Both the position numbers and the translations under genes were made by a program. The notes below the pieces were generated by a model, which had not been told where the DNA came from, ran no database searches, and was given only the letters and a program-made list of their open reading frames with translations. From NCBI GenBank assembly GCA_965205945.1, contig CBDBIB010000002.1:128001-192000 (forward strand): a stretch of 64,000 nucleotides of DNA, read 5' to 3'. Position 1 is the stretch's first letter. Each line of letters starts with the position of its first letter. The stretch comes from Bdellovibrionales bacterium. Lineage in GTDB: Bacteria; Bdellovibrionota; Bdellovibrionia; Bdellovibrionales; UBA1609. Below, one piece after another: positions 1 to 64,000 of the stretch.

Positions 1-197
1 AAACTAAGAAACGTGAGTTTAGAAAATTATGGAATCAAAGAATTAATGCTGGAGCTAGAATAAATGGAACAACTTATTCAGTTCTTATTGGAGCATTAAA
101 GAAAACAGGTATCCAGCTTGATAGAAAAGTTTTATCAGATCTTGCAATTTTTGACCCTTTAGCATTTTCTGCCGTTGTTAAACAGGCCGGACTATAA
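1..197 (+). CDS. rplT: 50S ribosomal protein L20, 3' part (truncated by window edge)
   Basis: Manual translation from nt 3 gives [19 protein letters not shown]...[12 protein letters not shown]...AGL*, the L20 C-terminal signature. Stop TAA at 195-197. Confidence 0.95.
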
Positions 198-251
198 TTA
201 AATTTTGCTTAAGTTTTTAAAAGAGTTAAGAGTTTTTTTTAAGGCTTAATT

Positions 252-1312
252 ATGAGTAGATCAGAAGACCCAAAGCTTTTTGAGCAAAGAAAAAAAGATC
301 ATATTAAATGGTCTTTAAATAACAAATCTCAAGTAGGACTGTCTCCTTCTAAACAAGTTAAATTAATACATGATCCGCTCCCAGAAATTAATTTTAAAGA
401 TATAAAAATAAAGAGTTCATCTAGATTTTTAAAAACTCAAAGCCATTAATGGTGAGTTCTATGACCGGAGGCTATAAAGAAGCGTTTAAGGTTAATAAAA
501 TTTTAATGCAGGCTTGTTTAAATAAGAATTGGGCTTTTTCTATAGGGTCATTAAGAAAAGAACTAGAGATGATACATTTAAATGAACTTAGTAAAGAGTG
601 GGTGGTTTTAAGAAAAGACTTTTTAAAATCAATGGATTTAATTGGTAATATTGGAATAGCTCAATTGATTTCACATAAAATCAAAGATATTCAAAAACTT
701 TGTAAACTCTATGAACTTAAGGGTCTTTATATTCATTTAAATCCTTTACAAGAAGTGATTCAGCCTGAAGGCAATACAAATTTTAAAGGTGGTTTAGGGG
801 CATTAAAGAATTTAACAGAAAATTTAGACGTGCCAGTGTTTTTAAAAGAAACAGGCACTGGTTTTTCAAAGCAAACATTTAAAAAAATTAAAAATTTAAA
901 TTTATCGGCAGTGGATGTTTCAGGTTTTGGTGGAACTCATTGGGGGCGTATTGAAGGCTTAAGGTCACAAGAAGAATCTATATTTTATAAAGCATCAAAA
1001 ACATTTAAGGACTGGGGAGTAACAACTGTTGAGAGCCTGGAGGCTGGAAATGTTATATTAAAAGACAGTTCTACAGAACTATGGGCCTCAGGAGGCCTTA
1101 GATCAGGTCTTGATGCGGCAATATGCTTTGCTTTAGGAGCAAAGTTTTGTGGCTTTGCAGGCCCTATGGTTAGAGCCGGACTTAAGGGTTTAAGAGCTGT
1201 GGAGTCATTAATGGATCAAATTGAATATGAGCTAAAAATTGCTTTGTTTTGCACTGGAACCTGCTCTATTAATGAGCTTAACAAAGAAAAGGTTTTAGAG
1301 TATGGAGCGTAA
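252..1312 (+). CDS. fni: Type 2 isopentenyl-diphosphate delta-isomerase (FMN-dependent), split by a -1 frameshift at ~428-434
   Basis: ORF 252-449 carries RKKDHI and HDPLPEINF. ORF 449-1312 carries SSMTGG, HLNPLQE..QPEG, KETGTG, GGTHW and ASGGLRSG. The -1 frame upstream of 449 reads FKNSKPL-MVSS, joining the two parts. Confidence 0.9.
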
Positions 1313-2609
1313 TTTAAAAGGGTTTTCAAAATTAAATAGATATGAGCGCTTTTCTAAGCTTCAAGAAATGGGGTTTTTAGAAAAAGAAGATATTAAGCTT
1401 TTAAAAGAATCTTTGTTTTTAAAAAAAGATTTAGCTGAAGATTTTATTGAAAATTCTTTAGGGTATTTTCCCATTCCTTACGGAGTGGTGACACATTTAA
1501 AGGTTAATGGAAAAAAAATACTGGTTCCCATAGCTGTTGAAGAGACTTCAATTATAGCAGCAGCAAGTAAAACATCTAAATGGATAAATGATAATAAGGG
1601 ATTTATTCGAACAAACAGAGTTTCTCGTGAAGGTATTGGACAGATTCAGTTTTCGCATATTAAAGATAAAGAAAAATTTTGTAAGATTGTAGAACTTAGT
1701 AGCCCTGAGTGGGTTAAACTTTGTAATAAATCTATTGCTAAATCTTTATTTAAAAGAGGTGGTGGAGTAAAAAGATTTACCCCTAGAATTATAAAGCGTC
1801 CTGATAAAGGCTTTATGGGTGTGATACATGCTTATGTAGATACATGTGAAGCTATGGGTGCAAATGTAATCAATCAGGTTTGTGAGTTTATGCAGCCTAC
1901 CCTAGAAGCTGAGCTTTTAGAAACTCCAACTATATGCATTCTTTCAAATTTAATGGATTCAAATTTGACAAAAGTTACAGTTGAATTTGAAGTTGATTCT
2001 AAGCTTGGTTATAAAATACAGGAAGCATCATATTTTGCAGAAGTTGATTCCTATAGGGCTGCCACTAATAATAAAGGCATTATGAACGCGATTGATTCTG
2101 TTTTAATAGCTACAGGGAATGACTGGAGAGCTGTTGAGGCAGGGGCTCACTCTTATGCGGCAAGAAGTGGAAAATACTCATCTTTAGCAACATGGAGATT
2201 TACTCCTTATAAAGATATTTCTTTAAAAGGGCTTTTAAAAGGTGTTATGCAAATACCAATTTCCATAGGAACAGTGGGAGGGGTAACAAAGCTTCATCCT
2301 TTTGCACGGCTTTCTATGAAGCTTACTGGATCTAATAATGTTGATGACCTTGCTGGAGTTGTAGCTGCCATAGGTCTGGTTCAAAACCTTGGTGCTTTAA
2401 GAGCTCTTACAACGGTTGGAATTATTAAAGGGCATATGAGACTCCATATTAAGAATTTAGCTTTAGGGGCTGGAGCTAAAGAGAATGAAGCTTCTCATTT
2501 ACAAAAGAAACTAGAAGAGGTTTTAAAAATAACAAAAAGAATTTCTTTATCTCAGGCTAAAGAAGTTTTAACTGAAATGCGATCAGTTTTAAAAGTTAAA
2601 AGATCTTAA
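1302..2609 (+). CDS. mvaA: Class II HMG-CoA reductase
   Basis: Motifs EETSIIAAAS, EAMGAN, TNNKGIMNAID, GNDWRAVEAGAH, GIIKGHMRLH. Confidence 0.93.
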   Translation: MERNLKGFSKLNRYERFSKLQEMGFLEKEDIKLLKESLFLKKDLAEDFIENSLGYFPIPYGVVTHLKVNGKKILVPIAVEETSIIAAASKTSKWINDNKGFIRTNRVSREGIGQIQFSHIKDKEKFCKIVELSSPEWVKLCNKSIAKSLFKRGGGVKRFTPRIIKRPDKGFMGVIHAYVDTCEAMGANVINQVCEFMQPTLEAELLETPTICILSNLMDSNLTKVTVEFEVDSKLGYKIQEASYFAEVDSYRAATNNKGIMNAIDSVLIATGNDWRAVEAGAHSYAARSGKYSSLATWRFTPYKDISLKGLLKGVMQIPISIGTVGGVTKLHPFARLSMKLTGSNNVDDLAGVVAAIGLVQNLGALRALTTVGIIKGHMRLHIKNLALGAGAKENEASHLQKKLEEVLKITKRISLSQAKEVLTEMRSVLKVKRS

Positions 2610-2636
2610 AATTAGAAAATTTAAAGGGGATAACAA

Positions 2637-3449
2637 GTGAATATACCCAGCAAAACATTTTTAATGGGTGAATACACTGTTTTAAATGATGGGAGCGCTT
2701 TAGTGCTTGCACATGAACCATTTTTTATTGTAAAAAATAAAATCCCTAAAAAAACCCTTCACCCAGAGAGTCCTGCTGGAAAGTTTTTAAAACAAAAAAG
2801 TAAAGAACAGAATTTTAGTTTTTTTGACCCACATAAACAATCAGGTGGTTTTGGTAGTTCAACGGCAGAATACTTAGCGGCATATAAAAGTGTATTTCCT
2901 GATGCTAGTATAGATGAGATACTAAAAACTTATTTTAAAAATTTTGAAGAAGTTAAAATTAAACCTAGTGGTGCTGACTTATGTGTGCAGTCTTATTATA
3001 AAAAAGGTGTTTTAGAATATAAAAAAAAACCATTAGACCATAGTTTATACGACTGGCCGTTTAAGGATTTAGATATTTTGATTTTTAAAACAAAAGATAA
3101 AATAAAAACACATAGTCATTTAGATGTTGTTTATTTAAAAAATTTAAGAACTCTAGGAGTAATAGCGAAAAAAGCTATTGATTTTTTTAAAGTAGGAGAT
3201 TCTTTAGGTTTTTTAAATTCAGTGGATTTATTTACAAAGGAACAGGCAATGCAAAGATTGCTTCATAAAAACACAATAAGACTTATATATGAAGTAAATC
3301 AAATAAAAGGGGTACATACATCTCGTGGTTGTGGTGCTATGGGAGCAGATGTCTTAACTGTGTTTGTAAAGCCTTATTTAAAAGAGTATGTTTGTGAACA
3401 AGTATTAAGTAAAGGCTTGGGTTTAAAGGTTGTATTAAAAGTATTATAG
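2637..3449 (+). CDS. GHMP-family kinase, probable phosphomevalonate kinase
   Basis: PSKTFLMGEY, GGFGSSTAE, PSGAD and GCGAMGAD motifs; lies within the mevalonate operon. Confidence 0.75.
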   Translation: MNIPSKTFLMGEYTVLNDGSALVLAHEPFFIVKNKIPKKTLHPESPAGKFLKQKSKEQNFSFFDPHKQSGGFGSSTAEYLAAYKSVFPDASIDEILKTYFKNFEEVKIKPSGADLCVQSYYKKGVLEYKKKPLDHSLYDWPFKDLDILIFKTKDKIKTHSHLDVVYLKNLRTLGVIAKKAIDFFKVGDSLGFLNSVDLFTKEQAMQRLLHKNTIRLIYEVNQIKGVHTSRGCGAMGADVLTVFVKPYLKEYVCEQVLSKGLGLKVVLKVL

Positions 3450-3452
3450 GAA

Positions 3453-4427
3453 ATGACAATGAATAAAAAAAAATGGAATGCTAAAGCACCCTCTAATATA
3501 GCATTGATTAAGTATATGGGTAAAAAAGATGAAAGGCTTAATATTCCTGATAATCCATCACTTTCTTATACATTACCACATTTGCTAACTAAAGTTGAAC
3601 TTGAGATGACAGATGATCTTACAGATTCTTGGGAATCTTTAAATTATGGAGAATGTTTTAAATTAGAACTTAAGTTAAAAGAATCACAAAGGTATTTAAA
3701 ACATTTTAAGTTTATTAAAGAAAAATTTAATATAAAAAAAAATTTTATTGTCAGATCAGCAAATAGTTTTCCTGAAAATTGTGGACTAGCAAGTTCAGCT
3801 TCAAGTTTTGCCGCTTTGACTAAGATCTCAGTAAAAGCTTTTTCTGAAATAAATAACATATCAATTCCAAATATAAATGAGATAGCGGACTTAAGTCGCC
3901 AAGGTTCAGGGTCTTCATGCAGGTCATTTTTTAGTCCTTGGTGCGTCTGGAATAATGAGATGGTGTCTGAAATAGTTTTTCCACAAAAAAATCTTCTTCA
4001 TATGGTTGTAATTGCAGATGGTGCTAGAAAAAAAATGCCTTCTTCTAAGGCTCATAAGAATGTGAAATCAAGTCTTCTTTATTCGGGTAGAGAAGAAAGA
4101 GCAAAAATTCGTATGAAGCTACTTTTAGACGCCTTAAGGTTTAATAATTGGAGGGAGGCATTTGAATTGTGTTGGAGTGAGTTCTGGGATATGCATGTTC
4201 TTTTTCAAACATCTAATCCAAGTTTTGGTTACATGAATAAAGGCTCTATGCAGATTCTTCAACATATAAAATCTAGTTGGAGAAAGGCTGGTGATGGACC
4301 TATTGTTACTATGGATGCTGGACCTAATGTACATCTTCTTTTTAGAGCAGAGCAGTTTTTTATGGCAAAAAAGATAAAAGATTACTATTTAGACTTTGGG
4401 TTTAAAGTTTATTCGGATAAGATCTAA
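3453..4427 (+). CDS. mvaD: Diphosphomevalonate decarboxylase
   Basis: APSNIALIKYMGK, GLASSASSFAAL, SRQGSGSSCRS, TMDAGPNVH. Confidence 0.95.
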   Translation: MTMNKKKWNAKAPSNIALIKYMGKKDERLNIPDNPSLSYTLPHLLTKVELEMTDDLTDSWESLNYGECFKLELKLKESQRYLKHFKFIKEKFNIKKNFIVRSANSFPENCGLASSASSFAALTKISVKAFSEINNISIPNINEIADLSRQGSGSSCRSFFSPWCVWNNEMVSEIVFPQKNLLHMVVIADGARKKMPSSKAHKNVKSSLLYSGREERAKIRMKLLLDALRFNNWREAFELCWSEFWDMHVLFQTSNPSFGYMNKGSMQILQHIKSSWRKAGDGPIVTMDAGPNVHLLFRAEQFFMAKKIKDYYLDFGFKVYSDKI

Positions 4428-4433
4428 AAAATT

Positions 4434-5315
4434 ATGAGAGATCAGATTTTTTCAAAAATTATTTTATGTGGAGAACATTCCGTATTAAGGGGAGGAATGG
4501 CCGTTGTTACATCTTTAAAGTCTCATAGTTTTAAATATGATATTGAAACTTCAAATAAATTTATACTTTCGTATTCTAAACAGGTACGCCCTTATGAAAT
4601 CTTATTTGAAGGGGTTTTTGATAAAGCATTAAGTATTCTAGGTAGGAAAAGAAACGACTTAAAAGTAAAAATTAAAATTGAATCAATTGTTCCATTAGGT
4701 AAAGGACTTGGAGGGTCAGCAGCTGTTTCTGTATTTATTTCCAGAGTTATGAGATTTTTATCTTTTATAAAGGAAGAGCGGTTGTTTTTGTTTGCTGTGG
4801 AATTAGAAAATATGTTTCACGGAGAGAGTAGTGGTGTGGATATAGCTGGATGCTTAAGTTCTGGACCTCATTCGTATTTAAGAGGAAAGTCTATTAAAAA
4901 AATTGAAACCAATCTAAAAAATGTTATGTTTGCTTTATCAGATACAAATCAAATAGGTGAAACAGACGTTTGTATACAAAAAGTTGAAAGTTTTAAAATG
5001 AAGAATAAAAAACTTTTTTACTCTTTAGATATGAAGATGGATAAGGCTTCAAAAGATATAGTTAAGGCTTTAGAAGAGAATAATTTAGAATTGTTAACAA
5101 TGGGGATAAAATCAGCAAATAAAATTTTTAATCAATGGGGGTTAGTTACTCTTAAAATGTTTGAAAAAATAAAGGAGTTAAAAGATGCTGGTGCTTTGGC
5201 TGTTAAACCTACAGGATCTGGAATGGGTGGTTATTTATTGTCTATTTGGAAAAAAGAAGATGAAGTTAAGGCTTTAAAAACATGTTCGGAGATCTCAGTA
5301 TTTAAATTAATATAA
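4434..5315 (+). CDS. mvk: Mevalonate kinase (GHMP family)
   Basis: KIILCGEHSV, PLGKGLGGSAA, FHGESSGVD, KPTGSGMGG. Confidence 0.85.
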   Translation: MRDQIFSKIILCGEHSVLRGGMAVVTSLKSHSFKYDIETSNKFILSYSKQVRPYEILFEGVFDKALSILGRKRNDLKVKIKIESIVPLGKGLGGSAAVSVFISRVMRFLSFIKEERLFLFAVELENMFHGESSGVDIAGCLSSGPHSYLRGKSIKKIETNLKNVMFALSDTNQIGETDVCIQKVESFKMKNKKLFYSLDMKMDKASKDIVKALEENNLELLTMGIKSANKIFNQWGLVTLKMFEKIKELKDAGALAVKPTGSGMGGYLLSIWKKEDEVKALKTCSEISVFKLI

Positions 5316-5338
5316 GATATAAAAAGAAAAGAGTGCAA

Positions 5339-6091
5339 TTAAATACTTAATTCATAAAGTGCAATAGATAAACAAGAGTTTACATTAAGAGATTCAACAT
5401 GAGAAGAAATAGGTATTGATAAAAAGTTTTTAGAAAGTTCTTTAGGAATATGTCCGCCCTCTTCGCCTAAAAGAAGACGTAGGCTTTTTCCTTTTAAATC
5501 ACAGGTTTTTATAGAAACTCCAGATTTATCTAAAGAGTAAAAATTTTCATGGGTGAGATCTTTTATACTAGGGCCTAAAAAAAGAGGAGCTTTTAAAATA
5601 CTTCCACTAGAGGCTTTTATGACATCTTGTAAAAAGGGGCTTGAGGCCTCTTTAAGAAGAATTATTTTTTTTACTGAAAAGGCTAAGCAAGTACGAATAA
5701 GCGCGCCAAGGTTTTTTGGATCACCAATTGGTAGAATAACTTCAATTCCTTTAGGTTCTTTTTTAAAGTCAAAAAGCTTGAGTTTAGGAGTTTTTAAGAG
5801 GTAAATAGGCAATTTTGAATTAAGAGTGGAAAGTTCTTGGAAAAGTTCTTTATTTAATAAATAATCAGGGTTTTCTTTTTTTAAAAAATGTATACTTTTA
5901 AAATTTGTGCCTGACTGTTTAACTTCATGAATGACATATTGGCCTGCTGCTAAAAAAAGCTTCTCTTTTTTAATACCTTTTGATGTCTTTAAAGATTTTA
6001 GTATTTTAAAGGTCGGATTTTGAGCACTATTAATGATTTTCATGGATTTTACCGCCTTAAGTATTATAAGATTAAGTTGCCATAAAATCAA
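5339..6091 (-). CDS. TrmH/SpoU family RNA methyltransferase (real start probably ATG at 6043)
   Basis: DPKNLGALIRT, LLGEEGG and SLNV SPOUT motifs; N-terminal INSAQNP. Confidence 0.85.
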   Translation of the reverse strand: MILWQLNLIILKAVKSMKIINSAQNPTFKILKSLKTSKGIKKEKLFLAAGQYVIHEVKQSGTNFKSIHFLKKENPDYLLNKELFQELSTLNSKLPIYLLKTPKLKLFDFKKEPKGIEVILPIGDPKNLGALIRTCLAFSVKKIILLKEASSPFLQDVIKASSGSILKAPLFLGPSIKDLTHENFYSLDKSGVSIKTCDLKGKSLRLLLGEEGGHIPKELSKNFLSIPISSHVESLNVNSCLSIALYELSI

Positions 6092-6112
6092 AAATAATCC
6101 AATATTTTAAGT

Positions 6113-7144
6113 ATGTTACCAGGAAAAATTAATCAGTTGGTTGAAGATAACTATTTTAAGGCTCTAACCCAGATCAATCAGGCTATGGACTCTAGTTCGT
6201 TGTATGAAGTTAAAGTAAAGTATTTTGGGAAACAAGGAAAGTTTACTTCTATTTTAAAGGGCTTAAGTAAACTGTCTAAAGAGGAGCGTCCAGAGGCTGG
6301 AAGAATTGTAAATATTAAAAAACAAGAGCTTTTAAAAGCTTATGAGGCTAGGCAAGAAGAACTGGATAAAGCTGAGTTAGATTTAGTTATCTTAAAAGAA
6401 ACATTTAATTTTTCAATTCCTAGAAAAAGAGAATCTTTAGGGAGTCAACACCCAATTACAAAGATTACTGATGAAATGGTAAGTATACTTTTAAAAATTG
6501 GTTTTTCTGTAAGAACAGGTCCTCATATTGAAAGCGATGAGAATAATTTTTCAAAATTAAACTTCCCCAAAGATCATCCTGCTCGTGATATGCAAGACAC
6601 TTTTTATATTGATTCTAATTATGTTTTAAGAACTCATACATCGCCAATTCAGATTAGAACATTAGAGAGTGAACCCTTACCTTTACGAATATTGGCTCCA
6701 GGTTCAGTTTTTAGATGTGATTCAGATATTAGTCATTCACCAAATTTTAATCAAATTGAAGGCCTTTATGTAGATAAGAATGTTTCAATGTCTCATTTAA
6801 AGGGAATTATAGGATATTTTGTAAGAGAGCTTTTTGGGAAAAAAACAAGAATAAGGTTTAGGCCAAGTTTTTTTCCATTTACAGAGCCTTCTGCAGAAGT
6901 AGATTGCACTTGTCTTCTTTGTAGTGAAAAAGGCTGTAGGGTTTGTTCTAATACTGGATGGATTGAAATTGGTGGGTGTGGGCTTATTCATCCTAATGTT
7001 TTAACTAATTGTGGAATTAATAGTGAGGAGTGGCAAGGCTTAGCTTTTGGCTTTGGAGCGGAAAGAATGGCTATGATTAAATATGGCATAGGTGATATTA
7101 AGTTATTTAACGAAAATCTAATTAGTTTTGTGGAGCAGTTTTAA
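6113..7144 (+). CDS. pheS: Phenylalanine-tRNA ligase alpha subunit
   Basis: HPARDMQDTF, LRTHTS, FRPSFFPFTEPS, GLAFGFGAER. Confidence 0.98.
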   Translation: MLPGKINQLVEDNYFKALTQINQAMDSSSLYEVKVKYFGKQGKFTSILKGLSKLSKEERPEAGRIVNIKKQELLKAYEARQEELDKAELDLVILKETFNFSIPRKRESLGSQHPITKITDEMVSILLKIGFSVRTGPHIESDENNFSKLNFPKDHPARDMQDTFYIDSNYVLRTHTSPIQIRTLESEPLPLRILAPGSVFRCDSDISHSPNFNQIEGLYVDKNVSMSHLKGIIGYFVRELFGKKTRIRFRPSFFPFTEPSAEVDCTCLLCSEKGCRVCSNTGWIEIGGCGLIHPNVLTNCGINSEEWQGLAFGFGAERMAMIKYGIGDIKLFNENLISFVEQF

Positions 7145-9531
7145 TGAAACTATCTTTAAAATGGTTAAGCGATTATGTTGATGTTTCTAATTTTTTTAAT
7201 GAACCAATGATTCTTGCAGAAAAACTTACAAGTGTAGGCTTAGAGGTTGAAGAAGTGGTTTTGCAAGCAAAAGACTTTAGAAATGTTGTAGTTGGAAAAA
7301 TTGAAAAATTAGAAAAACATCCTGATGCTGAAAAGCTAACATATTGTAGTGTCAATATAGGAAAAGAAATTTTAAAAATTATTTGTGGAGCAAAGAATCA
7401 TAAAAAAGGTGATAAAGTTTGTGTAGCAACTATAGGAGCTATTCTTCCTGGAAATTTTAAGATTAAGAAATCTAAAATAAGAGGAGTTCAAAGCTTTGGT
7501 ATGCTTTGTTCTAAAGGTGAATTAGGTTTGACTGATAAAAAAGAAGAGGGTATTTTAATTCTTCCTAAAGATGCACCTATTGGGGAATCTTTTTCTAAGT
7601 ATTATGGTTATGATGATGTGACCTTTGAAGTGAATGTTACACCAAATAGAGCTGATTGTTTAAGCCATTTAGGCTTGGCTCGAGAGATTTCAACACTGTT
7701 TAAACGCCCACTTAAAGAAAAAGTGACTTTAAAAAATTTAAAGTTTGAAGATAAAGAATCTATTTTAGTAGAGTTAAAAAATTCAAGGCTTTGTCCTCGT
7801 TATATGGGGCAAATGATCTTTGATGTTAAAGTAGGGCCTAGTCCAAAATGGTTAGTTAAGAAACTTGAATCAGTGGGAATAAGCTCTATTAATAATATAG
7901 TGGATGTTACAAACTATATAATGATAGATAGTGGTCAACCTCTTCATGCATTTGATACAGACTTAATTAATGGGAATACTATTATAGTTGATAACGCTGT
8001 AAGTGGTGAAAGTTTTTTAAGTCTTGATGGAACTAAGTATACTTTAAGTGGTCAAGAACTGACTATTAGAGATTCTAAAGGGCCTATTGCTTTAGCAGGA
8101 GTTATTGGTGGAAAAAATTCTGGAGTTAGAGAAAAAACGAGTAATATTTTTATTGAAGCTGCACATTTTATTCCTTCAGGGGTTAGAATAACATCACGAT
8201 CTTTAGGTATTGACACAGATTCAGCATATAGATTTTCTAGAGGAACAGATGAGTCACGTGTGGGTAAAGGTTTGGCTGAAGCAGTAGCCCTTGTTTTAGA
8301 AGTAGCTGGGGGTAGTCTGAGTAAAAAAATTGTTGAATTCTATCCGAATAAAAAAGAGATTAAAGTAATTTTTGTTTTACAGGCATATATAAATCAACGC
8401 TTAGGGTTTATTGTTGAAGAAAAAGAAGTTGAAAAATGTTTTTTAAGCTTGGGTTTTAAAGCTTTGTTTAAAGATGGTATGTGGAGTGTTAAACCTGCTA
8501 AATATCGTTGGGATATTCAAATTAAAGAGGATTTAGTCGAAGAAATTGGAAGAATTATAGGATATAATAATATCCCGGAAGTACTGCCTGCTGTTTTTGG
8601 TTGTCCGCAAGATGAGAATTCTAATTATAATAATTTTAAGATCTTAAGATCTAACTTATTAGGTTTAGGCTTTAATGAGGCTGTTCATTATAATTTTTAT
8701 TCAAATGATGAAGAGGTTTTTTGGGGTAATGAAATGTTGCCTTTAATGGGTGAAGGAGACAAAAAAATAGTAAGTATTCAAAATCCATTAAGTTTAGATC
8801 TTTCAAAAATGAGAACATCAATGTTTCCTCAATTTGTTTCAAATTATATTAAAAATTGGAGGCTTGGCACTAAATCTGGAAAAATTTTTGAAATTGGAAA
8901 AGCTCATTTTAAATCAAAGGATAATAAATATACAGAAACTAATTATTTGTGTGGTGTGATTTGGATGCAAGATCAAAAAGCTTCTTATACTCTTGAAAAA
9001 CTTATGGGAATAGTTTCTAAGCTTTTTCAGGCCTGGGGAGTTTTTAAATGGAAGGCTGAGGGTTTAGGTGATAAGGCTATGAGTGCTTTTCACCCTAATT
9101 TATCAGCAAAACTTTTTTCTGAAAGCAAGGAAATAGGGTATGTTTTTTCTTTGAATCCAAGAATAGCTAAGAAAAATAAAGTTCCTGCAAATTTTTGTGG
9201 TTTTGAGATTAATTTAGATCAGTTTTTAAAAGGAAAACCTAGACCTAAGAAGTTTAAAGAATTTTCAAGATTTCCTATTGTTGAAAGAGATTTTTCCGTA
9301 ATTGTGGATCAAAATTTTTTATATGATAAAATCCTTAAAAGAGTTAGAAAAACTACGGATAAAATTTTTAAAAGCCTTGAAATACACGATATTTACCAAG
9401 GAAATAATATTCCAGAAGGAAAAATATCAGTAACATTTAAGGCTAGATTTCAAGCTAAAGATAGAACTTTATCTGAGGAGGAATTAAAGATTATGCAGAA
9501 AAAAATACTAGGAGAATTAGCAAGTTTATAG
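7144..9531 (+). CDS. pheT: Phenylalanine-tRNA ligase beta subunit
   Basis: HPDAEKL, TPNRADCLS, GQPLHAFD, EDLVEEIGRI and a C-terminal FDX-ACB domain; follows pheS. Confidence 0.98.
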   Translation: MKLSLKWLSDYVDVSNFFNEPMILAEKLTSVGLEVEEVVLQAKDFRNVVVGKIEKLEKHPDAEKLTYCSVNIGKEILKIICGAKNHKKGDKVCVATIGAILPGNFKIKKSKIRGVQSFGMLCSKGELGLTDKKEEGILILPKDAPIGESFSKYYGYDDVTFEVNVTPNRADCLSHLGLAREISTLFKRPLKEKVTLKNLKFEDKESILVELKNSRLCPRYMGQMIFDVKVGPSPKWLVKKLESVGISSINNIVDVTNYIMIDSGQPLHAFDTDLINGNTIIVDNAVSGESFLSLDGTKYTLSGQELTIRDSKGPIALAGVIGGKNSGVREKTSNIFIEAAHFIPSGVRITSRSLGIDTDSAYRFSRGTDESRVGKGLAEAVALVLEVAGGSLSKKIVEFYPNKKEIKVIFVLQAYINQRLGFIVEEKEVEKCFLSLGFKALFKDGMWSVKPAKYRWDIQIKEDLVEEIGRIIGYNNIPEVLPAVFGCPQDENSNYNNFKILRSNLLGLGFNEAVHYNFYSNDEEVFWGNEMLPLMGEGDKKIVSIQNPLSLDLSKMRTSMFPQFVSNYIKNWRLGTKSGKIFEIGKAHFKSKDNKYTETNYLCGVIWMQDQKASYTLEKLMGIVSKLFQAWGVFKWKAEGLGDKAMSAFHPNLSAKLFSESKEIGYVFSLNPRIAKKNKVPANFCGFEINLDQFLKGKPRPKKFKEFSRFPIVERDFSVIVDQNFLYDKILKRVRKTTDKIFKSLEIHDIYQGNNIPEGKISVTFKARFQAKDRTLSEEELKIMQKKILGELASL

Positions 9532-9562
9532 GTAGAATATAAGTAATATTAAAGGGAGGCTT

Positions 9563-9886
9563 ATGGCTAATGAGCAAAGATCTGAAAAAGGGAAGACACT
9601 TACCAAGTTAGATTTGGTTGAGAGTGTTTATGAGAAAATTGGATTTTCAAAAAAAGAGGCTGCAGAATTTGTTGAGTCTATTTTTGCAGAAATTAAATTA
9701 AAATTGATTGCTGGTGATAAAGTTAAAATATCAGGTTTTGGCAACTTTGTAGTGAATGATAAAAAACCAAGAAAAGGAAGGAATCCTCAAACAGGTGAAC
9801 AAATTATAATTTCAGGAAGAAGAGTTTTAACTTTTAAATCTAGCCAAATTTTAAAAGAAAAAATTAATGATAAAGGGGGCAAATAG
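9563..9886 (+). CDS. ihfA: Integration host factor alpha subunit
   Basis: LTKLDL, KISGFGNF, GRNPQTGE; canonical position after pheT. Confidence 0.92.
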   Translation: MANEQRSEKGKTLTKLDLVESVYEKIGFSKKEAAEFVESIFAEIKLKLIAGDKVKISGFGNFVVNDKKPRKGRNPQTGEQIIISGRRVLTFKSSQILKEKINDKGGK

Positions 9887-10311
9887 TGGATACTATTTTA
9901 TTAACTCCAAAAGATATTAAACTAGATAAAGACTATGACGCAAACTTAGAGGTGTTACTAAGCTTAGTGCCTAATAAGATGGCGTTTAAGATTGGTGAAA
10001 TTTCAGATATGCTTGGCCTTAAAAAACATGTTTTAAGGTATTGGGAGTCTGAGTTTCAAGATCTAAAACCTAAAAAATCTAGTAAGAATCAAAGAATGTA
10101 TACTAGAAGAGAGATTGAGCTTTTACTTATGATTCGAAAATTTCTTTATGTGGATAAATTTTCTATATCAGGAACGCGAAGATCTTTAAGATATTGGAAA
10201 AAAGAAAAAAAACAAAAGAAAAAATTTTCTTTAACAAATAAACTAGATCATCTTCAGGATGATTTAAAATCTTTGATAATAGATATTAGGAGTATTAAGG
10301 GTATTTTGTGA
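9886..10311 (+). CDS. MerR-family HTH regulator
   Basis: FKIGEIS...HVLRYWESEF..LKPKKS...RMY; conserved ihfA-merR linkage. Confidence 0.88.
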   Translation: MDTILLTPKDIKLDKDYDANLEVLLSLVPNKMAFKIGEISDMLGLKKHVLRYWESEFQDLKPKKSSKNQRMYTRREIELLLMIRKFLYVDKFSISGTRRSLRYWKKEKKQKKKFSLTNKLDHLQDDLKSLIIDIRSIKGIL

Positions 10312-10465
10312 TTTAACTTTTTTTTTAATCTTTAAGCAGCAATAGTTCCATATAAGGATAAGAATAAGTTTAAACGACTTAAGGGGTTTGAGTTGTGGAG
10401 TGTTTAAGATGAGAAATTTATTTAGAAAAAAAAATGATTCAATTCAACTGTCTTAGAGTTTCTTT

Positions 10466-10984
10466 ATGATTCGCTATTTTCAATTTGCTGCAAAAACTAA
10501 AGTTTTGATTTTAACCTTTATTGGAATTTTTTTCTTTGCTCTGGTAATCTTTCCTAACATTCCTTTAGGTGCTGAGACCCTTGATACACAATTTCAATAT
10601 GATTTTATGCTTGTTCAAAAACTAATGGCTCAATATGGCAAAGATGGTCGTTATACCTATTTAATTATGAGTTCTACTTTAGACATGTTATTTCCATTGA
10701 TCTATGGGACTTTTTTTGCAGGGCTAATTTATCGGTTTCGTATAAATAACTTGTTTGGTTGGTTTGCTGTTATTTCGGTTATAGCAGGTTGCACTGATCT
10801 TAGTGAAAACATTCAGGTTATAACGCTGCTATTACAGTATCCTGACATTTCACAAGGTCTGGTGCAAAGTGCATCATGGGCTACAAAAATTAAATGGAAT
10901 ATGGTGATTGTGACCAATCTTATTGCTGCAACCTGCGTCTTATTAGCAGCAGGTAAATTTGTTGCTAAGAAATTTGAAAAATAA
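10466..10984 (+). CDS. Hypothetical membrane protein (about 4 hydrophobic segments)
   Basis: 172-aa ORF with hydrophobic stretches and LDMLFPLIY / DLSEN motifs; no function recognised. Confidence 0.65.
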   Translation: MIRYFQFAAKTKVLILTFIGIFFFALVIFPNIPLGAETLDTQFQYDFMLVQKLMAQYGKDGRYTYLIMSSTLDMLFPLIYGTFFAGLIYRFRINNLFGWFAVISVIAGCTDLSENIQVITLLLQYPDISQGLVQSASWATKIKWNMVIVTNLIAATCVLLAAGKFVAKKFEK

Positions 10985-11389
10985 TATTTATAAATAATAG
11001 GTTTTTAAAGAGTAGCAAAAAGGATTTTAGAGTGGCTAGGAGGCATAATTTGTAGAGCTTTTAAACGCCGGATTGAAACTAAGGGGCCATATATAGGTTA
11101 TTTAGTAATTATAAAAAATTATGCAACTACTCTTTACTTATGAAATTTAATTTTTTACTTTGCTAAAAATAAATGTAGAAAAGCTCCTTAGTGGTGAAAA
11201 TAAAGGTTAGGCAGGTTTTAAAAATTAAGGGTTATCTTAATGGTATTAGGTATATACTTAATAAAAAAACAGGTTATTTCTTAAAACACTCGATTTTAGC
11301 GCTGGTAAGGTTAGCTAAGCATAATTACGCACAGCGTTTAAATTTTATCTATTCATAGAATTTTAAATATATTCCTTTAAATTAACTCA

Positions 11390-12367
11390 ATGCTTTTAAG
11401 TTTTTTATTTATTACAATTTTAGTCTTTTATTTTATTTCAATGGCTTATGTTTATCTTTATAGAGGCGAGGCCCGCTATGCAAGCATTTCTGAATACCTT
11501 AGAAAAGGGTGGCCTATTTTTGCTCCGTTTAATTGCATGCTTTATATATTTACAAAAAAAAGAGCACAAAGAGCAATCATGGATAATAACCTTTACCCTG
11601 AACTTAAAGAAATCACTGATAACTGGAAGAGTATTAAACAAGAAGGTCTTAGCCTTTTAAATAACAAGTTTTTTGATAAAACTACTAATGCTAAATCAAG
11701 TTCATATTACGATCTAGGGTTTAGAACTTTTTATAAATATGGGTGGAGTAAATTCTATCTTACTTGGTATGGCCATACTCATTTTTCAGCTAAAAAACTT
11801 TGCCCAAAAACTGTTAAAATAGTTAATAAATGTAAATCTGTAAATGGTGCGATGTTTACAATTCTTCCTCCTGGCTCAAAACTTACAAGGCATTTAGACC
11901 CTATTGCATGTTCTTTAAGGTATCATTTAGGCCTTCAGACTCCGAACTCAAATGATTGTTATATTAGTATTGATGATAAAATCTATTCATGGAAAGATGG
12001 TGAATCACTTTTATTTGATGAAACATATCTTCATTATGCACACAATGACACTGATACAAATAGGTTGATTTTAATGTGTGATATTGAGCGTCCAATGAAT
12101 ATATTTGGAAAAATCTTTAATCTTTTTTATAAAATATTCATGAAGTTTACAGTTGTTCCAAATATGATTGGAGATAAACGTGGATTAATAAATACAATAT
12201 TTTCTTTTATATCCCCTGTTTTAAAAAAATCAAAAAAACTTAAAAATAAAAACAAGTTATTATATCTACTTTTAAAATATAGCATAAACATTACTCTTAT
12301 AGCTCTTCTACTTTTTATTATTTTAAAATTAGTGAGGCTTGGAATGTTTTTAGTTCAAAATTTGTAG
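11390..12367 (+). CDS. Aspartyl/asparaginyl beta-hydroxylase family Fe(II)/2-oxoglutarate dioxygenase, LpxO-like
   Basis: GWSKFYLTWY, AMFTILPPGS.LTRHLDP, LRYHLGL, FDETYLH, RLILMCDIERP; N- and C-terminal membrane anchors as in LpxO. Confidence 0.85.
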   Translation: MLLSFLFITILVFYFISMAYVYLYRGEARYASISEYLRKGWPIFAPFNCMLYIFTKKRAQRAIMDNNLYPELKEITDNWKSIKQEGLSLLNNKFFDKTTNAKSSSYYDLGFRTFYKYGWSKFYLTWYGHTHFSAKKLCPKTVKIVNKCKSVNGAMFTILPPGSKLTRHLDPIACSLRYHLGLQTPNSNDCYISIDDKIYSWKDGESLLFDETYLHYAHNDTDTNRLILMCDIERPMNIFGKIFNLFYKIFMKFTVVPNMIGDKRGLINTIFSFISPVLKKSKKLKNKNKLLYLLLKYSINITLIALLLFIILKLVRLGMFLVQNL

Positions 12368-12482
12368 TAAAAAAATAAGCACTGGTTTATAGAAACTAAG
12401 GCAATTCTACGTCTTAAAAGTAGGTTTAAAAAGTTATAAATTACTTTTAAGCCACTGCCACTGTAATGGATTAACAGTATTT

Positions 12483-13874
12483 TTAAAATTTTATTTTAGA
12501 ATAATCTTTTTCTAAAAGCTTTAATTTTTTACGATCAACCTTTGGGATTTTATATTTATTTGCTAATATAAGTATATTTATATGATCTATGATTAAATAT
12601 TTTCTTAAAGCATCATTTACATCAGTCAGATTTAAATTTATGATTTTATTTAAATATGTATATAAAAGTTCACCCTTAATACCGCGAGAAACTAAGTCTA
12701 AATACAAGTTAGCTTCTTGCTCTTTAGTCTCCATATTTCTTAGAAATTGACCTTTCATAATGGCTATTGTTTTATCAAGCTCTATTTGAGTGATGCCATT
12801 TACTGCTGTGTCAGCGATAATCTTTTTAGCTTTAGTAATAAATTCTAAAACCTTATTATGTCTTACGCCACCAGAAATACCTATGATACCACCATCTTGC
12901 ATAGCCAGGAGATTTGCGTACACTCCATAAGTAAGGCCACTTTTAATTCTAAGTTCTTGATTAAGTCGGCTTTTAAAAGATCCACCTAAAACGCTGAGTC
13001 CAACTTTAAGAGCTTCGTAGTCTTCTGAGCTTCTATCAATTGCTGAAAAACCTATAGAAATATTTGCTTGCTGTAAATCTTTTTTATGAAAAAGCACAGA
13101 TTCCTTTATTTTTTCTGCAACTTTAACTCTGTTAAGCTTAGTTTCTTGAATTTCTTTTTTTAAATCCGTAAACCTTGAAAGAATAAAGGCTTCAGCATCC
13201 TCAGACCAATCTCCAATAAAAGCAATTTTTAAATTTTTTGCCTCCATGATTTGATCATATCTTTTTAAAACTTCACTGCGTTTTAGTTTAGGTAAAGATT
13301 TTAATGATCCTGTTGTAAACTTGCTATATTCATGTTTTTGAAACATTAACTGAGAAAATGCAATTTTTGCTAACGTCTTAGGATCATCTGCCATGGATTT
13401 TATTTCTGCAGTTTTTTTAAGTTTAACATCTAAAATAGAATTGTTATCAAATTTTGGAGATAGAATTACCTCAGTGAAAAGCTTTGTAATTTCTAAAGAA
13501 TCTTCTGTTAAACCTTGGGCTGTAAAAATAATTTGATCATTTAAAACAGAAGTTAAAAAAGAAGCTCCTAAATTAGTAAATTTTTGACTAATCTCTTTTT
13601 TAGTATGTTTTAAAGAGCCTTCAATTAAAAGATTTGCTGTTAAATGTGTAATACCTTGTTGATCTATAGGCTCATAAGCACTTCCTTTAGAAGACCAAAC
13701 TATAATTTGAAAAGACGGTAATGATTGATCCTTAAAACTTAGCACCTCAATACCATTTTGAAGGTTTTTCTTCTTTAAGTTTGTTTTAAAATTTTTATTT
13801 CCTGTTTGGCAGTTTAAATTAAAAACTGTGCTAATTAGAATTAAACTAATAGTTATTAATTTTTTTTTAATCAT
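12483..13874 (-). CDS. M16 peptidase, non-catalytic subunit (signal peptide)
   Basis: M16 fold motifs, HxxEH degenerate (HLTAN), SRLNQELR.KSGLTY. Confidence 0.85.
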   Translation of the reverse strand: MIKKKLITISLILISTVFNLNCQTGNKNFKTNLKKKNLQNGIEVLSFKDQSLPSFQIIVWSSKGSAYEPIDQQGITHLTANLLIEGSLKHTKKEISQKFTNLGASFLTSVLNDQIIFTAQGLTEDSLEITKLFTEVILSPKFDNNSILDVKLKKTAEIKSMADDPKTLAKIAFSQLMFQKHEYSKFTTGSLKSLPKLKRSEVLKRYDQIMEAKNLKIAFIGDWSEDAEAFILSRFTDLKKEIQETKLNRVKVAEKIKESVLFHKKDLQQANISIGFSAIDRSSEDYEALKVGLSVLGGSFKSRLNQELRIKSGLTYGVYANLLAMQDGGIIGISGGVRHNKVLEFITKAKKIIADTAVNGITQIELDKTIAIMKGQFLRNMETKEQEANLYLDLVSRGIKGELLYTYLNKIINLNLTDVNDALRKYLIIDHINILILANKYKIPKVDRKKLKLLEKDYSKIKF

Positions 13875-15178
13875 TTCCCTACCTCAACTATATTTAATTT
13901 AGCTATATTTAAATACTTTTTAGCAATTTCATTAATCTTTTTTAATGAAACTTTTTGATATTTTTCTGTATGTGTGAATAAACGGTTATAATCTTTAAAT
14001 AACAATTCATTAAAAGCAAGACCTCTGGCCTTGCCACTTAGTGTTTTATATCCATTTATCATAGAAACTTTCATTTGTTTTTTTGCAGCATTAAGTTCCT
14101 CTAAGGTTACACCTTTTTTAGCTGTTTTAGCAAGTATATCTTTAAATGTTATTTTCATTTTTAAAGAGCTTATCCCTGGTCTTAATGTATTAAAAAATAA
14201 TAAGATTCCTTTTCCTGAAGGTGTAAAATTCCACTGGCTAACACTAAGGTTATATTTTTTTTCTTCAACAAGCTCTTTATAAAGTCTGCTTGAAGTTCCA
14301 TCTGCTAGTATTGAGGCTAAAAGATCAAGGGCATAAACATCTTTTTCATGAATGGAAGTTCCAGGAAGTGATGTTGCAATGATTGTTGATTCAACAGGCT
14401 TTTTGATTTTTGTATAAAGTCCACCTCTTGTAAAAATTTTAGATTCAACAGTTTTTCTAGAAATTGTTTTAGCTTTATTTTTTCCAAAATATTTTTTAAT
14501 CCATTTTTTAGCTTTTAAAATTTTAAAATCTCCGACTATGACTAAGACAGCATTATTGGGTGCATAGTAATTTTTATAAAATTCCTTAAAATCTTGAGTA
14601 TCTGAATCTTTTAAATGCTTCATAGAACCAATAACAGGCCATTTGTATGGACTTTGAAGATAAGCATTTAAAAATAATTTTTCAAATGCCAGCCCTGAAG
14701 GACTATTTTCAATACGCATTCTACGTTCTTCTTTAACAACCTCACGTTCTCTTTTAATTTTATCTTGCGTAAGCTCTAAGTTCACCATTCGATCAGCTTC
14801 TAGTTCTAAAACTTTTTTTAAAGTTCCTGCGGGCATTTGAACATAATATCCTGTATAATCACGAGTGGTAAAAGCATTATTTACACCACCATTTTTCTCT
14901 ATGGTATTATCATAAACACCCTCTTTATGTTTAGTTGTGCCTTTAAACATTAAGTGTTCAAAAAAATGGGCAAGACCTGTTCTATTAGGATTTTCGTCAC
15001 TTGAACCTACGTCATACCATAAGTGTAGGGAGTACATTGCAAGCCTATTGTCTTGGTGTAGTAAAACGGTCATACCGTTATCTAAGTTATACTTATGAAC
15101 TTTAAATTTTTTTAGTTGAGCAGAAACTGCAAAAGAAAAAAATACTGAGCATAAAATTAAATGCCTTAAGAACTTCAT
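13871..15178 (-). CDS. M16 (pitrilysin) zinc peptidase, catalytic subunit
   Basis: GLAHFFEHLMFKGT, NAFTTRDYT, EREVVKEERR. Confidence 0.92.
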   Translation of the reverse strand: MKFLRHLILCSVFFSFAVSAQLKKFKVHKYNLDNGMTVLLHQDNRLAMYSLHLWYDVGSSDENPNRTGLAHFFEHLMFKGTTKHKEGVYDNTIEKNGGVNNAFTTRDYTGYYVQMPAGTLKKVLELEADRMVNLELTQDKIKREREVVKEERRMRIENSPSGLAFEKLFLNAYLQSPYKWPVIGSMKHLKDSDTQDFKEFYKNYYAPNNAVLVIVGDFKILKAKKWIKKYFGKNKAKTISRKTVESKIFTRGGLYTKIKKPVESTIIATSLPGTSIHEKDVYALDLLASILADGTSSRLYKELVEEKKYNLSVSQWNFTPSGKGILLFFNTLRPGISSLKMKITFKDILAKTAKKGVTLEELNAAKKQMKVSMINGYKTLSGKARGLAFNELLFKDYNRLFTHTEKYQKVSLKKINEIAKKYLNIAKLNIVEVGK

Positions 15179-15335
15179 TTTTACCTACTTTTAAAGTAAA
15201 TCTAAAAAATTATAGATTTAAATCATAAGGCTAACAGATTCTTTTTAAACTTTAAACTACTTCTTTAACTACATTAAGGTATGCCCTTGGTCTGTGAACG
15301 CTTTTTGCATGACTCTTTCTTTTTAGGGGAGACGC

Positions 15336-15554
15336 ATGAAATTTTATCAACAAATTGATTATAATAATTTTGTATTAGATTCTACAAACTCTAAACATCA
15401 TGAGTTTTATAAAGATCAAAACCACTGCTGTTTTTGTGGACATGAGCTAGAGATCAAGACTATTAAGAGAACTGGACAAAATAAACTTGAAGAAGAGGGT
15501 AAATGCCCCTCTTGTAATGAATATATTATTAAAAAAAAACATGATATTCAATAA
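15336..15554 (+). CDS. Small zinc-ribbon protein
   Basis: 72 aa with CCFC...CPSC; SD-like GGGGAG just upstream. Confidence 0.65.
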   Translation: MKFYQQIDYNNFVLDSTNSKHHEFYKDQNHCCFCGHELEIKTIKRTGQNKLEEEGKCPSCNEYIIKKKHDIQ

Positions 15555-15577
15555 ATCTAGTTTTTTTTAGTGATCTG

Positions 15578-16753
15578 TCAATTATTTGTCTTTTTCATAA
15601 ATGCTGTCATTAAAATGATCAATGCTAAAGACATCAGTACTGGAACTGAATATATTGCTTTATCTATTCCATAAAGATCAGTAAGCTTTCCAACAACCAT
15701 GTGAAGACCAACTACAAACATGGATGATATTGCAATTATCCTAGCTATTAAAACATCAAATTGTTCAGGCCACATATTAGATATTTCATCCATTACAATT
15801 GGAAAGACTGGGGCAAAAGAGGCACCCATTAATGAGAAAAAATATGTTGAAACATTATACCCTAAAAAAATGAAACCAAGAGATGTAATTAAACAGGTCA
15901 GTAAAATTTTTAAAGCTGAGATATGAAAATTCATGAAAAAAAATAAAAACCTTATAAAAAACATTGCTAAAAAGAATAAGAATAAATGCTGTGATGCTCG
16001 TTCAAAGTTTAAACCTAAACCGTTTAAAAACACAACAAGCCTTGTTGACATAATAAGCTCAGATGCAATGTAAAAAGATAAAAACAGTACCCATATTATA
16101 ACCCAAAAATTAGATAATGGTGGAGGAGGTATTTTTTTTATCTTAATTTTTTTTTTCTCTTCTTTTAAAAAAAATAAAGATACTATAAAGGGGCAAGATA
16201 AAAAAAAGACTCCAATTAAAAGCCAATTCCAAGGAAGAATATTTTTTAATTTTAAGATTGTTAATGGAGCTGTCATTGCTGCTAAAGCATAAAAACAGTG
16301 TAGAAGTGAAAAAAGTTGACGTCTGAGTTCTATTTTTTTCACTAGGCTTATTAAAATATTTTGTCCAACAGCCGTCCAGCCAAGTCCTAGACCAAACAAA
16401 AATGCTGTTATTAAAGCCCCACTTAAATTAGGAAATAAAATTAAACCTAGTGGACTGCTCCCCATTCCTAAACCACCTAGAAAAAGAAGTTTTTTAAGTC
16501 CCCATTTTTTAAGAATTGAATCTGCTAAAGCTGAAGATAAAATAGTGATAAAAGACGTTACTGCAAAAAACAAAGCTCCTTTAGATGCACTTTCTTTGGT
16601 GGCTTCTAAAAAAATTGGAAAAAATGGACTTCTTGCATTATCCATCCATCCTAAGGCAAAAAGAGATAAGCATGCAACAAGCACAGGAAGGTAATCTGAT
16701 TTAGTAAATTTATGCATAATATTTATCTTTATATAAAAGATCGATTTTAGCAT
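15578..16753 (-). CDS. MFS transporter
   Basis: About 12 hydrophobic segments; motif-A-like LADSILKKWG; GKLTDLYG. Confidence 0.85.
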   Translation of the reverse strand: MLKSIFYIKINIMHKFTKSDYLPVLVACLSLFALGWMDNARSPFFPIFLEATKESASKGALFFAVTSFITILSSALADSILKKWGLKKLLFLGGLGMGSSPLGLILFPNLSGALITAFLFGLGLGWTAVGQNILISLVKKIELRRQLFSLLHCFYALAAMTAPLTILKLKNILPWNWLLIGVFFLSCPFIVSLFFLKEEKKKIKIKKIPPPPLSNFWVIIWVLFLSFYIASELIMSTRLVVFLNGLGLNFERASQHLFLFFLAMFFIRFLFFFMNFHISALKILLTCLITSLGFIFLGYNVSTYFFSLMGASFAPVFPIVMDEISNMWPEQFDVLIARIIAISSMFVVGLHMVVGKLTDLYGIDKAIYSVPVLMSLALIILMTAFMKKTNN

Positions 16754-16994
16754 ACATAATTTAAAGATACTAAGGTATTTTTTATTAGATCTTTTTAAGC
16801 TTAAACCTTAAAAAGAAGCTAAAGATTTGATTTAATTAGAATTTTAAGACAAATAAATTTTATAAAGTAAAAATAAAAGAAAGTAATATTGCACCACAGC
16901 TATTTTTATAAATTGTAAGATCAAGGGTTTAAAATTTTGCTTAATTAAAACTGTAAGAATCTTATTCTTAGATTATAACTTTTTAAATAATAGA

Positions 16995-17609
16995 TTAAAA
17001 TTTATTTTTTGCTTCTGGTATAAGCTTTTTTAAAAGCTGTCTTACTGCATTTCCTCTATGTGAAATAGCATTTTTTTCATAAGGGGTAAGTTCAGCCATA
17101 GTTTTATTCATGCCTTGGGGAATAAATAAAGAATCATAGCCAAAACCGCCTTTTGCATTTGAAGGGATAGGGGCAATACTTCCTTTACACTCTCCTATTA
17201 TTTCAAATTTTTGATCATTTGGACCTAAAGCAATAATCTGGCAAACGTAGCGAGCGCTTCGGTCTAAAGTTTTTTTAAAATTTAGCATTTTATAAAGTTT
17301 GTCGTTATTTTGGCGATCAATAGCTGTGGGGCCTGCATATCTTGCAGAGTGAACTCCTGGAAGATTATTTAAAGCCGTAACCTGAATTCCAGAATCTTCA
17401 GCAATAACCCAGTCAGGACCAGTTATAAAAGGGCGAAATGACTTAGCCTTAAGGAGAGCATTTTCTAAAAAAGTGGATCCTGTTTCTTTTGGAGCTTTGT
17501 AAAATTCAATTTCTTTTGCTGATTTAATAGTAAAGTTAGTGTTTTTAAAAAGACTTTGAAAATCTTTAAGTTTATTTTGGTTAAAAGATGCAATCCATAA
17601 ATTAGGCAA
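16995..17609 (-). CDS. rdgB: Non-canonical purine NTP pyrophosphatase (HAM1)
   Basis: ETGSTFLENA, EDSG, PGVHSARYAG, GFGYD, SHRGNA. Confidence 0.95.
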   Translation of the reverse strand: MPNLWIASFNQNKLKDFQSLFKNTNFTIKSAKEIEFYKAPKETGSTFLENALLKAKSFRPFITGPDWVIAEDSGIQVTALNNLPGVHSARYAGPTAIDRQNNDKLYKMLNFKKTLDRSARYVCQIIALGPNDQKFEIIGECKGSIAPIPSNAKGGFGYDSLFIPQGMNKTMAELTPYEKNAISHRGNAVRQLLKKLIPEAKNKF

Positions 17610-18330
17610 GAAGAGTCTCCCATCCTAGAGCTTGTTTTTGTGCTTTAAATAAAACTTGAGAGGCTTTTTGAGTATTTTTAATAAGACTAAGAAGTTGTTT
17701 AAGATCAAAAGCAGTTTTTTCTGCAGTTCCTTGAATTTCAATAAACTGTTGTTTGTTATTTATTACAAGGTTCACATCAGAATCACAGCTAGAGTCTTCC
17801 TCATAATCTAAATCAACTAAAAGTTCACCGTTTACATAGCCTGAAGAAAGGCCCACAATTTGAAACATTAAAGGGTTTTTTTTAATCTGTCCTTGGAGTT
17901 TTAAGAATTCAAAAGCTCTAGCAAGGGCAACAAATCCACCAGTTATAGAAGCTGTTCGTGTTCCACCGTCTGCTTGTAAAACATCACAGTCGATAATAAT
18001 AGATTTTTCAGCAAAGGCTTTCATGTCAACACAGGCCCTAAGTGACCTTCCAATAAGTCTTGAGATTTCCTGAGATCTTCCCCCTGAAAAAGCCTTTTCT
18101 CTTCTTATACGAGTATGTGTTGAACGAGGAAGCATTGAATATTCAACAGTAATCCAACCCTCATTGCTACCTTGCAGCCACCTTGGAACATTATCTTCAA
18201 CGGTAGCAGTACAAAGAACTCTGGTTTTTCCAAAAGAAACAATACAACTTCCTTCAGCATATTCAATTGGATCCATCTTAAAATTTACAGGACGCATGGA
18301 AAGATTTTCTCGATTGTTTTTTCTTATCAT
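17602..18330 (-). CDS. rph: Ribonuclease PH
   Basis: EYSMLPRST, EISRLIGRSLR, QADGGTRTASITG, EIQGTAE. Confidence 0.97.
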   Translation of the reverse strand: MIRKNNRENLSMRPVNFKMDPIEYAEGSCIVSFGKTRVLCTATVEDNVPRWLQGSNEGWITVEYSMLPRSTHTRIRREKAFSGGRSQEISRLIGRSLRACVDMKAFAEKSIIIDCDVLQADGGTRTASITGGFVALARAFEFLKLQGQIKKNPLMFQIVGLSSGYVNGELLVDLDYEEDSSCDSDVNLVINNKQQFIEIQGTAEKTAFDLKQLLSLIKNTQKASQVLFKAQKQALGWETLLA

Positions 18331-18658
18331 ATATAGTTTGTTGCATCAATAAAGTGGTTTGTCTAGAGTAGTAAGAAATATGTATTTTTTTAAATTATTG
18401 AAATAAAAAAAATATTTAATTTAAAGAAAAATAAAAAAAATGGTCTGGAAAAAGAGAAAAAAGTGGTCTTTAAAATGGAAGTAAAGACACAAAGGTAAAG
18501 AGTTAAAAAGATTTTGTATCTATCTAAAAATATTGACTTTTTCTTTTTTTAAAAGTAATTTTTAAAGAAAATCTAATTTGAGTAAAAATTATATGATTAA
18601 GGTTTTAAAAACTTATAAGAAGGTGGTATATTTTAGAATAAAATATTAAGGAGAATAC

Positions 18659-19720
18659 ATGTCTGAAGTTCAAAGTTCTAATTTAGTTAAAGGAAAGTAT
18701 TGGATCACGGGTGCTGGGGTTCAATCTGCAAGTTTAGCTATATTAGCTGTAATAGGAATTGCGTTTGCCCTGTCAGTAACAAAAAGTATCATGATTCCTT
18801 TTGTATTAAGTTTATTTTTATATTTTATTTTATCTCCAGTTAGAACTTTTTTTATTCAAAAAATGAAATTTCCAGAATGGCTGGCCCTAATCTCAACTTT
18901 TGCAGTAGTAGCGTTACTTTTAACGCTTGTGTTTTTTATTCTTTTTTCAGCTTTTCAAGAATTTGCCATGGGCTATGGAGTTTATGAAGCTAAAGCTGTT
19001 TACTTTATAGACTCTATGCAGGAGTTTTTGATAAATAAAGGGGTGCCTATTGAGCATATTGATTTTGCAATAATGCTAAAAAACTTACCTCTTACACAAC
19101 TTGCTAAAGGTGCTGGAGCTAGTGTGTTGAATTTAGTTTCTACAACAATTCTAGTTTTTATATTTTTTATATTTTTATTTACGGGTGGATCTAAAGTAAA
19201 AAAAGTCACTAAGAAAAAAACAGGATTGAGTGCTGAGGTTAATGCACAAATTCGTAAATACTTAACGATAAAAGTTTTAACTTCGTTTGTAACCTCGACT
19301 ATTATTTTTGTAATTTTCACTATATTTGATTTGGATTTAGCATTTGTTTTTGCTTTTTTAGTTTTTATATTAAATTTTATTCCTACAGTGGGATCATTTT
19401 TTGCAACGATACTGCCATTTCCGGTGGCTTTTTTCCAATTCGAATCAACGATGCCAATAGTCTTAGTTTTGGTTATTCCAGGAATTATTCAGTTTATTAT
19501 TGGTAGTATTTTAGAACCAAGAGCTATGGGACAGAGTTTAAATATTCATCCTGTAGTAGTATTGATGTCTTTAATGTTTTGGGGGCTTATTTGGGGAATT
19601 GTAGGTGCTTTTTTAGCTGTGCCTATAACTGTTGTAATTAAAATAGGAATACATAAAATTGAGGGTGGAAAGTTTATAGCTAAAGCGATATCAGGCAGTT
19701 TTAATGATTTAGAAGTGTAG
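18659..19720 (+). CDS. AI-2E family transporter
   Basis: NFIPTVGS, LEPRAMG.SLNIHP, WGIVGAFLAVP. Confidence 0.9.
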   Translation: MSEVQSSNLVKGKYWITGAGVQSASLAILAVIGIAFALSVTKSIMIPFVLSLFLYFILSPVRTFFIQKMKFPEWLALISTFAVVALLLTLVFFILFSAFQEFAMGYGVYEAKAVYFIDSMQEFLINKGVPIEHIDFAIMLKNLPLTQLAKGAGASVLNLVSTTILVFIFFIFLFTGGSKVKKVTKKKTGLSAEVNAQIRKYLTIKVLTSFVTSTIIFVIFTIFDLDLAFVFAFLVFILNFIPTVGSFFATILPFPVAFFQFESTMPIVLVLVIPGIIQFIIGSILEPRAMGQSLNIHPVVVLMSLMFWGLIWGIVGAFLAVPITVVIKIGIHKIEGGKFIAKAISGSFNDLEV

Positions 19721-19738
19721 TAGAGGTAGTTAATTTTT

Positions 19739-19765
19739 TATTTAGTGTATTTAGTGTATTTAGTG
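19739..19765. repeat. Short tandem repeat (TATTTAGTG) x3
   Basis: Directly visible in the intergenic sequence. Confidence 0.7.
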
Positions 19766-19940
19766 ATTTTTGTATAAATTTTTAAGAGCGCTTGTATGCT
19801 TGAGTGTTAAATGATTTTTAAGATGCTTACTTAAGTGTCTTTAAAGAAGAATAGTTGGTTTTTATTTTTATTAAATTAAGTGTTTTTATATTTACTTATT
19901 CTTAATGAATGAAAAAATTATGGGCTTTAGTAACAGGCTT

Positions 19941-21245
19941 TTAAATTAATACACTAACAATACAGGCTGTGATATAAGCTGCAAAAGTACCTGCTAAAAC
20001 AGCCTTTAAACCAAGTTTAGCAAGTTCTTCTGAGCGGTTAGGGGCTAAAGCTCCAATTCCACCAATTTGAATTCCTATGGAGCTAAAGTTTGCAAAGCCA
20101 CAAAGAGCGTAAGAAAGAATAAGCACAGAACGCTCTGATAAAGTATCTAAATTCTTACTTAAATCTATATAGGCTATAAATTCATTAAGAATTAGTTTTT
20201 TTGCTAAAAGTGAAGCTGAGAGCCATGCATCTTGAAAAGGAATTCCTAAGAGTAGACTAAAAGGATAAAAGACCCAGGAGAAAATAACGGAAAAAGTTAA
20301 AAGAGGTTTTCCTTGAGTATAAAGACTTGGATGAACTAAGTTTTCTCCCCAATAGCTAAACCAAAAGATATTTTCAGCACTTATAGAAAGTATAAAATCA
20401 AAAAAAGCCATTAAAGCAATAAAAGCTAAAAGCATAGCTCCAACGTTTAAGGCAAGTTTAAGCCCTTGAGTTGTTCCCTTAGAGCAGGCATCAATAAAGT
20501 TAGAGTATTCTGATTTTAAAAACTGAGAGGGAACTCCACCTGCTGTTTCCGGGGTAGTAGTTTCAGGAATAAGAATTTTAGCGCAAATAAAAGAGGCTGG
20601 AGCAGAAAGAATACTTGCCGTTAATAAGTGTCCACCAATTGTGGGGATAGCATCTTTTAAAAGGCCAATATATGCAGCCATGACAGCTCCTGCCACAGTA
20701 GCCATCCCTCCAACCATAAGACAAAAAAGTTCAGAATGAGTCATTTTTTTTAAAAAAGGCCTTATAATTAAAGGAGCCTCGGTTTGTCCTACAAAAATAT
20801 TAGCGCTTGCAGCTAAAGATTCAACACCACTAATTTTAAAAATTTTTGTAAAGACTATAGAAAAAGCATAAACAACAATTGGAAGAATTCTTAAGTGGTA
20901 AAGAAGAGCCATTAAGCTTGAGAAAAAAACAATAGTGGGGAGAACTTTAAAGGCTATGATAAAACCCCATGTATCAACATCAACTAAAGGGCCAAATAAA
21001 AAAGCACTTCCATGATCTGTAAATTGGAGTATTTTTATAATAGTAATATTAACGTATTCAAACACTAAGCTGCCTAAGCCGGGAATATTTATAGCAGGAA
21101 TTCCTAAAATTAATAATGCTAAGATAAATTGAAACAAGATTCCTGATATTATAAGACGCCAGTTTATTTTCTTTCTATTTTCAGAAAGAAGAACTAAAAT
21201 TCCTAAGAAGATAAATATTCCTATAAGGCCTAGTCCTTGCTTCAT
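19941..21245 (-). CDS. CNT family Na+/H+ nucleoside transporter (NupC/NupX-like)
   Basis: NIFVGQTEAPL, GGMATVAG, YALCGFANFSSIGIQIGG. Confidence 0.93.
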   Translation of the reverse strand: MKQGLGLIGIFIFLGILVLLSENRKKINWRLIISGILFQFILALLILGIPAINIPGLGSLVFEYVNITIIKILQFTDHGSAFLFGPLVDVDTWGFIIAFKVLPTIVFFSSLMALLYHLRILPIVVYAFSIVFTKIFKISGVESLAASANIFVGQTEAPLIIRPFLKKMTHSELFCLMVGGMATVAGAVMAAYIGLLKDAIPTIGGHLLTASILSAPASFICAKILIPETTTPETAGGVPSQFLKSEYSNFIDACSKGTTQGLKLALNVGAMLLAFIALMAFFDFILSISAENIFWFSYWGENLVHPSLYTQGKPLLTFSVIFSWVFYPFSLLLGIPFQDAWLSASLLAKKLILNEFIAYIDLSKNLDTLSERSVLILSYALCGFANFSSIGIQIGGIGALAPNRSEELAKLGLKAVLAGTFAAYITACIVSVLI

Positions 21246-21255
21246 AGCTTTGTGC

Positions 21256-22839
21256 TTAACCTGTTAGGCTTTCTAATAAAGGGCCTGTTATTGTGATTAC
21301 AGCGGAAAGAGGTTTTGCACTTTTTTTCTCAAAAGGCCAGTGACTTGTATATTGCCCAACTTCTTTAGTTTTCTCACCAGGGTGCTGCACGGATAAGAAA
21401 AGAGTTTTTCCATCAGGAGAAAAAAAAGGTCCTGTAAACTCTGCATCAATAGGAGCTGAGGCTATTTTGATGACTTCACCTGCCTGTCTACCTTTTCTAG
21501 GAATAATAAAAAGGCCATTATGACCGAATTCCTTATAGTCAGTATTTCCAATATTTCCACCAGAAATATCGCTAGTTAGCCAAAGATTTCCATTTTTATC
21601 AAATGTTATATTATCAGGGCATGAAAAGTTAGACTTAGTGCCTCCTGCTTTAAAAGTCTTATGTCGAAATTTTAAACTGCCTTTTGTATGCTCTGAAATT
21701 TTTAAAATAGAACCGTGTAAGTTACCCTTGGATTTATTGTTAGTTAAACTAATAAAAACGTCTCCAGAAATAGGGTCAATATCAATATCTTCAGGGCGAT
21801 CAAGAGGTGTTCCATCCACTATTTTTGCTGCTTCTCTAGCTCTAATATAAACAGAAGTTTGGTCTTTAAACTTTTCTTGAAGTCTTTCATCAGAATTTAT
21901 ATCTAGAGATATCCACTTATTTTTTTCTAAGTTGGCAACATATAAGGTTCCCTCTTTTAAAGAATTTTTTTTAGAAGAAATAAACTTGTATAAACACTCA
22001 TTTTCAGAGTCATCACCACTATAAACAACGGGGAAGCCATCTTTTGTTAAAGCGACTGTTGCACATTCATGAGCAAAACGACCTAGAGGGATAATTTTTT
22101 CAGCAGATTTTTTTTTTGGATCTACTTCAACAACCCATCCATAGTTTTCAGGAGGTTGTGGATCTATAGAGGTCCAACCAAAATCTCTTTTATCTTTTTT
22201 TACCCTTCTTTTTCCTGATTTATAATATTTAGCTTCACCATAGAAATGACTATAGTTTTCCTCACAAGTTAAAATTGTGCCCCATGAAGTGTAGCCACCA
22301 GAACAGTTTGCAAGGCTTCCAAGTGCCATATTTTGTCCACGCACCTTATGGCTTAATGGAATTTGTGTAGACCCAGTAATTCTAAAGTTTAGGCTAGAAT
22401 CCTTAATAATACGCCATTTACCGTTTTTATTTTTTTTAACTTCAATAAAGCTTCCTCCAACTTGGTAACGCTCATGTTTTAAAAGTTTTTGTGTGAGCAT
22501 GAACTTTTTATTTCTTCCATGTAAAAGTAAAGGGTTTAAACTTTCATGATTTACCCAAAGGCCAAATTTCCCATGGGGAAAAGAGTAAAGATTTAAATAG
22601 TCATTATTTGTTCCAAAATATGTAAAAGGAGCGATCTTATCACCTTCTTTAATAAGAATTTCATAAGAAAGTCCTTCTGCTAGGTTTACTTTGTCTTGGG
22701 CTGTATTAAGATTAAGCCCGTTTATTTGTAAGTTTTCTTTTCTTCTAAGTTGTAAACAGCTAGGTATAATAGAAAGAGTAGAAGTTGCTCCTATAAATTT
22801 AAGAAAGTTTCGTCTAGACCAGATCATAAAAAGCTCCAA
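21256..22839 (-). CDS. phoX: PhoX-family alkaline phosphatase with Tat signal
   Basis: SRRNFLK Tat motif; NCSGG.T.WGT.LTCEEN, GRFAHE, DRPED, CPDN, AEFTGP, SVQHPGE. Confidence 0.9.
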   Translation of the reverse strand: MELFMIWSRRNFLKFIGATSTLSIIPSCLQLRRKENLQINGLNLNTAQDKVNLAEGLSYEILIKEGDKIAPFTYFGTNNDYLNLYSFPHGKFGLWVNHESLNPLLLHGRNKKFMLTQKLLKHERYQVGGSFIEVKKNKNGKWRIIKDSSLNFRITGSTQIPLSHKVRGQNMALGSLANCSGGYTSWGTILTCEENYSHFYGEAKYYKSGKRRVKKDKRDFGWTSIDPQPPENYGWVVEVDPKKKSAEKIIPLGRFAHECATVALTKDGFPVVYSGDDSENECLYKFISSKKNSLKEGTLYVANLEKNKWISLDINSDERLQEKFKDQTSVYIRAREAAKIVDGTPLDRPEDIDIDPISGDVFISLTNNKSKGNLHGSILKISEHTKGSLKFRHKTFKAGGTKSNFSCPDNITFDKNGNLWLTSDISGGNIGNTDYKEFGHNGLFIIPRKGRQAGEVIKIASAPIDAEFTGPFFSPDGKTLFLSVQHPGEKTKEVGQYTSHWPFEKKSAKPLSAVITITGPLLESLTG

Positions 22840-22967
22840 GCTTAAGGGGTAAGTGTATATTTAAGTGAAGATTTCAAAAAAAACCCATTTTTGTCACCTT
22901 AAAAAGACAAAATTTATTAAAAATACTTTTAAATAAGTTCAAAGCTAAGATATTTAGCCTTAAAACA

Positions 22968-22983
22968 TGGCAAACTCTTTGCT
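22968..22983 (+). promoter_or_regulatory. Sigma54 (-24/-12) promoter
   Basis: TGGCAAACTCTTTGCT has exact GG-N10-GC spacing. Palindrome TTTTGTC-N10-GACAAAA at 22889-22912 could be an upstream activator site. Confidence 0.7.
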
Positions 22984-22993
22984 ATATACTTAA

Positions 22994-23096
22994 TACTTAT
23001 TTAGACTCTTCCCCCCTTTTGTTTGAATAAGTGTAGGTGGAGCTATCCTATTTTTCTCCTCCTTACAAGTCGGCTGTTAAAAGCCGGCTTTTTTTT
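22994..23096 (+). ncRNA. Candidate ~100-nt small RNA with three hairpins
   Basis: Starts ~12 nt after the sigma54 GC. 14-bp stem with C-rich loop, a second GGAG/CUCC stem, then an intrinsic terminator; no ORF. Confidence 0.65.
23067..23096 (+). terminator. Rho-independent terminator
   Basis: AAGTCGGCT-gttaaa-AGCCGGCTT followed by a T run. Confidence 0.8.
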
Positions 23097-23474
23097 AATG
23101 AGATTTTACTAATTATGGTGGTACACACAGAAAGGTATAATATTGTGCCTTTTTTATTTCTAAAATAATAAGACACTATCTAATGCTTTTAATACTGAGC
23201 TTGAATATGCAAGTAATAAAGGTGGTGTAGCTTTTACAATATAGTTAGAGCGTATAATTTTTATTTACGAAAATATAATACTAAGAGTCTATTAAGAAAC
23301 AACTAAGTAACCCAAAATAAGTACTATCAACCAGCGTTTAGAAGAAAAGTTTATAAAAGTATTAATGCTGTGCTTATTATCTTAAGACAGAGCAGCTGTA
23401 GTTTTTTCACTTAAAAACCAACCCAGTTGTTGCTTTTCCTTTTTAGCAAATACTTTTAAAAGTTTTATAAAATT

Positions 23475-24203
23475 TTATTTTAAAAAATTTGATTTAAGTA
23501 TATTTAAATATCTACTAATGGTTTCTTTCATTCCTAAATCTAGACTTTCACAGATTAAAGCATGTCCAATTGAAATTTCTTTTATTTCAGGAATAAGTTT
23601 AAGAAGAGAGGAAATATTGTTAAGGTTTAAATCATGACCTGCATTAAGCTGTAATCCAGCGGTTAAAAGTTGATTAGCACAGTTTCGGTATTTTTTAAGA
23701 ATATTATTATTTTTATGGTTACAAGCAAACTCTTTAGTGTAAAGTTCAGCCCTATGTGCTCCAAATAGTTTTAGTGTTTTTGCATGTTCTAACATTATAG
23801 TGTCAGGCTCAACAAAGACAGAGACTCTAGTTATTGATGAGAGTTCTTTAATTGAAGATTTAAGTAGTTTAGATTCAGTTCTAATATCCCATCCAGCATT
23901 AGAAGTTAAAGTATTTGGAGGGTCTGGAACTAAAGTGCACTGTTGGGGTTTAATTTCTTTGATTAGACTGATGAACTCAGTGCTAGGGTAACCTTCAATA
24001 TTAAATTCTGTTTTAATTATGGACTTTAAGTCAAAAATGTCTTGTTTTTTAATGTGTCGCTCATCAGGTCTTGGATGAGCGGTGAGGCCATGGACTCCAA
24101 AGGATTCAATTTTTTGAGCCCAATTGATTAAATTAGGGTTGTTGCCGCCGCGTGCATTTCTAATGGTGGCAAGTTTGTTGATATTTACACTAAGTTTAGT
24201 CAT
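23475..24203 (-). CDS. pdxJ: Pyridoxine 5'-phosphate synthase
   Basis: LSVNINKLATIRNARG, HPRPDERHI, TLVPD, NAGHDLN, SIGHALI. Confidence 0.96.
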   Translation of the reverse strand: MTKLSVNINKLATIRNARGGNNPNLINWAQKIESFGVHGLTAHPRPDERHIKKQDIFDLKSIIKTEFNIEGYPSTEFISLIKEIKPQQCTLVPDPPNTLTSNAGWDIRTESKLLKSSIKELSSITRVSVFVEPDTIMLEHAKTLKLFGAHRAELYTKEFACNHKNNNILKKYRNCANQLLTAGLQLNAGHDLNLNNISSLLKLIPEIKEISIGHALICESLDLGMKETISRYLNILKSNFLK

Positions 24204-24270
24204 ACAAAGCCTTATTATATTATGTGAATTTTATTTAACAAAAATATAACTTGAAGTAAGCCTTTAGGGG

Positions 24271-24996
24271 TTGTTTTATATATATATGGTACAATGCAAA
24301 ATTTTATTAGTAGAAGATGAGGCAAGTCTGGCCCACTTGATGAGCATTCAATTAAAATCATGTGGATTTAAAGTTGAAATAGTTTCAAATGGTGAAGAGG
24401 CAAGAAAGTCTCTTGATTGTAACTTTTTTGATATAATTTTACTTGATTGGATGCTTCCAGAAGAAAATGGAGTTAATATTTTAAAGTGGCTTCGTAATTC
24501 AGAAAAATCTTATAGTAAAATCCCTGTAATTTTTGTAACAGCTTTAACCTCTCCTGGAAATATCATTCGTGCTCTAGAGCTAGGGGCTGATGATTATTTA
24601 ACAAAACCTTTTAATGAATCCATCTTAGTGGCAAGGATTAATGCTGTACTAAGAAGGGCTGATTTTAATAATAAAGGTGATAATTTAGAAAATAAAAATA
24701 AAGTCTTTAAGCTTGTAGATTTAAAGCTTGATCCAAAAACTTTTAAAGTGAGTCTTGGAAATGAAAAGTTAAATCTTACACGTTCTGAGTTTTTACTTTT
24801 AAAGAGTTTAATGAAAGAGCATGGTTGCGTACTTACAAGAGAGGACCTTATATCTAAAGTTCAAGGGGTTCAAGTTAATGTAACAGGTAGGACTATAGAC
24901 ACGCATATTTTTGGATTAAGAAAGAAGCTTAAAAACTACTCAGTATGTATAGAAACTGTTAGAGGAGTTGGTTATAGAATTAACCAGCCTGAATAG
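24271..24996 (+). CDS. OmpR/PhoB-family response regulator (PhoB-like)
   Basis: LLVEDE, LLDWMLP, GADDYLTKPF, RTIDTHI, IETVRGVGY. Confidence 0.9.
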   Translation: MFYIYMVQCKILLVEDEASLAHLMSIQLKSCGFKVEIVSNGEEARKSLDCNFFDIILLDWMLPEENGVNILKWLRNSEKSYSKIPVIFVTALTSPGNIIRALELGADDYLTKPFNESILVARINAVLRRADFNNKGDNLENKNKVFKLVDLKLDPKTFKVSLGNEKLNLTRSEFLLLKSLMKEHGCVLTREDLISKVQGVQVNVTGRTIDTHIFGLRKKLKNYSVCIETVRGVGYRINQPE

Positions 24997-25018
24997 ATTG
25001 AAAAAAGAAAGTAACTAA

Positions 25019-26431
25019 ATGAATAATTTTCCATTTAAGCTTTGGTATAGAATGACAGGCTGCTTTATACTTATGTCTATAGGCTTACATTTTTTATTTA
25101 ATGTTGTTCTAGATTTTATGAGGTTAACTCTTTTAGGGTTAGATTATTTGATTTTTTCTTTGGTTTCTTCTTTGATTTTTTCTTTGATCTGTTTTTCTTT
25201 ATTTTCGTTATATGCTATTCGTCCTTTAAATGAAGCTATTAAGTATTTAAAATTGTTGCTTAATCAACCTAAAACAGAAAATATTAGGGTTTCTAAGGGG
25301 GAATTTTTAAAAATTTTTAAATATGCTAAATGGAGAGAACTAGGGGAACTGGTTAAAAAGGTTGAAAGAAAATTACGTAGAAGAACAAAAGCCTTGTTGA
25401 GGGAAAAAACTGAATTAAGTGCTGTGATGAATTCTTTAGATTCGCCAACTATTTCAATTACTACTCAAATGGAGGTGGCGTTTTTAAATTCAGCTTTTGC
25501 AGTTTTATTTGAGATTTCTAATACTACCCTTAATCTTACTAAAGGTGCAAAAAAATTATCTAAGGTAATTAAAGAAGAAAAAATTAGGAATGTTTTAGAA
25601 CATGCTATTAAAAACAACGATTTTGAAAAAAAAATGGTTAGATTTGTATTAGGAGAACGTAAGAGGATTTTCTCTATTTTAATGTCACCTTTAAGAAGAG
25701 GAATCGACAATTCACTTTATGGTTTAGTGGCTTCATTTACTGATGAGACAGTAAAAATTGAGTTAGATCAAAAAAGAATAGCATTTGTAGCAAATGCGTC
25801 TCATGAATTAAGAACTCCAATTGCAGCCATCGCTACTTCTATAAGTCTTCTTAATAAAGTAAAGGACCTAGAAACTAAAGACCAAATTTTAGAGTCATTA
25901 AGTTTAAATTCAGATCGATTAGTCAGTCTTGCACAAGATTTATTAGATTTATCAAAACTTGAAGATGAAGGGGAAGCATTTAAAGTAGGAGAGCTTTATT
26001 TAAAAGATATAACCCTAGAGGTTTTAAGAGAGCTTATACATCCTAGGAAAGATTTAATTAAGGTTATATATTCTGTAGAGTATGGTTGTTTTGATGGAAG
26101 TAAGGTTAAGCAAGTTTTAACAAATCTTTTAAGAAATGCGTTGATTCATACTCCAGATGAAACAAAAGTTGAGGTTAAGTGGTATATGTCAGGTAAAGGT
26201 GAGCTATGTATTCAGGTTAAAGATTGGGGTACAGGCATTCCAGAAGTAGAGCAGGGTAGAATTTTTGAGAGATTTTATAGAATTGATAAGAGCCGCTCAA
26301 GAAAAAGTGGAGGCTCAGGAATAGGGCTTTCAATAGTAAAATATATAATGAGGCTTCATAGTGGGGAAGTAAAGTTGCTACCTTATAAACAAGGTAAAGG
26401 CGCTACATTTATTTGTACTTTCCCCCAGTAA
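25019..26431 (+). CDS. Sensor histidine kinase (PhoR-like)
   Basis: FVANASHELRTP H-box; N, G1, F and G2 boxes (RIFERFYRIDKSRSR..GGSGIGLSI); PAS-like region. Confidence 0.9.
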   Translation: MNNFPFKLWYRMTGCFILMSIGLHFLFNVVLDFMRLTLLGLDYLIFSLVSSLIFSLICFSLFSLYAIRPLNEAIKYLKLLLNQPKTENIRVSKGEFLKIFKYAKWRELGELVKKVERKLRRRTKALLREKTELSAVMNSLDSPTISITTQMEVAFLNSAFAVLFEISNTTLNLTKGAKKLSKVIKEEKIRNVLEHAIKNNDFEKKMVRFVLGERKRIFSILMSPLRRGIDNSLYGLVASFTDETVKIELDQKRIAFVANASHELRTPIAAIATSISLLNKVKDLETKDQILESLSLNSDRLVSLAQDLLDLSKLEDEGEAFKVGELYLKDITLEVLRELIHPRKDLIKVIYSVEYGCFDGSKVKQVLTNLLRNALIHTPDETKVEVKWYMSGKGELCIQVKDWGTGIPEVEQGRIFERFYRIDKSRSRKSGGSGIGLSIVKYIMRLHSGEVKLLPYKQGKGATFICTFPQ

Positions 26432-26478
26432 AACTTATATAGATTTAGTAAAAAAATATTTAAAAGTAACTATTTTTT

Positions 26479-27813
26479 TTAAGAACCTATATATTTAAGT
26501 CCAATAGTTGCTAAACTTAGGAATGAAAAGAATGAAAAGATATCTGTAATGGTGATTACAAAAACACCGCTACTTACAGCCGGGTCTTTTCCTAAGTTTT
26601 TTAAAATAATTGGAATAGTGGCCCCTAAGGTAGCTGCAATAAAAGAGTTGATAATCATTGAAATTCCTAAAACAATTCCAATAACGTATGTGCCCTTCCA
26701 AACATAGACCATAAGAGCTGCAGTAAAGCCTGTTGTGATACCTAAAAAAACACCAACAAGGATTTCCTTTAAAATAGCTTTAGAGTAACTGATGTAATTA
26801 AAATCTCCAGTGGCTAAACCTCTTGTGATAATTGTTAATGTTTGAACAGCAGTATTTCCGCCTAAGGCTGCAGAGATTGGCATTAAAATAGCTAAAAGAG
26901 TAAACTCTGCAAGGCTGGTTTCAAAAAGACTAATAACAAAACTTGCAATCCATGCAAGAAACAAATTAAAGATGAGCCATGGAACTCTATTTAAATAAGA
27001 AAGTTTGGCTTTCATGTTTACAGAGTCCATTTGTTGTAAACCTGCTTGTGCATAAATGTCTGCAGTAGCTTGATCCTCCATCTCATCAATTAAATCATCA
27101 ATAAGAATAATTCCTAAAATTTTAGTATTGTTATCTACAACAGGAAGAGCCACAAAACTTTCTCTTTTAACAATCTTAAGAGCCTGATTTATGTTATCAA
27201 TGGTTGTTACACTTATAACATCTTTATTTACAAGGTGATTCAAAGGTGTATTGTCAGAAGCTGTAGCAAGCTGTTTTAATGAGACCACTCCAATAAGTTT
27301 ATTACTACTTGTTATGCAGTATAAATAATAAATTAGAGATTCGCCGGCTTTTTTTTGAATAAGTTTAAGGGCTTTCTGGGCCGTAATGTCTACGGAGAGA
27401 GTGAAAAACTCAGTTTGCATTGCTCTGCCACAAGAGTGTTTAGGGTAGTTTAAATATTGTTTTAATTTTTTTTGCCGTTTAAGTTTTGGGATAATTTCAT
27501 TAGTAAGATCTTCACCAAGAATCTCTAAAAAATATGTGGTGTCATCTAACTCAGTTTGATCTAAGACTTGAATAAGTTCAGAGTCCTTAAGCTTTTTTAA
27601 AATTTCTAAAAGAGTGGCTTCGGGGAGATCTTTAAGGGATTCTAAAAATTGAGGGTGAGTTTTTAAAGATTCAAAACTATTATTAAAAAAATTCTCTGAT
27701 GAAAGCACAATCCATTGCCCAAGTTCTGTGCTGTTTAGTTCTAAAAACTCTTTTGAGTTTGCCGGAGGGGTGTCTAGTTTCTTTTTGAGAGATAAAGTGA
27801 AGTTTTTAAACAT
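26479..27813 (-). CDS. mgtE: Magnesium transporter MgtE
   Basis: CBS pair, R.PWL, GGNTAVQ, DPAVSSG..ITITD. Confidence 0.93.
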   Translation of the reverse strand: MFKNFTLSLKKKLDTPPANSKEFLELNSTELGQWIVLSSENFFNNSFESLKTHPQFLESLKDLPEATLLEILKKLKDSELIQVLDQTELDDTTYFLEILGEDLTNEIIPKLKRQKKLKQYLNYPKHSCGRAMQTEFFTLSVDITAQKALKLIQKKAGESLIYYLYCITSSNKLIGVVSLKQLATASDNTPLNHLVNKDVISVTTIDNINQALKIVKRESFVALPVVDNNTKILGIILIDDLIDEMEDQATADIYAQAGLQQMDSVNMKAKLSYLNRVPWLIFNLFLAWIASFVISLFETSLAEFTLLAILMPISAALGGNTAVQTLTIITRGLATGDFNYISYSKAILKEILVGVFLGITTGFTAALMVYVWKGTYVIGIVLGISMIINSFIAATLGATIPIILKNLGKDPAVSSGVFVITITDIFSFFSFLSLATIGLKYIGS

Positions 27814-27904
27814 AAACTGGTCCCTAATCTAAAATTGTTTGTAACTTTCCTACTACTTTAATATAAAATAGGGTTTTAAAAATTGGTAGTGCAGGAGAAA
27901 TATT

Positions 27905-28378
27905 ATGGAAAAGCATCCAATGACGATTGAGGGCAAGGCAAAGCTTGATGAAGAGTTAAAAGGTCTTCTTCAGGTAGAAAGGCCTACTATAATCAAAGCT
28001 ATTGAAACGGCTAGAGGTCATGGTGATTTAAGTGAAAATGCAGATTATGATGCTGCAAAAGAAAGACAAGGTTTTATTGAAGCTAGAATTGGTGAAATTC
28101 AAGCAAAATTAGCCATAGCTGAGGTTATAGACCCTAAACAGATTAAATCAGATAGGGTAGTTTTTGGAGCAACTGTAGATTTGCTAGACTTAGAGACTAA
28201 TGTGTCACTAACTTATAAGCTTGTAGGTGTTGATGAGGCAGATGTTAAATGTGGTTTAATTTCTGTATTTTCACCTCTTGGCAGAGCTCTTATTGGTAGG
28301 AAAAAAACTGATACAGTAGAATTTTCTTCTCCTAAGGGTGATAAAGAATATAAAATTGTTCATTTTGAGTTTAAATAG
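27905..28378 (+). CDS. greA: Transcription elongation factor GreA
   Basis: HGDLSENADYDAAKERQ, SPLGRALIG. Confidence 0.97.
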   Translation: MEKHPMTIEGKAKLDEELKGLLQVERPTIIKAIETARGHGDLSENADYDAAKERQGFIEARIGEIQAKLAIAEVIDPKQIKSDRVVFGATVDLLDLETNVSLTYKLVGVDEADVKCGLISVFSPLGRALIGRKKTDTVEFSSPKGDKEYKIVHFEFK

Positions 28379-28451
28379 GCCCCTTTAGGAGTTTAGTATT
28401 TTTAATCCCGTAAAGCCCTCATCTAGTAAAATAAAGTATATTGCTATAGGT

Positions 28452-30326
28452 ATGTTATTTTTTATAGCTTTAGTTATTTTTTTATTTTTTGGAATACAGG
28501 TTGTCTTTTCTTCTCAAAAAGTAAGTGGTTGGGTTAAAAGCGCAGTTACTAATTATGTGTTTAAGGGTTTTGAAAAAGAAAATATCAATATAGAATTTGA
28601 AAAAGCTCAATCAACAGTTTTAGGGTCTTTTTCTTACCCTTTAGGTATTAGGATTAAGAACTTAAAAATAGAGTTTAAAAAAGACTGTGATCTTTATGAG
28701 GGTAGTTTTAAGGTTGTAGTCTTGCCCCTTCATTTTATGACGGCGATACAAAAAAAAGTTGAATTAGGTTTAGTTAGAATCAGTGATGGCACTTTTAAAG
28801 TTATTAATATTTGCCCTCTTAAAGAGAGCGCAAAGACCTTTAAAGAAACATTTTTAACATCAAATGATGCTGAAGAAAAATTTATTAAAATAATTAAAAA
28901 AATATCTAACTTAGATCTTTCCATGCTTAAAGATGATTCAAATAAATTAAGATTTTTAGGGGTTTTAATGTATAATTTTAAGTTTTATTTTGGAATAGAG
29001 AAGGAGTTTTTTCTGGATAGATTTAAAATTTTATTCGGAACAGGGGAACTTGTTGCTGGTGGGGAATGGGCTTCAAAACTTATTTCTTCTGAAGGGATTT
29101 CTGAGGTTACAGGAAGTCTTAAAATTTCAGAGAAAACTATAAAAATGAAGACTAATTTTAAAGAAAAAGAAGGACGTCTTAGTGTACAAGCTTTTATTTT
29201 TAGAAAAAATAAAGATGAAATAAATGATTTGGCACGGTTTAATATAATCGTTAATGATTTTCCTTTAAGTATAGCCTCAAGGTTTAAAGAATTTAGCTTA
29301 GCAGGGCTTAATTTAAGAAAAACTTGGATCAATTTAGATTCCATAGTTAAGGTTTTTAGTGAGAAAATTTTTGTGAGTGTAAATGAGTTTAAAACTCATG
29401 GGGATTTTGGAGATTTAGAGCTTAAAGCTAATGGGCTTCAAGCTTTGTGGAGTAAGCATAAGAAGGATTTTAATTGGACTCAATCTAGAAAAGCAGAGAT
29501 TAAACTTAGTGATGTTTTTTTAGAGAAGATTATTTCAATAAGACCTAAGAAAAAAGTACAAGGTGTTTTAGGGGAATTTGGAAAATTTAATGCTTTTTTA
29601 ATTTTAGAAAATCTTAGTGAGTTAAAAGGTGATTTTGAAATGAAAGACTTTAGTATTTTATTTCGCTCTATGGGGAAATCAGCTTATCAAAATGCAAAAT
29701 ATGCTAGAGGAAAATTAGAATTTATTTTTAATAAGAAATTATTTTTTGTTTTAAATGAGATTGATTTAGTGGGTGGTGATTTTGAAGGGTTGATCGGATT
29801 AGAATATAGCTATGTAGATAAGAATTTATACGCTAAATTTGAAATTCCACATCTTAAACTAAACTCTACAATTTCTAAAGAGCTTTTTAAAATAAAATTT
29901 AAAGAAAAATTAGAAATTAATGGTCAAGGGCAAGTTTTAAAAAGTGTATTTACTGGAGGCAAATTAGGTGAGAAACAACACTTAGGAAATCTACGCTTTA
30001 TGTTAAAATCTTCAGCTGTGGATTTAGAAAAATGGGGCCTTTTAAACGTAATAATTAATTGTGCTCTTAATGGGTTAGAGCTTAAATGTAGGCTTGGAGC
30101 AAAAGAACTTAATTTATCAGAAAAATTTCTTAAAAAATCAAAGATTTTAAAAGATTCTTATAAAAAGGTAAAATCAGACAGCTTTTCATATAAAGAAGGT
30201 GTGCTCTTATTTAATTTAAAAAATCAAAATTCAAATTTATTTTTTCATTGGACTAAAGAAGAGGGGCTAAGTTTGTATCCAAATGGATATGATAAAGCAT
30301 CTATAAAAGCAAAAGATCTTGACTAA
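28452..30326 (+). CDS. Hypothetical protein, N-terminal membrane anchor and beta-rich body (possibly AsmA-like)
   Basis: 624-aa ORF with one N-terminal hydrophobic helix and alternating beta patterns; family assignment is tentative. Confidence 0.55.
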   Translation: MLFFIALVIFLFFGIQVVFSSQKVSGWVKSAVTNYVFKGFEKENINIEFEKAQSTVLGSFSYPLGIRIKNLKIEFKKDCDLYEGSFKVVVLPLHFMTAIQKKVELGLVRISDGTFKVINICPLKESAKTFKETFLTSNDAEEKFIKIIKKISNLDLSMLKDDSNKLRFLGVLMYNFKFYFGIEKEFFLDRFKILFGTGELVAGGEWASKLISSEGISEVTGSLKISEKTIKMKTNFKEKEGRLSVQAFIFRKNKDEINDLARFNIIVNDFPLSIASRFKEFSLAGLNLRKTWINLDSIVKVFSEKIFVSVNEFKTHGDFGDLELKANGLQALWSKHKKDFNWTQSRKAEIKLSDVFLEKIISIRPKKKVQGVLGEFGKFNAFLILENLSELKGDFEMKDFSILFRSMGKSAYQNAKYARGKLEFIFNKKLFFVLNEIDLVGGDFEGLIGLEYSYVDKNLYAKFEIPHLKLNSTISKELFKIKFKEKLEINGQGQVLKSVFTGGKLGEKQHLGNLRFMLKSSAVDLEKWGLLNVIINCALNGLELKCRLGAKELNLSEKFLKKSKILKDSYKKVKSDSFSYKEGVLLFNLKNQNSNLFFHWTKEEGLSLYPNGYDKASIKAKDLD

Positions 30327-30431
30327 GGGCTAAAAAGAAGTCTTAATCTTGCAGCACTATTCGTCTTGTTTTTAATAAAGATTTTAAATCTAACTGACAT
30401 GATTTAATTTTAGAATATACTTAATTTTATT

Positions 30432-31727
30432 ATGAAGTATGGGCTTGTTTTTTTATTTTTTATTTTAATATTTATTAAATCCGTACTTGCGTTTGCTAAT
30501 GCTCAGAGTGGGGCAGGAGTCTGTAGTCATGATTGCACTATAAAAAAAGTTTCAAACCTAAAAAGTATTCCAAGAAGTGATCTGGGTATTGGTATGAAAC
30601 GAGTACTCATTCATCTTTATGGAACTTGTGCTGTAAAAGACCCTTTAAATGGTAAGGGTCTTTATGTAGAAAATCTAACCCATGATAATTTCACATTAGT
30701 AGGGCCTGGTGTCCCTTTAGGGGATGGAGATAGGTATATTAAGGGGATTCCTAAGAGTTTTTCTAATCTAAGAGGTGTTGATAAAAGAATACATCCTTTA
30801 GGCCCCTATCAATCGGTAGCAAAGGGTGCAAAGGCTTGTACAAATAAAGTAAAAGTAAAAGGAGAAGAACTTGAACTATCAAAGGTTCATAAAATCTTTG
30901 GCTATGGGGCTGGAGGTAGACTGATTGATGGTGAATTTAATATTTTTTCTTGTGGAGCTAAGGGTTTTCATTCAAACATTAAAAAAAAGGATTTACCTCT
31001 TAGAAAAGCTTTAGATTGTGGCCTTGATGCGGACTCTTTACCAGCTATAACACTAGACTGTGCTGAGTTTATTGGAGCTGGTGCAATAGCGTCTTGTAAA
31101 AAGCTTCACCATGAGCAAACATTTAGTAAAAAGAAAAAATTTGGACCAAAAGGACAGATCCTGTTAGGTAAAAGTTTCTTATCAACAGGGAGTTTAACTG
31201 ATAGGAAGAATGAGTGCTTAAAACAGCCTTTAATAAGCCCTGCTAATCCAATCTCTAATGGTGACATATTTGTAATGGGAGGACATTCTATAGTGATCAC
31301 TGATGTTGAAGAGGATCCGTTTGGTATTCTTGGTACTCTTCAGGATAAAAAAGAGTGCCACTCTATTACCTCTGATGATTTAAATTTTTCTTTCGCTCAC
31401 AGTTCAAGCTCTAGAGAACTTGGACCTATTCAAACTACAGCAAAGTCATATTCTAATCTTATGATAGAGAGTGGATATTTTGAAACAGATGAACGGGGTT
31501 TAAAAAATGTTTTCCCATTAGATTCCATAGTTTTAATAGCAAGGAAATTATGTGAAGATACAAAAAGGGGTAAATTAAAACCAGCTCCATCAAAACAAAG
31601 TATTCAAGATCCAAAGGTAAGACAACTAAGGCATCAATCAGATAACAAGAAATGCTTTTATAAAAAGGGTGAATGTCCTAAATCAGTAGGCAGTGAATGC
31701 TCTAAAATGTGTGAAAAGGAAAATTAA
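30432..31727 (+). CDS. Secreted Cys-rich protein with possible NlpC/P60 (papain-like) catalytic motifs
   Basis: Signal peptide; LDCAEF ... GDIFVMGGHSIVI resembles the NlpC/P60 DC..GD..GH arrangement. Confidence 0.55.
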   Translation: MKYGLVFLFFILIFIKSVLAFANAQSGAGVCSHDCTIKKVSNLKSIPRSDLGIGMKRVLIHLYGTCAVKDPLNGKGLYVENLTHDNFTLVGPGVPLGDGDRYIKGIPKSFSNLRGVDKRIHPLGPYQSVAKGAKACTNKVKVKGEELELSKVHKIFGYGAGGRLIDGEFNIFSCGAKGFHSNIKKKDLPLRKALDCGLDADSLPAITLDCAEFIGAGAIASCKKLHHEQTFSKKKKFGPKGQILLGKSFLSTGSLTDRKNECLKQPLISPANPISNGDIFVMGGHSIVITDVEEDPFGILGTLQDKKECHSITSDDLNFSFAHSSSSRELGPIQTTAKSYSNLMIESGYFETDERGLKNVFPLDSIVLIARKLCEDTKRGKLKPAPSKQSIQDPKVRQLRHQSDNKKCFYKKGECPKSVGSECSKMCEKEN

Positions 31728-31728
31728 A

Positions 31729-32223
31729 ATGAAGAAATTAAAAAGAATTATTTTTTTATTATCTATTTTATTTGTTTTTAAAGCATTTGCGCTAACACCT
31801 TCATTTAAAATTCATAAAACTAAAATAGATGAGACTATTAAAAATTGCCCAAAAAACATGATGTCTTTAGCTAAAGAACTTTTACAGATGGAGCTTGCTG
31901 GAATGAGATGGAGAGCTACAAAGCCATCATGTTTTGAATCTTTAAAAATGAAATATATTCATGCAATTAAAATGCCTGATGCTCAAGCACTTGATCTTGT
32001 AAAAGTTAAGAAAGGCTCAGAAAAAATTTTAAAAATTAAAGAGAATAAAGAGTTTTATACTCAAGATGTTTTCTTTCAAATTAAAAATGATGAAGGTAAG
32101 ATTATTAAAAGTAGTTTTAGTTTCATGCCCAACACAAAACCTGGTGGTAAAAAAGATGGACAAGGTTGTGCGCTCTTATCATCAACCCCAAATTCAGCTT
32201 TTGTATCAGAAGACTGTCTTTAA
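31729..32223 (+). CDS. Small secreted hypothetical protein (ATG at 31729 preferred over 31693)
   Basis: MKKLKRIIFLLSILFVFKAFA signal peptide; starts 2 nt after the upstream stop; 4 Cys. Confidence 0.7.
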   Translation: MKKLKRIIFLLSILFVFKAFALTPSFKIHKTKIDETIKNCPKNMMSLAKELLQMELAGMRWRATKPSCFESLKMKYIHAIKMPDAQALDLVKVKKGSEKILKIKENKEFYTQDVFFQIKNDEGKIIKSSFSFMPNTKPGGKKDGQGCALLSSTPNSAFVSEDCL

Positions 32224-32281
32224 AACAATCTATCTAAAAAGGGCGTTGTTGCATATGAGTGTTTAACCGCAAGGTAAAACT

Positions 32282-33514
32282 TTAGTCAATACTCATATGA
32301 ATTATTAAGGGGCTTCCTTTAGGGGGAGGGGAGTCTTTTTGGTTAGAGTTATTTGAATTAGAGGAAGTTGCTGTGGATGAATTCTCATTAGAGGAATCAT
32401 TTTTATCTAACTGTGTAATGAAAATTTCTTTTAAGGCATTTGCATCTAAGACATAAGCTGTAATAGTTGTTGTTACGTTTCCTGTGATGCCAGATGATGT
32501 GACTAAAAAAGTAGAAAGAGGGGAGTAAACAATGGGTATGCCGTTTGAGTGAATTTCTTCAATTCTAGAAAAGTTAAGTTCATTTAAAAGGTTGTTAAAA
32601 CTGTTTTCATCAAGATTTCCACTGTAAGCCTGTATCTGACTTCTGCGTTTTAAAAAATCTGCTGTAACTTGTTCAGTAAACTGAGGATCGATACTCATTA
32701 AGACATTTTTTTCAGCAGTGTTTACATTGATTCCAAAGGTACCATGAATGGTGACAAGGTTTTTTAAGTGTTTAAATAAAAGGTCGTCCATTTTATCTAC
32801 AAGCATGAGTTCAGATAAAGTCATAAAGGAGGAGTTTCTTGGATAACCTTGTTGCTCTTTAAAGGTATAAAAGCTTGACTCACTCCCGCCATTTCGAGAT
32901 TCTTCATCTTTGTCTATCCAATCGGCAACGTTGTTTAAAACTTCCTTTATGGAATCTATGGAGTGTTCTTTTGATAGGTCGCGATCTGTTTGCAAAAGTT
33001 GTGTAAATGTGCGTAATAGGGTCTTTAATGTTTTGTCAGAAATGATTTTTATAGGGGACCCTAGGCTATTTAAATCTATTTTTTGTCCAGCGTCTTGGAT
33101 TTGGTGGAAAAAAGTAATGTTACTAATTAAGGATTTTTTTAAAATAGTTTTGGTTTCATCTTTTGAGATTAGCCCTGCATTTTCTGGAATTGTAATGGGC
33201 CATGGCAAAGGAAATTGCCAAATCATTGAAAGCTGTTGATCAAAGTTTATATTTTGACCCTCCACAGCTTTACTGATTGAGGCTTTTGCATGTTGAAAAG
33301 CCTTTATTCTTAATAAGGCCATATTTAAACCTGCTTTTGCAGAGTATTTAGATTTTAATTTTTTTAATTCTCTATTTGCAAGAGTAGATTCAGTAAGTGT
33401 TTCTATAGAGAGCTGAGTAACAATAAAACTAGCAATAGTAAAAAAGAAAAGAGCCATCATCAACGCAGCGCCGGTTTCATTTTTTCTATTTATAGTGATT
33501 CTTTTATTATACAT
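32282..33514 (-). CDS. gspK: Type II secretion protein K
   Basis: G/AALMMAL prepilin-like start, KIDLN, DWIDKD, INVNTA. Confidence 0.88.
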   Translation of the reverse strand: MYNKRITINRKNETGAALMMALFFFTIASFIVTQLSIETLTESTLANRELKKLKSKYSAKAGLNMALLRIKAFQHAKASISKAVEGQNINFDQQLSMIWQFPLPWPITIPENAGLISKDETKTILKKSLISNITFFHQIQDAGQKIDLNSLGSPIKIISDKTLKTLLRTFTQLLQTDRDLSKEHSIDSIKEVLNNVADWIDKDEESRNGGSESSFYTFKEQQGYPRNSSFMTLSELMLVDKMDDLLFKHLKNLVTIHGTFGINVNTAEKNVLMSIDPQFTEQVTADFLKRRSQIQAYSGNLDENSFNNLLNELNFSRIEEIHSNGIPIVYSPLSTFLVTSSGITGNVTTTITAYVLDANALKEIFITQLDKNDSSNENSSTATSSNSNNSNQKDSPPPKGSPLIIHMSID

Positions 33515-34467
33515 TATAAAGGGAGCTCTTCGGGTTGATTTATATCACTTATGGATTTTAAGGTTTCAAAGTCTTTGATCTTTTTAAAAGGATTGTTGTT
33601 TGCAAAATCAGTTTGAAAAACACCAGTTAGATATTTTTTTTTAAACTTTTTTTTATTTTTTTTATTAGGAATTTTTATTTCTAAAAATAAAGAAACAGCT
33701 GCAGGAAATTTATTTCCTGTACGCTCATCGCTTTTACTTCGACTATCCCAAGACTCAACCCAATCAACGGTTTCTTTTAAAATATCTTTATTTTGAAAAC
33801 TTAAATATTTAAATTTAGCTTTTTCAATATTCTCAATGAGGACAGACTCTTTTCCACCTTTGGTCACATCCTCATCAAGGTTATATGATACCGATCTCCA
33901 GAGGCATTTAGATTCTTGACCATTATATCTTCGACTCTTACAGGTTCTAATAAAGTATCCAATTTCAACTAAATCAGAAATTTTATCGGCAGATCTAAAG
34001 CGAACTCCTGAAGAAGAAGTAAAATAAACTTTTTCCTTATCGCCAACAAAATTAGTATAGATTTTTTCTTCAATAAGTGTACTTGGCTTTGGGCGAGGTT
34101 GAATATTCATACTTTTTTTTAGTTCTTTGGTTAATGTTAGAACAGTTATAAGAGGCCTAGGTTTTTCTTTCTTATTATACTCTGTGACTTTTTTTTTAAC
34201 ATTAGCATCATATCTTTTAATGCGCTCTTTTTGAGCCTCATTGTATAAGAATAAATTTAAATCACGAAAGTTAATAGCTTTTCCAATATCTTTTTTAATT
34301 ATATTCATCGCAGCTCTTAGTTGATTGATGTTATCTATGCCAGCTGTGATTCTTTTAGTTTGTATGGTGGACTTTCTAAGCATTTGTGTAGTTGTGATAC
34401 TTAGAATAGACATAAGAGATATTGCTATGAGTAGTTCTAAAAGAGTGAAGGCTTTTTGGTTTGTCAT
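33514..34467 (-). CDS. gspJ: Type II secretion pseudopilin J
   Basis: AFTLLELLIA N-methylation motif, WVESWDS, PAAV; lies between gspI and gspK. Confidence 0.8.
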   Translation of the reverse strand: MTNQKAFTLLELLIAISLMSILSITTTQMLRKSTIQTKRITAGIDNINQLRAAMNIIKKDIGKAINFRDLNLFLYNEAQKERIKRYDANVKKKVTEYNKKEKPRPLITVLTLTKELKKSMNIQPRPKPSTLIEEKIYTNFVGDKEKVYFTSSSGVRFRSADKISDLVEIGYFIRTCKSRRYNGQESKCLWRSVSYNLDEDVTKGGKESVLIENIEKAKFKYLSFQNKDILKETVDWVESWDSRSKSDERTGNKFPAAVSLFLEIKIPNKKNKKKFKKKYLTGVFQTDFANNNPFKKIKDFETLKSISDINQPEELPL

Positions 34468-34994
34468 AGTCCACTAACTTTTAAAGGAAGGTTGCCTAAT
34501 CCTAGATTTAAAGGGGTGTCGTAATTTACTAAAATTGTTGCAATAGAGAAACGATACTCTTGAGCTTTTGGGGAGGATTTATAAATTATTGTGACTTTTA
34601 CCTCCTTAATGGAATCTTCAAGGTATTTTTTCATTTGAGTTATGATTTTATGAGTGGTTTCGTTAAGAATACCTTTTTTTTGTATGAAAAGACGAGCTAT
34701 ATCAGGCATTTTAAATTCAGCACTCTCCCATTCCCATGTATACGCAGAAAGGTTTTTGTCCTTAAAATTTCCTTTTTGAAGGTCTGTAGGAAGGTTTTTT
34801 ATATCATTTTTATACATAATTTGGATTTCTGTCATTTTTTTTTCTAAAAGGTAAACAGCTTGAGTTTTTGCTTCTGATTTTTTAACTCTCCTTAAATTTC
34901 CTTTCCAGCTAGATGTAAGTAGGATCATTATGGAAGCTAAAATAGATAAAGCTATAATGACTTCTAAAAGAGTGAAGCCTTTTAAAGATTTCAT
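34464..34994 (-). CDS. gspI: Type II secretion pseudopilin I
   Basis: GFTLLEVIIAL motif; operon position. Confidence 0.78.
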   Translation of the reverse strand: MKSLKGFTLLEVIIALSILASIMILLTSSWKGNLRRVKKSEAKTQAVYLLEKKMTEIQIMYKNDIKNLPTDLQKGNFKDKNLSAYTWEWESAEFKMPDIARLFIQKKGILNETTHKIITQMKKYLEDSIKEVKVTIIYKSSPKAQEYRFSIATILVNYDTPLNLGLGNLPLKVSGL

Positions 34995-35622
34995 CGATCC
35001 TGGAGCTCCTTTAAACTTTTATGACCGTTGACTGTAAAAAGTTCGCCACTAATGCTATCTGAAACTACAGTTATTTTATAAGATTCGTTAAGGTTTGTAA
35101 ATTGTATGCAGGTTTCTTCAACAAGGCCATGAGGAAAGTAGTGAAATGCTCCAAGGCCTTTATCAATAGGGTAATTAATCCCTGAAATTTCAATTTGATT
35201 AATTTTTAAATTTTTCGGCATTTTTAATTTTTCAAAATTAAATTTTCTAGCTTCTTTAAAGCCCTCATTGTTTTCTAGTTTAGTAGTTTTTTGGGTTTGA
35301 TCATTGTTTTGAAAATTTTAAGAATGTCTTTAAATTTTTCTCTAGATTTTTTTTCTGTTCCTAAAAGAATGGGTTTAGATGTTTTTTCAACCCAAATTTT
35401 AGGGGCTTTTTTATCATTTAATAAGAAAACAATTCTATATGTTGAGTTTTTTAATAAAGCTTGGTTTCTTATTCTTTTTGACATGGCAGAAAAGCGTCTA
35501 AAAAAACGTTGGAATTCTTTTTGAGGATTCTTGGGTCGTGTTGTAGCAAATACAGCTAAAGTGCCTAAAATACCTAACACTATAAGAATTTCAATAAGGG
35601 AGAATCCATTTTTCTTCGTCAT
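34991..35622 (-). CDS. gspH: Type II secretion pseudopilin H-like, split by a -1 frameshift near 35310-35320
   Basis: ORF 35275-35622 has GFSLIEILIV. The frame of ORF 34991-35221 is open back to 35317 and contains HYFPHGLVE...SGE, the GspH/FimT C-terminal pattern. Confidence 0.72.
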
Positions 35623-35692
35623 AATTTATTGTAGAATGTAATTGCTTAGGGTGGAAGTTAAATCTTTATAGAGTTTTTTTATATTAAGAATT

Positions 35693-36517
35693 TTAGTTTA
35701 ATAAAAGAACATGTGATTTTAGGTTTTCATAAATAAGGTTTAATGCTTTTTCAATTTTTTTTGAAATTTTAGAAAAAACTTCGGTTTTAAGGTTTTTAGT
35801 TTCTTCATCCATATATATTGATCTATTCATTTCTATTTGAATAGTGTGTCTGCCTTTAAAAGGGTTACCATAAGTTTGGGTTATTCGACCCCCTTTATAA
35901 GGCCAGTTTACCGTTACTTCAAAACCAGCACTCTTATAAGAAGAAACAACAAGATCTCTAAATTTAGGATCGCAACTTTGTCCATCTTGATCACTAATTA
36001 CTATTTCAGCTCTAGTTTCTCCAGGGTCTCTGTGTATCGCTGTCCCTTTAGAGGGCATACTGTGAACATCAATATGAAAAATACGCTTGTGGCCTTGTAA
36101 TTTAAAATATTCAAACTGTGCTTTAATAGCTTTATGAAAAGGGTCATAATAAGATTTTATTAAAATAGAGTGAAGCTCTTTTGATATAGGTTTTTTCATA
36201 AGAACCTCATCAATACTTGTTTTAACCCAATACAGCCCGTTTGAAAAAGTGCCAGCAGAGTTTGTGGATTTTTGAACACTATTAGCGTCAATATCTATAA
36301 CTAATCTGTTTAAATCAACAGCATATCTAGACCATGGAGTGTATATAAATGGAAGGCCTTTTTTTTTTGCTAGAGGTCTATAAAAGCTGTCTATAAAGCG
36401 GTCAACGTCTCTTAATAGAGTAATAGGGTTGATATCTTGTAGCCAGGTGGCTTCCATAGGAATTTTTTCGCCAGAGTGTGGGCATGATATAAATATAGGT
36501 AAATTTGATTCATTCAT
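35693..36517 (-). CDS. N-formylglutamate amidohydrolase
   Basis: PHSG, SRYAVDLNR, YYDPFH, DVHSMPS, NWPYKGG.IT, IQIEMNRSIYMDE. Confidence 0.92.
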   Translation of the reverse strand: MNESNLPIFISCPHSGEKIPMEATWLQDINPITLLRDVDRFIDSFYRPLAKKKGLPFIYTPWSRYAVDLNRLVIDIDANSVQKSTNSAGTFSNGLYWVKTSIDEVLMKKPISKELHSILIKSYYDPFHKAIKAQFEYFKLQGHKRIFHIDVHSMPSKGTAIHRDPGETRAEIVISDQDGQSCDPKFRDLVVSSYKSAGFEVTVNWPYKGGRITQTYGNPFKGRHTIQIEMNRSIYMDEETKNLKTEVFSKISKKIEKALNLIYENLKSHVLLLN

Positions 36518-36595
36518 AGTAGTTATTTAAACATGTTTTTTAGAATTTTAAAATATGTGTTTATGAGTTTTAGTTTATAAGTTAGTCTATTTTAT

Positions 36596-37147
36596 ATGAA
36601 AATTTATACTAAAACAGGGGATGCTGGACAAACAAGTTTGTTTTCAGGAGAGAGGGTTTCAAAAGCACATAAATTAATCCAATCATTTGGGCTTTTAGAT
36701 GAGCTTAACACTGGTATAGGCGTTCTTATTTGTAGTTTAAGGAGGGAAGAATTAAAAGAATTTAATGAGTTTATTGAGTTTTTTGAAAATTTACAGAGTC
36801 AAATTTTTTCTCTAGGAAGTTATTTAGCATCAGAGTGTAAGGATAAACGGCACATTTTAAATATTTTAAAATGGGTAGATCTGCAGGAAACCTATATGGA
36901 TAAATTAGATGGTGAATTAAAACCGCTTAAAAATTTTATTCTTCCAGGAGGGTCAAGTTTTTCTTGTAAAGCTCACTACTGCAGGGTTTTGGCTCGTAAA
37001 GCAGAGAGATGTGTTGTTGGTATAGAGCTTGGTTTAAAAACAGGTCCTGTGATTCTTTACTTAAATAGATTATCGGATTTGTTTTTTGTATTTGCAAGGT
37101 GGATAAATCATATTAAAAATATTGAGGAACCTATTTGGAAAAATTAA
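36596..37147 (+). CDS. PduO-type cob(I)alamin adenosyltransferase
   Basis: KIYTKTGD.GQT, DELN, FILPGG, R.AER, YLNRLSD.FF. Confidence 0.93.
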   Translation: MKIYTKTGDAGQTSLFSGERVSKAHKLIQSFGLLDELNTGIGVLICSLRREELKEFNEFIEFFENLQSQIFSLGSYLASECKDKRHILNILKWVDLQETYMDKLDGELKPLKNFILPGGSSFSCKAHYCRVLARKAERCVVGIELGLKTGPVILYLNRLSDLFFVFARWINHIKNIEEPIWKN

Positions 37148-38283
37148 ATTGTGAAAGCCAAATGGTTAAAAATTTAGATAAAGAAGAGTTTGAAGAAATG
37201 GGCCCTAGCTTAAGTGGATCTTTTATGGATTTTTCTTTTAAAAAGGGGTCTGCAGCGTACTATGCTCAGTTTGGAGAAAACGTACAAAAAAGATATTTAG
37301 TAGGTGGAAATGGTAAGATAAAATCAGAATTTACAGCATTTACAAGAGATTTATATCAAAAGGATAAAAATAGTGTTGTAAAAGTTCTTTTTATTGTAAA
37401 CTTAAGAACTGTAAGCACCAGAGAGTCTTTAATAGGATGGTCTGAAAAAGTATTTCCTGAAATTTTAAAATTAAAAAAAGAATTTTCATGTGATCATGCT
37501 CTTTTCTTTTTATCTAGAAGAGAGAAATGGTTGTTTGATTTTTTTATTCGTCCAAGAAAAAAAAGAGAAGATCAAATAAGGTTTAGTCATTTGCGTGGAG
37601 TAAATATACAAATTGTTCAAGGAAAAAAATTTTCCTCAGAGGCTCCACTTAAACATGTTAAAATAAGGCGTGCTAAGGAAGAAGATCTTCAAAAATTAAG
37701 TGGGTATATAAAGCAAGCATCTATGCATGCACTACTTTCAAGAAATGTAGGTAAAGAACAAGTTTTAAAAGAGTTTAAGACAGTAAAAAATTTTTCTCCT
37801 AATGATGTGGCTCTAGCTTTTAATTCAAATAATGAAATTGTAGGGTCTTTGGGTGCAGTAGATATGACAGGTCATGCAGATATTAAATTTAAATTTAATG
37901 ATGTATTTGAACCCAACTTTAATATTCTTCAAGATTATTTAAGGCTAGCTTCTTGGGTTGCAGACTTAAGACCGGTTTCAAGAAAAAAACTGCAATTTGT
38001 AAGAATTTTTACACACATGTATTTTAATAATCATGATATTTTTTATTCTTTAATTTATTGGTGGATTGAGCAGACAAAACATATTTCTAAAAAAGAAAGG
38101 CCTGTATTTTTGTATCCTTTTTATGTGGGAGATTTAAAGGCAACAGCGTCAGAATCTCTTTTTGTAAGTAGTTTTAAGGGTGATATTTATTTAATTCAGG
38201 AAGAAGGAGAGCTGCCATCTAAACTGTTAAAACCAGTGCTTTTTTCTGAATCATTAGATATGGATTTAACATATTTAATTTAA
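37135..38283 (+). CDS. Hypothetical protein (possible GNAT-like fold)
   Basis: 382-aa ORF; IRRAKEEDLQKL resembles the start of a GNAT domain, otherwise unassigned. Confidence 0.55.
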   Translation: MEKLNCESQMVKNLDKEEFEEMGPSLSGSFMDFSFKKGSAAYYAQFGENVQKRYLVGGNGKIKSEFTAFTRDLYQKDKNSVVKVLFIVNLRTVSTRESLIGWSEKVFPEILKLKKEFSCDHALFFLSRREKWLFDFFIRPRKKREDQIRFSHLRGVNIQIVQGKKFSSEAPLKHVKIRRAKEEDLQKLSGYIKQASMHALLSRNVGKEQVLKEFKTVKNFSPNDVALAFNSNNEIVGSLGAVDMTGHADIKFKFNDVFEPNFNILQDYLRLASWVADLRPVSRKKLQFVRIFTHMYFNNHDIFYSLIYWWIEQTKHISKKERPVFLYPFYVGDLKATASESLFVSSFKGDIYLIQEEGELPSKLLKPVLFSESLDMDLTYLI

Positions 38284-38409
38284 TTAAAATATAGTTTGAG
38301 TAAAGTCTTTTAGGCTATTTTAAAAAGAGCCTAGACGATTTGCTTGCAGGTTATCCCACAAAGAGGGAAACTGTTATAAAGTATATTTAAATATTTTTGG
38401 TGGGAATGA

Positions 38410-39363
38410 ATGAATAGCAACCATTTTAAAAATGAAAAAATAAAAAGCATTTTAGTTTATTTTTTCTTGTTATACTTAGCATATGTTATTGCTGATATAT
38501 GTGTACTTAAATTTATTAAACCTAAATTTTTAGTTAAAATGTCAGAAAAAAACAAAAAGGGTTTAAGGGCTAGTACTTTTGAGCCTGAAACAAAAAGTTT
38601 TAAAGTTACTGAGTTAGGAGATAGAAGGATTTTTACTGATAAAATAATAGAACGTAATATATTTAATTCAAAAGAAATGCCTAAACCTATTGCAAGCTTT
38701 AAAGGTAGAAATAGACCTGAGGATTTTGAGGATGGAGAGCCTGTGCTATCAGCTTTACAACTTACATTAGAAGGGACAGTTGTTCATAGAAATCCATTTA
38801 GATCTCTTGCAACCATCACAAATTCAAAAAATACTATGAGTTATACAGTTGGTGATAAGGTAGCAGATTTTGCTGAAATTATAAGCGTGATTCGTAAAAA
38901 AGTTATTATCAGAAATTTAAAAACCAAAGGACTTGAATATATTAAAATTTCTAAGGATCAGGTTCCTGTAAAAGCACCCGTAGTTAGAAATAAATTTAGA
39001 TCTAGTAATGAAAAATCTAGTAATCTAATTAAAAAAGATGGCAATAGGTTTACTGCTAAAAGGGCTGATGTGGATGCTCAGATAGCAAATATTTCATCAT
39101 TAGCCAGGCAGGCAAAGAGTAGACTTGTTAGGGATCCTGCAACAGGTGAAGTTTTAGGTTATCAAATTTTTGATATTAAACCAGGGTTGTTACAAGGCTT
39201 AGGTATTCAAAATGAGGATATTATTATTGAGGTGAATGGAAGGCCAATTACTAACCCACTTCAGGCAACAAGTGCTTTTTCAAAGCTTAAAGATAAAAAT
39301 GAAATTAGAACTACAATAAATCGTGGTGGTCGAATTATTCAATTAGATTATATAATTGAATAA
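38410..39363 (+). CDS. gspC: Type II secretion protein C (PDZ domain)
   Basis: N-terminal TM, RNIF, L.L.GTV, C-terminal PDZ (LGIQNEDII.EVNG); precedes gspD. Confidence 0.88.
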   Translation: MNSNHFKNEKIKSILVYFFLLYLAYVIADICVLKFIKPKFLVKMSEKNKKGLRASTFEPETKSFKVTELGDRRIFTDKIIERNIFNSKEMPKPIASFKGRNRPEDFEDGEPVLSALQLTLEGTVVHRNPFRSLATITNSKNTMSYTVGDKVADFAEIISVIRKKVIIRNLKTKGLEYIKISKDQVPVKAPVVRNKFRSSNEKSSNLIKKDGNRFTAKRADVDAQIANISSLARQAKSRLVRDPATGEVLGYQIFDIKPGLLQGLGIQNEDIIIEVNGRPITNPLQATSAFSKLKDKNEIRTTINRGGRIIQLDYIIE

Positions 39364-39368
39364 GGTTT

Positions 39369-41621
39369 TTGAGAAAAAGGGGATTTATGAATAGAGTAAC
39401 AACAATATTTACAGTATTTTTTGTGATTACAAGTATATCTTTAAGTACTTCTTATGCTCAAACTAGAGAAACATATAAAGTAAAAGGGGCAAAAGGATAT
39501 TCAACAGATGAAACTGTAGGGCCTAAATCAAAAGCAGGTGTTAAATTTAGTGATGCATTTCCTGAAGAGATAAATGAAAAAAATTATCCAGATATGATTG
39601 ATACCTTTGATTACCCGAGTATTGAGATTAAAGATCTTATAAATGTTATTGCTGAATTAACAGGTAAGAGGTTTATTACTTCAGAAAAAATTAGCGGTAA
39701 AGTAACAATTAGTTCAAAAGAGCCTATTTCTGTTGCTGAAGCTTATAAGGTTTTTTTATCGGCTTTACAAATAAATGATTTGACAGTTGTTCCTTCAGGA
39801 AAATTTTTAAAGATTATTAAAACAAGAGATGCAATTAAACTGTCTATTGAGACTTATACAGGAAACTATTTCCCTGATTCAGATCAAATGATTATTAAGA
39901 CTGTTAAATTAAAATATATTCCTGTAGCTGAACTAGTTAAATCTTTAAGGTCATTATATTCTAAAGATGGTGATATTAAAGAATATGGACCTACAAACTC
40001 TCTTATTATATCTGATTGGGGTTCAAATGTAGAAAAAATTGTTGGAATCATTAGAGAGCTAGATGTACCAGGGTTTGAAGAAAAAATGGAAGTGATCCCT
40101 ATTAAGTATGCGTTAGCTAAGGATATTGCTAAATTGATTAATAATATTATTAATAAAGGTGAGAAAAGATCAAGCTCAATTCCTAGGTTTAGAAGATCTA
40201 GAAGTGGAGATTCTTCAGGAAAAAGTTCAGTTAGTCTGTCATATGTAACTGATGATACAAGAACTAATTCAATTATTGCCTTAGGTAATTCTGAAGGGAT
40301 CGATAAGGCAAGAGAGCTTGTAAGTATTCTTGATTCTAAGCGTGATGGAGAACAAGAAGGTGGGGTTCATGTTTATTATGTTAAGTATAATGATGCTGAA
40401 GAAATGGCAAAAACATTAGGTGGTATTGCTGCTGATTCTAAAAAAGCTCAGGCTGATGGAAATAGCGGTAGAGGTTCTTCAGTAAATTTACCAGCTACAG
40501 CACAACCTAAGACGCCAACACAAATTTTTGGAAATGAAGTGGCAGTAAAGGCTGATAAAAATATAAATGCTCTTTTGATAACAGCAAGTGCTCCTGATTA
40601 TCAAAAAATAAAAGGAATTTTGTCTAAAATAGATATTCCAAGAGATCAAGTTTTTGTTGAAACTATTATTATGGAAATCACGTCTGATAATTACAGAGAT
40701 GTGGGGATAGATATTGCTAAAATTGATACCGCAGGTGCAACCAGTGAGGCTAACCCTGCATCAAGTTTTGCTGTTCAAGGTGTGTTTGGAAATGAAAGTG
40801 GTGGTTTAAAAGACTTTCTAACAAACCCTATTGCTGCTTTAAGTGGTGGTATATTATCTTTTGGTAGCGGAGAGAAAAAGTATTTAAACATAGGTGGTTT
40901 AAGAACTACTGTAAATTCTATAACGGGTTTAGTAAAATTAATTCAACGTTATAAAGTTGGAAATATTTTATCTACTCCTACAATTATGGCAATGGACAAT
41001 GAGGAAGCAGAGTTAGAGGTTGGAAAGGAAGTTGTTGTAGGGGAGCAACAGATTTCAACTGCCGCTGGAGCAACAGTTTCAACTCAAAGAGCAAATGTAA
41101 ATACGAGTTTAAAAATTACTCCATCCATTAGTCCAGAATCTAATGCTGTTAGACTTAAAATAGATCAGAAAGTTAAGGACGTTGTGCAGCCAGGAGACCC
41201 TAATACTGATATCAACACAAAATCTTTAATTACAAATATTACTGTTCCAAATGGTGACACAGCAGTTTTAGGAGGTTTAGTGAGTGAGAAGATTTCAAGT
41301 ACAGTAAATAAAGTTCCTTTGTTAGGAGACCTCCCAATTCTAGGGTGGTTGTTTAGATCTAAAAAGAAAGATGTTAGGAAATCAAATTTAATGCTTTTTA
41401 TAACACCTAAAATTATTAGAAACCCTATGCAGAATAAAGAATTGTTAAAAGTAGAAATTAATAGGCGTTTAAATTTTATTAAAAAAAATATGAATGGAGT
41501 AGATCCTTTTGGAACTAAAATTGATGAAATTTCTAAAATAAATCCTCTTAATGAGAGTTCTAGTTGGGAGGAGGAAACTCCTAAGGAACTAAAAGAATAT
41601 CCGGTAATTGAGACAGAATGA
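39369..41621 (+). CDS. gspD: Type II secretion secretin D
   Basis: N0-N3 domains, QVFVETII, NILSTP, KVPLLGDLPILGWLF, LMLFITPKII. Confidence 0.95.
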   Translation: MRKRGFMNRVTTIFTVFFVITSISLSTSYAQTRETYKVKGAKGYSTDETVGPKSKAGVKFSDAFPEEINEKNYPDMIDTFDYPSIEIKDLINVIAELTGKRFITSEKISGKVTISSKEPISVAEAYKVFLSALQINDLTVVPSGKFLKIIKTRDAIKLSIETYTGNYFPDSDQMIIKTVKLKYIPVAELVKSLRSLYSKDGDIKEYGPTNSLIISDWGSNVEKIVGIIRELDVPGFEEKMEVIPIKYALAKDIAKLINNIINKGEKRSSSIPRFRRSRSGDSSGKSSVSLSYVTDDTRTNSIIALGNSEGIDKARELVSILDSKRDGEQEGGVHVYYVKYNDAEEMAKTLGGIAADSKKAQADGNSGRGSSVNLPATAQPKTPTQIFGNEVAVKADKNINALLITASAPDYQKIKGILSKIDIPRDQVFVETIIMEITSDNYRDVGIDIAKIDTAGATSEANPASSFAVQGVFGNESGGLKDFLTNPIAALSGGILSFGSGEKKYLNIGGLRTTVNSITGLVKLIQRYKVGNILSTPTIMAMDNEEAELEVGKEVVVGEQQISTAAGATVSTQRANVNTSLKITPSISPESNAVRLKIDQKVKDVVQPGDPNTDINTKSLITNITVPNGDTAVLGGLVSEKISSTVNKVPLLGDLPILGWLFRSKKKDVRKSNLMLFITPKIIRNPMQNKELLKVEINRRLNFIKKNMNGVDPFGTKIDEISKINPLNESSSWEEETPKELKEYPVIETE

Positions 41622-43318
41622 ATACGACAGGATCTTTAAAAACTTCTCTAGATTCAATTTTACTTAAAAGCACTTCTTTTTCAAAAGAAGAGTTAAGTTC
41701 ATTATTTTCAACGTCTTTGCCTTCTGGTGAAACCGTGGGAAAGATTTTAAGAGGGAAATCTTTTAAAACTTCTAGTGAAGCGGTAGGAAATCTGTCTAAA
41801 TTAATTGGTATTGATTTTGTCGAAGAGGTTCCTTTTGGCGAAATTTCTGGAGATTTAGTAAGAAATATACCAATTAATTATGCTAAAACAAATGGAGTTA
41901 TACCTTATAAGGAAGAAAAAGAAGAACTTTTTGTATTCTCCTCAAATCCTTTAAATTTTAATGTTTTAGATGATTTAAGAGTTCTTTTTAATAAAAAAAT
42001 AACGCCAATCATGTCAACAAGTGTGATTATTCAAGAGGCTATTAATAAAGTTTATGAAAAAAGTACATCTGGTTTAGATGGTTTTGATGAAGTTAGTGGT
42101 GAAGAGTATGACTTAGAGGATCCGGTTATAGATTTATTAGAAGCTGGTGAAGATGATGCTCCAGTCATTAAACTTGTAAACTCTTTGTTATTTAGAGCTG
42201 TAAAAGAAAAAGCTTCAGATGTTCATCTAGAACCTTATGAAAGAGATATGGTGGTGAGATTTAGAATTGATGGAATTTTGTTTGATATATTTAAACCACC
42301 TAAAAAGTTACAAAATGCAATCACTTCTAGGATTAAAGTTATGGCGAATTTAAATATTGCTGAAAAAAGACTCCCACAGGATGGAAGAATTCCTTTAAAA
42401 CTTGCAGGTAAAGATATTGATGTACGTTTATCCACTGTGCCAACAGCTTTTGGAGAACGAGTGGTCATGCGTCTTCAAGATAGATCTAATATTATTCTAG
42501 ATCTTAATCAGTTAGGTTTTTCAGCTGAGTCTTTGGTTCAAATCAATCATATCTTGGAAAAAACCTACGGTATTTTGTTAGTAACAGGTCCTACAGGTAG
42601 TGGTAAATCAACTACACTTTATTCTTGTATGTCTAAAATAAACACTATTGACAGAAATATTGTGACTGTTGAAAACCCTGTAGAGCAAAGAATTCATGGA
42701 ATTGGGCAGATTCAAACTAATGAAAGAATTGGTCTTACTTTTGGAACTGCACTAAGAGCTATTTTAAGGCAAGATCCTAATGTTATTATGATAGGAGAGA
42801 TTAGAGACCTAGAAACAGCTGAGATTGCAATCAACGCATCTTTAACTGGTCACTTAGTTTTGTCTACTATTCATACCAATGATTCATCAGGCGTATTTCC
42901 AAGACTTATTGATATGGGGTGTGAACCTTTTTTGATTGCAACATCTTTACTTGGTGTAATTGCTCAAAGACTTGTTAGAGTTTTGTGCGATCATTGTAAA
43001 ATTCCTTATGTACCTTCAGCTATTGAGGTGAAGGCCTTAGGTTTAACGGTAGAACAGGTAAAAAATGCTACTATTCACAAGCCTGTTGGGTGTAGTGAGT
43101 GCAATCATAAAGGTTATGGGGGGCGAACTTTGATTATGGAACTTTTAGTTTTAGATGATAAAGTACGATCTTTAATTATGCAAAGAATAGATAGTGGAAC
43201 AATTAAAAAAGTTGCTGAAAAAAATGGAATGAAAACTTTTAGAGATCATGGAGTTTCTAAGGTTCTAAATGGAATCACTTCTATTGAAGAAGTGATTACA
43301 AACACACAAGTAGATTAG
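41618..43318 (+). CDS. gspE: Type II secretion ATPase E
   Basis: EKRLPQDGR, GPTGSGKSTT, LRQDP..IMIGEIRD, TGHLVLSTIH, tetracysteine motif. Confidence 0.96.
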   Translation: MNTTGSLKTSLDSILLKSTSFSKEELSSLFSTSLPSGETVGKILRGKSFKTSSEAVGNLSKLIGIDFVEEVPFGEISGDLVRNIPINYAKTNGVIPYKEEKEELFVFSSNPLNFNVLDDLRVLFNKKITPIMSTSVIIQEAINKVYEKSTSGLDGFDEVSGEEYDLEDPVIDLLEAGEDDAPVIKLVNSLLFRAVKEKASDVHLEPYERDMVVRFRIDGILFDIFKPPKKLQNAITSRIKVMANLNIAEKRLPQDGRIPLKLAGKDIDVRLSTVPTAFGERVVMRLQDRSNIILDLNQLGFSAESLVQINHILEKTYGILLVTGPTGSGKSTTLYSCMSKINTIDRNIVTVENPVEQRIHGIGQIQTNERIGLTFGTALRAILRQDPNVIMIGEIRDLETAEIAINASLTGHLVLSTIHTNDSSGVFPRLIDMGCEPFLIATSLLGVIAQRLVRVLCDHCKIPYVPSAIEVKALGLTVEQVKNATIHKPVGCSECNHKGYGGRTLIMELLVLDDKVRSLIMQRIDSGTIKKVAEKNGMKTFRDHGVSKVLNGITSIEEVITNTQVD

Positions 43319-43327
43319 AGTATATAA

Positions 43328-44542
43328 ATGCCCTTATATAAATATAAAGCTTTAAATAGGCAGGGAAAAAAAGTGAAAGGAGTTATTGATGCTGATAACT
43401 CTAAGGCAGCTCGTTTAGAGCTTAAAAAAAAAGGCCTTTATGTAACAGATGTTTATAATAAATCTCAAAGAAATGCAAAAGCAAAAGGCGGTGTAAGTTC
43501 TAGAGCAAAAGTTAAAATTGATGAGCTATCTCTTATAACCAGGCAGTTAGCAACACTTCTTAAAGCTAATATTCCTTTAGTAGAAGCTTTGGCAATATCT
43601 GCAGACCAATCAGATAATATAGTTTTAAAAGAGGCTTTTTCAGATATTAGAAATCAAGTTAATGAAGGGGGAGCCCTTCATAATGCGTTATTAAAGTACC
43701 CTGGAATGTTTAATAAAGTTTATGTTTCAATGTGTGAAGCCGGTGAAATATCAGGAACTCTTGATGTTATTCTTGTTAGGCTTGCTGAGTTTACAGAGAA
43801 TCAAAGCGAATTAAAAGCTAAGTTAAAATCAGCAATGACTTATCCAATGATTATGCTTTCTTTTATGACTTTGTTAGTAGGTGGATTGTTTGTTTTTATG
43901 ATTCCTCAGATGAAACAAATTTTTGAAGATAATGAAGATTTAGAACTTCCCGTATTATCAAAAGTAGTTTTTGCAACAAGTGATTTCTTATTAGCATATT
44001 GGGTTTTTATTGTAGTAAGTTTTATGTTCTCTATATTTTTATTTCAAATTTGGAAGAAATCCCCTTCAGGAAGTAATGCTTGGGATGCGATTAAGTTAAA
44101 ACTTCCAGTTTTTGGAAGCTTAATTAGAATGGTGGCTGTTGCAAGGTTTACAAGAACCTTAGCAACACTATTAGATGGTGGCGTTCCTATGCTTAATGCA
44201 ATGTCTATTGTTAGAAATGTTGTAGATAATGAAGTGTTAGCAGTGGCTTTAGATGAGGCTAGAGATAATATTAGTGAAGGAGAGTCTATTGGAGGTCCTC
44301 TTAAAAAATCTGGAGAATTTCCATTAATTGTGGTTCATATGGTAAGTATTGGTGAAAAAACAGGTGAGCTTGAAAGTATGCTGCTACAGGTGAGTGATTC
44401 TTACGACTTTCAGGTAAAAAATAAGGTAGATAGTTTTACATCTATTTTAGAACCCGTTATGTTAGTTTTAATGGGGCTTATTGTGGCAGTTATTGTATTT
44501 GCAGTAGTGCTGCCAATGCTTGCAATGCAGGGGGCGGCTTAA
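43328..44542 (+). CDS. gspF: Type II secretion inner-membrane platform F
   Basis: RQLATLL, AGE.SG.LD, AMTYP, GEKTGELE, LEP. Confidence 0.95.
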   Translation: MPLYKYKALNRQGKKVKGVIDADNSKAARLELKKKGLYVTDVYNKSQRNAKAKGGVSSRAKVKIDELSLITRQLATLLKANIPLVEALAISADQSDNIVLKEAFSDIRNQVNEGGALHNALLKYPGMFNKVYVSMCEAGEISGTLDVILVRLAEFTENQSELKAKLKSAMTYPMIMLSFMTLLVGGLFVFMIPQMKQIFEDNEDLELPVLSKVVFATSDFLLAYWVFIVVSFMFSIFLFQIWKKSPSGSNAWDAIKLKLPVFGSLIRMVAVARFTRTLATLLDGGVPMLNAMSIVRNVVDNEVLAVALDEARDNISEGESIGGPLKKSGEFPLIVVHMVSIGEKTGELESMLLQVSDSYDFQVKNKVDSFTSILEPVMLVLMGLIVAVIVFAVVLPMLAMQGAA

Positions 44543-44590
44543 AGATTTAAAGAGGATAATTTTGTGTTTTTAATATAGAAGGAGAAAAAA

Positions 44591-45010
44591 ATGATAAGAG
44601 TAAATAATCAAAAAGGTATGAGCTTAGTTGAGATATTAGTTGTTTTAGCTATTATCGGCGTTATTGGGACAACAATTGCTAGTAATGTTATAGGTAGAAA
44701 TAAAAAAGCTAAATATGATACTGCAAAAATTCAAATATCTAAAATTGCTAACGCAATTAATGAATTTTATAGTGACTGTGACCAGGTTCCAGAGTCTTTA
44801 GATCAGCTTATTGATCAACCAAGTGAAAATGTTTGTGAATTTTGGGGTTTGGGTGGAGCATACGTTAAAAAGCAAGACCTTGTAGACCCATGGAAGCAAG
44901 AATTTATATATGAAGTAAAGGGGAGTGATTTTGTTATTACAAGCTATGGTGCTGATAAGTCTCAAGGTGGAGAAGGCTTAGGAAAAGATATTTCAAGTGA
45001 GGATCTTTAA
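44591..45010 (+). CDS. gspG: Type II secretion major pseudopilin G
   Basis: GMSLVEILVV, DPWK..F.Y, SYGADK..GGEG..KDI. Confidence 0.92.
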   Translation: MIRVNNQKGMSLVEILVVLAIIGVIGTTIASNVIGRNKKAKYDTAKIQISKIANAINEFYSDCDQVPESLDQLIDQPSENVCEFWGLGGAYVKKQDLVDPWKQEFIYEVKGSDFVITSYGADKSQGGEGLGKDISSEDL

Positions 45011-45262
45011 AAAATAATTTTTAAGATTAAAACTTTTTATTAAAGTATTATCTATAGATTATATAGTTTTACTAAAAATTGATGGGGTTATATTACTCCA
45101 TTAATGATTTACAGGTTTAGTATTTTTATTAAGAAGAAAAGTCTTAAACTTAAGTAATTAATTAAATTCATACCTACTAATCTATTTTTTTTATATTTGA
45201 GTTAAGATTACGCTGAATAGATATCTTTAAAGTAAGGAGTCTTAACTGCAATAAGGACATGT

Positions 45263-45853
45263 TTAAGAAGAGGTTTTAAATCCTTTTTTTTCTAGTTCTG
45301 TTAAAAGTTGAACCAAGGGAAGGCCTTTAATAGAGGTTTTATCTGTAGTTTGAACTGATGTAAATAAGGAATTTCCGTTTTCTTCAAATTTAAAACTTCC
45401 AGCACAATCATAAGGTTTATCTAAAAGAAGGTATTTTGTAATTTCCTTATTTGAGAGTTTTTTAAAGTTTAATTGAGTATTGCATTCAAAAAAAACATCA
45501 TTACCATTAGTATCATGTAAGTATGTAGCAGTTACTAATAAGGCAGATTTTCCAGATACAGATGAAAGTTGTTTAAAGGAACCATTAAAATCTTTACCCT
45601 TTCCTAAAACTGTATTGTTTAAAATCAAGGCTTGATCAGCACCGATAATTATGGAATTAGGATGATCTTTTAAAAGTGATAAGGCTTTGTGTTTTGCTAA
45701 AAACATACAAAGTTCATGTGGAGGGCCTTTAAAGTTATCTTTAAGAAGATTTTCATCGCAAAGAGGTTTTGTGGTTAAAAAACTAATATTTAAACTTTTA
45801 AGCAAAGCCTTTTTATAGGGGCTTTTACTTGCAAGGATTAAAATTTTCTTCAT
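45263..45853 (-). CDS. maf: Maf-family nucleotide pyrophosphatase
   Basis: ILASKSP, IIGADQ, PYDCAGSF, GLPL. Confidence 0.9.
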   Translation of the reverse strand: MKKILILASKSPYKKALLKSLNISFLTTKPLCDENLLKDNFKGPPHELCMFLAKHKALSLLKDHPNSIIIGADQALILNNTVLGKGKDFNGSFKQLSSVSGKSALLVTATYLHDTNGNDVFFECNTQLNFKKLSNKEITKYLLLDKPYDCAGSFKFEENGNSLFTSVQTTDKTSIKGLPLVQLLTELEKKGFKTSS

Positions 45854-45901
45854 TTTTATAACCTCATTATCTTTGACTTTTTATATAATGCTTTAGACAC
45901 T

Positions 45902-46969
45902 TTGGGTATGCAAAGTTATATACACCAAATTAGTCCTATAGCTGTATCTATTTATGGAAATATTGCCATACGCTGGTATGGATTAGCTTATCTAGCAGGC
46001 TTAGTGTTGGGTTTATTACTCATGAGGAAAATGAGTAAAAGAGGGGGTAACCTTTTAGATTTTGAACAACTTTCAGACTTTTTAACATGGATAGCTTTGG
46101 GAGTTATGGGTGGAGGAAGACTTGGATATTGCTTATTTTACTCTCCTGATCTTTTAATTGATTTTTCTACAAGCTTTCCTTTTTGGGGAGGGTTAAGAAT
46201 ATGGGAAGGTGGGATGTCTAGCCATGGTGGAGCTCTAGGGGTTCTTATAGCTTCTTATTTTTTTAGTAGAAAACATAAAGTCTTTTGGATGCATACTAGT
46301 GACCTTACTGTTTTAGGTGCAAGCCTTGGTTTTTTCTTTGGAAGAATTGCTAACTTTATAAATGGTGAGCTTTATGGAAGAGTTGTTAAAAAACCAATTT
46401 CATGGGCTGTAAAGTTCCCTCAAGAGCTAACAGAGTGGGTTTATTATAGCCAAAATAAGTTAATGAATTTAGAACCACTTGCTCAAAAATTTGCAGGAAC
46501 TATAGGTGTGCCACAGGGATTAACAGTTTATAATTGGGTAGAGCTTGTTTCTAGATATGCTTTAGATTCTAAAGCAAAGAGTATTGTTGAGGGCTTTGTT
46601 TTATGGATTCAAAATCAGTGTATAGAAAAAAATCAGTTGGTATTAGAAGCTTTGCAAACAGTTTTACCAGCAAGGTATCCATCACAGCTTATTCAAGCTT
46701 TGTGTGAAGGTTTATTAGTCTTTATCATATTAAACGTTATTTGGTTGAAGCCTAGAAAACCTGGTGTTTTAACAGCATGGTTTGGTATTTTGTATGCATT
46801 TACAAGAATTATTGGAGAGCAGTTTAGAATGCCAGATGCACAAATAGGTTTTCAGGCTTTCGGATTAACAAGAGGTCAATGGTTAAGTGTAGGGATGTTG
46901 ATAGCGGGAGTTATACTTTTAATTTACTCTTTAAGACGTGATGTTGAAAAAATAAAAGGCTGGTCGTAA
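45902..46969 (+). CDS. lgt: Prolipoprotein diacylglyceryl transferase
   Basis: RWYGLAY, GGRLGY, GGMSSHGG, GRIANFINGELYGR, YPSQL, EQFRMPD. Confidence 0.96.
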   Translation: MGMQSYIHQISPIAVSIYGNIAIRWYGLAYLAGLVLGLLLMRKMSKRGGNLLDFEQLSDFLTWIALGVMGGGRLGYCLFYSPDLLIDFSTSFPFWGGLRIWEGGMSSHGGALGVLIASYFFSRKHKVFWMHTSDLTVLGASLGFFFGRIANFINGELYGRVVKKPISWAVKFPQELTEWVYYSQNKLMNLEPLAQKFAGTIGVPQGLTVYNWVELVSRYALDSKAKSIVEGFVLWIQNQCIEKNQLVLEALQTVLPARYPSQLIQALCEGLLVFIILNVIWLKPRKPGVLTAWFGILYAFTRIIGEQFRMPDAQIGFQAFGLTRGQWLSVGMLIAGVILLIYSLRRDVEKIKGWS

Positions 46970-47114
46970 ACCTAGATAAAACTATCTTAGATTAAATTTG
47001 AATCACTATGTTTTTAAAAGAAAGTACTTCTTAATAACGTTTTAGATATTAGATAAAATGGGGGAATAGGGTGCTTAAGATTAATGATATGCTATGACCC
47101 TTTGTTCTCTTTAG

Positions 47115-47889
47115 TAGCTTGAGTTCAGACTTTTTAAATCTGGTTTAATACTCTATTTTCATGGGCTTAAACACGTATTGCTGGTTTAAAAGGACGTAGA
47201 CAATATGGCAGTTAATGCTGATAAAAGATTCACTATGAAGTTTTTTAGGACTTTGATGTTAAGAGTGTTCAATATGAAACTCTTTCTTTAAAATTCCTAA
47301 AACAGTTTTAACAATATATCTTTTTCTCAGTAAAAGTTTATCAAAAAGTGGTACAAACTTATTCTTCATATTTGATTTTAAATTAGTAATTAACTTAAAC
47401 ACTTTTAGCCATAAGTTTTTTTAAAGAGGTTCTTTTAAGATATACCCCTTATCTCCAAAAAGCTTTCCAAATAAACCATCTGTAAGGTTCTCTAAAGGTT
47501 TGATGGCGACTGATTCTTTTGTTGTTACAAACACTAATAGGGCTTGAGTCTAGAATAGATATTCCTGTAATTTGATTCCATGAGTGAGTTTAGGAAAATA
47601 AAGAGTTAAGGTGCTCAATATTTTTTAAGTTCCACAAACCTATTATAGGACAAGAGTTTTGGGAAATAAGGTTTTAGAAATTTTTAAACATAGCCTATAT
47701 AAAAAGCTTTAAAATTTCTAAAACCAGAAAACTGGAACAACAAACAGATTGTGATAACTTTAGATTCAGATAACGCAGGGGGAAAACCCTTTCTTCCTTT
47801 TTCTGGGTGTGAGTTTGCGCTGTTCGTAATTTAGTCCTAAAATAAAGTCGTCAACAAGAGTAAAAACCTCTATAATTTGGTTCTCTTTG
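47115..47889 (-). mobile_element. IS982-family transposase pseudogene (stops, frameshifts, internal deletion)
   Basis: Manual minus-strand translation gives EVFTLVDDF, LSESKVITI..FQFSGFRNFKAFY, FPKLLSYNRFVEL, TGISILDSSPISVCNNKRI, LFGKLFGDKGYI, KSNMKNK...DKLLLRKR..V, HIEHS. These are IS982 DDE motifs; the central GFKLH segment is missing. Confidence 0.88.
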
Positions 47890-48015
47890 AACTCTTGTTA
47901 ATGGCGACTTAACTACACATGTTACTAATATGAGCCATATGTATTGAGTAATGCAGCTTTAGTAACCCCCTAACATCTCTGGTTGGAATACTTTTAAAGT
48001 TATTAATATGGATGG
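47890..48015 (+). pseudogene. Orphan degenerate copy of the adhesin tip-repeat cassette
   Basis: AACTCTTGTTAATGG...CATGTTACTAATATGAGCCATATG...ATGCAGCTTTAG...TGGAATACTTTTAAAGTTATTAATATG aligns by eye with 54617-54745; contains indels and stops. Confidence 0.85.
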
Positions 48016-48569
48016 TGTGCTTTTATAAAACATGCCGATAAGGAGGATTATGTTACTACGTCTATTTACGTCTATTTTAAAATTATATTTAAGTTTAAAA
48101 GTATTTAATTATAAAAGTTTAGACTTTATTTTTTTAAAATTATTATTTTCAATAAAATTTTTATCATTAAAAATAAGGACTGCTTTAGAATTTACTTTAA
48201 AAATATTTAATATTTAGCGCTCTTTTTTTAAAGCTTAGATTTAAATATCTTTATTTATCATAGCTGTTATTTTAACCAACATCTAAGTTTAAAAGTTATT
48301 AAGATACAGCATATGTATTATATAAAATTAAATAAATATTTAAAGCGATATTCTTTAAGGTTTTTTTTTAATATTTATTTGTATAGAGCTATTATTTAAA
48401 TAAGAAAATCTTGTTAATTAAACGTAACTATTTTGCAACATTTTTATGTCACAAAGAAATTTACACTTAAGCACCATAGTTAAAATCAGCAGGTCAAATC
48501 AAAAATAATGTGGTTTTAAGCAGAAATAGTAACATAATCCTCCTTATCGGCATATTTTGTAAAAGCACA
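48016..48569. repeat. 554-bp segment bounded by 43-bp inverted repeats (invertible element or MITE)
   Basis: 48016-48058 TGTGCTTTTATAAAACATGCCGATAAGGAGGATTATGTTACTA versus reverse complement of 48527-48569 TGTGCTTTTACAAAATATGCCGATAAGGAGGATTATGTTACTA: 41 of 43 identical. Confidence 0.9.
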
Positions 48570-48625
48570 GATTTTAAATGAAAATAAAAATGTAGAATTA
48601 GAGCTAAAAAACTATTTAATTTCCT

Positions 48626-48652
48626 CTAATTGTTAAGCTTTTCATCCGAAAT
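48626..48652 (+). promoter_or_regulatory. Possible sigma28 (FliA)-type promoter of the fibre gene
   Basis: CTAA-N15-TCCGAAAT versus consensus TAAA-N15-GCCGATAA; would place the true start at ATG 48660 or GTG 48704. Confidence 0.35.
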
Positions 48653-51600
48653 ATACAATATGTATAGAGTATATGACTTATTAAAAAATTTCATAGAAAT
48701 AGGTGTGAAAGCTCTAACTTTCTTCACAATTTTACTATTAACTCCCCATTCTCTAGCCACCCCAAGTTCTTTTGTTTTTCAAGGTCAAATTGTAAAACCC
48801 AATGGAGACGCTTTAGAAGAAAATAATGTCAGCTTTCTTGTTCAAGTTTTATCCTCCATGGATCATTGTCTTCTTTACGAAGAAAGTTTTAATCTTAATA
48901 TGATAGGATCAAAGGGAGTTTTTAACTTAAACGTTGGGTCTGGAATAAACACAGGAAATGGAGGCTTAACAAATTTATCTAAAGCTTTAGACAATTCTTT
49001 TTTAAACAATAAAAGTCTTAGTTGTGCCTTTGGGTCTTCATACACTCCAACCTTAAACGATACAAGAAGGCTTAGAGTAACTTTTGATCATGGCAGCGGC
49101 CCTCTTACTTTAACAAATGATCATATAATTCACAGTGTGCCCTATGCTCAGTATGCCGGCAAACTTGGTGGAAAAGCTGTTAATGATTTTATTCAAGTAA
49201 GTCGTGGTGTTACTCAAAGCAATTTAGAGACCGTGTTTGATAATGATGCCAATCAAAGGGAGCTTATGGCTTTAATTAATGGCAGCTCTAATCAATACTC
49301 CCCATTAAGCATCAGTGGAGCTAGCTCTTTACCGAGTTTTTCAAGCTCTCATCCACCACCTAATTCTCAGGCAGGAGATATTTGGTATAACTCTACAAAT
49401 AATCAAATCATGTACTACAATGGATCAGCAGCCACTGTTGTTGGTAAAGGTAGTGGAACTGTAACCAGTATTACAGCAGGAAGTGGCTTAAGTGGTGGAA
49501 CCATTACAAACAGTGGTACAATTTTAATTGCACCAGGGGGTGTTTTAAACAGTCATCTTGCAAGTGGTATTCATGCAAATAAAATCACAAGTGGAATTCT
49601 ACCAAGCTCAGTGGTTCCCACAGGAACTGACAATACAAAACTTCCTCTTACAGGAGGGGTTTTATTAGGTGACCTTAACTTTAATAATAATCAGATTCTA
49701 AACACAAGTCATATTATGCAAAACCCAGGAAGTACCATGACCTTAGGTTCTTATACGAATTTAGAAGAAGTTAGTCTTTTAGGGTCTATGAACATGAGCA
49801 ATGCTGGGGCTACTTGGTACAATAGTGACTCTGGAGCGCTTAAGTATTGGAATGGTGTTAGCTTAGAAGTTTTAAGCACCTTAAGTAGTGCATCAAGTGT
49901 TTTAGTCAATGCTCCTTTAACTTCTTCAGGTGGTAGCAACCCAACAATAAGCATCAACCTTGGTAGGGGTTTATACAACAACAGTGGAAACATAGATTTA
50001 GATTTAGATTCTTCTGGGGGTTTAGAGTTTAATATAAATAAATTAAAAGTAAAAGTAGGAAGTGGTTTAAAAATTACGCCAAGGGGTTTAGAAGCAGATA
50101 TAGGAAGTGGTTTAGGACAGCTCATGCAAGTGGACACTCTTCCTGTGTGTACTAGTGGGGAAAAGATTCAACGAAACCCTGGTGCTATAATAAGCTATTC
50201 TTGCGTGGCTGATATTGATACGGACACAGACACAAGTCTTTTAGGAAGCCAGGCTCAAGGGGATCTTACAGGAACCTACCCAAACCCTAGTCTTACACCA
50301 ACGGGTGTAACCCAAGGGGCGTACCCAAAAGTTAGAGTTGATGTTAAAGGAAGAGTGGTTGAGGGTTTAAGTTTATTAAAATCTGATATACCAGATTTAA
50401 ATGGAGAAAAGATCACTTCAGGAATCATTAGCACAGCTAGATTAGATGTTGGCACAGGGAGCAATCAGCTTATTAAGCTTGATAGCTCTTTAAGACTGCC
50501 TGCTGTTGATGGAAGTCGGCTTATAAACTTACCAAGTAGTGCTGATAATATGGGAGATGGTATAGCTCGATTAAATATAAATCTTAACCAAAATTATTTA
50601 AGTGGAGACGGTGATAATGAGGGAATTATTATTGATGCTAGTGGAAGGGTTGGGGTTGGTAAGGCTAGTCCTGAGGCTTTATTAGACGTTGCTGGAACAG
50701 CAAGAATAACACAAATTTGTGATGAAAGAGGAGCAAATTGTAAGGATGTGTCTGAAGGTTGGAGTTTAGCAAGTCTGGCGGCAAACACGGTGACCTACAC
50801 TCCATTTGGAAACATTCAGGCTACAGATGTAGAAGGTGCACTTAATGAACTTGAATCTAGAAAAGCTCCAATAACTAGAACTATTAGAACGGCTTTAAAC
50901 AGTGGATTAAGTGGAGGCGGAGATTTATCAACTGATAGAAGTTTAAGTGTAGACATTAACAAAACTACAGAAAAAACTACGGCTGATTCTTTAGACAGTG
51001 TTTTAATGTATGATGTTTCTCAAAGTGGTCTTAAAAAAATAACACATTCAAACTTTTTAAACGGTTATTTAAAAGCTTCTTTAGGCACAAGTCGAGGCAA
51101 CGCAATGGATGCTGGTGGGGTGCCTAGTTGTGAAGCCAATGAAAAACTTCAAATGAGTGAAGGTCCTATTTATTTATGGTCATGTGTGACAGACACAAGT
51201 CTTTTAGGAAGCCAGGCTCAAGGGGATCTTACAGGAACCTACCCAAACCCTAGTCTTACACCAACGGGTGTAACCCAAGGGGCGTACCCAAAAGTTAGAG
51301 TTGATGTTAAAGGAAGAGTGGTTGAGGGTTTAAGTTTATTAAAATCTGATATACCAGATTTAAATGGAGAAAAGATCACTTCAGGAACCATTAGCACAGC
51401 TAGATTAGATGTTGGCACAGGGAGCAATCAGCTTATTAAGCTTGATAGCTCTTTAAGACTGCCTGCTGTTGATGGAAGTCGGCTTATAAACTTACCAAGC
51501 AGTGCTGATAATATGGGAGATAGTATAGCTCGATTAAATATAAGTCTTAATCAAAATTATTTAAGTGGAGACGGTGATAATGAGGGAATTATTATTGATG

Positions 51601-54600
51601 CTAGTGGAAGGGTTGGGGTTGGTAAGGCTAGTCCTGAGGCTTTATTAGACGTTGCTGGAACAGCAAGAATAACACAAATTTGTGATGAAAGAGGAGCAAA
51701 TTGTAAGAATGTGTCTGAAGGTTGGAGTTTAGCAAGTCTGGCGGCAAACACAGTGACCTACACTCCATTTGGAAACATTCAGGCTACAGATGTAGAAGGT
51801 GCACTTAATGAACTTGAATCTAGAAAAGCTCCAATAACTAGAACTATTACAACGGCTTTAAACAGTGGATTAAGTGGAGGTGGAGATTTATCGACTGATA
51901 GAAGTTTAAGTGTAGACATTAACAAAACTACAGAAAAAACTACGGCTGATTCTTTAGACAGTGTTTTAATATATGATGTTTCTCAAAGTGGTCTTAAAAA
52001 AATAACACATTCAAACTTTTTAAACGGTTATTTAAAAGCCTCTTTAGGAAAAAGTCGAGGCAACGCAATGGATGCTGGTGGAGTGCCTAGTTGTGAAAGC
52101 AATGAAAAACTTCAAATGAGTGAAGGTCCTATTTATTCCTGGTCATGTGAAGTTGATCAAAACACAAGTCTTTTAGGAAGCCAGGCTCAAGGGGATCTTA
52201 CAGGAACCTACCCAAACCCTAGTCTTACACCAACGGGTGTAACCCCAGGGACGTACCCAAAAGTTAGAGTTGATGTTAAAGGAAGAGTGGTTGAGGGTTT
52301 AAGTTTATTAAAATCTGATATACCAGATTTAAATGGAGAAAAGATCACTTCAGGAACCATTAGCACAGCTAGATTAGATGTTGGCACAGGGAGTAATCAG
52401 CTTGTTAAGCTTGATAGCTCTTTAAGACTGCCTGCTGTTGATGGAAGTCGGCTTATAAACTTACCAAGCAGTGCTGATAATATGGGAGATAGTATAGCTC
52501 GATTAAATATAAATCTTAACCAAAATTATTTAAGTGGAGACGGTGATAATGAGGGAATTATTATTGATGCTAGTGGAAGGGTTGGAGTTGGTAAGGCTAG
52601 TCCTGAGGCTTTATTAGACGTTGCTGGAACAGCAAGAATAACACAAATTTGTGATGAAAGAGGAGCAAATTGTAAGGATGTGTCTGAAGGTTGGAGTTTA
52701 GCAAGTCTAGCGGCAAACACGGTGACCTACACTCCATTTGGAAACATTCAGGCTACAGATGTAGAAGGTGCACTTAATGAACTTGAATCTAGAAAAGCTC
52801 CAATAACTAGAACTATTAGAACGGCTTTAAACAGTGGATTAAGTGGAGGTGGAGATTTATCAACTAATAGAAGTTTAAGTGTAGACATTAACGGAACTAC
52901 AGAAAAAACTACGGCTGATTCTTTAGACAGTGTTTTAATGTATGATGTTTCTCAAAGTGGTCTTAAAAAAATAACACATTCAAACTTTTTAAACGGTTAT
53001 TTAAAAGCCTCTTTAGGAAAAAATGCAGGCAACGCAATGGATGCTGGTGGGGTGCCTAGTTGTGAAAGCAATGAAAAACTTCAAATGAGTAATGGCCCTA
53101 TTTATTTATGGTCATGTGTGACAGACACAAGTCTTTTAGGAAGCCAGGCTCAAGGGGATCTTACAGGAACCTACCCGAACCCTAGTCTTATACCAACGGG
53201 TGTAACCCAAGGGACGTACCCAAAAGTTAGAGTTGATGTTAAAGGAAGAGTGGTTGAGGGTTTAAGTTTATTAAAATCTGATATACCAGATTTAAATGGA
53301 GAAAAGATCACTTCAGGAACCATTAGCACAGCTAGATTAGATGTTGGCACAGGGAGCAATCAGCTTATTAAGCTTGATAGCTCTTTAAGACTGCCTGCTG
53401 TTGATGGAAGTCGGCTTATAAACTTACCAAGCAGTGCTGATAATATGGGAGATGGCAGGGCTCGATTAAATATAAATCTTAACCAAAATTATTTAAGTGG
53501 AGACGGCGATGATGAAGGAATCACTATTAACAATAATGGTGATGTTTCTGTCTCTGGAAGCATTTCTACTCCAGGATCTATTAGTACATCTACTGTTACA
53601 TTTTTAAAAAAAGTTGGAACAGTTACAACCCCTTGTGACAGTTTAACTGAGGGTACTTTAAGGTATAATTCTTTAGGAAAAAAACTGGAGTTTTGCGATG
53701 GGGTAGTGTGGAAAACTTTTTTAAGTAACAATGATCCAACAATTTCTATTACAAACTCTTTAAGTGGATCTTACATTAATTCTATTAATGAGGGAGGTTT
53801 TAGGGTTTTAGGAACATGTTCTGAAAATGGTGAGCTTATCACATTCTCACATGGTACAAGCTTTATTACTTGTTCTAATAAAAGCTTTAGTGGTGATATT
53901 GATTTTTCAAGCCTAAGTGATGGTCCACTTTCACTAACTGCTAGTATCACAAACATTGCTGGAAATTCTAAAACTTCAGGTGTTTTAAATCTAATAAAAG
54001 ATACTAAACCCCCTATTGTCAGTATTGGAAGCCATATAATAAGCAGTTCAAATTCTATAGACTTTCCCATAACTGTAAGCCAAGACTTTAGTAGTATAAA
54101 CCTAGAAAAGAGCAATGTCAGCCTTACTGGAGCTACTACAGGTTGCACAGTTTTAGTAACAAATGGAACAACTATTAATCCAAGTATTAGGATTTCAGAC
54201 TGCAGTGATGAAACCGGAAATATTCAAATTACAATCGCCTCTGGTGTTGCACAAGATGCAGCCGGAAACCTGTCTGATGTAGTTAGTTTAAGCACTGAAA
54301 TACAAAATTTAGGAACCCCTTTTACAGCTAAATTTAGAATTTATGGTAGTGATTTGAATTTAAATCTTAGGTTAAATTCTTCTTATACATATAACTTTAT
54401 GGTTAATTGGGGGGATGGAACCTCGGGAGTTGTTACTTCATCAAGTGATTTAGATAAAAATCATACTTATTCATCTTCAGGGACTTATATAGTTAAAATC
54501 ACTGGGCGCTGCCCATATCTTAACTTTCGTGATAGCGAGCAAATAATTGAGGTTACAGAATTAGGAGACACAGGGTGGGAAAGTTTTAGTTATATGTTTT

Positions 54601-55565
54601 ATAAAGCAGATAACTTAACTCTTGTTAATGGTGGCTCAACTAGACATGTTACTAGTATGAACTCTATGTTTTCTTATGCAGCTTTAGCTAACCCTGACAC
54701 CTCTAACTGGGACACTTCTAAGGTTACTAGTATGGGCTATATGTTTTCTTATGCAGCTTTAGCTAACCCTGACACCTCTAACTGGGACACTTCTAAGGTT
54801 ACTAATATGAGCTGGATGTTTTATGATGCAGCTTTAGCTAACCCTGACACCTCTGACTGGGACACTTCTAAGGTTACTGATATGGGCTTGATGTTTTATG
54901 ATGCAGCTTTAGCTAACCCTGACACCTCTAACTGGGACACTTCTAAGGTTACTGCTATGAACTCTATGTTTTATAATGCAGATTTAGCTAACCCTGACAC
55001 CTCTGACTGGGACACTTCTAAGGTTACTGATATGGGCTTTATGTTTTCTTATGCAGCTTTAGCTAACCCTGACACCTCTAACTGGGACACTTCTAAGGTT
55101 ACTAATATGGGCTTGATGTTTTATAATGCAGATTTAGCTAACCCTGACACCTCTGACTGGGACACTTCTAAGGTTACTAATATGTATCAGATGTTTTATA
55201 ATGCAGCTTTAGCTAACCCTGACACCTCTAACTGGGACACTTCTAAGGTTACTAATATGGGCTTGATGTTTTATAATGCAGATTTAGCTAACCCTGACAC
55301 CTCTGACTGGGACACTTCTAAGGTTACTCGTATGGGCTATATGTTTTATAATGCAGATTTAGCTAACCCTGACACCTCTGACTGGGACACTTCTAAGGTT
55401 ACTGATATGGAGAGTATGTTTAATAATGCAGCTTCTTTTGATCAAGACATCAGTTCATGGAATGTTTCTAACGTTGTCTATTGCGAGAGTTTTTCAAGCC
55501 GAACTTTAACTTCTTGGACTCGTGCTGAAAAACCTAATTTTACACGTTGTAGCCCTGGTTATTAA
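48630..55565 (+). CDS. Giant fibre/adhesin (Bdellovibrio MAT/tail-fibre-like N-terminus and shaft, Ig/PKD-like domains, BspA/DUF285 repeat tip)
   Basis: Signal-like segment then FVFQGQIVKPNG..LE...VSF...CLLYEE...GVF.L.VG. Shaft motifs GDLTGTYPNP, YPKVRVDVKGRV, GRVGVG..SP..LLDVAG, GLSGGGDLS.DR. PKD-like VNWGDG..HTYSSSGTY. Tip of 25-aa WDTSKVT.M..MF repeats. Confidence 0.85.
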   Translation: MLSFSSEIYNMYRVYDLLKNFIEIGVKALTFFTILLLTPHSLATPSSFVFQGQIVKPNGDALEENNVSFLVQVLSSMDHCLLYEESFNLNMIGSKGVFNLNVGSGINTGNGGLTNLSKALDNSFLNNKSLSCAFGSSYTPTLNDTRRLRVTFDHGSGPLTLTNDHIIHSVPYAQYAGKLGGKAVNDFIQVSRGVTQSNLETVFDNDANQRELMALINGSSNQYSPLSISGASSLPSFSSSHPPPNSQAGDIWYNSTNNQIMYYNGSAATVVGKGSGTVTSITAGSGLSGGTITNSGTILIAPGGVLNSHLASGIHANKITSGILPSSVVPTGTDNTKLPLTGGVLLGDLNFNNNQILNTSHIMQNPGSTMTLGSYTNLEEVSLLGSMNMSNAGATWYNSDSGALKYWNGVSLEVLSTLSSASSVLVNAPLTSSGGSNPTISINLGRGLYNNSGNIDLDLDSSGGLEFNINKLKVKVGSGLKITPRGLEADIGSGLGQLMQVDTLPVCTSGEKIQRNPGAIISYSCVADIDTDTDTSLLGSQAQGDLTGTYPNPSLTPTGVTQGAYPKVRVDVKGRVVEGLSLLKSDIPDLNGEKITSGIISTARLDVGTGSNQLIKLDSSLRLPAVDGSRLINLPSSADNMGDGIARLNINLNQNYLSGDGDNEGIIIDASGRVGVGKASPEALLDVAGTARITQICDERGANCKDVSEGWSLASLAANTVTYTPFGNIQATDVEGALNELESRKAPITRTIRTALNSGLSGGGDLSTDRSLSVDINKTTEKTTADSLDSVLMYDVSQSGLKKITHSNFLNGYLKASLGTSRGNAMDAGGVPSCEANEKLQMSEGPIYLWSCVTDTSLLGSQAQGDLTGTYPNPSLTPTGVTQGAYPKVRVDVKGRVVEGLSLLKSDIPDLNGEKITSGTISTARLDVGTGSNQLIKLDSSLRLPAVDGSRLINLPSSADNMGDSIARLNISLNQNYLSGDGDNEGIIIDASGRVGVGKASPEALLDVAGTARITQICDERGANCKNVSEGWSLASLAANTVTYTPFGNIQATDVEGALNELESRKAPITRTITTALNSGLSGGGDLSTDRSLSVDINKTTEKTTADSLDSVLIYDVSQSGLKKITHSNFLNGYLKASLGKSRGNAMDAGGVPSCESNEKLQMSEGPIYSWSCEVDQNTSLLGSQAQGDLTGTYPNPSLTPTGVTPGTYPKVRVDVKGRVVEGLSLLKSDIPDLNGEKITSGTISTARLDVGTGSNQLVKLDSSLRLPAVDGSRLINLPSSADNMGDSIARLNINLNQNYLSGDGDNEGIIIDASGRVGVGKASPEALLDVAGTARITQICDERGANCKDVSEGWSLASLAANTVTYTPFGNIQATDVEGALNELESRKAPITRTIRTALNSGLSGGGDLSTNRSLSVDINGTTEKTTADSLDSVLMYDVSQSGLKKITHSNFLNGYLKASLGKNAGNAMDAGGVPSCESNEKLQMSNGPIYLWSCVTDTSLLGSQAQGDLTGTYPNPSLIPTGVTQGTYPKVRVDVKGRVVEGLSLLKSDIPDLNGEKITSGTISTARLDVGTGSNQLIKLDSSLRLPAVDGSRLINLPSSADNMGDGRARLNINLNQNYLSGDGDDEGITINNNGDVSVSGSISTPGSISTSTVTFLKKVGTVTTPCDSLTEGTLRYNSLGKKLEFCDGVVWKTFLSNNDPTISITNSLSGSYINSINEGGFRVLGTCSENGELITFSHGTSFITCSNKSFSGDIDFSSLSDGPLSLTASITNIAGNSKTSGVLNLIKDTKPPIVSIGSHIISSSNSIDFPITVSQDFSSINLEKSNVSLTGATTGCTVLVTNGTTINPSIRISDCSDETGNIQITIASGVAQDAAGNLSDVVSLSTEIQNLGTPFTAKFRIYGSDLNLNLRLNSSYTYNFMVNWGDGTSGVVTSSSDLDKNHTYSSSGTYIVKITGRCPYLNFRDSEQIIEVTELGDTGWESFSYMFYKADNLTLVNGGSTRHVTSMNSMFSYAALANPDTSNWDTSKVTSMGYMFSYAALANPDTSNWDTSKVTNMSWMFYDAALANPDTSDWDTSKVTDMGLMFYDAALANPDTSNWDTSKVTAMNSMFYNADLANPDTSDWDTSKVTDMGFMFSYAALANPDTSNWDTSKVTNMGLMFYNADLANPDTSDWDTSKVTNMYQMFYNAALANPDTSNWDTSKVTNMGLMFYNADLANPDTSDWDTSKVTRMGYMFYNADLANPDTSDWDTSKVTDMESMFNNAASFDQDISSWNVSNVVYCESFSSRTLTSWTRAEKPNFTRCSPGY
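50232..53519 (+). repeat. Large intragenic tandem repeat, 3 full units plus ~0.4 unit (963, 969 and 963 bp)
   Basis: ACAAGTCTTTTAGGAAGCCAGGCTC starts at 50232, 51195, 52164 and 53127; units are nearly identical. Confidence 0.95.
54648..55433 (+). repeat. 75-bp tandem repeat, 10 full units plus a partial 11th (BspA/DUF285-type 25-aa repeat)
   Basis: GTTACT starts at 54648, 54723, 54798 ... 55398; units 7 and 9 are identical. Confidence 0.97.
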
Positions 55566-55811
55566 TTTATTTTTTTTTGATGAATAGAAGAGCTTACTTT
55601 AAGAGATCTGCTTTATGTAAGACAGTACCCTTTTTTAACAAGCTCACTAAAGGTTTTATGGCAATTAATTTTATTATTATAAATAACAATGAGGCTAAGA
55701 GTCTCTACAACGAATATTTCAATGCAAAGATTTGATTGTATAAGCGGATGTAGAAAAACAAAAAAATGAGGTGTTTAAAGATTTCCTAATTTCTACAAAT
55801 CTGTTGTAAGA

Positions 55812-55989
55812 TAACCCGAAGAAGATCACCTATTTGATAAACTGTTACTGAGGAATAAGATATATTGTTAAGACTGTTTTGTCAGTATTAACAGTATATT
55901 GTCTGTGCCCTTTTAAACCATCAATCCATATTCAAAAACCCACAAAAATAGAATGTTACAGCAGATTTAAAAAGTTCGAATTCGGGTTA
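55812..55989 (+). mobile_element. Miniature, internally deleted IS982-derived element
   Basis: Ends TAACCCGAA (55812-55820) and TTCGGGTTA (55981-55989) are perfect inverted repeats. The interior (TTTGATAAACTGTTACTGAG...GATATATTGTTAAGACTGTTTT...TTTTAAACCA...CAGATTTAAAAAGT) matches the reverse complement of the 3' end of the 47.1-47.9 kb remnant. Confidence 0.8.
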
Positions 55990-56097
55990 GTAATGTTAAT
56001 TGAATGAAATAATCCTTAAAAAGAATTTTCTAAAAGTCTTTATTATTTTTTTTAATTCTAATTTAGGAGTTTTTTTATAAGGTTAGTATAAAATATT

Positions 56098-56706
56098 TTA
56101 TTCAAAAGGAGCTTTTATAATGCCTTTTGCAAGTTCAATAGTCTTAAATTTATTATTTTTAATTTTAAAAACTCCAAGATTTGTAATTACTTTTGAGACG
56201 CAGCCAACACCTGTTAAGGGTAGAGTACATTTTTTTAAAAGTTTTGAGTTTCCTTTTTTATCTGTGTGTTGCATGACTACGATTACTTTTTTTGAAGAAG
56301 CAACTAGGTCCATGGCTCCTCCCATGCCTTTAACCATTTTTCCAGGAATCATCCAGTTAGCGATGTCGCCATTTTCTGCAACTTGCATAGCACCTAAAAT
56401 AGTTAAGTCTACATGCTGACCTCTAATCATTGCAAAGCTTTCTGCTGAATCAAAAAATGAAGCTCCAGGAACAGCTGTTACTGTTTGTTTTCCTGCATTG
56501 ATAAGATCGGCTTGGACATCTTCATCTTTTGGGAAAGGTCCCATTCCTAGCAAACCATTTTCACTTTGCAAAAGAACAGATTTTGTCTGAGGAATAAAGT
56601 TTGAGACTAGAGTAGGAATACCAATTCCTAGGTTTACTGTAAACCCATCTTTAATCTCTTGAGCAGCTTTCATTGCCATTTGATCTCTTGTCCATCCTTG
56701 AGTCAT
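56098..56706 (-). CDS. scoB: 3-oxoacid CoA-transferase subunit B
   Basis: [41 protein letters not shown]. Confidence 0.95.
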
Positions 56707-57401
56707 GGTTCACTCCTTACAGTTCTTTGCTCTATGCGTTTTTCAAATTTTTCACCTTTAATAACTCTTTGAACGTAGATTCCTGGAACATGCACTTGAT
56801 CAGGATTTATTAAACCAATAGGTACAATTTCTTCAACCTCTGCAACAGTTATCGTTCCAGCTTTTGCCATAATAGGGTTAAAGTTAGCAGCAGTTTTATT
56901 AAAAATTAAGTTTCCATAGGCATCAGCTTTTTGAGCTTTTATGAAAGCAAAATCAGCATGAAGAGCTTTTTCTAAAATGTAAGTTCGTCCATTAAAGATT
57001 TTATGTTCTTTGTCTTCAGCTACTTTTGTTCCAACACCGGTTGCCGTGTAAAACCCTGGAATTCCAGCTCCACCAGCTCTTATTTTTTCAGCTAAAGTTC
57101 CTTGTGGAGTAAGTTCTACGTCTAAAACTCCAGATAAAAATTGTTCTGCAAAAAGTTTATTTTCTCCAACATAACTTGAGATCATTTTTTTTATTTGTTT
57201 TGTTTCTAGTAAAAGCCCCAAACCAAAACCGTCAATACCAGCGTTATTTGATATGCAAGTTAGGCCGGTGACGCCAGATTGTTTAAGTGCAGCTATGGCA
57301 TTTTCTGGAATGCCACAAAGACCAAATCCTCCAACCATTAAAGTCATATTATTTTTTACACCTTTAATAGCTTCATTAATTGAATTTACAACCTTATTCA
57401 T
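56703..57401 (-). CDS. scoA: 3-oxoacid CoA-transferase subunit A
   Basis: [35 protein letters not shown]. Confidence 0.95.
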
Positions 57402-57409
57402 GCTTTCTC

Positions 57410-58585
57410 CTATATTCTTTCAACTAACACAGCCACAGCTTCTCCACCACCAATGCAAATACTGGCTATTCCAAATTGTTTATTTTGAGTGTGTAATGCG
57501 TTTATAAGAGTTGTAAAAATTCTTGCACCACTTGCTCCAATAGGGTGGCCAAGGGACACAGCTCCACCATGTACATTTACTTTTTCATTTGGTATAGCTA
57601 ATTCTTTTTGAGCAGCCATTGTTACTACAGCAAAAGCTTCATTTATCTCAAAAAGGTCTATATCAGAAACTGTTTTATTAGTTTTTTCTAAAAGACTTTT
57701 TATTGCAAAAATAGGTGCTGTTGTAAACCACTTAGGGTCTTGTGCAAAAGTTGTATAGTTAATAATTTTAGCCAAAGGTTTTACTAAAGTTTCAGATGAA
57801 AGGTTACTGTTTGCTAAAACTAATGCACAGGCGCCATCATTAATCTTACTTGCGTTTGCAGCAGTGATTGTGCCTCCTTTTTCAAAGGCAGGCTTTAAGC
57901 CTAATATTTTATCAAATCGAGCTTTTCTAGGCTCGTCATCTATTGCTATAAATGTTGATCTTTTATGATCTTTTATTTCAACTGGAATAAGCTCATTTTC
58001 AAAAAAACCTTTTTCTTGGGCCATTTGTGATTTTTTATAGCTTTTTATTGCAAATTGATCCTGTTCTTCACGGGTAAATGAGTACTCCTTAACACAGAGC
58101 TCAGCAGCATTGCCCATATGCCAATTATTATTAGGATCCCAAAGGCCATCTTTAAGCATAGTGTCTTCAATTTTAATATGACCCATGCGGTATCCTGTTC
58201 TTGAATTTGGTAAAATATGGGGAGTTAAAGACATGTTCTCCATTCCCCCAACAATTACAGCTTTAGTATGCCCAAGTCGTATAGAATCAGCCCCTAACAT
58301 CAGGGCTTTTAAACCTGAACCACAAACTTTATTAATAGTCATTGATGTAATGCTTTTGGGAAGATCTGCCGCAATAATAGCTTGTCTTGCAGGGGCCTGG
58401 CCTAAACCAGCTGTAAGAACGTTACCCATTATACATTCTCCAATAAGAGAAGGGTTAAAACCACTTTTTAAAACAGCTTCTTTAATGGCTATAGCTCCAA
58501 GCTGTGTAGCTGGTAGAGTAGAAAGAGAGCCACCAAAGGCTCCAATAGGTGTTCTTTTTGCTGAAAAAACAAGTATATCTAACAT
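57410..58585 (-). CDS. atoB: Acetyl-CoA C-acetyltransferase (thiolase)
   Basis: [30 protein letters not shown]. Confidence 0.93.
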
Positions 58586-58723
58586 ATTTAGCTCCTGTAG
58601 TAAATTTTTTTAAGATGGTTCATGCTTGCGACCAAGAAAGAATCCTGTCATATTGATGGATATATTTAAAGTTAAAACGTATTAAATTTAATAAAATCTA
58701 TAATTTAATAATTTAGAGGGCAG

Positions 58724-59704
58724 ATGGCTACTAAAAAGAAAATAAAAAAGAAAAAAACTATTGTAAAGAAGAAAGTAGCTAGAAAGAAAGCTGGAGTAAA
58801 AGCAGTAATTAAGAAGAAAACAACAAAAAAAGCTAGTTTAAAAAAGAAGGCGACAAAAAAAAAGGTTGTTAGAAAAAAGGCTACTGCAAAAAAGAAAGTT
58901 GCTAGAAAAACCTTTGTGAAAAAAAAGGCTACTGCAAAAAAGAAAGTTGCTAGAAAAACCTTTGTGAAAAAAAAGGCTACTGCAAAAAAGAAAGTTGCTA
59001 GAAAAACCTTTGTGAAAAAAAAGGCTGCTGCAAAAAAGAAAGTTGCTAAAAAAGCTGTTCCTAAGAAAAAAAAAATAATTAAAAAAGTAGTACCAAAAAA
59101 AGTTAAAAGTAGGAAAAAGGTTGTAACTAAGAAAGTTATTACAAAGAAAAAAGTAACTAAAATAGTTAAAGAGCCTAAAAGTACTTTGGCTAAATCAGAC
59201 TTTAAGTTAGTAAAAAAGGCCGGTTTAAAGGTTGATGAAGCTTTAAGATCTAAAATTTTAAAAAAAGTTGGAAAAATTGTTAAGTCTTTTAAAACTTTAG
59301 AAGAAGCAAAGGCTATAACACAAGAAAAAATTACAGAGGCCTTGGCTAATATAGCAAGTGCTAAAAGTACAGGAACAGTGTCTATTACAGATGCAGAGGG
59401 TCGTATTTTATGTAGATCTGTTAATTGCGATCAAGTTTCAGTAGTTGAAGGGTATTGTCGATACCATTACTTATTGTATTGGAAGAAAATTCAGCTTAGA
59501 AGAAAAATTCTTTCAGAAGGGAAATTAGAAAAATACGTTCAAGAGCTTACAGCAAGATACCCAGATAAATACTTAGATATTTTATTAAAAGATTTAGCTT
59601 CAGAGAAAAGCTTTCAACAGACTTGTCATGAATTAGGTATTGGTGGTAGTGAGAATGAAATGGATCCTGATGATGAGAATAATGACAATGATCCTGATTT
59701 TTAG
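58724..59704 (+). CDS. Histone H1-like Lys/Ala-rich protein with C-terminal CCCH-type domain and acidic tail
   Basis: About 150 aa of K/A/V/T-rich repeats, then C..VNC...GYCRYH and a D/E/N-rich tail. Confidence 0.75.
58873..59047 (+). repeat. 48-bp tandem repeat (~3.5 units) encoding [16 protein letters not shown]
   Basis: GCT(A/G)CTGCAAAAAAGAAAGTTGCT at 58880, 58928, 58976 and 59024. Confidence 0.9.
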
Positions 59705-59811
59705 GAATGTTTAAATTAAAAATTATTTTAATTATAGAATATAATATATTTTATTTAAATGGCCTTGCTTGAGTACAAGTTTGTTAATTCTAAGTATTTT
59801 TAAAAAAGTGT

Positions 59812-60345
59812 TTATTTAAAAGTAAATTTAGAGTTTTGAAGAGTTTTAACAATTTTTTGAATTTCATCTGAATCTGAGGTATCTCCAATAATAAGTGTTT
59901 CTTTAGGTGGAGGTGTTTTGCTCTCATTTAAAAGTATATTAGCTTGAAGCTCTAGTTTTGTGTTTGTAGCATCAAATTTATAAAAAATATCAGATTTTTC
60001 ATTTATTAGATTCCAATAGTAGGAGAAATGTTCAAGGTTATTATTTTTAAAATAATCAGTAAAAAGCTTTTTGGTGCTAAAAACTAGGTTTTCTAAAGAG
60101 TTTATAACATTAGTTTTAGAGCTTGTGGTTTTAACTGAGGTGTCAAAATTTGTTTGTACTATGCTGTTGTTTTTAACGTAGCCTATGCGAAGTATGATTT
60201 CTCCCTGATAAATACGCCCGAAGGTAAAAAATGAACCTTCATTTGCGGGTTTTTTAAAGTCTTTTTTAAAACTGTCTTTAATGGCTTTAAGCAGCTCTAT
60301 GGGTAAGAGAGTATAGGCTGTGTTTCTTTTATTTCTTGGAGTGAT
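59812..60345 (-). CDS. Hypothetical protein (177 aa) absent from the ORF track; apparent ATC start
   Basis: Open frame (I/M)TPRNKRNTAYTLLP...FGRIYQGEIILRIGY...NTKLELQANILL...FK*. SD AAGGAGG (60357-60351) lies 5 nt before ATC; no in-frame ATG, GTG or TTG found. Confidence 0.75.
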   Translation of the reverse strand: MTPRNKRNTAYTLLPIELLKAIKDSFKKDFKKPANEGSFFTFGRIYQGEIILRIGYVKNNSIVQTNFDTSVKTTSSKTNVINSLENLVFSTKKLFTDYFKNNNLEHFSYYWNLINEKSDIFYKFDATNTKLELQANILLNESKTPPPKETLIIGDTSDSDEIQKIVKTLQNSKFTFK

Positions 60346-60470
60346 TAGAGCCTCCTTAACGCTACGCGCTAATAAGAAGTTTTTTATAGAAACATTTTTA
60401 GGGATCTTGGATAAAGAGTCAAGACATTGACCCTGTAAACCCTTAGATTTAATATCATTATGGAGGCTTT

Positions 60471-61901
60471 TTGGTGAGTAGAGAAATCATTAGATACAAG
60501 TCTATTGGTGAGCCACTAATCCCAAGTGTTCTAAGGGGTTTAGAAAAAGATCTAGAACCACAAGGTCTTTTTGTGTCTACTTATGGTTGTCAGATGAACA
60601 CTAATGATAGTGAGCGTATAATTTTTCTTTTAGAGTTGATGAATTATACTCAAGTTTTAACTCCTGGGCAGGCAAGTTTAATTATTATAAACTCGTGTTC
60701 AGTAAGAGAAAAACCTGTTCATAAGGTTCAGTCTGAAGTCGGTAGATATAGGAAATTAAAAGATAAAAATCCTAATTTAAAAATTGGAGTTGTTGGTTGT
60801 GTGGCTCAACAAGAAAAAGATAAACTTTTAAAAACCCTACCCCTTTTAGACTTTGTCCTAGGGCCAGACAATATAGATTCTCTTCCTAAAATCATATCAG
60901 ATATGAATAAGGCAGGAGATAACTACAGTAGAATAAATGCAGCTAAATTTAAGCATCAAGAACCTTATCACGTTCAAACTTTAGTAAGAAACACTGGAGT
61001 GTCAACTTTTGTGAACATAACTAAAGGTTGTGATAACTTTTGTACTTTTTGTGTAGTTCCTTATACAAGGGGACGTGAACGTAGTAGGCCTTATGCTCAT
61101 TTAGTTGATGATATAAATAATCTTGTTAAAAAAGGTGTTAAAGAAGTTACTTTACTTGGTCAGAATGTAAATTCATATGAGTGTGAGACTGGAGTGAATT
61201 TTGCAAATCTTTTAAAGGGCTTGTCAAAGGACACAGGTGTTCAGCGTATTAGGTATACAACAAGTCATCCTAAAGATTTTTCAGATGAACTTATTCAAGT
61301 TTTAAAAAAATACAAAGATAAAATTCCTGAATATATTCATTTACCCGTACAATCAGGAAGTTCTACAGTTTTAAAAAATATGAATAGAGGCTATACAAGA
61401 GAACACTATTTAAATATTGTTAAACAGATTAAAAAGCAAATTCCTCAGGTTTCTTTGTCTACAGATATTATTATAGGTTTTCCGGGAGAAACTGAGGCGC
61501 AGTTTAAAGAAACCCTCTCGTTATTAGAAGAGGTTGGATTTGAGGTAGTTTATGCTTTTAAATATAGTCGACGACCTTTTACTAAAGCAGCAAAGTTTCA
61601 TAGTCAAATTCCTGAAAATATTCAAAAAGAAAGACTTAAAAGGCTATTTACCCTTCAAAGCTTTATAGCCGAGAAGGTTTTTAAAAGATATTTAAATCAA
61701 ACATGTAGTGTGCTAGTAGAAGGTAAGGATTTAGGAACTGGTTTTTACAAAGGCAGAAATCCACAGAATAAAATGGTTTATTTTAAATCCTTGCAAAACT
61801 GCTTAGATGTTGATCTAACAGGGAAAACGGTTTTTGTTAAAATCACAAAAATTATGAGATCTACTCTTAGAGGTGAAATAGTATCTGGGGAAATGAATTG
61901 A
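60471..61901 (+). CDS. miaB: tRNA-2-methylthio-N6-dimethylallyladenosine synthase
   Basis: TYGCQMN..DSE, CSVREK, GCVAQ, radical SAM motif CDNFCTFC, TRAM domain. Confidence 0.95.
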   Translation: MVSREIIRYKSIGEPLIPSVLRGLEKDLEPQGLFVSTYGCQMNTNDSERIIFLLELMNYTQVLTPGQASLIIINSCSVREKPVHKVQSEVGRYRKLKDKNPNLKIGVVGCVAQQEKDKLLKTLPLLDFVLGPDNIDSLPKIISDMNKAGDNYSRINAAKFKHQEPYHVQTLVRNTGVSTFVNITKGCDNFCTFCVVPYTRGRERSRPYAHLVDDINNLVKKGVKEVTLLGQNVNSYECETGVNFANLLKGLSKDTGVQRIRYTTSHPKDFSDELIQVLKKYKDKIPEYIHLPVQSGSSTVLKNMNRGYTREHYLNIVKQIKKQIPQVSLSTDIIIGFPGETEAQFKETLSLLEEVGFEVVYAFKYSRRPFTKAAKFHSQIPENIQKERLKRLFTLQSFIAEKVFKRYLNQTCSVLVEGKDLGTGFYKGRNPQNKMVYFKSLQNCLDVDLTGKTVFVKITKIMRSTLRGEIVSGEMN

Positions 61902-62377
61902 TGATTGAACAGGTAAAAATTATACCTCAAACTTTTGCTCTTGATGAAAAAACTCAACAAGGGTTGGTTGTATTTGAAACTATTCAAGAAAAAACTAAGT
62001 TTTCTGTTTATTTAAATGAAAGTATTGAGGTGGGTTTGTTTTTAAAAGAGGCTTTTAAAAGGCAAGAATCTGGTTTTGCTCTTTCTAAAAAAATTTTTGA
62101 ATCTTTAGGGTACAGGCTAGATAAAGGGGTTATAAATGAGCTTGATGGAGAGCAGGAAAAAATTATTATTGTTTTAAAAGGCGTTGATAAGCTTTTAAAA
62201 AAAGTTCAAGTGAGTATGTTAGAGTTATTGGGGATGTGGACGCTAGAAAACTTTCCTATGTTTGCAAGCACAAAGTTTATTGAAAATTGTAGAGATATTA
62301 AAGTTAAACTTAAAGAAACATCAAAACCTTTGAAAAAAGATTTATATAAAAGATATGGTCAAAAATATTTGATGTAG
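61898..62377 (+). CDS. Hypothetical protein, possibly a divergent DUF151/bifunctional-nuclease-like domain
   Basis: Overlaps the miaB stop; size and position match the common miaB-DUF151 pairing, but motifs are weak. Confidence 0.45.
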   Translation: MMIEQVKIIPQTFALDEKTQQGLVVFETIQEKTKFSVYLNESIEVGLFLKEAFKRQESGFALSKKIFESLGYRLDKGVINELDGEQEKIIIVLKGVDKLLKKVQVSMLELLGMWTLENFPMFASTKFIENCRDIKVKLKETSKPLKKDLYKRYGQKYLM

Positions 62378-62393
62378 AAAAGGGAGTTTAAGC

Positions 62394-62933
62394 TTGTTGC
62401 ATTTAACAAAAAAGCCAGAAGTTAAAAAATCTTGCTTTATCGCGCCTTCAGCGCATCTTTGTGGCGCTGTAACTTTAGGGGAAAATTCCTCAGTTTGGTT
62501 TCAATGTGTTTTAAGAGCGGACGTGATGCCAATTACAGTAGGTGACAATACTAATATTCAGGATGGATCAATTGTTCACGGGAGTCTTAATAAGGCTCAA
62601 ACAATCATTGGAAGTGGTGTGACTATTGGACATAAAGTAATACTGCATGGTTGTAAAATTGAAAATGATTGTATTATCGGTATGGGAGCTATAATTATGG
62701 ATAATGCTGTTATTTCTAAAAATTGTATTGTTGGTGCTGGAGCTTTAGTTACTGAAAATTCCACATTTGAAGAAAAAATGCTTATTCTTGGCTCACCAGC
62801 TAAACAAGTTAGAAAACTTAAAGAGAGTGAGCTTTCTTGGATTGAATCTAATGCTAGACACTATATACGTTATTCAAGATCGTATATGACAGGAACTGAC
62901 CTAGAAGCTTACGAGGAAAAAAATGAAAGTTAA
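62394..62933 (+). CDS. Gamma carbonic anhydrase family protein
   Basis: SSVWF..VLRAD, NIQDGSIVH, TIGH..ILHGC hexapeptide repeats. Confidence 0.92.
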   Translation: MLHLTKKPEVKKSCFIAPSAHLCGAVTLGENSSVWFQCVLRADVMPITVGDNTNIQDGSIVHGSLNKAQTIIGSGVTIGHKVILHGCKIENDCIIGMGAIIMDNAVISKNCIVGAGALVTENSTFEEKMLILGSPAKQVRKLKESELSWIESNARHYIRYSRSYMTGTDLEAYEEKNES

Positions 62934-64000
62934 AAAAGGGCTAACATTTGATGATATACTTTTAGTGCCACAGTACTCCGATACTATTCCAGTATCTATT
63001 AACCCTTCTACTCATTTTGCAAGAGATGTTTATTTAAACATTCCATTAATTTCAGCGGCCATGGATACAGTAACTGAAAGTAGAGTTGCTCAAGTTATGG
63101 CTCAAATGGGAGGACTGGGAATTATTCATAAAAATCTTTCCATTGAGTCTCAGGCTTTTGAAGTTGAACGGGTGAAGAAATATGAAAGTGGTATGATTCA
63201 AGAGCCCATAACTCTTGCTCCAGATGTGCTTGTAAGCGATGCACTTATGGTTATGAAAAAGTATTCAATTAGTGGAGTTCCTATAACAGTAAATAGAAAA
63301 CTTGTAGGAATTTTAACAAACAGGGATTTAAGATTTGAAACAAATATAGAACAGCCTATTTCTCAAATAATGACTAAAGAAAATGTAGTAACAGCAAAAG
63401 AGGGGACAACTTTAGAGGAGGCAAAAAAAGTTTTACAAAAACATAGAATTGAAAAGCTTCCTGTTGTTGATGATGCTGGCAATTTATGCGGTCTTATTAC
63501 TATTAAAGATATTGAAAAATCTATTACATATCCAAACGCAACAAAAGACTCTTATGGGAGATTATTGGTAGGAGCAGCCTTAGATGTTAGTCATGGTGGT
63601 ATTAAAAGAGCAGAAGCCTTAATTGCGTCAGGTTGTGATGTTATAGTTATAGATACAGCTCATGGACATTCTAAAAATGTTTTAAATTCTGTAAAAGAAA
63701 TAAGATTAAAATTTAAGGATTTAATAATAGTTGCTGGAAATGTTGTGACTCCTGAAGCCACAGAGGCTTTAATTCATGCAGGTGCTGATGTGGTTAAAGT
63801 TGGTGTAGGTTCAGGAAGTATATGCACAACAAGAGTTATTTCTGGCGTGGGGCTTCCTCAGGTATCAGCTGTTTATGAATGTGCAAAGGCTGCAAAAAAG
63901 TTAGGAAAAACTATTATTTCAGATGGTGGATCAAAATTTTCAGGAGATGTTGTAAAGGCTTTAGCTGTGGGCGCAAATACTGTAATGCTTGGTAGTATGC
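62923..64000 (+). CDS. guaB: IMP dehydrogenase (runs off the window end)
   Basis: Manual translation from ATG 62923: MKVKKGLTFDDILLVPQYS...ISAAMDTVTE...GIIHKN...CBS pair...DTAHGHS...GSGSICTTR. Confidence 0.96.
   Translation, partial: MKVKKGLTFDDILLVPQYSDTIPVSINPSTHFARDVYLNIPLISAAMDTVTESRVAQVMAQMGGLGIIHKNLSIESQAFEVERVKKYESGMIQEPITLAPDVLVSDALMVMKKYSISGVPITVNRKLVGILTNRDLRFETNIEQPISQIMTKENVVTAKEGTTLEEAKKVLQKHRIEKLPVVDDAGNLCGLITIKDIEKSITYPNATKDSYGRLLVGAALDVSHGGIKRAEALIASGCDVIVIDTAHGHSKNVLNSVKEIRLKFKDLIIVAGNVVTPEATEALIHAGADVVKVGVGSGSICTTRVISGVGLPQVSAVYECAKAAKKLGKTIISDGGSKFSGDVVKALAVGANTVMLGSM

Follow-up and report, generated by a model that had tools for sequence, protein, structure and literature searches.

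The window (that is, the whole 64,000-nucleotide stretch of DNA analyzed here) belongs to a genome of 1.87 Mb, 32.5% GC and 97.3% completeness, which we call G000. On its minus strand lie phoX (21256–22839) and nupC (19941–21245). Farther out on the same side are an AI-2E-family gene (18659–19720) and rph (17605–18330); on the other side come pdxJ, a pair of PhoB/PhoR-like genes (below the NCBIfam cut-offs) and mgtE. Between phoX and the convergent pdxJ, on the plus strand and hence divergent from phoX–nupC (as a first-pass annotation of this DNA had described it), there very probably lies an independent gene whose product would be a small RNA of about 100 nt; it is predicted to occupy positions 22994–23097. 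What are the parts of this gene, and what might its RNA do? We take these two questions one at a time.

Going from left to right, the first part is a dyad, TTTGTC-N10-GACAAA (22890–22911), read in the sequence and presumed to be the site at which an activator (an enhancer-binding protein) would bind; it stands at −104 to −83 relative to a start predicted at about 22994. The second is a sigma-54 promoter on the plus strand, TGGCAA-ACTCT-TTGCT (22968–22983), recognized by reading and by pattern match alike, whose sequence TGGCAAACTCTTTGCT sets the −24 GG and the −12 GC 10 bases apart, as does the consensus TGGCAC-N5-TTGCW. The transcript (about 101–104 nt if the promoter fixes its start and the terminator its end) would open with stem-loop 1 (22993–23034), in which 14 pairs, G-U pairs included, join 22993–23006 to 23021–23034 and present a 14-nt loop, UCUUCCCCCCUUUU, written TCTTCCCCCCTTTT in the window at 23007–23020; this is C-rich motif 1, the presumed seed, with CCCCCC at 23011–23016. 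Stem-loop 2 (23035–23064), which like the first was found in both the sequence and the fold, is imperfect: AGGUGGAG faces CUCCUCCU, with AGGTGGAG (23035–23042) and CTCCTCCT (23057–23064) pairing at seven of eight positions around one central U-U mismatch. C-rich motif 2, CUCCUCCUUAC (23056–23066), is complementary to Shine-Dalgarno sequences of the AAGGAGGAG type, and behind it comes an intrinsic terminator (23067–23097), a 9-bp stem at 23067–23090 with a T-run (a U-run in the RNA) directly after it.

In proposing a promoter at 22968–22983, a palindrome some 80–105 bp upstream of the predicted start, a 14-bp stem with G-U pairs beneath a C-rich loop, and a terminator following a second stem, the first-pass annotation proved accurate, with one qualification: the second stem is there in the window, in the imperfect form just given, but it is not conserved, and the region folds differently in relatives. 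The local enrichment in GC that it had noticed is also real (0.39 for the RNA vs. 0.21–0.27 for the flanking spacers). Matches to the sigma-54 promoter pattern number 13 in the whole 1.87-Mb genome and two in the window, where 0.31 would be expected and where at least two turned up in 5 of 100 shuffles, and the sequence TTGTC-N10-GACAA occurs three times in the genome, the window's copy being the only one beside a sigma-54 promoter. A search of the plus strand gave no sigma-70-like promoter. Two terminator-like sites compare with 0.6 ± 0.8 in shuffles, and the predicted 104-nt RNA folds with −33.4 kcal/mol (z = −5.95), a value equalled by none of 200 shuffles. All told, we are confident, well short of certainty, that the flagged stretch holds a real sigma-54-dependent RNA gene, present in a single copy in its genome.

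Three smaller matters belong here. A small-protein reading of the RNA was tried and set aside, and with it the earlier statement that there is no ORF stands: the RNA has no AUG, and its sole ORF, 43 codons long and opening with GTG, continues straight through the terminator. A reading of the window's dyad as a Pho box was likewise dropped on inspection by eye, the repeat being inverted, not direct. The second exact match to TGGCA-N6-TTGCW in the window (19402–19417, minus strand) falls within the AI-2E-family gene but on the other strand, and is probably due to chance.

A sigma-54 promoter is of use only to a cell that can serve it, and this one can be served, since the genome encodes rpoN (two matches over the cut-off) together with eight sigma-54 activator genes. 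By their Pfam and NCBIfam architectures, the activators are of the generic NtrC type, four with a receiver domain, one with an FHA domain, two with other N-termini and one a broken gene, and none of seven reaches an NCBIfam equivalog cut-off. Which of them would act at the dyad? Orthologues of most are present in all five of the other genomes compared, so phyletic distribution carries no signal, and four of the five genomes taken as “negative” have weak or clear matches to R1 (the model of a sister RNA, described below), which makes them poor negatives for such a comparison. The broken gene (C3:505456–506448 of G000) has one TAA within the domain match and two stops in a longer frame and is likely a pseudogene. 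In a relative, G008, the stretch L299/L279 (C34, about 26300–26700, minus strand) holds a sigma-54 promoter, a hydrophobic small ORF of about 50 codons and a pair of hairpins, each with a C-rich loop; an NtrC-type activator gene converges on this unit, and its 3′ end is overlapped by the final hairpin. The transcript may be a dual-function variant and may offer a lead to the cognate activator; the best match of the convergent activator in G000 is C1:293212–294627, at 52% identity.

The family to which the window's RNA belongs we call type B, and for it we built a covariance model, R3, from nine genes. Across 109 genomes of the bacterial family, R3 scores at least 44 bits (44–74) in 10, namely, all five of the window's genus and all five of a second genus, g20; every other match is at or below 30.7 bits. 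(The window's RNA scores 74.4 bits, its copy being among the training sequences.) A DNA search of 41 genomes gave full-length homologues in the same genus only, at 81% identity in G003 and 75% in G001, and a partial one in G004; a fifth copy, with the promoter TGGCCC...TTGCT, was recognized in G002, and further copies were recognized in g20. The layout found in the window is that of the family: a TGGC-N7-TTGCT promoter, a 5′ hairpin of 10–14 bp with at least five consecutive C in a loop of 11–16 nt, and an intrinsic terminator of its own with no conserved gene downstream.

What do the relatives keep? The first-pass annotation had staked its proposal on conservation of promoter and structure, and both are conserved: TGGC and TTGCT (the −24 and −12 elements) are invariant in the nine aligned genes, each from its own genome and spanning two genera, while the spacer between them varies, and a loop of 11–16 nt with at least five C, together with a terminator, is kept in nine of nine folded copies. 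The dyad TTGTC...GACAA is invariant in G000, G003, G001 and G004, its right arm reading AACAA in G002, and no change is seen among the four aligned sequences in the arms of the dyad, in TGGCAA, in TTTGCT, in the CTC...CCCCCC core of the loop or in CCGGCTTTTTTT of the terminator (invariant in the genus alignment). A C-rich tract also stands at the position of motif 2 in G003, G001, G004 and G002, whereas the second genus lacks it; in G000 and G003, a hairpin takes up part of this motif.

Over the nine genes, 97.4% of the cells in the stem of stem-loop 1 are paired, against 28–48% in slid controls, and none of 500 shuffles reached the observed values. Covariation among homologues within the Bdellovibrionota, to which the first-pass annotation had looked, is indeed present: 10 of the 14 pairs have changes on both sides (i.e., compensatory changes), counted over nine related sequences in an alignment, A6, fitted to the model's own structure, which was used because the MAFFT alignment of this stem is structurally inconsistent. 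In G004, the sequence of the stem is wholly different, yet 12 of 12 pairs form.

Type B has company. A strict pattern, consisting of a sigma-54 promoter with CCCCCC 15–45 nt later, was matched in 141 of 384 genomes of the order, and in none when the pattern was reversed as a control; in the largest genus, it was matched in 40 of 44 genomes, one of them via a different element. In nearly all cases the match is what we call type A, a predicted sister RNA of about 55–60 nt behind a sigma-54 promoter, found in many predatory Bdellovibrio-type bacteria. Its layout is a promoter, about 10 nt, (A/U)UCCCCCC, GCGRCCWGG, a C-rich loop such as CCCCCUCCUUACCCU, CCWGGUCGC and a U-run. Over 42 sequences, pairing in the terminator stem amounts to 96%, and one pair is A-U or U-A in a split of 23 vs. 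19. Among the matches listed for named genomes (the best 80 of 119 stretches), the type A model R1 scores at least 50 bits at 64 loci, 62 of which carry names of the Bdellovibrio lineage (Bdellovibrio bacteriovorus, Bdellovibrio sp., Pseudobdellovibrionaceae, Bdellovibrionales, Oligoflexia and similar) and two of which are generic “Proteobacteria” MAGs; at the remaining 16 (Halomonas and others), R1 scores 17 bits or less. Upstream of type A in Bdellovibrio-type copies there are TGTC/GACA half-sites, and co-oriented downstream neighbors are either an Amidase_3 gene with rph or a gene for a 410-aa protein without a Pfam family.

Other arrangements turned up beside these. The type A RNA of locus L038 has beside it a gene whose protein is matched at nine places in G000, each time with the same 33.5% identity across 182 aa, which suggests that those places (e.g., C2:176663–177193, which is 48663–49193 of the window) would be a multi-copy insertion-sequence transposase. 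Four genomes (G223, G224, G226 and G227, of family f9) have a third form, with a sigma-54 promoter and then ...CCUGCUUGCUAAUUUGAACUCGGACAUCCCUCCCCCC, unlike either type. In three more (loci L067 in G299, L085 in G326 and L050 in G068), a sigma-54 promoter is followed by a 5′ leader in which CCCCC is accompanied by GGGGG or by a Shine-Dalgarno sequence with a G-run ahead of the start codon, as in AAGGGGGAAC...ATG of L067; such leaders may be anti-Shine-Dalgarno hairpins built into sigma-54-dependent mRNAs.

Types A and B are predicted to be paralogues, that is, a two-type family spanning the Bdellovibrionales, a relationship that the first-pass annotation had missed. They share a sigma-54 promoter, then at least five C, and a second motif of the CUCCUUAC type, which is part of motif 2 in the window and is also present in the loop of many type A RNAs. 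They differ in that type A has its first C-run single stranded at the 5′ end and its second in the terminator loop, whereas in the window's RNA, a long hairpin at the 5′ end holds motif 1, and the terminator is separate. Against R1, the window's RNA scores 15.6 bits (E = 1.87), and the locus has no type A core motif, lacking the 5′ C-run followed by a GCGRCCWGG...CCWGGYCGC terminator hairpin with its C-rich loop.

Within the window's genus, type A is intact in G001, G002 and G004 (R1 scores of 46–51 bits) and in neither G000 nor G003. In G002 and G004, the two types stand 5–7.5 kb apart, around the cluster of phoX, nupC, AI-2E and rph. The window has in this place a relic of type A (18433–18488, minus strand, between rph and the AI-2E-family gene), which can be aligned with the copies still intact in G001, G002 and G004 and has lost its C-runs and its terminator stem; G003 shows the same decay. 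With type A gone, type B is the sole intact sigma-54 C-rich RNA of the window's genome. The surviving copies of the genus (L104 in G001, L111:10045–10125 in G002 and L110:10137–10222 in G004) have no TGGCA-N6-TTGC upstream, and the −24 element is not recognizable; type A of this genus has either changed its type of promoter or consists of genes in the course of being lost.

Two related, structurally supported RNA families are thereby defined, and both are absent from Rfam 15 (4227 families), in which neither type has a match, the window having been searched at the gathering score and four loci at E values up to 1; the one match in those four loci is the unrelated STnc430, elsewhere in L038. 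The window's RNA is thus as free of annotation as had been claimed, and none of the Rfam covariance models for Qrr, 6C, sX13, RsaE/RoxS or Pxr matches it. Full-text searches on Bdellovibrio small RNAs, on sigma-54 and on C-rich small RNAs gave no description of either type. The excerpts of PMC3627812 that bear on the matter describe eight attack-phase small RNAs of B. bacteriovorus, tie none of them to sigma-54 and make no mention of type A, and in excerpts of PMC3818213, the RNA at the matched locus differs from types A and B.

There are, all the same, systems to which the window's RNA can be likened. Nearest in its control is Qrr1–5 of Vibrio, with which it would share control by an activator and a sigma-54 promoter (here, with a candidate activator site upstream), an RNA of about 100 nt ended by a terminator, and paralogues. 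Qrr requires Hfq, and its activator LuxO presumably binds a site different from the window's dyad. The window's RNA also departs from Qrr in its C-rich seed, and its genome from the Qrr hosts in having no match to Hfq, no Hfq gene having been found in an assembly that is 97.3% complete. (In such a system, the small RNA may be what the activator chiefly serves to control; compare PMC10162802.) Nearest in its loops are the C-rich small RNAs. The 6C RNA of Actinobacteria uses C-rich loops to bind several mRNAs without an RNA chaperone (PMC6486639). It belongs to another phylum and has another architecture. In Xanthomonas (sX13) and in Firmicutes (RsaE/RoxS), exposed C-rich loops pair with G-rich sites near ribosome-binding sites; these RNAs have other promoters and other regulators than the window's RNA and no sequence similarity to it. 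Pxr of Myxococcus, a small RNA from a lineage formerly called “delta-proteobacterial,” is linked to a sigma-54 activator gene; the window's RNA, in contrast, has no activator gene adjacent to it in the window, while the C-rich RNA of its relative G008 converges on one. To our knowledge, 6C is not sigma-54 dependent, and the sigma-54-dependent small RNAs that we know of are few, each of them (Qrr, GlmY/GlmZ and CrcZ) sitting atop a major regulatory decision. Type B would be a new member of two known kinds at once, the sigma-54-dependent small RNA and the small RNA with a C-rich seed.

What, then, could such an RNA do? We propose that an enhancer-binding protein at the dyad (22890–22911) would activate sigma-54 RNA polymerase at 22968–22983; that the transcript would open directly with a long hairpin displaying UCUUCCCCCCUUUU in its loop, bear a second pyrimidine tract, CUCCUCCUUAC, and end at its own terminator; and that it would act in trans and without Hfq, its C-rich tracts pairing with G-rich ribosome-binding regions and so altering the translation or the stability of mRNAs. 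In both types, what is conserved and exposed is C-runs, joined in many copies by the CUCCUUAC tract, and since these are complementary to G-runs and to Shine-Dalgarno sequences of the AAGGAGG type, they favor a base-pairing RNA that needs no chaperone, of the 6C, sX13 or RsaE kind, under transcriptional control like that of Qrr. Action in trans is further argued for by a conserved exposed loop in an RNA with no conserved gene downstream. Taken as a whole, this explanation seems to us the best, with a chance of being right that is somewhat better than even, and we would lean to the same slight degree toward pairing with G-rich ribosome-binding sites as the mode of action.

The search for targets was less rewarding. 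Words of the AAGGAG type predominate upstream of long ORFs in the genome, and G-runs 3–13 nt before ORF starts single out 42 candidate genes, the 20 annotated ones among them having no common theme (metK, glutaminase, a Na:alanine symporter, a PilZ protein, a TolB-like protein, an Nqr subunit, a subtilase and phosphoglucomutase are examples). The GGGG Shine-Dalgarno sequence before the symporter gene is kept in four of six genomes examined, and the G-run of metK in two of the six, G000 and G003 only. Counts of the motifs at gene starts were unremarkable, and duplex folding of the whole RNA against neighboring genes gave only long, loop-ridden and meaningless duplexes.

That the mRNAs predicted as targets are a mixed lot with little conservation counts in favor of another reading, in which the RNA is real but works as a sponge or decoy, titrating a protein, a ribosomal component or a G-rich RNA and leaving the ribosome-binding sites of mRNAs alone. 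The exposed pyrimidine tracts, moreover, are the only strictly conserved parts, and one of these, CUCCUCCUUA, would be similar to the 16S rRNA at its 3′ end and so a presumed mimic of an anti-Shine-Dalgarno sequence; a pattern search of the assembly did not recover that end of the 16S rRNA. Against this, the RNAs have one or two motifs apiece, unlike sponges with their many sites; they lack the GGA repeats that CsrA would call for, though CsrA is present in the genome; and no candidate C-binding protein was identified. We therefore think a sponge unlikely.

The neighborhood suggests a second alternative, action in cis, either as a promoter-proximal leader that is terminated or read through under control or as interference with the divergent promoter of phoX. 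Type B adjoins phoX in four of the five genomes of the genus, and in g20, phoX was found by tblastn within about 1.3 kb at four of five loci; the dyad, moreover, is also within the upstream region of phoX and could serve that gene instead. A co-oriented ORF begins 18–120 nt past the terminator in G001, G002 and G004, and type A likewise has co-oriented genes downstream (the amidase gene with rph, or that for the 410-aa protein). But the downstream ORFs of these other genomes are unrelated, showing no mutual similarity at 1e-10, and pdxJ, which comes next in G000 and G003, is convergent and begins only after 375 nt; the terminator, besides being strong, does not vary, and in a model of this kind the conserved C-rich loop would have nothing to do. 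Action in cis is, to our minds, quite improbable. (The conserved position beside phoX is also what there is to be said for a tie of the RNA to life-cycle stage or nutrient state, as the first-pass annotation had imagined, and we regard that tie as not supported.) As to an element without function, whether a chance promoter-like sequence beside hairpins or a decaying relic, the decayed type A copy in the same genome does show that such genes can be lost, but with every part conserved across two genera, promoter bases invariant around a variable spacer, a fold at z = −5.95 and above all compensatory changes in 10 of 14 pairs, it can be put aside as most improbable.

Returning to the trans-acting RNA, one can imagine it on a grander scale. 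That is, a dedicated sigma-54 activator, responding to a signal derived from prey, a surface or nutrients, would switch on types A and B as free anti-Shine-Dalgarno sequences and so reprogram translation of the mRNAs with G-runs at their ribosome-binding sites, the whole amounting to an order-wide and Hfq-free master switch, comparable to Qrr, for the predatory life cycle. We offer this as speculation that is rather less likely to be right than wrong by some distance. The small RNAs as such have the merit that they can be put to the test directly at the bench, since type A is present in genomes labelled Bdellovibrio bacteriovorus, a genetically tractable model predator.

A last observation concerns the other sigma-54 promoters of G000. 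Two of the 13 strict ones (C1:283321 and C1:249580, both on the minus strand) stand upstream of genes whose Shine-Dalgarno sequences contain G-runs (AAAGGGGGAAA and AAGGGGA), which raises the idea that the C-rich RNA might act on other members of the sigma-54 regulon.

What the first reader, a model, noticed from the sequence alone, without database searches (positions are those of the whole stretch)
54648..55433. Hypervariable repeat tip: fixed DNA scaffold with only non-synonymous changes at 7 codons
Seen: across the ten full 75-bp units, 18 of 25 codons are nucleotide-identical and I found no synonymous difference. Including the partial 11th unit, codon 3 encodes S/N/D/A/R, codon 5 N/G/S/Y/E, codon 6 S/Y/W/L/F/Q, codon 9 S/Y/N, codon 10 Y/D/N, codon 12 A/D and codon 20 N/D. 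Units look like mosaics of each other, and units 7 and 9 are identical. Known: in LRR-like solenoids, consensus residues form the scaffold and variable residues form the binding face. Inference: this is a VLR/antibody-like surface diversified by repeat shuffling or gene conversion plus selection, sitting at the end of a fibre. It could tune prey or host recognition.
Basis: partly seen in the sequence, partly recalled or inferred. Interest (0 to 1): 0.85.

Follow-up and report, generated by a model that had tools for sequence, protein, structure and literature searches.

The report
Hypervariable repeat tips on predator fibres
The repeat array is the leucine-rich-repeat-like tip of a giant surface fibre of a Bdellovibrio-like bacterium, and nine genes in this small genome carry the same letter-identical repeat framework with amino-acid changes packed into a few codons, which looks like an evolved repertoire of binding surfaces rather than chance.

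Summary
There are ten 75-bp units, with 12 variable bases in 7 of 25 codons, no synonymous difference, and units 7 and 9 identical. Random substitution does not reproduce the clustering (0 of 20,000 simulations).

The array is the PARCEL/DUF285 tip of a 2311-aa fibre with the Bdellovibrio MAT N-terminal domain. It models as an LRR solenoid (pLDDT 95; Z 22.5 to 4fs7).

The pattern is genome-wide. Nine genes hold 119 units on one scaffold, with 3 singleton synonymous steps against 32 nonsynonymous-path steps. pN at the 7 codons is 0.33, scaffold pS is 0.004 and shaft pS is 0.017. Whole units are copied between genes and sub-unit combinations are shuffled. A sister species shows the same hot codons on its own scaffold.

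No reverse transcriptase or template copy was found.

Best reading: concerted evolution plus diversifying selection, giving a germ-line repertoire of binding tips. Somatic shuffling is untested, because only short contigs of reads were available.

New in passing: a 554-bp inverted-repeat element 61 nt upstream of the MAT genes lies flipped in place between paralogues.

This scan has noted similar DUF285 arrays in phages and giant viruses.

The parts
48016..48569 (.). 554-bp element bounded by 43-53-nt inverted repeats (arms 48016-48068 and 48517-48569, inner 448 bp), ending 61 nt before the fibre ORF. It is a candidate invertible switch.
   Evidence: One search shows arms 89% complementary. 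Searches show full copies at the same 61-nt distance upstream of 8 MAT genes (a ninth is partial), with the inner segment in either orientation while both flanks stay collinear. Searches show a diverged homologue in sister genome G003, also in both orientations.
48630..55565 (+). Fibre gene. The open frame is 2311 aa. The likely start is the ATG at 48660 (MYRVYDLL...), followed by a hydrophobic leader.
48729..49202 (+). MAT (mosaic adhesive trimer) N-terminal domain, aa 34-191.
   Evidence: NCBIfam NF053851 scores 145.5 bits against a cut-off of 60. Nine such domains in the genome all score 149.8 bits.
50226..53528 (+). Shaft made of about 3.4 copies of a 963-bp (321-aa) repeat, with copies about 97% identical to one another.
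   Evidence: blastn self-hits. The motif SLLGSQAQGD recurs at aa 536, 857, 1180 and 1501.
54351..54503 (+). Small beta-sandwich (PKD-like) module just before the repeat tip.
   Evidence: Pfam PKD scores 17.8 bits, below its cut-off of 23.5. The AlphaFold model shows beta strands at model residues 8-87.
54546..54647 (+). Diverged first repeat (N-terminal cap of the solenoid), IEVTELGDTGWESFSYMFYKADNLTLVNGGSTRH.
54648..55397 (+). Ten 75-bp PARCEL/DUF285 units on an identical DNA scaffold. Hypervariable codons are 3, 5, 6, 9, 10, 12 and 20.
   Evidence: Pfam PF03382 gives E 6.4e-83 and TIGR02167 scores 131.8 bits.
55398..55565 (+). Eleventh, diverged unit plus the C-terminal cap ending ...CSPGY and the stop codon. 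Among the nine genes pN exceeds pS here as well.
   Evidence: The cap has pN 0.081 against pS 0.024 over 36 gene pairs.

Best explanation
The array encodes the ligand-binding tip of a very long surface fibre. The tip is a solenoid of 25-residue PARCEL/DUF285 (BspA-type leucine-rich-like) repeats.

In this 1.87-Mb genome the same tip module ends nine genes. Six are full-length MAT-type fibres, one more fibre gene is cut by a contig end, and two are lipoproteins.

Frequent duplication, unequal crossing-over and gene conversion of units, within arrays and between the nine genes, keep the framework codons letter-identical. This is concerted evolution. Selection for amino-acid diversity acts on about 7-10 hydrophilic codons per unit, so each unit and each gene presents a different combination.

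The result is a germ-line repertoire of related but distinct binding surfaces. In logic it resembles TAL-effector repeats or plant immune-receptor LRRs. It most likely serves recognition of prey (or other cell) surfaces.

Shown: the fold class, the fibre context, the multigene family, the excess and clustering of replacement changes, the copying and shuffling of units, and the recurrence in a sister species.

Inferred: that the variable residues contact a ligand, that the ligand is on prey, and that selection rather than a site-specific mutator makes the diversity.
For: Identity of the gene:
- PF03382 E 6.4e-83, TIGR02167 131.8 bits, Bdello_MAT_N 145.5 bits.
- AlphaFold pLDDT 95.0, pTM 0.91.
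- LRR folds score Z 22.5 (4fs7), 22.2 (RPP1 LRR) and 17.5 (internalin).

Family:
- Nine ORFs hold 31, 16, 12, 5, 10, 6, 14, 11 and 14 units, 119 in all.
- There are 119 exact copies of the 21-nt scaffold core, and none lies outside these ORFs.
- The shafts of the other five full-length paralogues are 98.5-99.1% identical to ours over 6 kb.

Selection:
- In the 119 units, 13 of 25 codons never vary.
- The minimum count is 3 synonymous steps, all singletons, against 32 steps in replacement paths.
- Scaffold pS is 0.0037 and pN is 0. pN at the hot 7 codons is 0.33. Shaft pS is 0.017 and pN 0.007.
- The third base of hot codons 3, 10, 12 and 20 is invariant in 119 of 119 units. By the genetic code, a T/C change there would be silent in every allele.

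Copying:
- There are 62 identical unit pairs, 38 of them between genes, against 3.1 +/- 1.9 under free assortment (maximum 12 in 500 shuffles).
- Multi-unit blocks are shared. Our gene and C3:582625-589863 begin with the same two units.

Shuffling:
- 79 distinct units arise from only 35 mutational steps, which requires at least 43 recombination or recurrent-mutation events.
- Association between hot codons falls with distance. Cramer's V is 0.57 for codons 5-6 and 0.11 for 12-20.

Replication in sister genome G003:
- 34 units in 5 loci vary at codons 3, 5, 6, 9, 10, 11 and 12. They sit on a scaffold that differs from ours at codons 13, 14 and 25.
- Ser at codons 3 and 10 is AGT here but TCT there, which points to independent origins.

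Other points:
- Hot residues are 84% S, N, D, Y or G.
- The hot positions coincide with the family-wide variable positions in an 84-sequence alignment and with the description of variable hydrophilic positions in PMC2996958 (section 6, read).
Against: - No binding, expression or localisation data exist for this protein.
- Whether the hot residues lie on one face could not be computed, because no coordinates are returned.
- The absence of synonymous change in our ten units alone is only P = 0.019. For the 119 units, P(3 or fewer synonymous of 35) = 0.065. The case therefore rests on clustering and on diversity ratios.
- Variation largely confined to the first two codon bases (NNT, NNC) is also what an adenine-directed mutator would give.
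- The order of units in each array depends on an assembly I could not verify. The public runs are kept as short contigs that break inside the array.
Confidence: 0.7

Rival explanations
1. Programmed, high-frequency (within-population) cassette shuffling. Units would be exchanged among the nine loci often enough that a culture is a mixture of tip variants, as in pilin or VlsE antigenic variation or lamprey VLR assembly. This might be coupled to on/off switching by the upstream invertible element.
For: - Perfectly identical 21-57-nt scaffold stretches between hot codons give ample homology.
- There are 38 identical unit pairs between genes, and multi-unit blocks are shared.
- At least 43 recombination or recurrent-mutation events fall within a 75-bp unit.
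- The 554-bp element upstream of the MAT genes is found flipped in place between paralogues and in the sister species.
Against: - There is no read-level evidence. The three holding runs are from one study and are kept as short contigs. Pieces inside the array are 53-75 nt and cannot be assigned to one of nine paralogues.
- All nine genes are complete, and there are no silent cassettes outside them.
- No recombinase gene is adjacent. Five tyrosine and one serine recombinase matches lie elsewhere in the genome.
Confidence: 0.15
2. Relaxed constraint only. The hot positions would simply be free to vary, the scaffold would be constrained, and silent changes would be missing because the expansion is very recent.
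For: - The family consensus also shows these positions as unconserved.
- P(0 synonymous) for the ten units is only 0.019.
- PMC2996958 leaves the 'neutral accrual' reading open (section 6).
Against: - Under neutrality, replacement diversity cannot exceed silent diversity. Here pN at the hot codons is 0.33, against pS 0.0037 in the scaffold and 0.017 in the shaft.
- Silent third bases one nucleotide away from hypervariable bases never vary in 119 units.
- The three silent variants are singletons, while replacement alleles are at intermediate frequency and shared by several genes.
Confidence: 0.06
3. Targeted hypermutation by a diversity-generating retroelement or another site-specific mutator.
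For: - Codons 3 and 10 vary as NNT. Codon 5 varies mostly as NNC, with AGG, AGA and TAT as exceptions.
- Codons 12 and 20 vary at a position that is A in one allele. This mimics AAY-codon mutagenesis.
Against: - There is no RVT_1 match in the genome, which is 97.3% complete. The control search rings in 3 of 14 genomes.
- No template-like copy of the scaffold lies outside the nine ORFs, even allowing 3 mismatches.
- Many scaffold adenines never vary, and several variable bases are not A in any common allele (codon 6 all three bases, codon 2 C/T, codon 25 G/T).
- Only 2-10 alleles occur per codon, each shared by many units, and whole units recur.
Confidence: 0.04
4. Assembly or polishing artefact in a repeat that is hard to assemble.
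For: - There are nine near-identical 6-kb genes with 75-bp repeats.
- Only 54-67% of the sampled 31-mers of the 1.8-kb stretch are held by the three runs.
Against: - Inside the array, all 19 'other letter' rows (17 places) from the three runs fall on the variable bases defined from the assembly. None falls on the scaffold.
- Arrays have no frame breaks in any of nine genes.
- The same pattern is seen in an independent genome.
Confidence: 0.03

Closest known systems
PARCEL / DUF285 / TIGR02167 repeats ('BspA family leucine-rich repeat surface protein'; Roske et al. 2010, PMC2996958)
   Same: - 25-residue tandem repeat with conserved hydrophobic positions and variable hydrophilic ones.
- Placed on surface proteins, including lipoproteins.
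- Matches both HMMs far above their cut-offs.
- The paper proposes intragenomic shuffling and reservoirs of variants (abstract and passages; section 6).
   Different: - Here the framework is base-identical over 119 units in nine genes, and replacement changes exceed silent ones about 90-fold at the hot codons. The paper left selection versus neutral accrual open.
- Its main text does not contain 'Bdellovibrio', 'hypervariable' or 'synonymous'.
- The dyad symmetry that gives PARCELs their name is not evident here. DNA folding of two units gives z = +1.26, and 180 of 200 shuffles fold at least as well.
MAT (mosaic adhesive trimer) fibres of Bdellovibrio bacteriovorus HD100 (Caulton et al. 2024, PMC10769870)
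   Same: - Conserved N-terminal domain (NF053851), a long fibre shaft, and many paralogues with a constant base and swapped C-terminal tips.
- A proposed role in prey recognition (Discussion read).
   Different: - The tips described there are S74, beta-sandwich, TNF-like and C-type lectin. The main text has 0 occurrences of DUF285, PARCEL or leucine-rich. Its Supplementary Tables 3 and 4, which list further tip domains, could not be opened.
- Here the paralogues are about 99% identical and differ almost only inside one tip type.
- Trimerisation was not tested.
TAL effector repeats of Xanthomonas (recalled, not from a call)
   Same: - Tandem repeats nearly identical at the DNA level, with variation confined to a few codons per repeat.
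- Several paralogues per genome.
- Evolution by repeat recombination.
- Each repeat contributes a variable contact.
   Different: - A different fold (helical), ligand (DNA) and delivery route (type III secretion).
- Two variable residues per 34-aa repeat there, against 7-10 per 25-aa repeat here.
- This is an analogy of logic only, not membership.
Lamprey variable lymphocyte receptors, and plant NLR / receptor LRRs under diversifying selection (recalled; LRR folds of RPP1 and of a TLR5-VLR complex appear among structural matches)
   Same: LRR solenoid with a conserved framework and hypervariable solvent-exposed positions. Position 3, the beta-ladder residue, and positions 5 and 6 would correspond to the x positions of LxxLxL.
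   Different: - VLRs are assembled somatically from flanking cassettes into an incomplete gene. Here the genes are complete and no cassettes exist outside them.
- Plant LRR genes are not homogenised at the DNA level in this way.
Invertible promoter elements (fimS of E. coli, Bacteroides invertons; recalled)
   Same: The upstream 554-bp element has terminal inverted repeats and occurs in both orientations at exactly the same site, directly upstream of surface-protein genes.
   Different: - No adjacent recombinase.
- No clear outward promoter. There are 11 promoter-like sites against 7.0 +/- 2.8 expected in AT-rich DNA.
- Both orientations are seen between paralogues and species, not yet within one locus of a population.

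Membership tests
PARCEL / DUF285 (PF03382, TIGR02167) | Match to the family HMMs above the curated cut-off | tested here: met
   PF03382 scores 274.8 bits (cut-off 25) and TIGR02167 scores 131.8 bits (cut-off 30) with 8 stretches.
PARCEL / DUF285 (PF03382, TIGR02167) | Tandem 25-residue (75-nt) units with periodic conserved hydrophobic residues and variable hydrophilic residues between them | tested here: met
   Period 75 with 0 indels. V1, M4, M7, F8, A14 and W21 are invariant, and hot positions are 84% S/N/D/Y/G. The same x positions appear in the 84-sequence consensus.
PARCEL / DUF285 (PF03382, TIGR02167) | Dyad symmetry (palindromic motifs) in the coding DNA | tested here: inconclusive
   Single-strand DNA folding of two units gives -7.1 kcal/mol, z = +1.26, and 180 of 200 shuffles fold at least as well. 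The paper used a motif finder, not folding, so this is not the same test.
MAT fibre family (Caulton et al. 2024; NCBIfam NF053851) | Conserved N-terminal MAT domain | tested here: met
   145.5 bits against a cut-off of 60, at aa 34-191. The family matched 0 of 14 control genomes and 17 of 41 relatives including this genome.
MAT fibre family (Caulton et al. 2024; NCBIfam NF053851) | Several paralogues sharing the N-terminal end and shaft but differing at the C-terminal tip | tested here: met
   There are nine MAT_N genes. Six of them are full-length with PARCEL tips of 5-31 units, and three (1704, 1880 and 1266 aa frames) have no PARCEL match. Shafts are 98.5-99.1% identical.
MAT fibre family (Caulton et al. 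2024; NCBIfam NF053851) | Trimeric fibre displayed on the cell surface | not tested
   No complex prediction or experiment was done. Only the monomeric tip (421 aa) was modelled.
Leucine-rich-repeat solenoid fold | Structural similarity to solved LRR proteins over most of the domain | tested here: met
   VIA-align gives 4fs7 Z 22.5 (323 aligned, rmsd 4.7), 7crb_A Z 22.2 and 4fmz_B Z 17.5. Foldseek hits are all LRRs but weak, with TM 0.14-0.37. There is no PDB match by sequence at E <= 0.01.
Diversity-generating retroelement target | Reverse transcriptase and a template repeat in the genome | tested here: not met
   There are 0 RVT_1 matches in a genome that is 97.3% complete. There are 0 copies of the scaffold core outside the nine ORFs, even with up to 3 substitutions allowed.
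VLR-type somatic assembly | Incomplete germ-line gene flanked by donor cassettes | tested here: not met
   All nine genes are uninterrupted frames running from a signal or anchor end to the C-terminal cap. There are no cassettes outside them.
Invertible (phase-variation) DNA switch | Segment bounded by inverted repeats and found in both orientations at the same site | tested here: met
   Arms are 43-53 nt. The inner 448 bp is 97-99% identical but reversed at 5 of 8 full copies, with both flanks collinear; for g1 the flanks are 100% identical. The G003 homologue has 45-nt arms and two loci in opposite orientation. Both orientations were seen between paralogues, not within one locus.
Invertible (phase-variation) DNA switch | Both orientations co-existing at one locus in a population; a dedicated recombinase; an outward promoter | tested here: inconclusive
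   The read tool was already used and gave contigs only. Recombinase genes exist but none is adjacent. The promoter scan is not above background.

The most novel reading that the evidence does not exclude
The nine near-identical fibre and lipoprotein genes would form a bacterial recognition repertoire that is actively re-dealt. Units would move between loci by homologous exchange on the frozen scaffold, at rates high enough to make every culture a mixture of tip specificities. Each MAT fibre gene would also be switched on or off by its own invertible element. A predator with a 1.9-Mb genome would then track the surface diversity of its prey with a combinatorial, phase-variable system. That would be a prokaryotic counterpart of VLR-type receptor diversification, built from PARCEL repeats, and the same logic seems to recur on phage and giant-virus fibres.
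Probability: 0.2. Interest if true: 0.85.

Novelty: new variant of a known kind. Interest (0 to 1): 0.66.

Why it matters
How Bdellovibrio-like predators tell prey apart is still largely open. The MAT fibres were proposed in 2024 as the recognition system, with different folds as tips.

Here one organism has taken a single tip type and diversified it at a handful of residues across nine genes. This supplies a natural, ready-made mutant series. The shafts are the same, the tips have 5 to 31 units, and the variable positions are known. Specificity could therefore be mapped residue by residue, much as the TAL code was read.

It also gives the clearest evidence so far that the variable positions of PARCEL/DUF285 repeats are under diversifying selection rather than drifting. 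That question was left open when this very large family of unknown function was described.

The invertible element in front of the fibre genes, if it is a switch, would be phase variation of predation adhesins. I found no report of that: only 2 papers hold both 'Bdellovibrio' and 'invertible promoter', and the one I opened mentions only an invertase gene.

Tried and rejected
Reads. Three runs from one study (two samples) hold 54-67% of the sampled words. They are kept as Logan contigs, and inside the array the pieces are only 53-75 nt. With nine paralogous arrays they cannot show unit number, unit order or within-population variants.
- One allele seen in the contigs (codon 25 AAC, place 54947) is not in any of the 119 assembled units. 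I did not resolve this.

Collection scans.
- Exact 30-nt scaffold scans found 0 matches in metagenome contigs and 0 in viral contigs.
- Protein-guided scans found only distant DUF285 relatives: 22 loci at 30-44% identity in genome contigs, and 80 kept of 86 at up to 54% identity in metagenome contigs. No strain-level comparison was possible.

Structure.
- The model has no downloadable coordinates (one search lists the files), so I could not measure whether the hot residues share one face.
- A sequence search of the PDB found nothing at E <= 0.01.

Scaffold conservation between species. The consensus scaffolds of G000 and G003 differ at 1 of 10.2 silent sites, against pS 0.34 in the flanks. By my own binomial estimate this is only about P = 0.1, so I make no claim of selection on the DNA itself.

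Dyad symmetry was not evident.

DGR was rejected.

Literature.
- 'DUF285' with 'predatory' returned 0 papers.
- Two broader searches returned nothing relevant.

How common homogenised arrays are. Among 102 unrelated DUF285 loci, 8 have at least 85% identity at the repeat lag over 450 nt, and the median is 0.69. Those 8 vary at codons 3 and 9 in all eight, and mostly at 5, 6, 10 and 12. They show more scattered and more silent change, with silent:replacement allele counts of 5:35, 8:24, 3:9, 8:30, 3:21, 33:41, 12:24 and 15:24. The phenomenon is therefore a family trait, and this genome is an extreme case.

I re-ran it in faster form.
Full report
**1. The observation**

Tandem Repeats Finder reports one array at window 54648-55434: period 75, 10.5 copies, 91% matches, no indels. 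It lies in frame at the 3' end of a 2311-codon frame, 48630..55565 on the + strand.

I cut the array into units. Ten full units cover 54648-55397.
- Across them, 12 of 75 bases vary, all in codons 3, 5, 6, 9, 10, 12 and 20.
- 18 of 25 codons are base-identical.
- Every distinct codon stands for a distinct residue.
- Units 7 and 9 are identical.

I then tested against chance with 18 random non-stop substitutions on the consensus, 20,000 times.
- Zero synonymous changes has P = 0.019.
- 12 or fewer sites has P = 0.003.
- 7 or fewer codons never occurred.

The clustering is the strong signal. The missing silent changes alone are a modest one.

**2. What the gene is**

Pfam gives DUF285 (PF03382, E 6.4e-83). 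NCBIfam gives the PARCEL repeat (TIGR02167, 131.8 bits) and, at residues 34-191, Bdello_MAT_N, described as 'mosaic adhesive trimer family chimeric fiber protein' (145.5 bits, cut-off 60).

Between the two ends lie several parts:
- a shaft with about 3.4 copies of a 963-bp repeat;
- a small beta module, a PKD-like match below the cut-off;
- a diverged first repeat;
- the ten units;
- a diverged eleventh unit;
- a cap ending CSPGY.

I modelled the last 421 residues with an 84-sequence alignment. The model has pLDDT 95.0 and pTM 0.91.
- There is no PDB relative by sequence.
- By fold, the model matches LRR solenoids: 4fs7 (a BspA-like LRR protein) at Z 22.5, the RPP1 LRR at Z 22.2, and internalins at Z 16-17.5. 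Foldseek gives LRRs only, and weakly.
- In the model, the only beta-ladder residue of each repeat is position 3, one of the hot codons (mapped).

**3. The pattern is genome-wide**

The genome is 1.87 Mb in 5 contigs, 97% complete. It has nine MAT_N domains, all scoring 149.8 bits. It also has nine long frames with DUF285 arrays. These frames fall into three groups:
- Six are full-length fibres with 2006-2008-aa shafts that are 98.5-99.1% identical to ours.
- One is a fibre gene cut by a contig end.
- Two are lipoproteins (MSKVIQCLFIIGLVGC...) carrying the same tip.

The nine frames hold 31, 16, 12, 5, 10, 6, 14, 11 and 14 units, 119 in all, on the same scaffold VTxMxxMFxxAxLANPDTSxWDTSK.
- A 21-nt scaffold core occurs exactly 119 times and never outside these frames.
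- In the 119 units, 13 of 25 codons never change a base. 20 bases in 12 codons vary.
- The minimum mutational path has 3 synonymous steps, each a singleton, and 32 steps in replacement paths.

Diversity figures are as follows:

| Region | pS | pN |
|---|---|---|
| 15 scaffold codons | 0.0037 | 0 |
| 7 hot codons | not meaningful (see below) | 0.33 |
| Shaft, 15 pairs of the six full-length paralogues | 0.017 | 0.007 |

The Nei-Gojobori pS of about 0.09-0.1 at the hot codons comes from averaging multi-step codon paths, not from silent alleles.

The third bases of hot codons 3, 10, 12 and 20 are invariant in all 119 units. By the genetic code, a T/C change there would be silent in every allele present. 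Silent sites one base away from hypervariable sites therefore do not vary. This rules out a regional mutation hot spot, and it rules out simple relaxed constraint in a recent expansion.

**4. Copying and shuffling**

There are 79 distinct units among the 119, and 16 unit types occur in two or more genes.
- Identical unit pairs number 62, of which 38 are between genes. Independent shuffling of the variable codons gives 3.1 +/- 1.9, with a maximum of 12 in 500 shuffles. Whole units are therefore copied within and between genes.
- Runs of two or three identical units are shared by four gene pairs. Our gene and C3:582625-589863 begin with the same two units.
- At the same time, 79 haplotypes from 35 mutational steps need at least 43 recombination or recurrent-mutation events inside a 75-bp unit (haplotype bound).
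- Association between hot codons decays with distance. Cramer's V is 0.57 for codons 5-6, 0.43-0.51 for 6-9, 6-10 and 9-10, and 0.11 for 12-20. That decay is what recombination predicts. Structural coupling of neighbouring residues could contribute as well.

**5. Replication in a sister species**

Of 41 genomes searched (40 relatives plus this one), 10 have a match to the tip.

In G003, which is in the same genus, five loci hold 34 units.
- The G003 scaffold differs from ours at codons 13 (TTA to GCA), 14 (GCT to GCA) and 25.
- Variation is at codons 3, 5, 6, 9, 10, 11 and 12, plus one change in codon 7 and variation at codon 25.
- Serine at codons 3 and 10 is AGT here and TCT there. The same residue was therefore reached independently.
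- Flanking codons differ at pS 0.34 between the two genomes.

More distant relatives (G002, G004, G016, G038) have ordinary, non-homogenised DUF285 repeats.

In G003 the arrays are not next to any of its 15 MAT_N domains (coordinates). At least one G003 array is on a lipoprotein. Grafting of this tip onto MAT fibres was therefore seen only in the present genome among those searched.

**6. Mutator hypotheses**

The NNT and NNC look of codons 3, 5 and 10 recalls DGR mutagenesis, but four findings argue against it:
- No reverse transcriptase was found.
- There is no template-like copy of the scaffold.
- Many scaffold adenines are invariant, and several variable bases are not A.
- Only 2-10 alleles occur per codon, each shared by many units.

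**7. Population variation**

Three runs of one study hold the stretch, but only as short contigs. Laid on the window, the pieces inside the array are 53-75 nt long.
- All 19 'other letter' rows (17 places) inside the array fall on bases that vary among the 119 assembled units. None falls on the scaffold (one search compared).
- This supports the codon pattern.
- Scans of metagenome and viral collections found no copy of the scaffold and no close relative.

**8. How special is it within the family?**

The family is huge: 6616 proteins reached E <= 1e-10 among 7997 candidates scored.

Among 102 unrelated DUF285 loci from genomes and metagenomes, 8 have arrays as homogenised as ours, with at least 85% identity at the repeat lag against 0.92 for ours. 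Those 8 vary at codons 3 and 9 in all eight, and mostly at 5, 6, 10 and 12, but with more scatter and more silent change.

Earlier notes of this scan report similar arrays on phage and giant-virus fibres. I did not check those loci. The mode of evolution therefore looks like a property of PARCEL repeats in general, and this genome is a very clean, multi-gene example.

Roske et al. 2010 described the conserved and variable positions. They left open whether the variation is selected or neutral (section 6, read).

Caulton et al. 2024 described MAT fibres with other tip folds. Their main text has no mention of DUF285, PARCEL or leucine-rich repeats (Discussion read). Their supplementary tables could not be opened.

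**9. A second finding: the upstream element**

A 554-bp element with 43-53-nt terminal inverted repeats ends 61 nt upstream of our frame.
- Full copies lie at the same distance from eight MAT genes, and a ninth copy is partial.
- The inner 448 bp is 97-99% identical at seven of the eight full copies; the copy before C3:99974 is diverged at 84%.
- It points one way at three full copies: ours, C2:54840-61928, and the diverged copy before C3:99974.
- It points the other way at five.
- Both flanks remain collinear. At C1:59486-67999 the flanks are 100% identical while the inside is reversed.

G003 has a 67-68% identical homologue with 45-nt arms, again in opposite orientations at two loci. The segment has therefore flipped in place repeatedly.

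Whether it is a regulated switch is open.
- The promoter scan is at background.
- Recombinase genes exist but are not adjacent.
- I had no reads left to test one locus.

The nine-locus comparison argues against that reading.

**10. Verdict**

The most likely mechanism is concerted evolution of a repeat scaffold combined with diversifying selection on exposed residues. This gives a germ-line repertoire of fibre tips (confidence 0.7). A programmed, population-level shuffling and switching system is possible and would be much more remarkable (about 0.2).

The system is a new variant of known kinds: PARCEL repeats, MAT fibres, and LRR receptors under diversifying selection. It is not a new category.

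Noticed in passing
window 48016-48569 (and G000 C2:61989-62540, C2:116498-117039, C1:68060-68611, C1:521565-522105, C1:651687-652228, C3:589924-590465, C3:99315-99913, partial C1:289256-289432): A 554-bp element with 43-53-nt inverted-repeat ends sits exactly 61 nt upstream of the MAT fibre genes. Its inner 448 bp is reversed at five of eight full copies while both flanks stay collinear. A 67-68% identical homologue in sister genome G003 also occurs in both orientations. This makes it a candidate phase-variation switch. It contradicts an earlier single-locus reading of the element as an orphan MITE-like relic.
   Followed up: partly
G000 C1:268208-270967(+) and C3:400210-401997(+): Two lipoprotein genes (signal MSKVIQCLFIIGLVGC) carry the same PKD-like module and hypervariable PARCEL tip (16 and 11 units) as the fibres, but on a short, different N-terminal part. 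They have no upstream invertible element. A homologous lipoprotein form exists in G003 (L031).
   Followed up: partly
G000 loci upstream of C3:582625-589863 and of the MAT gene at C1:652289: On the far side of the invertible element there is a 90-134-nt inverted copy of the spacer plus the first codons of the fibre gene. The inverted repeat is therefore longer at these two loci.
   Followed up: no
window 54947 (codon 25 of unit 4) in runs X1, X2: Contigs of the public runs carry AAC at codon 25 (depth 263 of 355 in X1). This allele is absent from all 119 assembled units of this genome, which have AAG or AAT, but it is the common allele in sister genome G003. It could be a strain difference or a second organism in the sample. 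I did not resolve it.
   Followed up: no
window 58724-59704 (+), repeats at 58820-59087: A 326-aa frame has an extremely lysine-rich N-terminal half built from 48/96-bp tandem repeats ([16 protein letters not shown]...), followed by a Cys-containing C-terminal domain. It looks like a histone-H1-like or nucleoid protein.
   Followed up: no
window 54648-55397: The array is 40.7% G+C in a window of 31.9%. Its scaffold uses C-ending codons (AAC, GAC, ACC) that are unusual for so AT-rich a genome. This is compatible with foreign origin of the cassette, as proposed for PARCELs, or with codon selection. I did not test it.
   Followed up: no
G003 (sister genome), 15 MAT_N matches: The sister species has 15 MAT N-terminal domains with almost identical scores (160-162.8 bits) on frames of 217-1264 aa. 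None of them is next to its PARCEL arrays. The two species therefore mount the same hypervariable tip on different carriers.
   Followed up: partly
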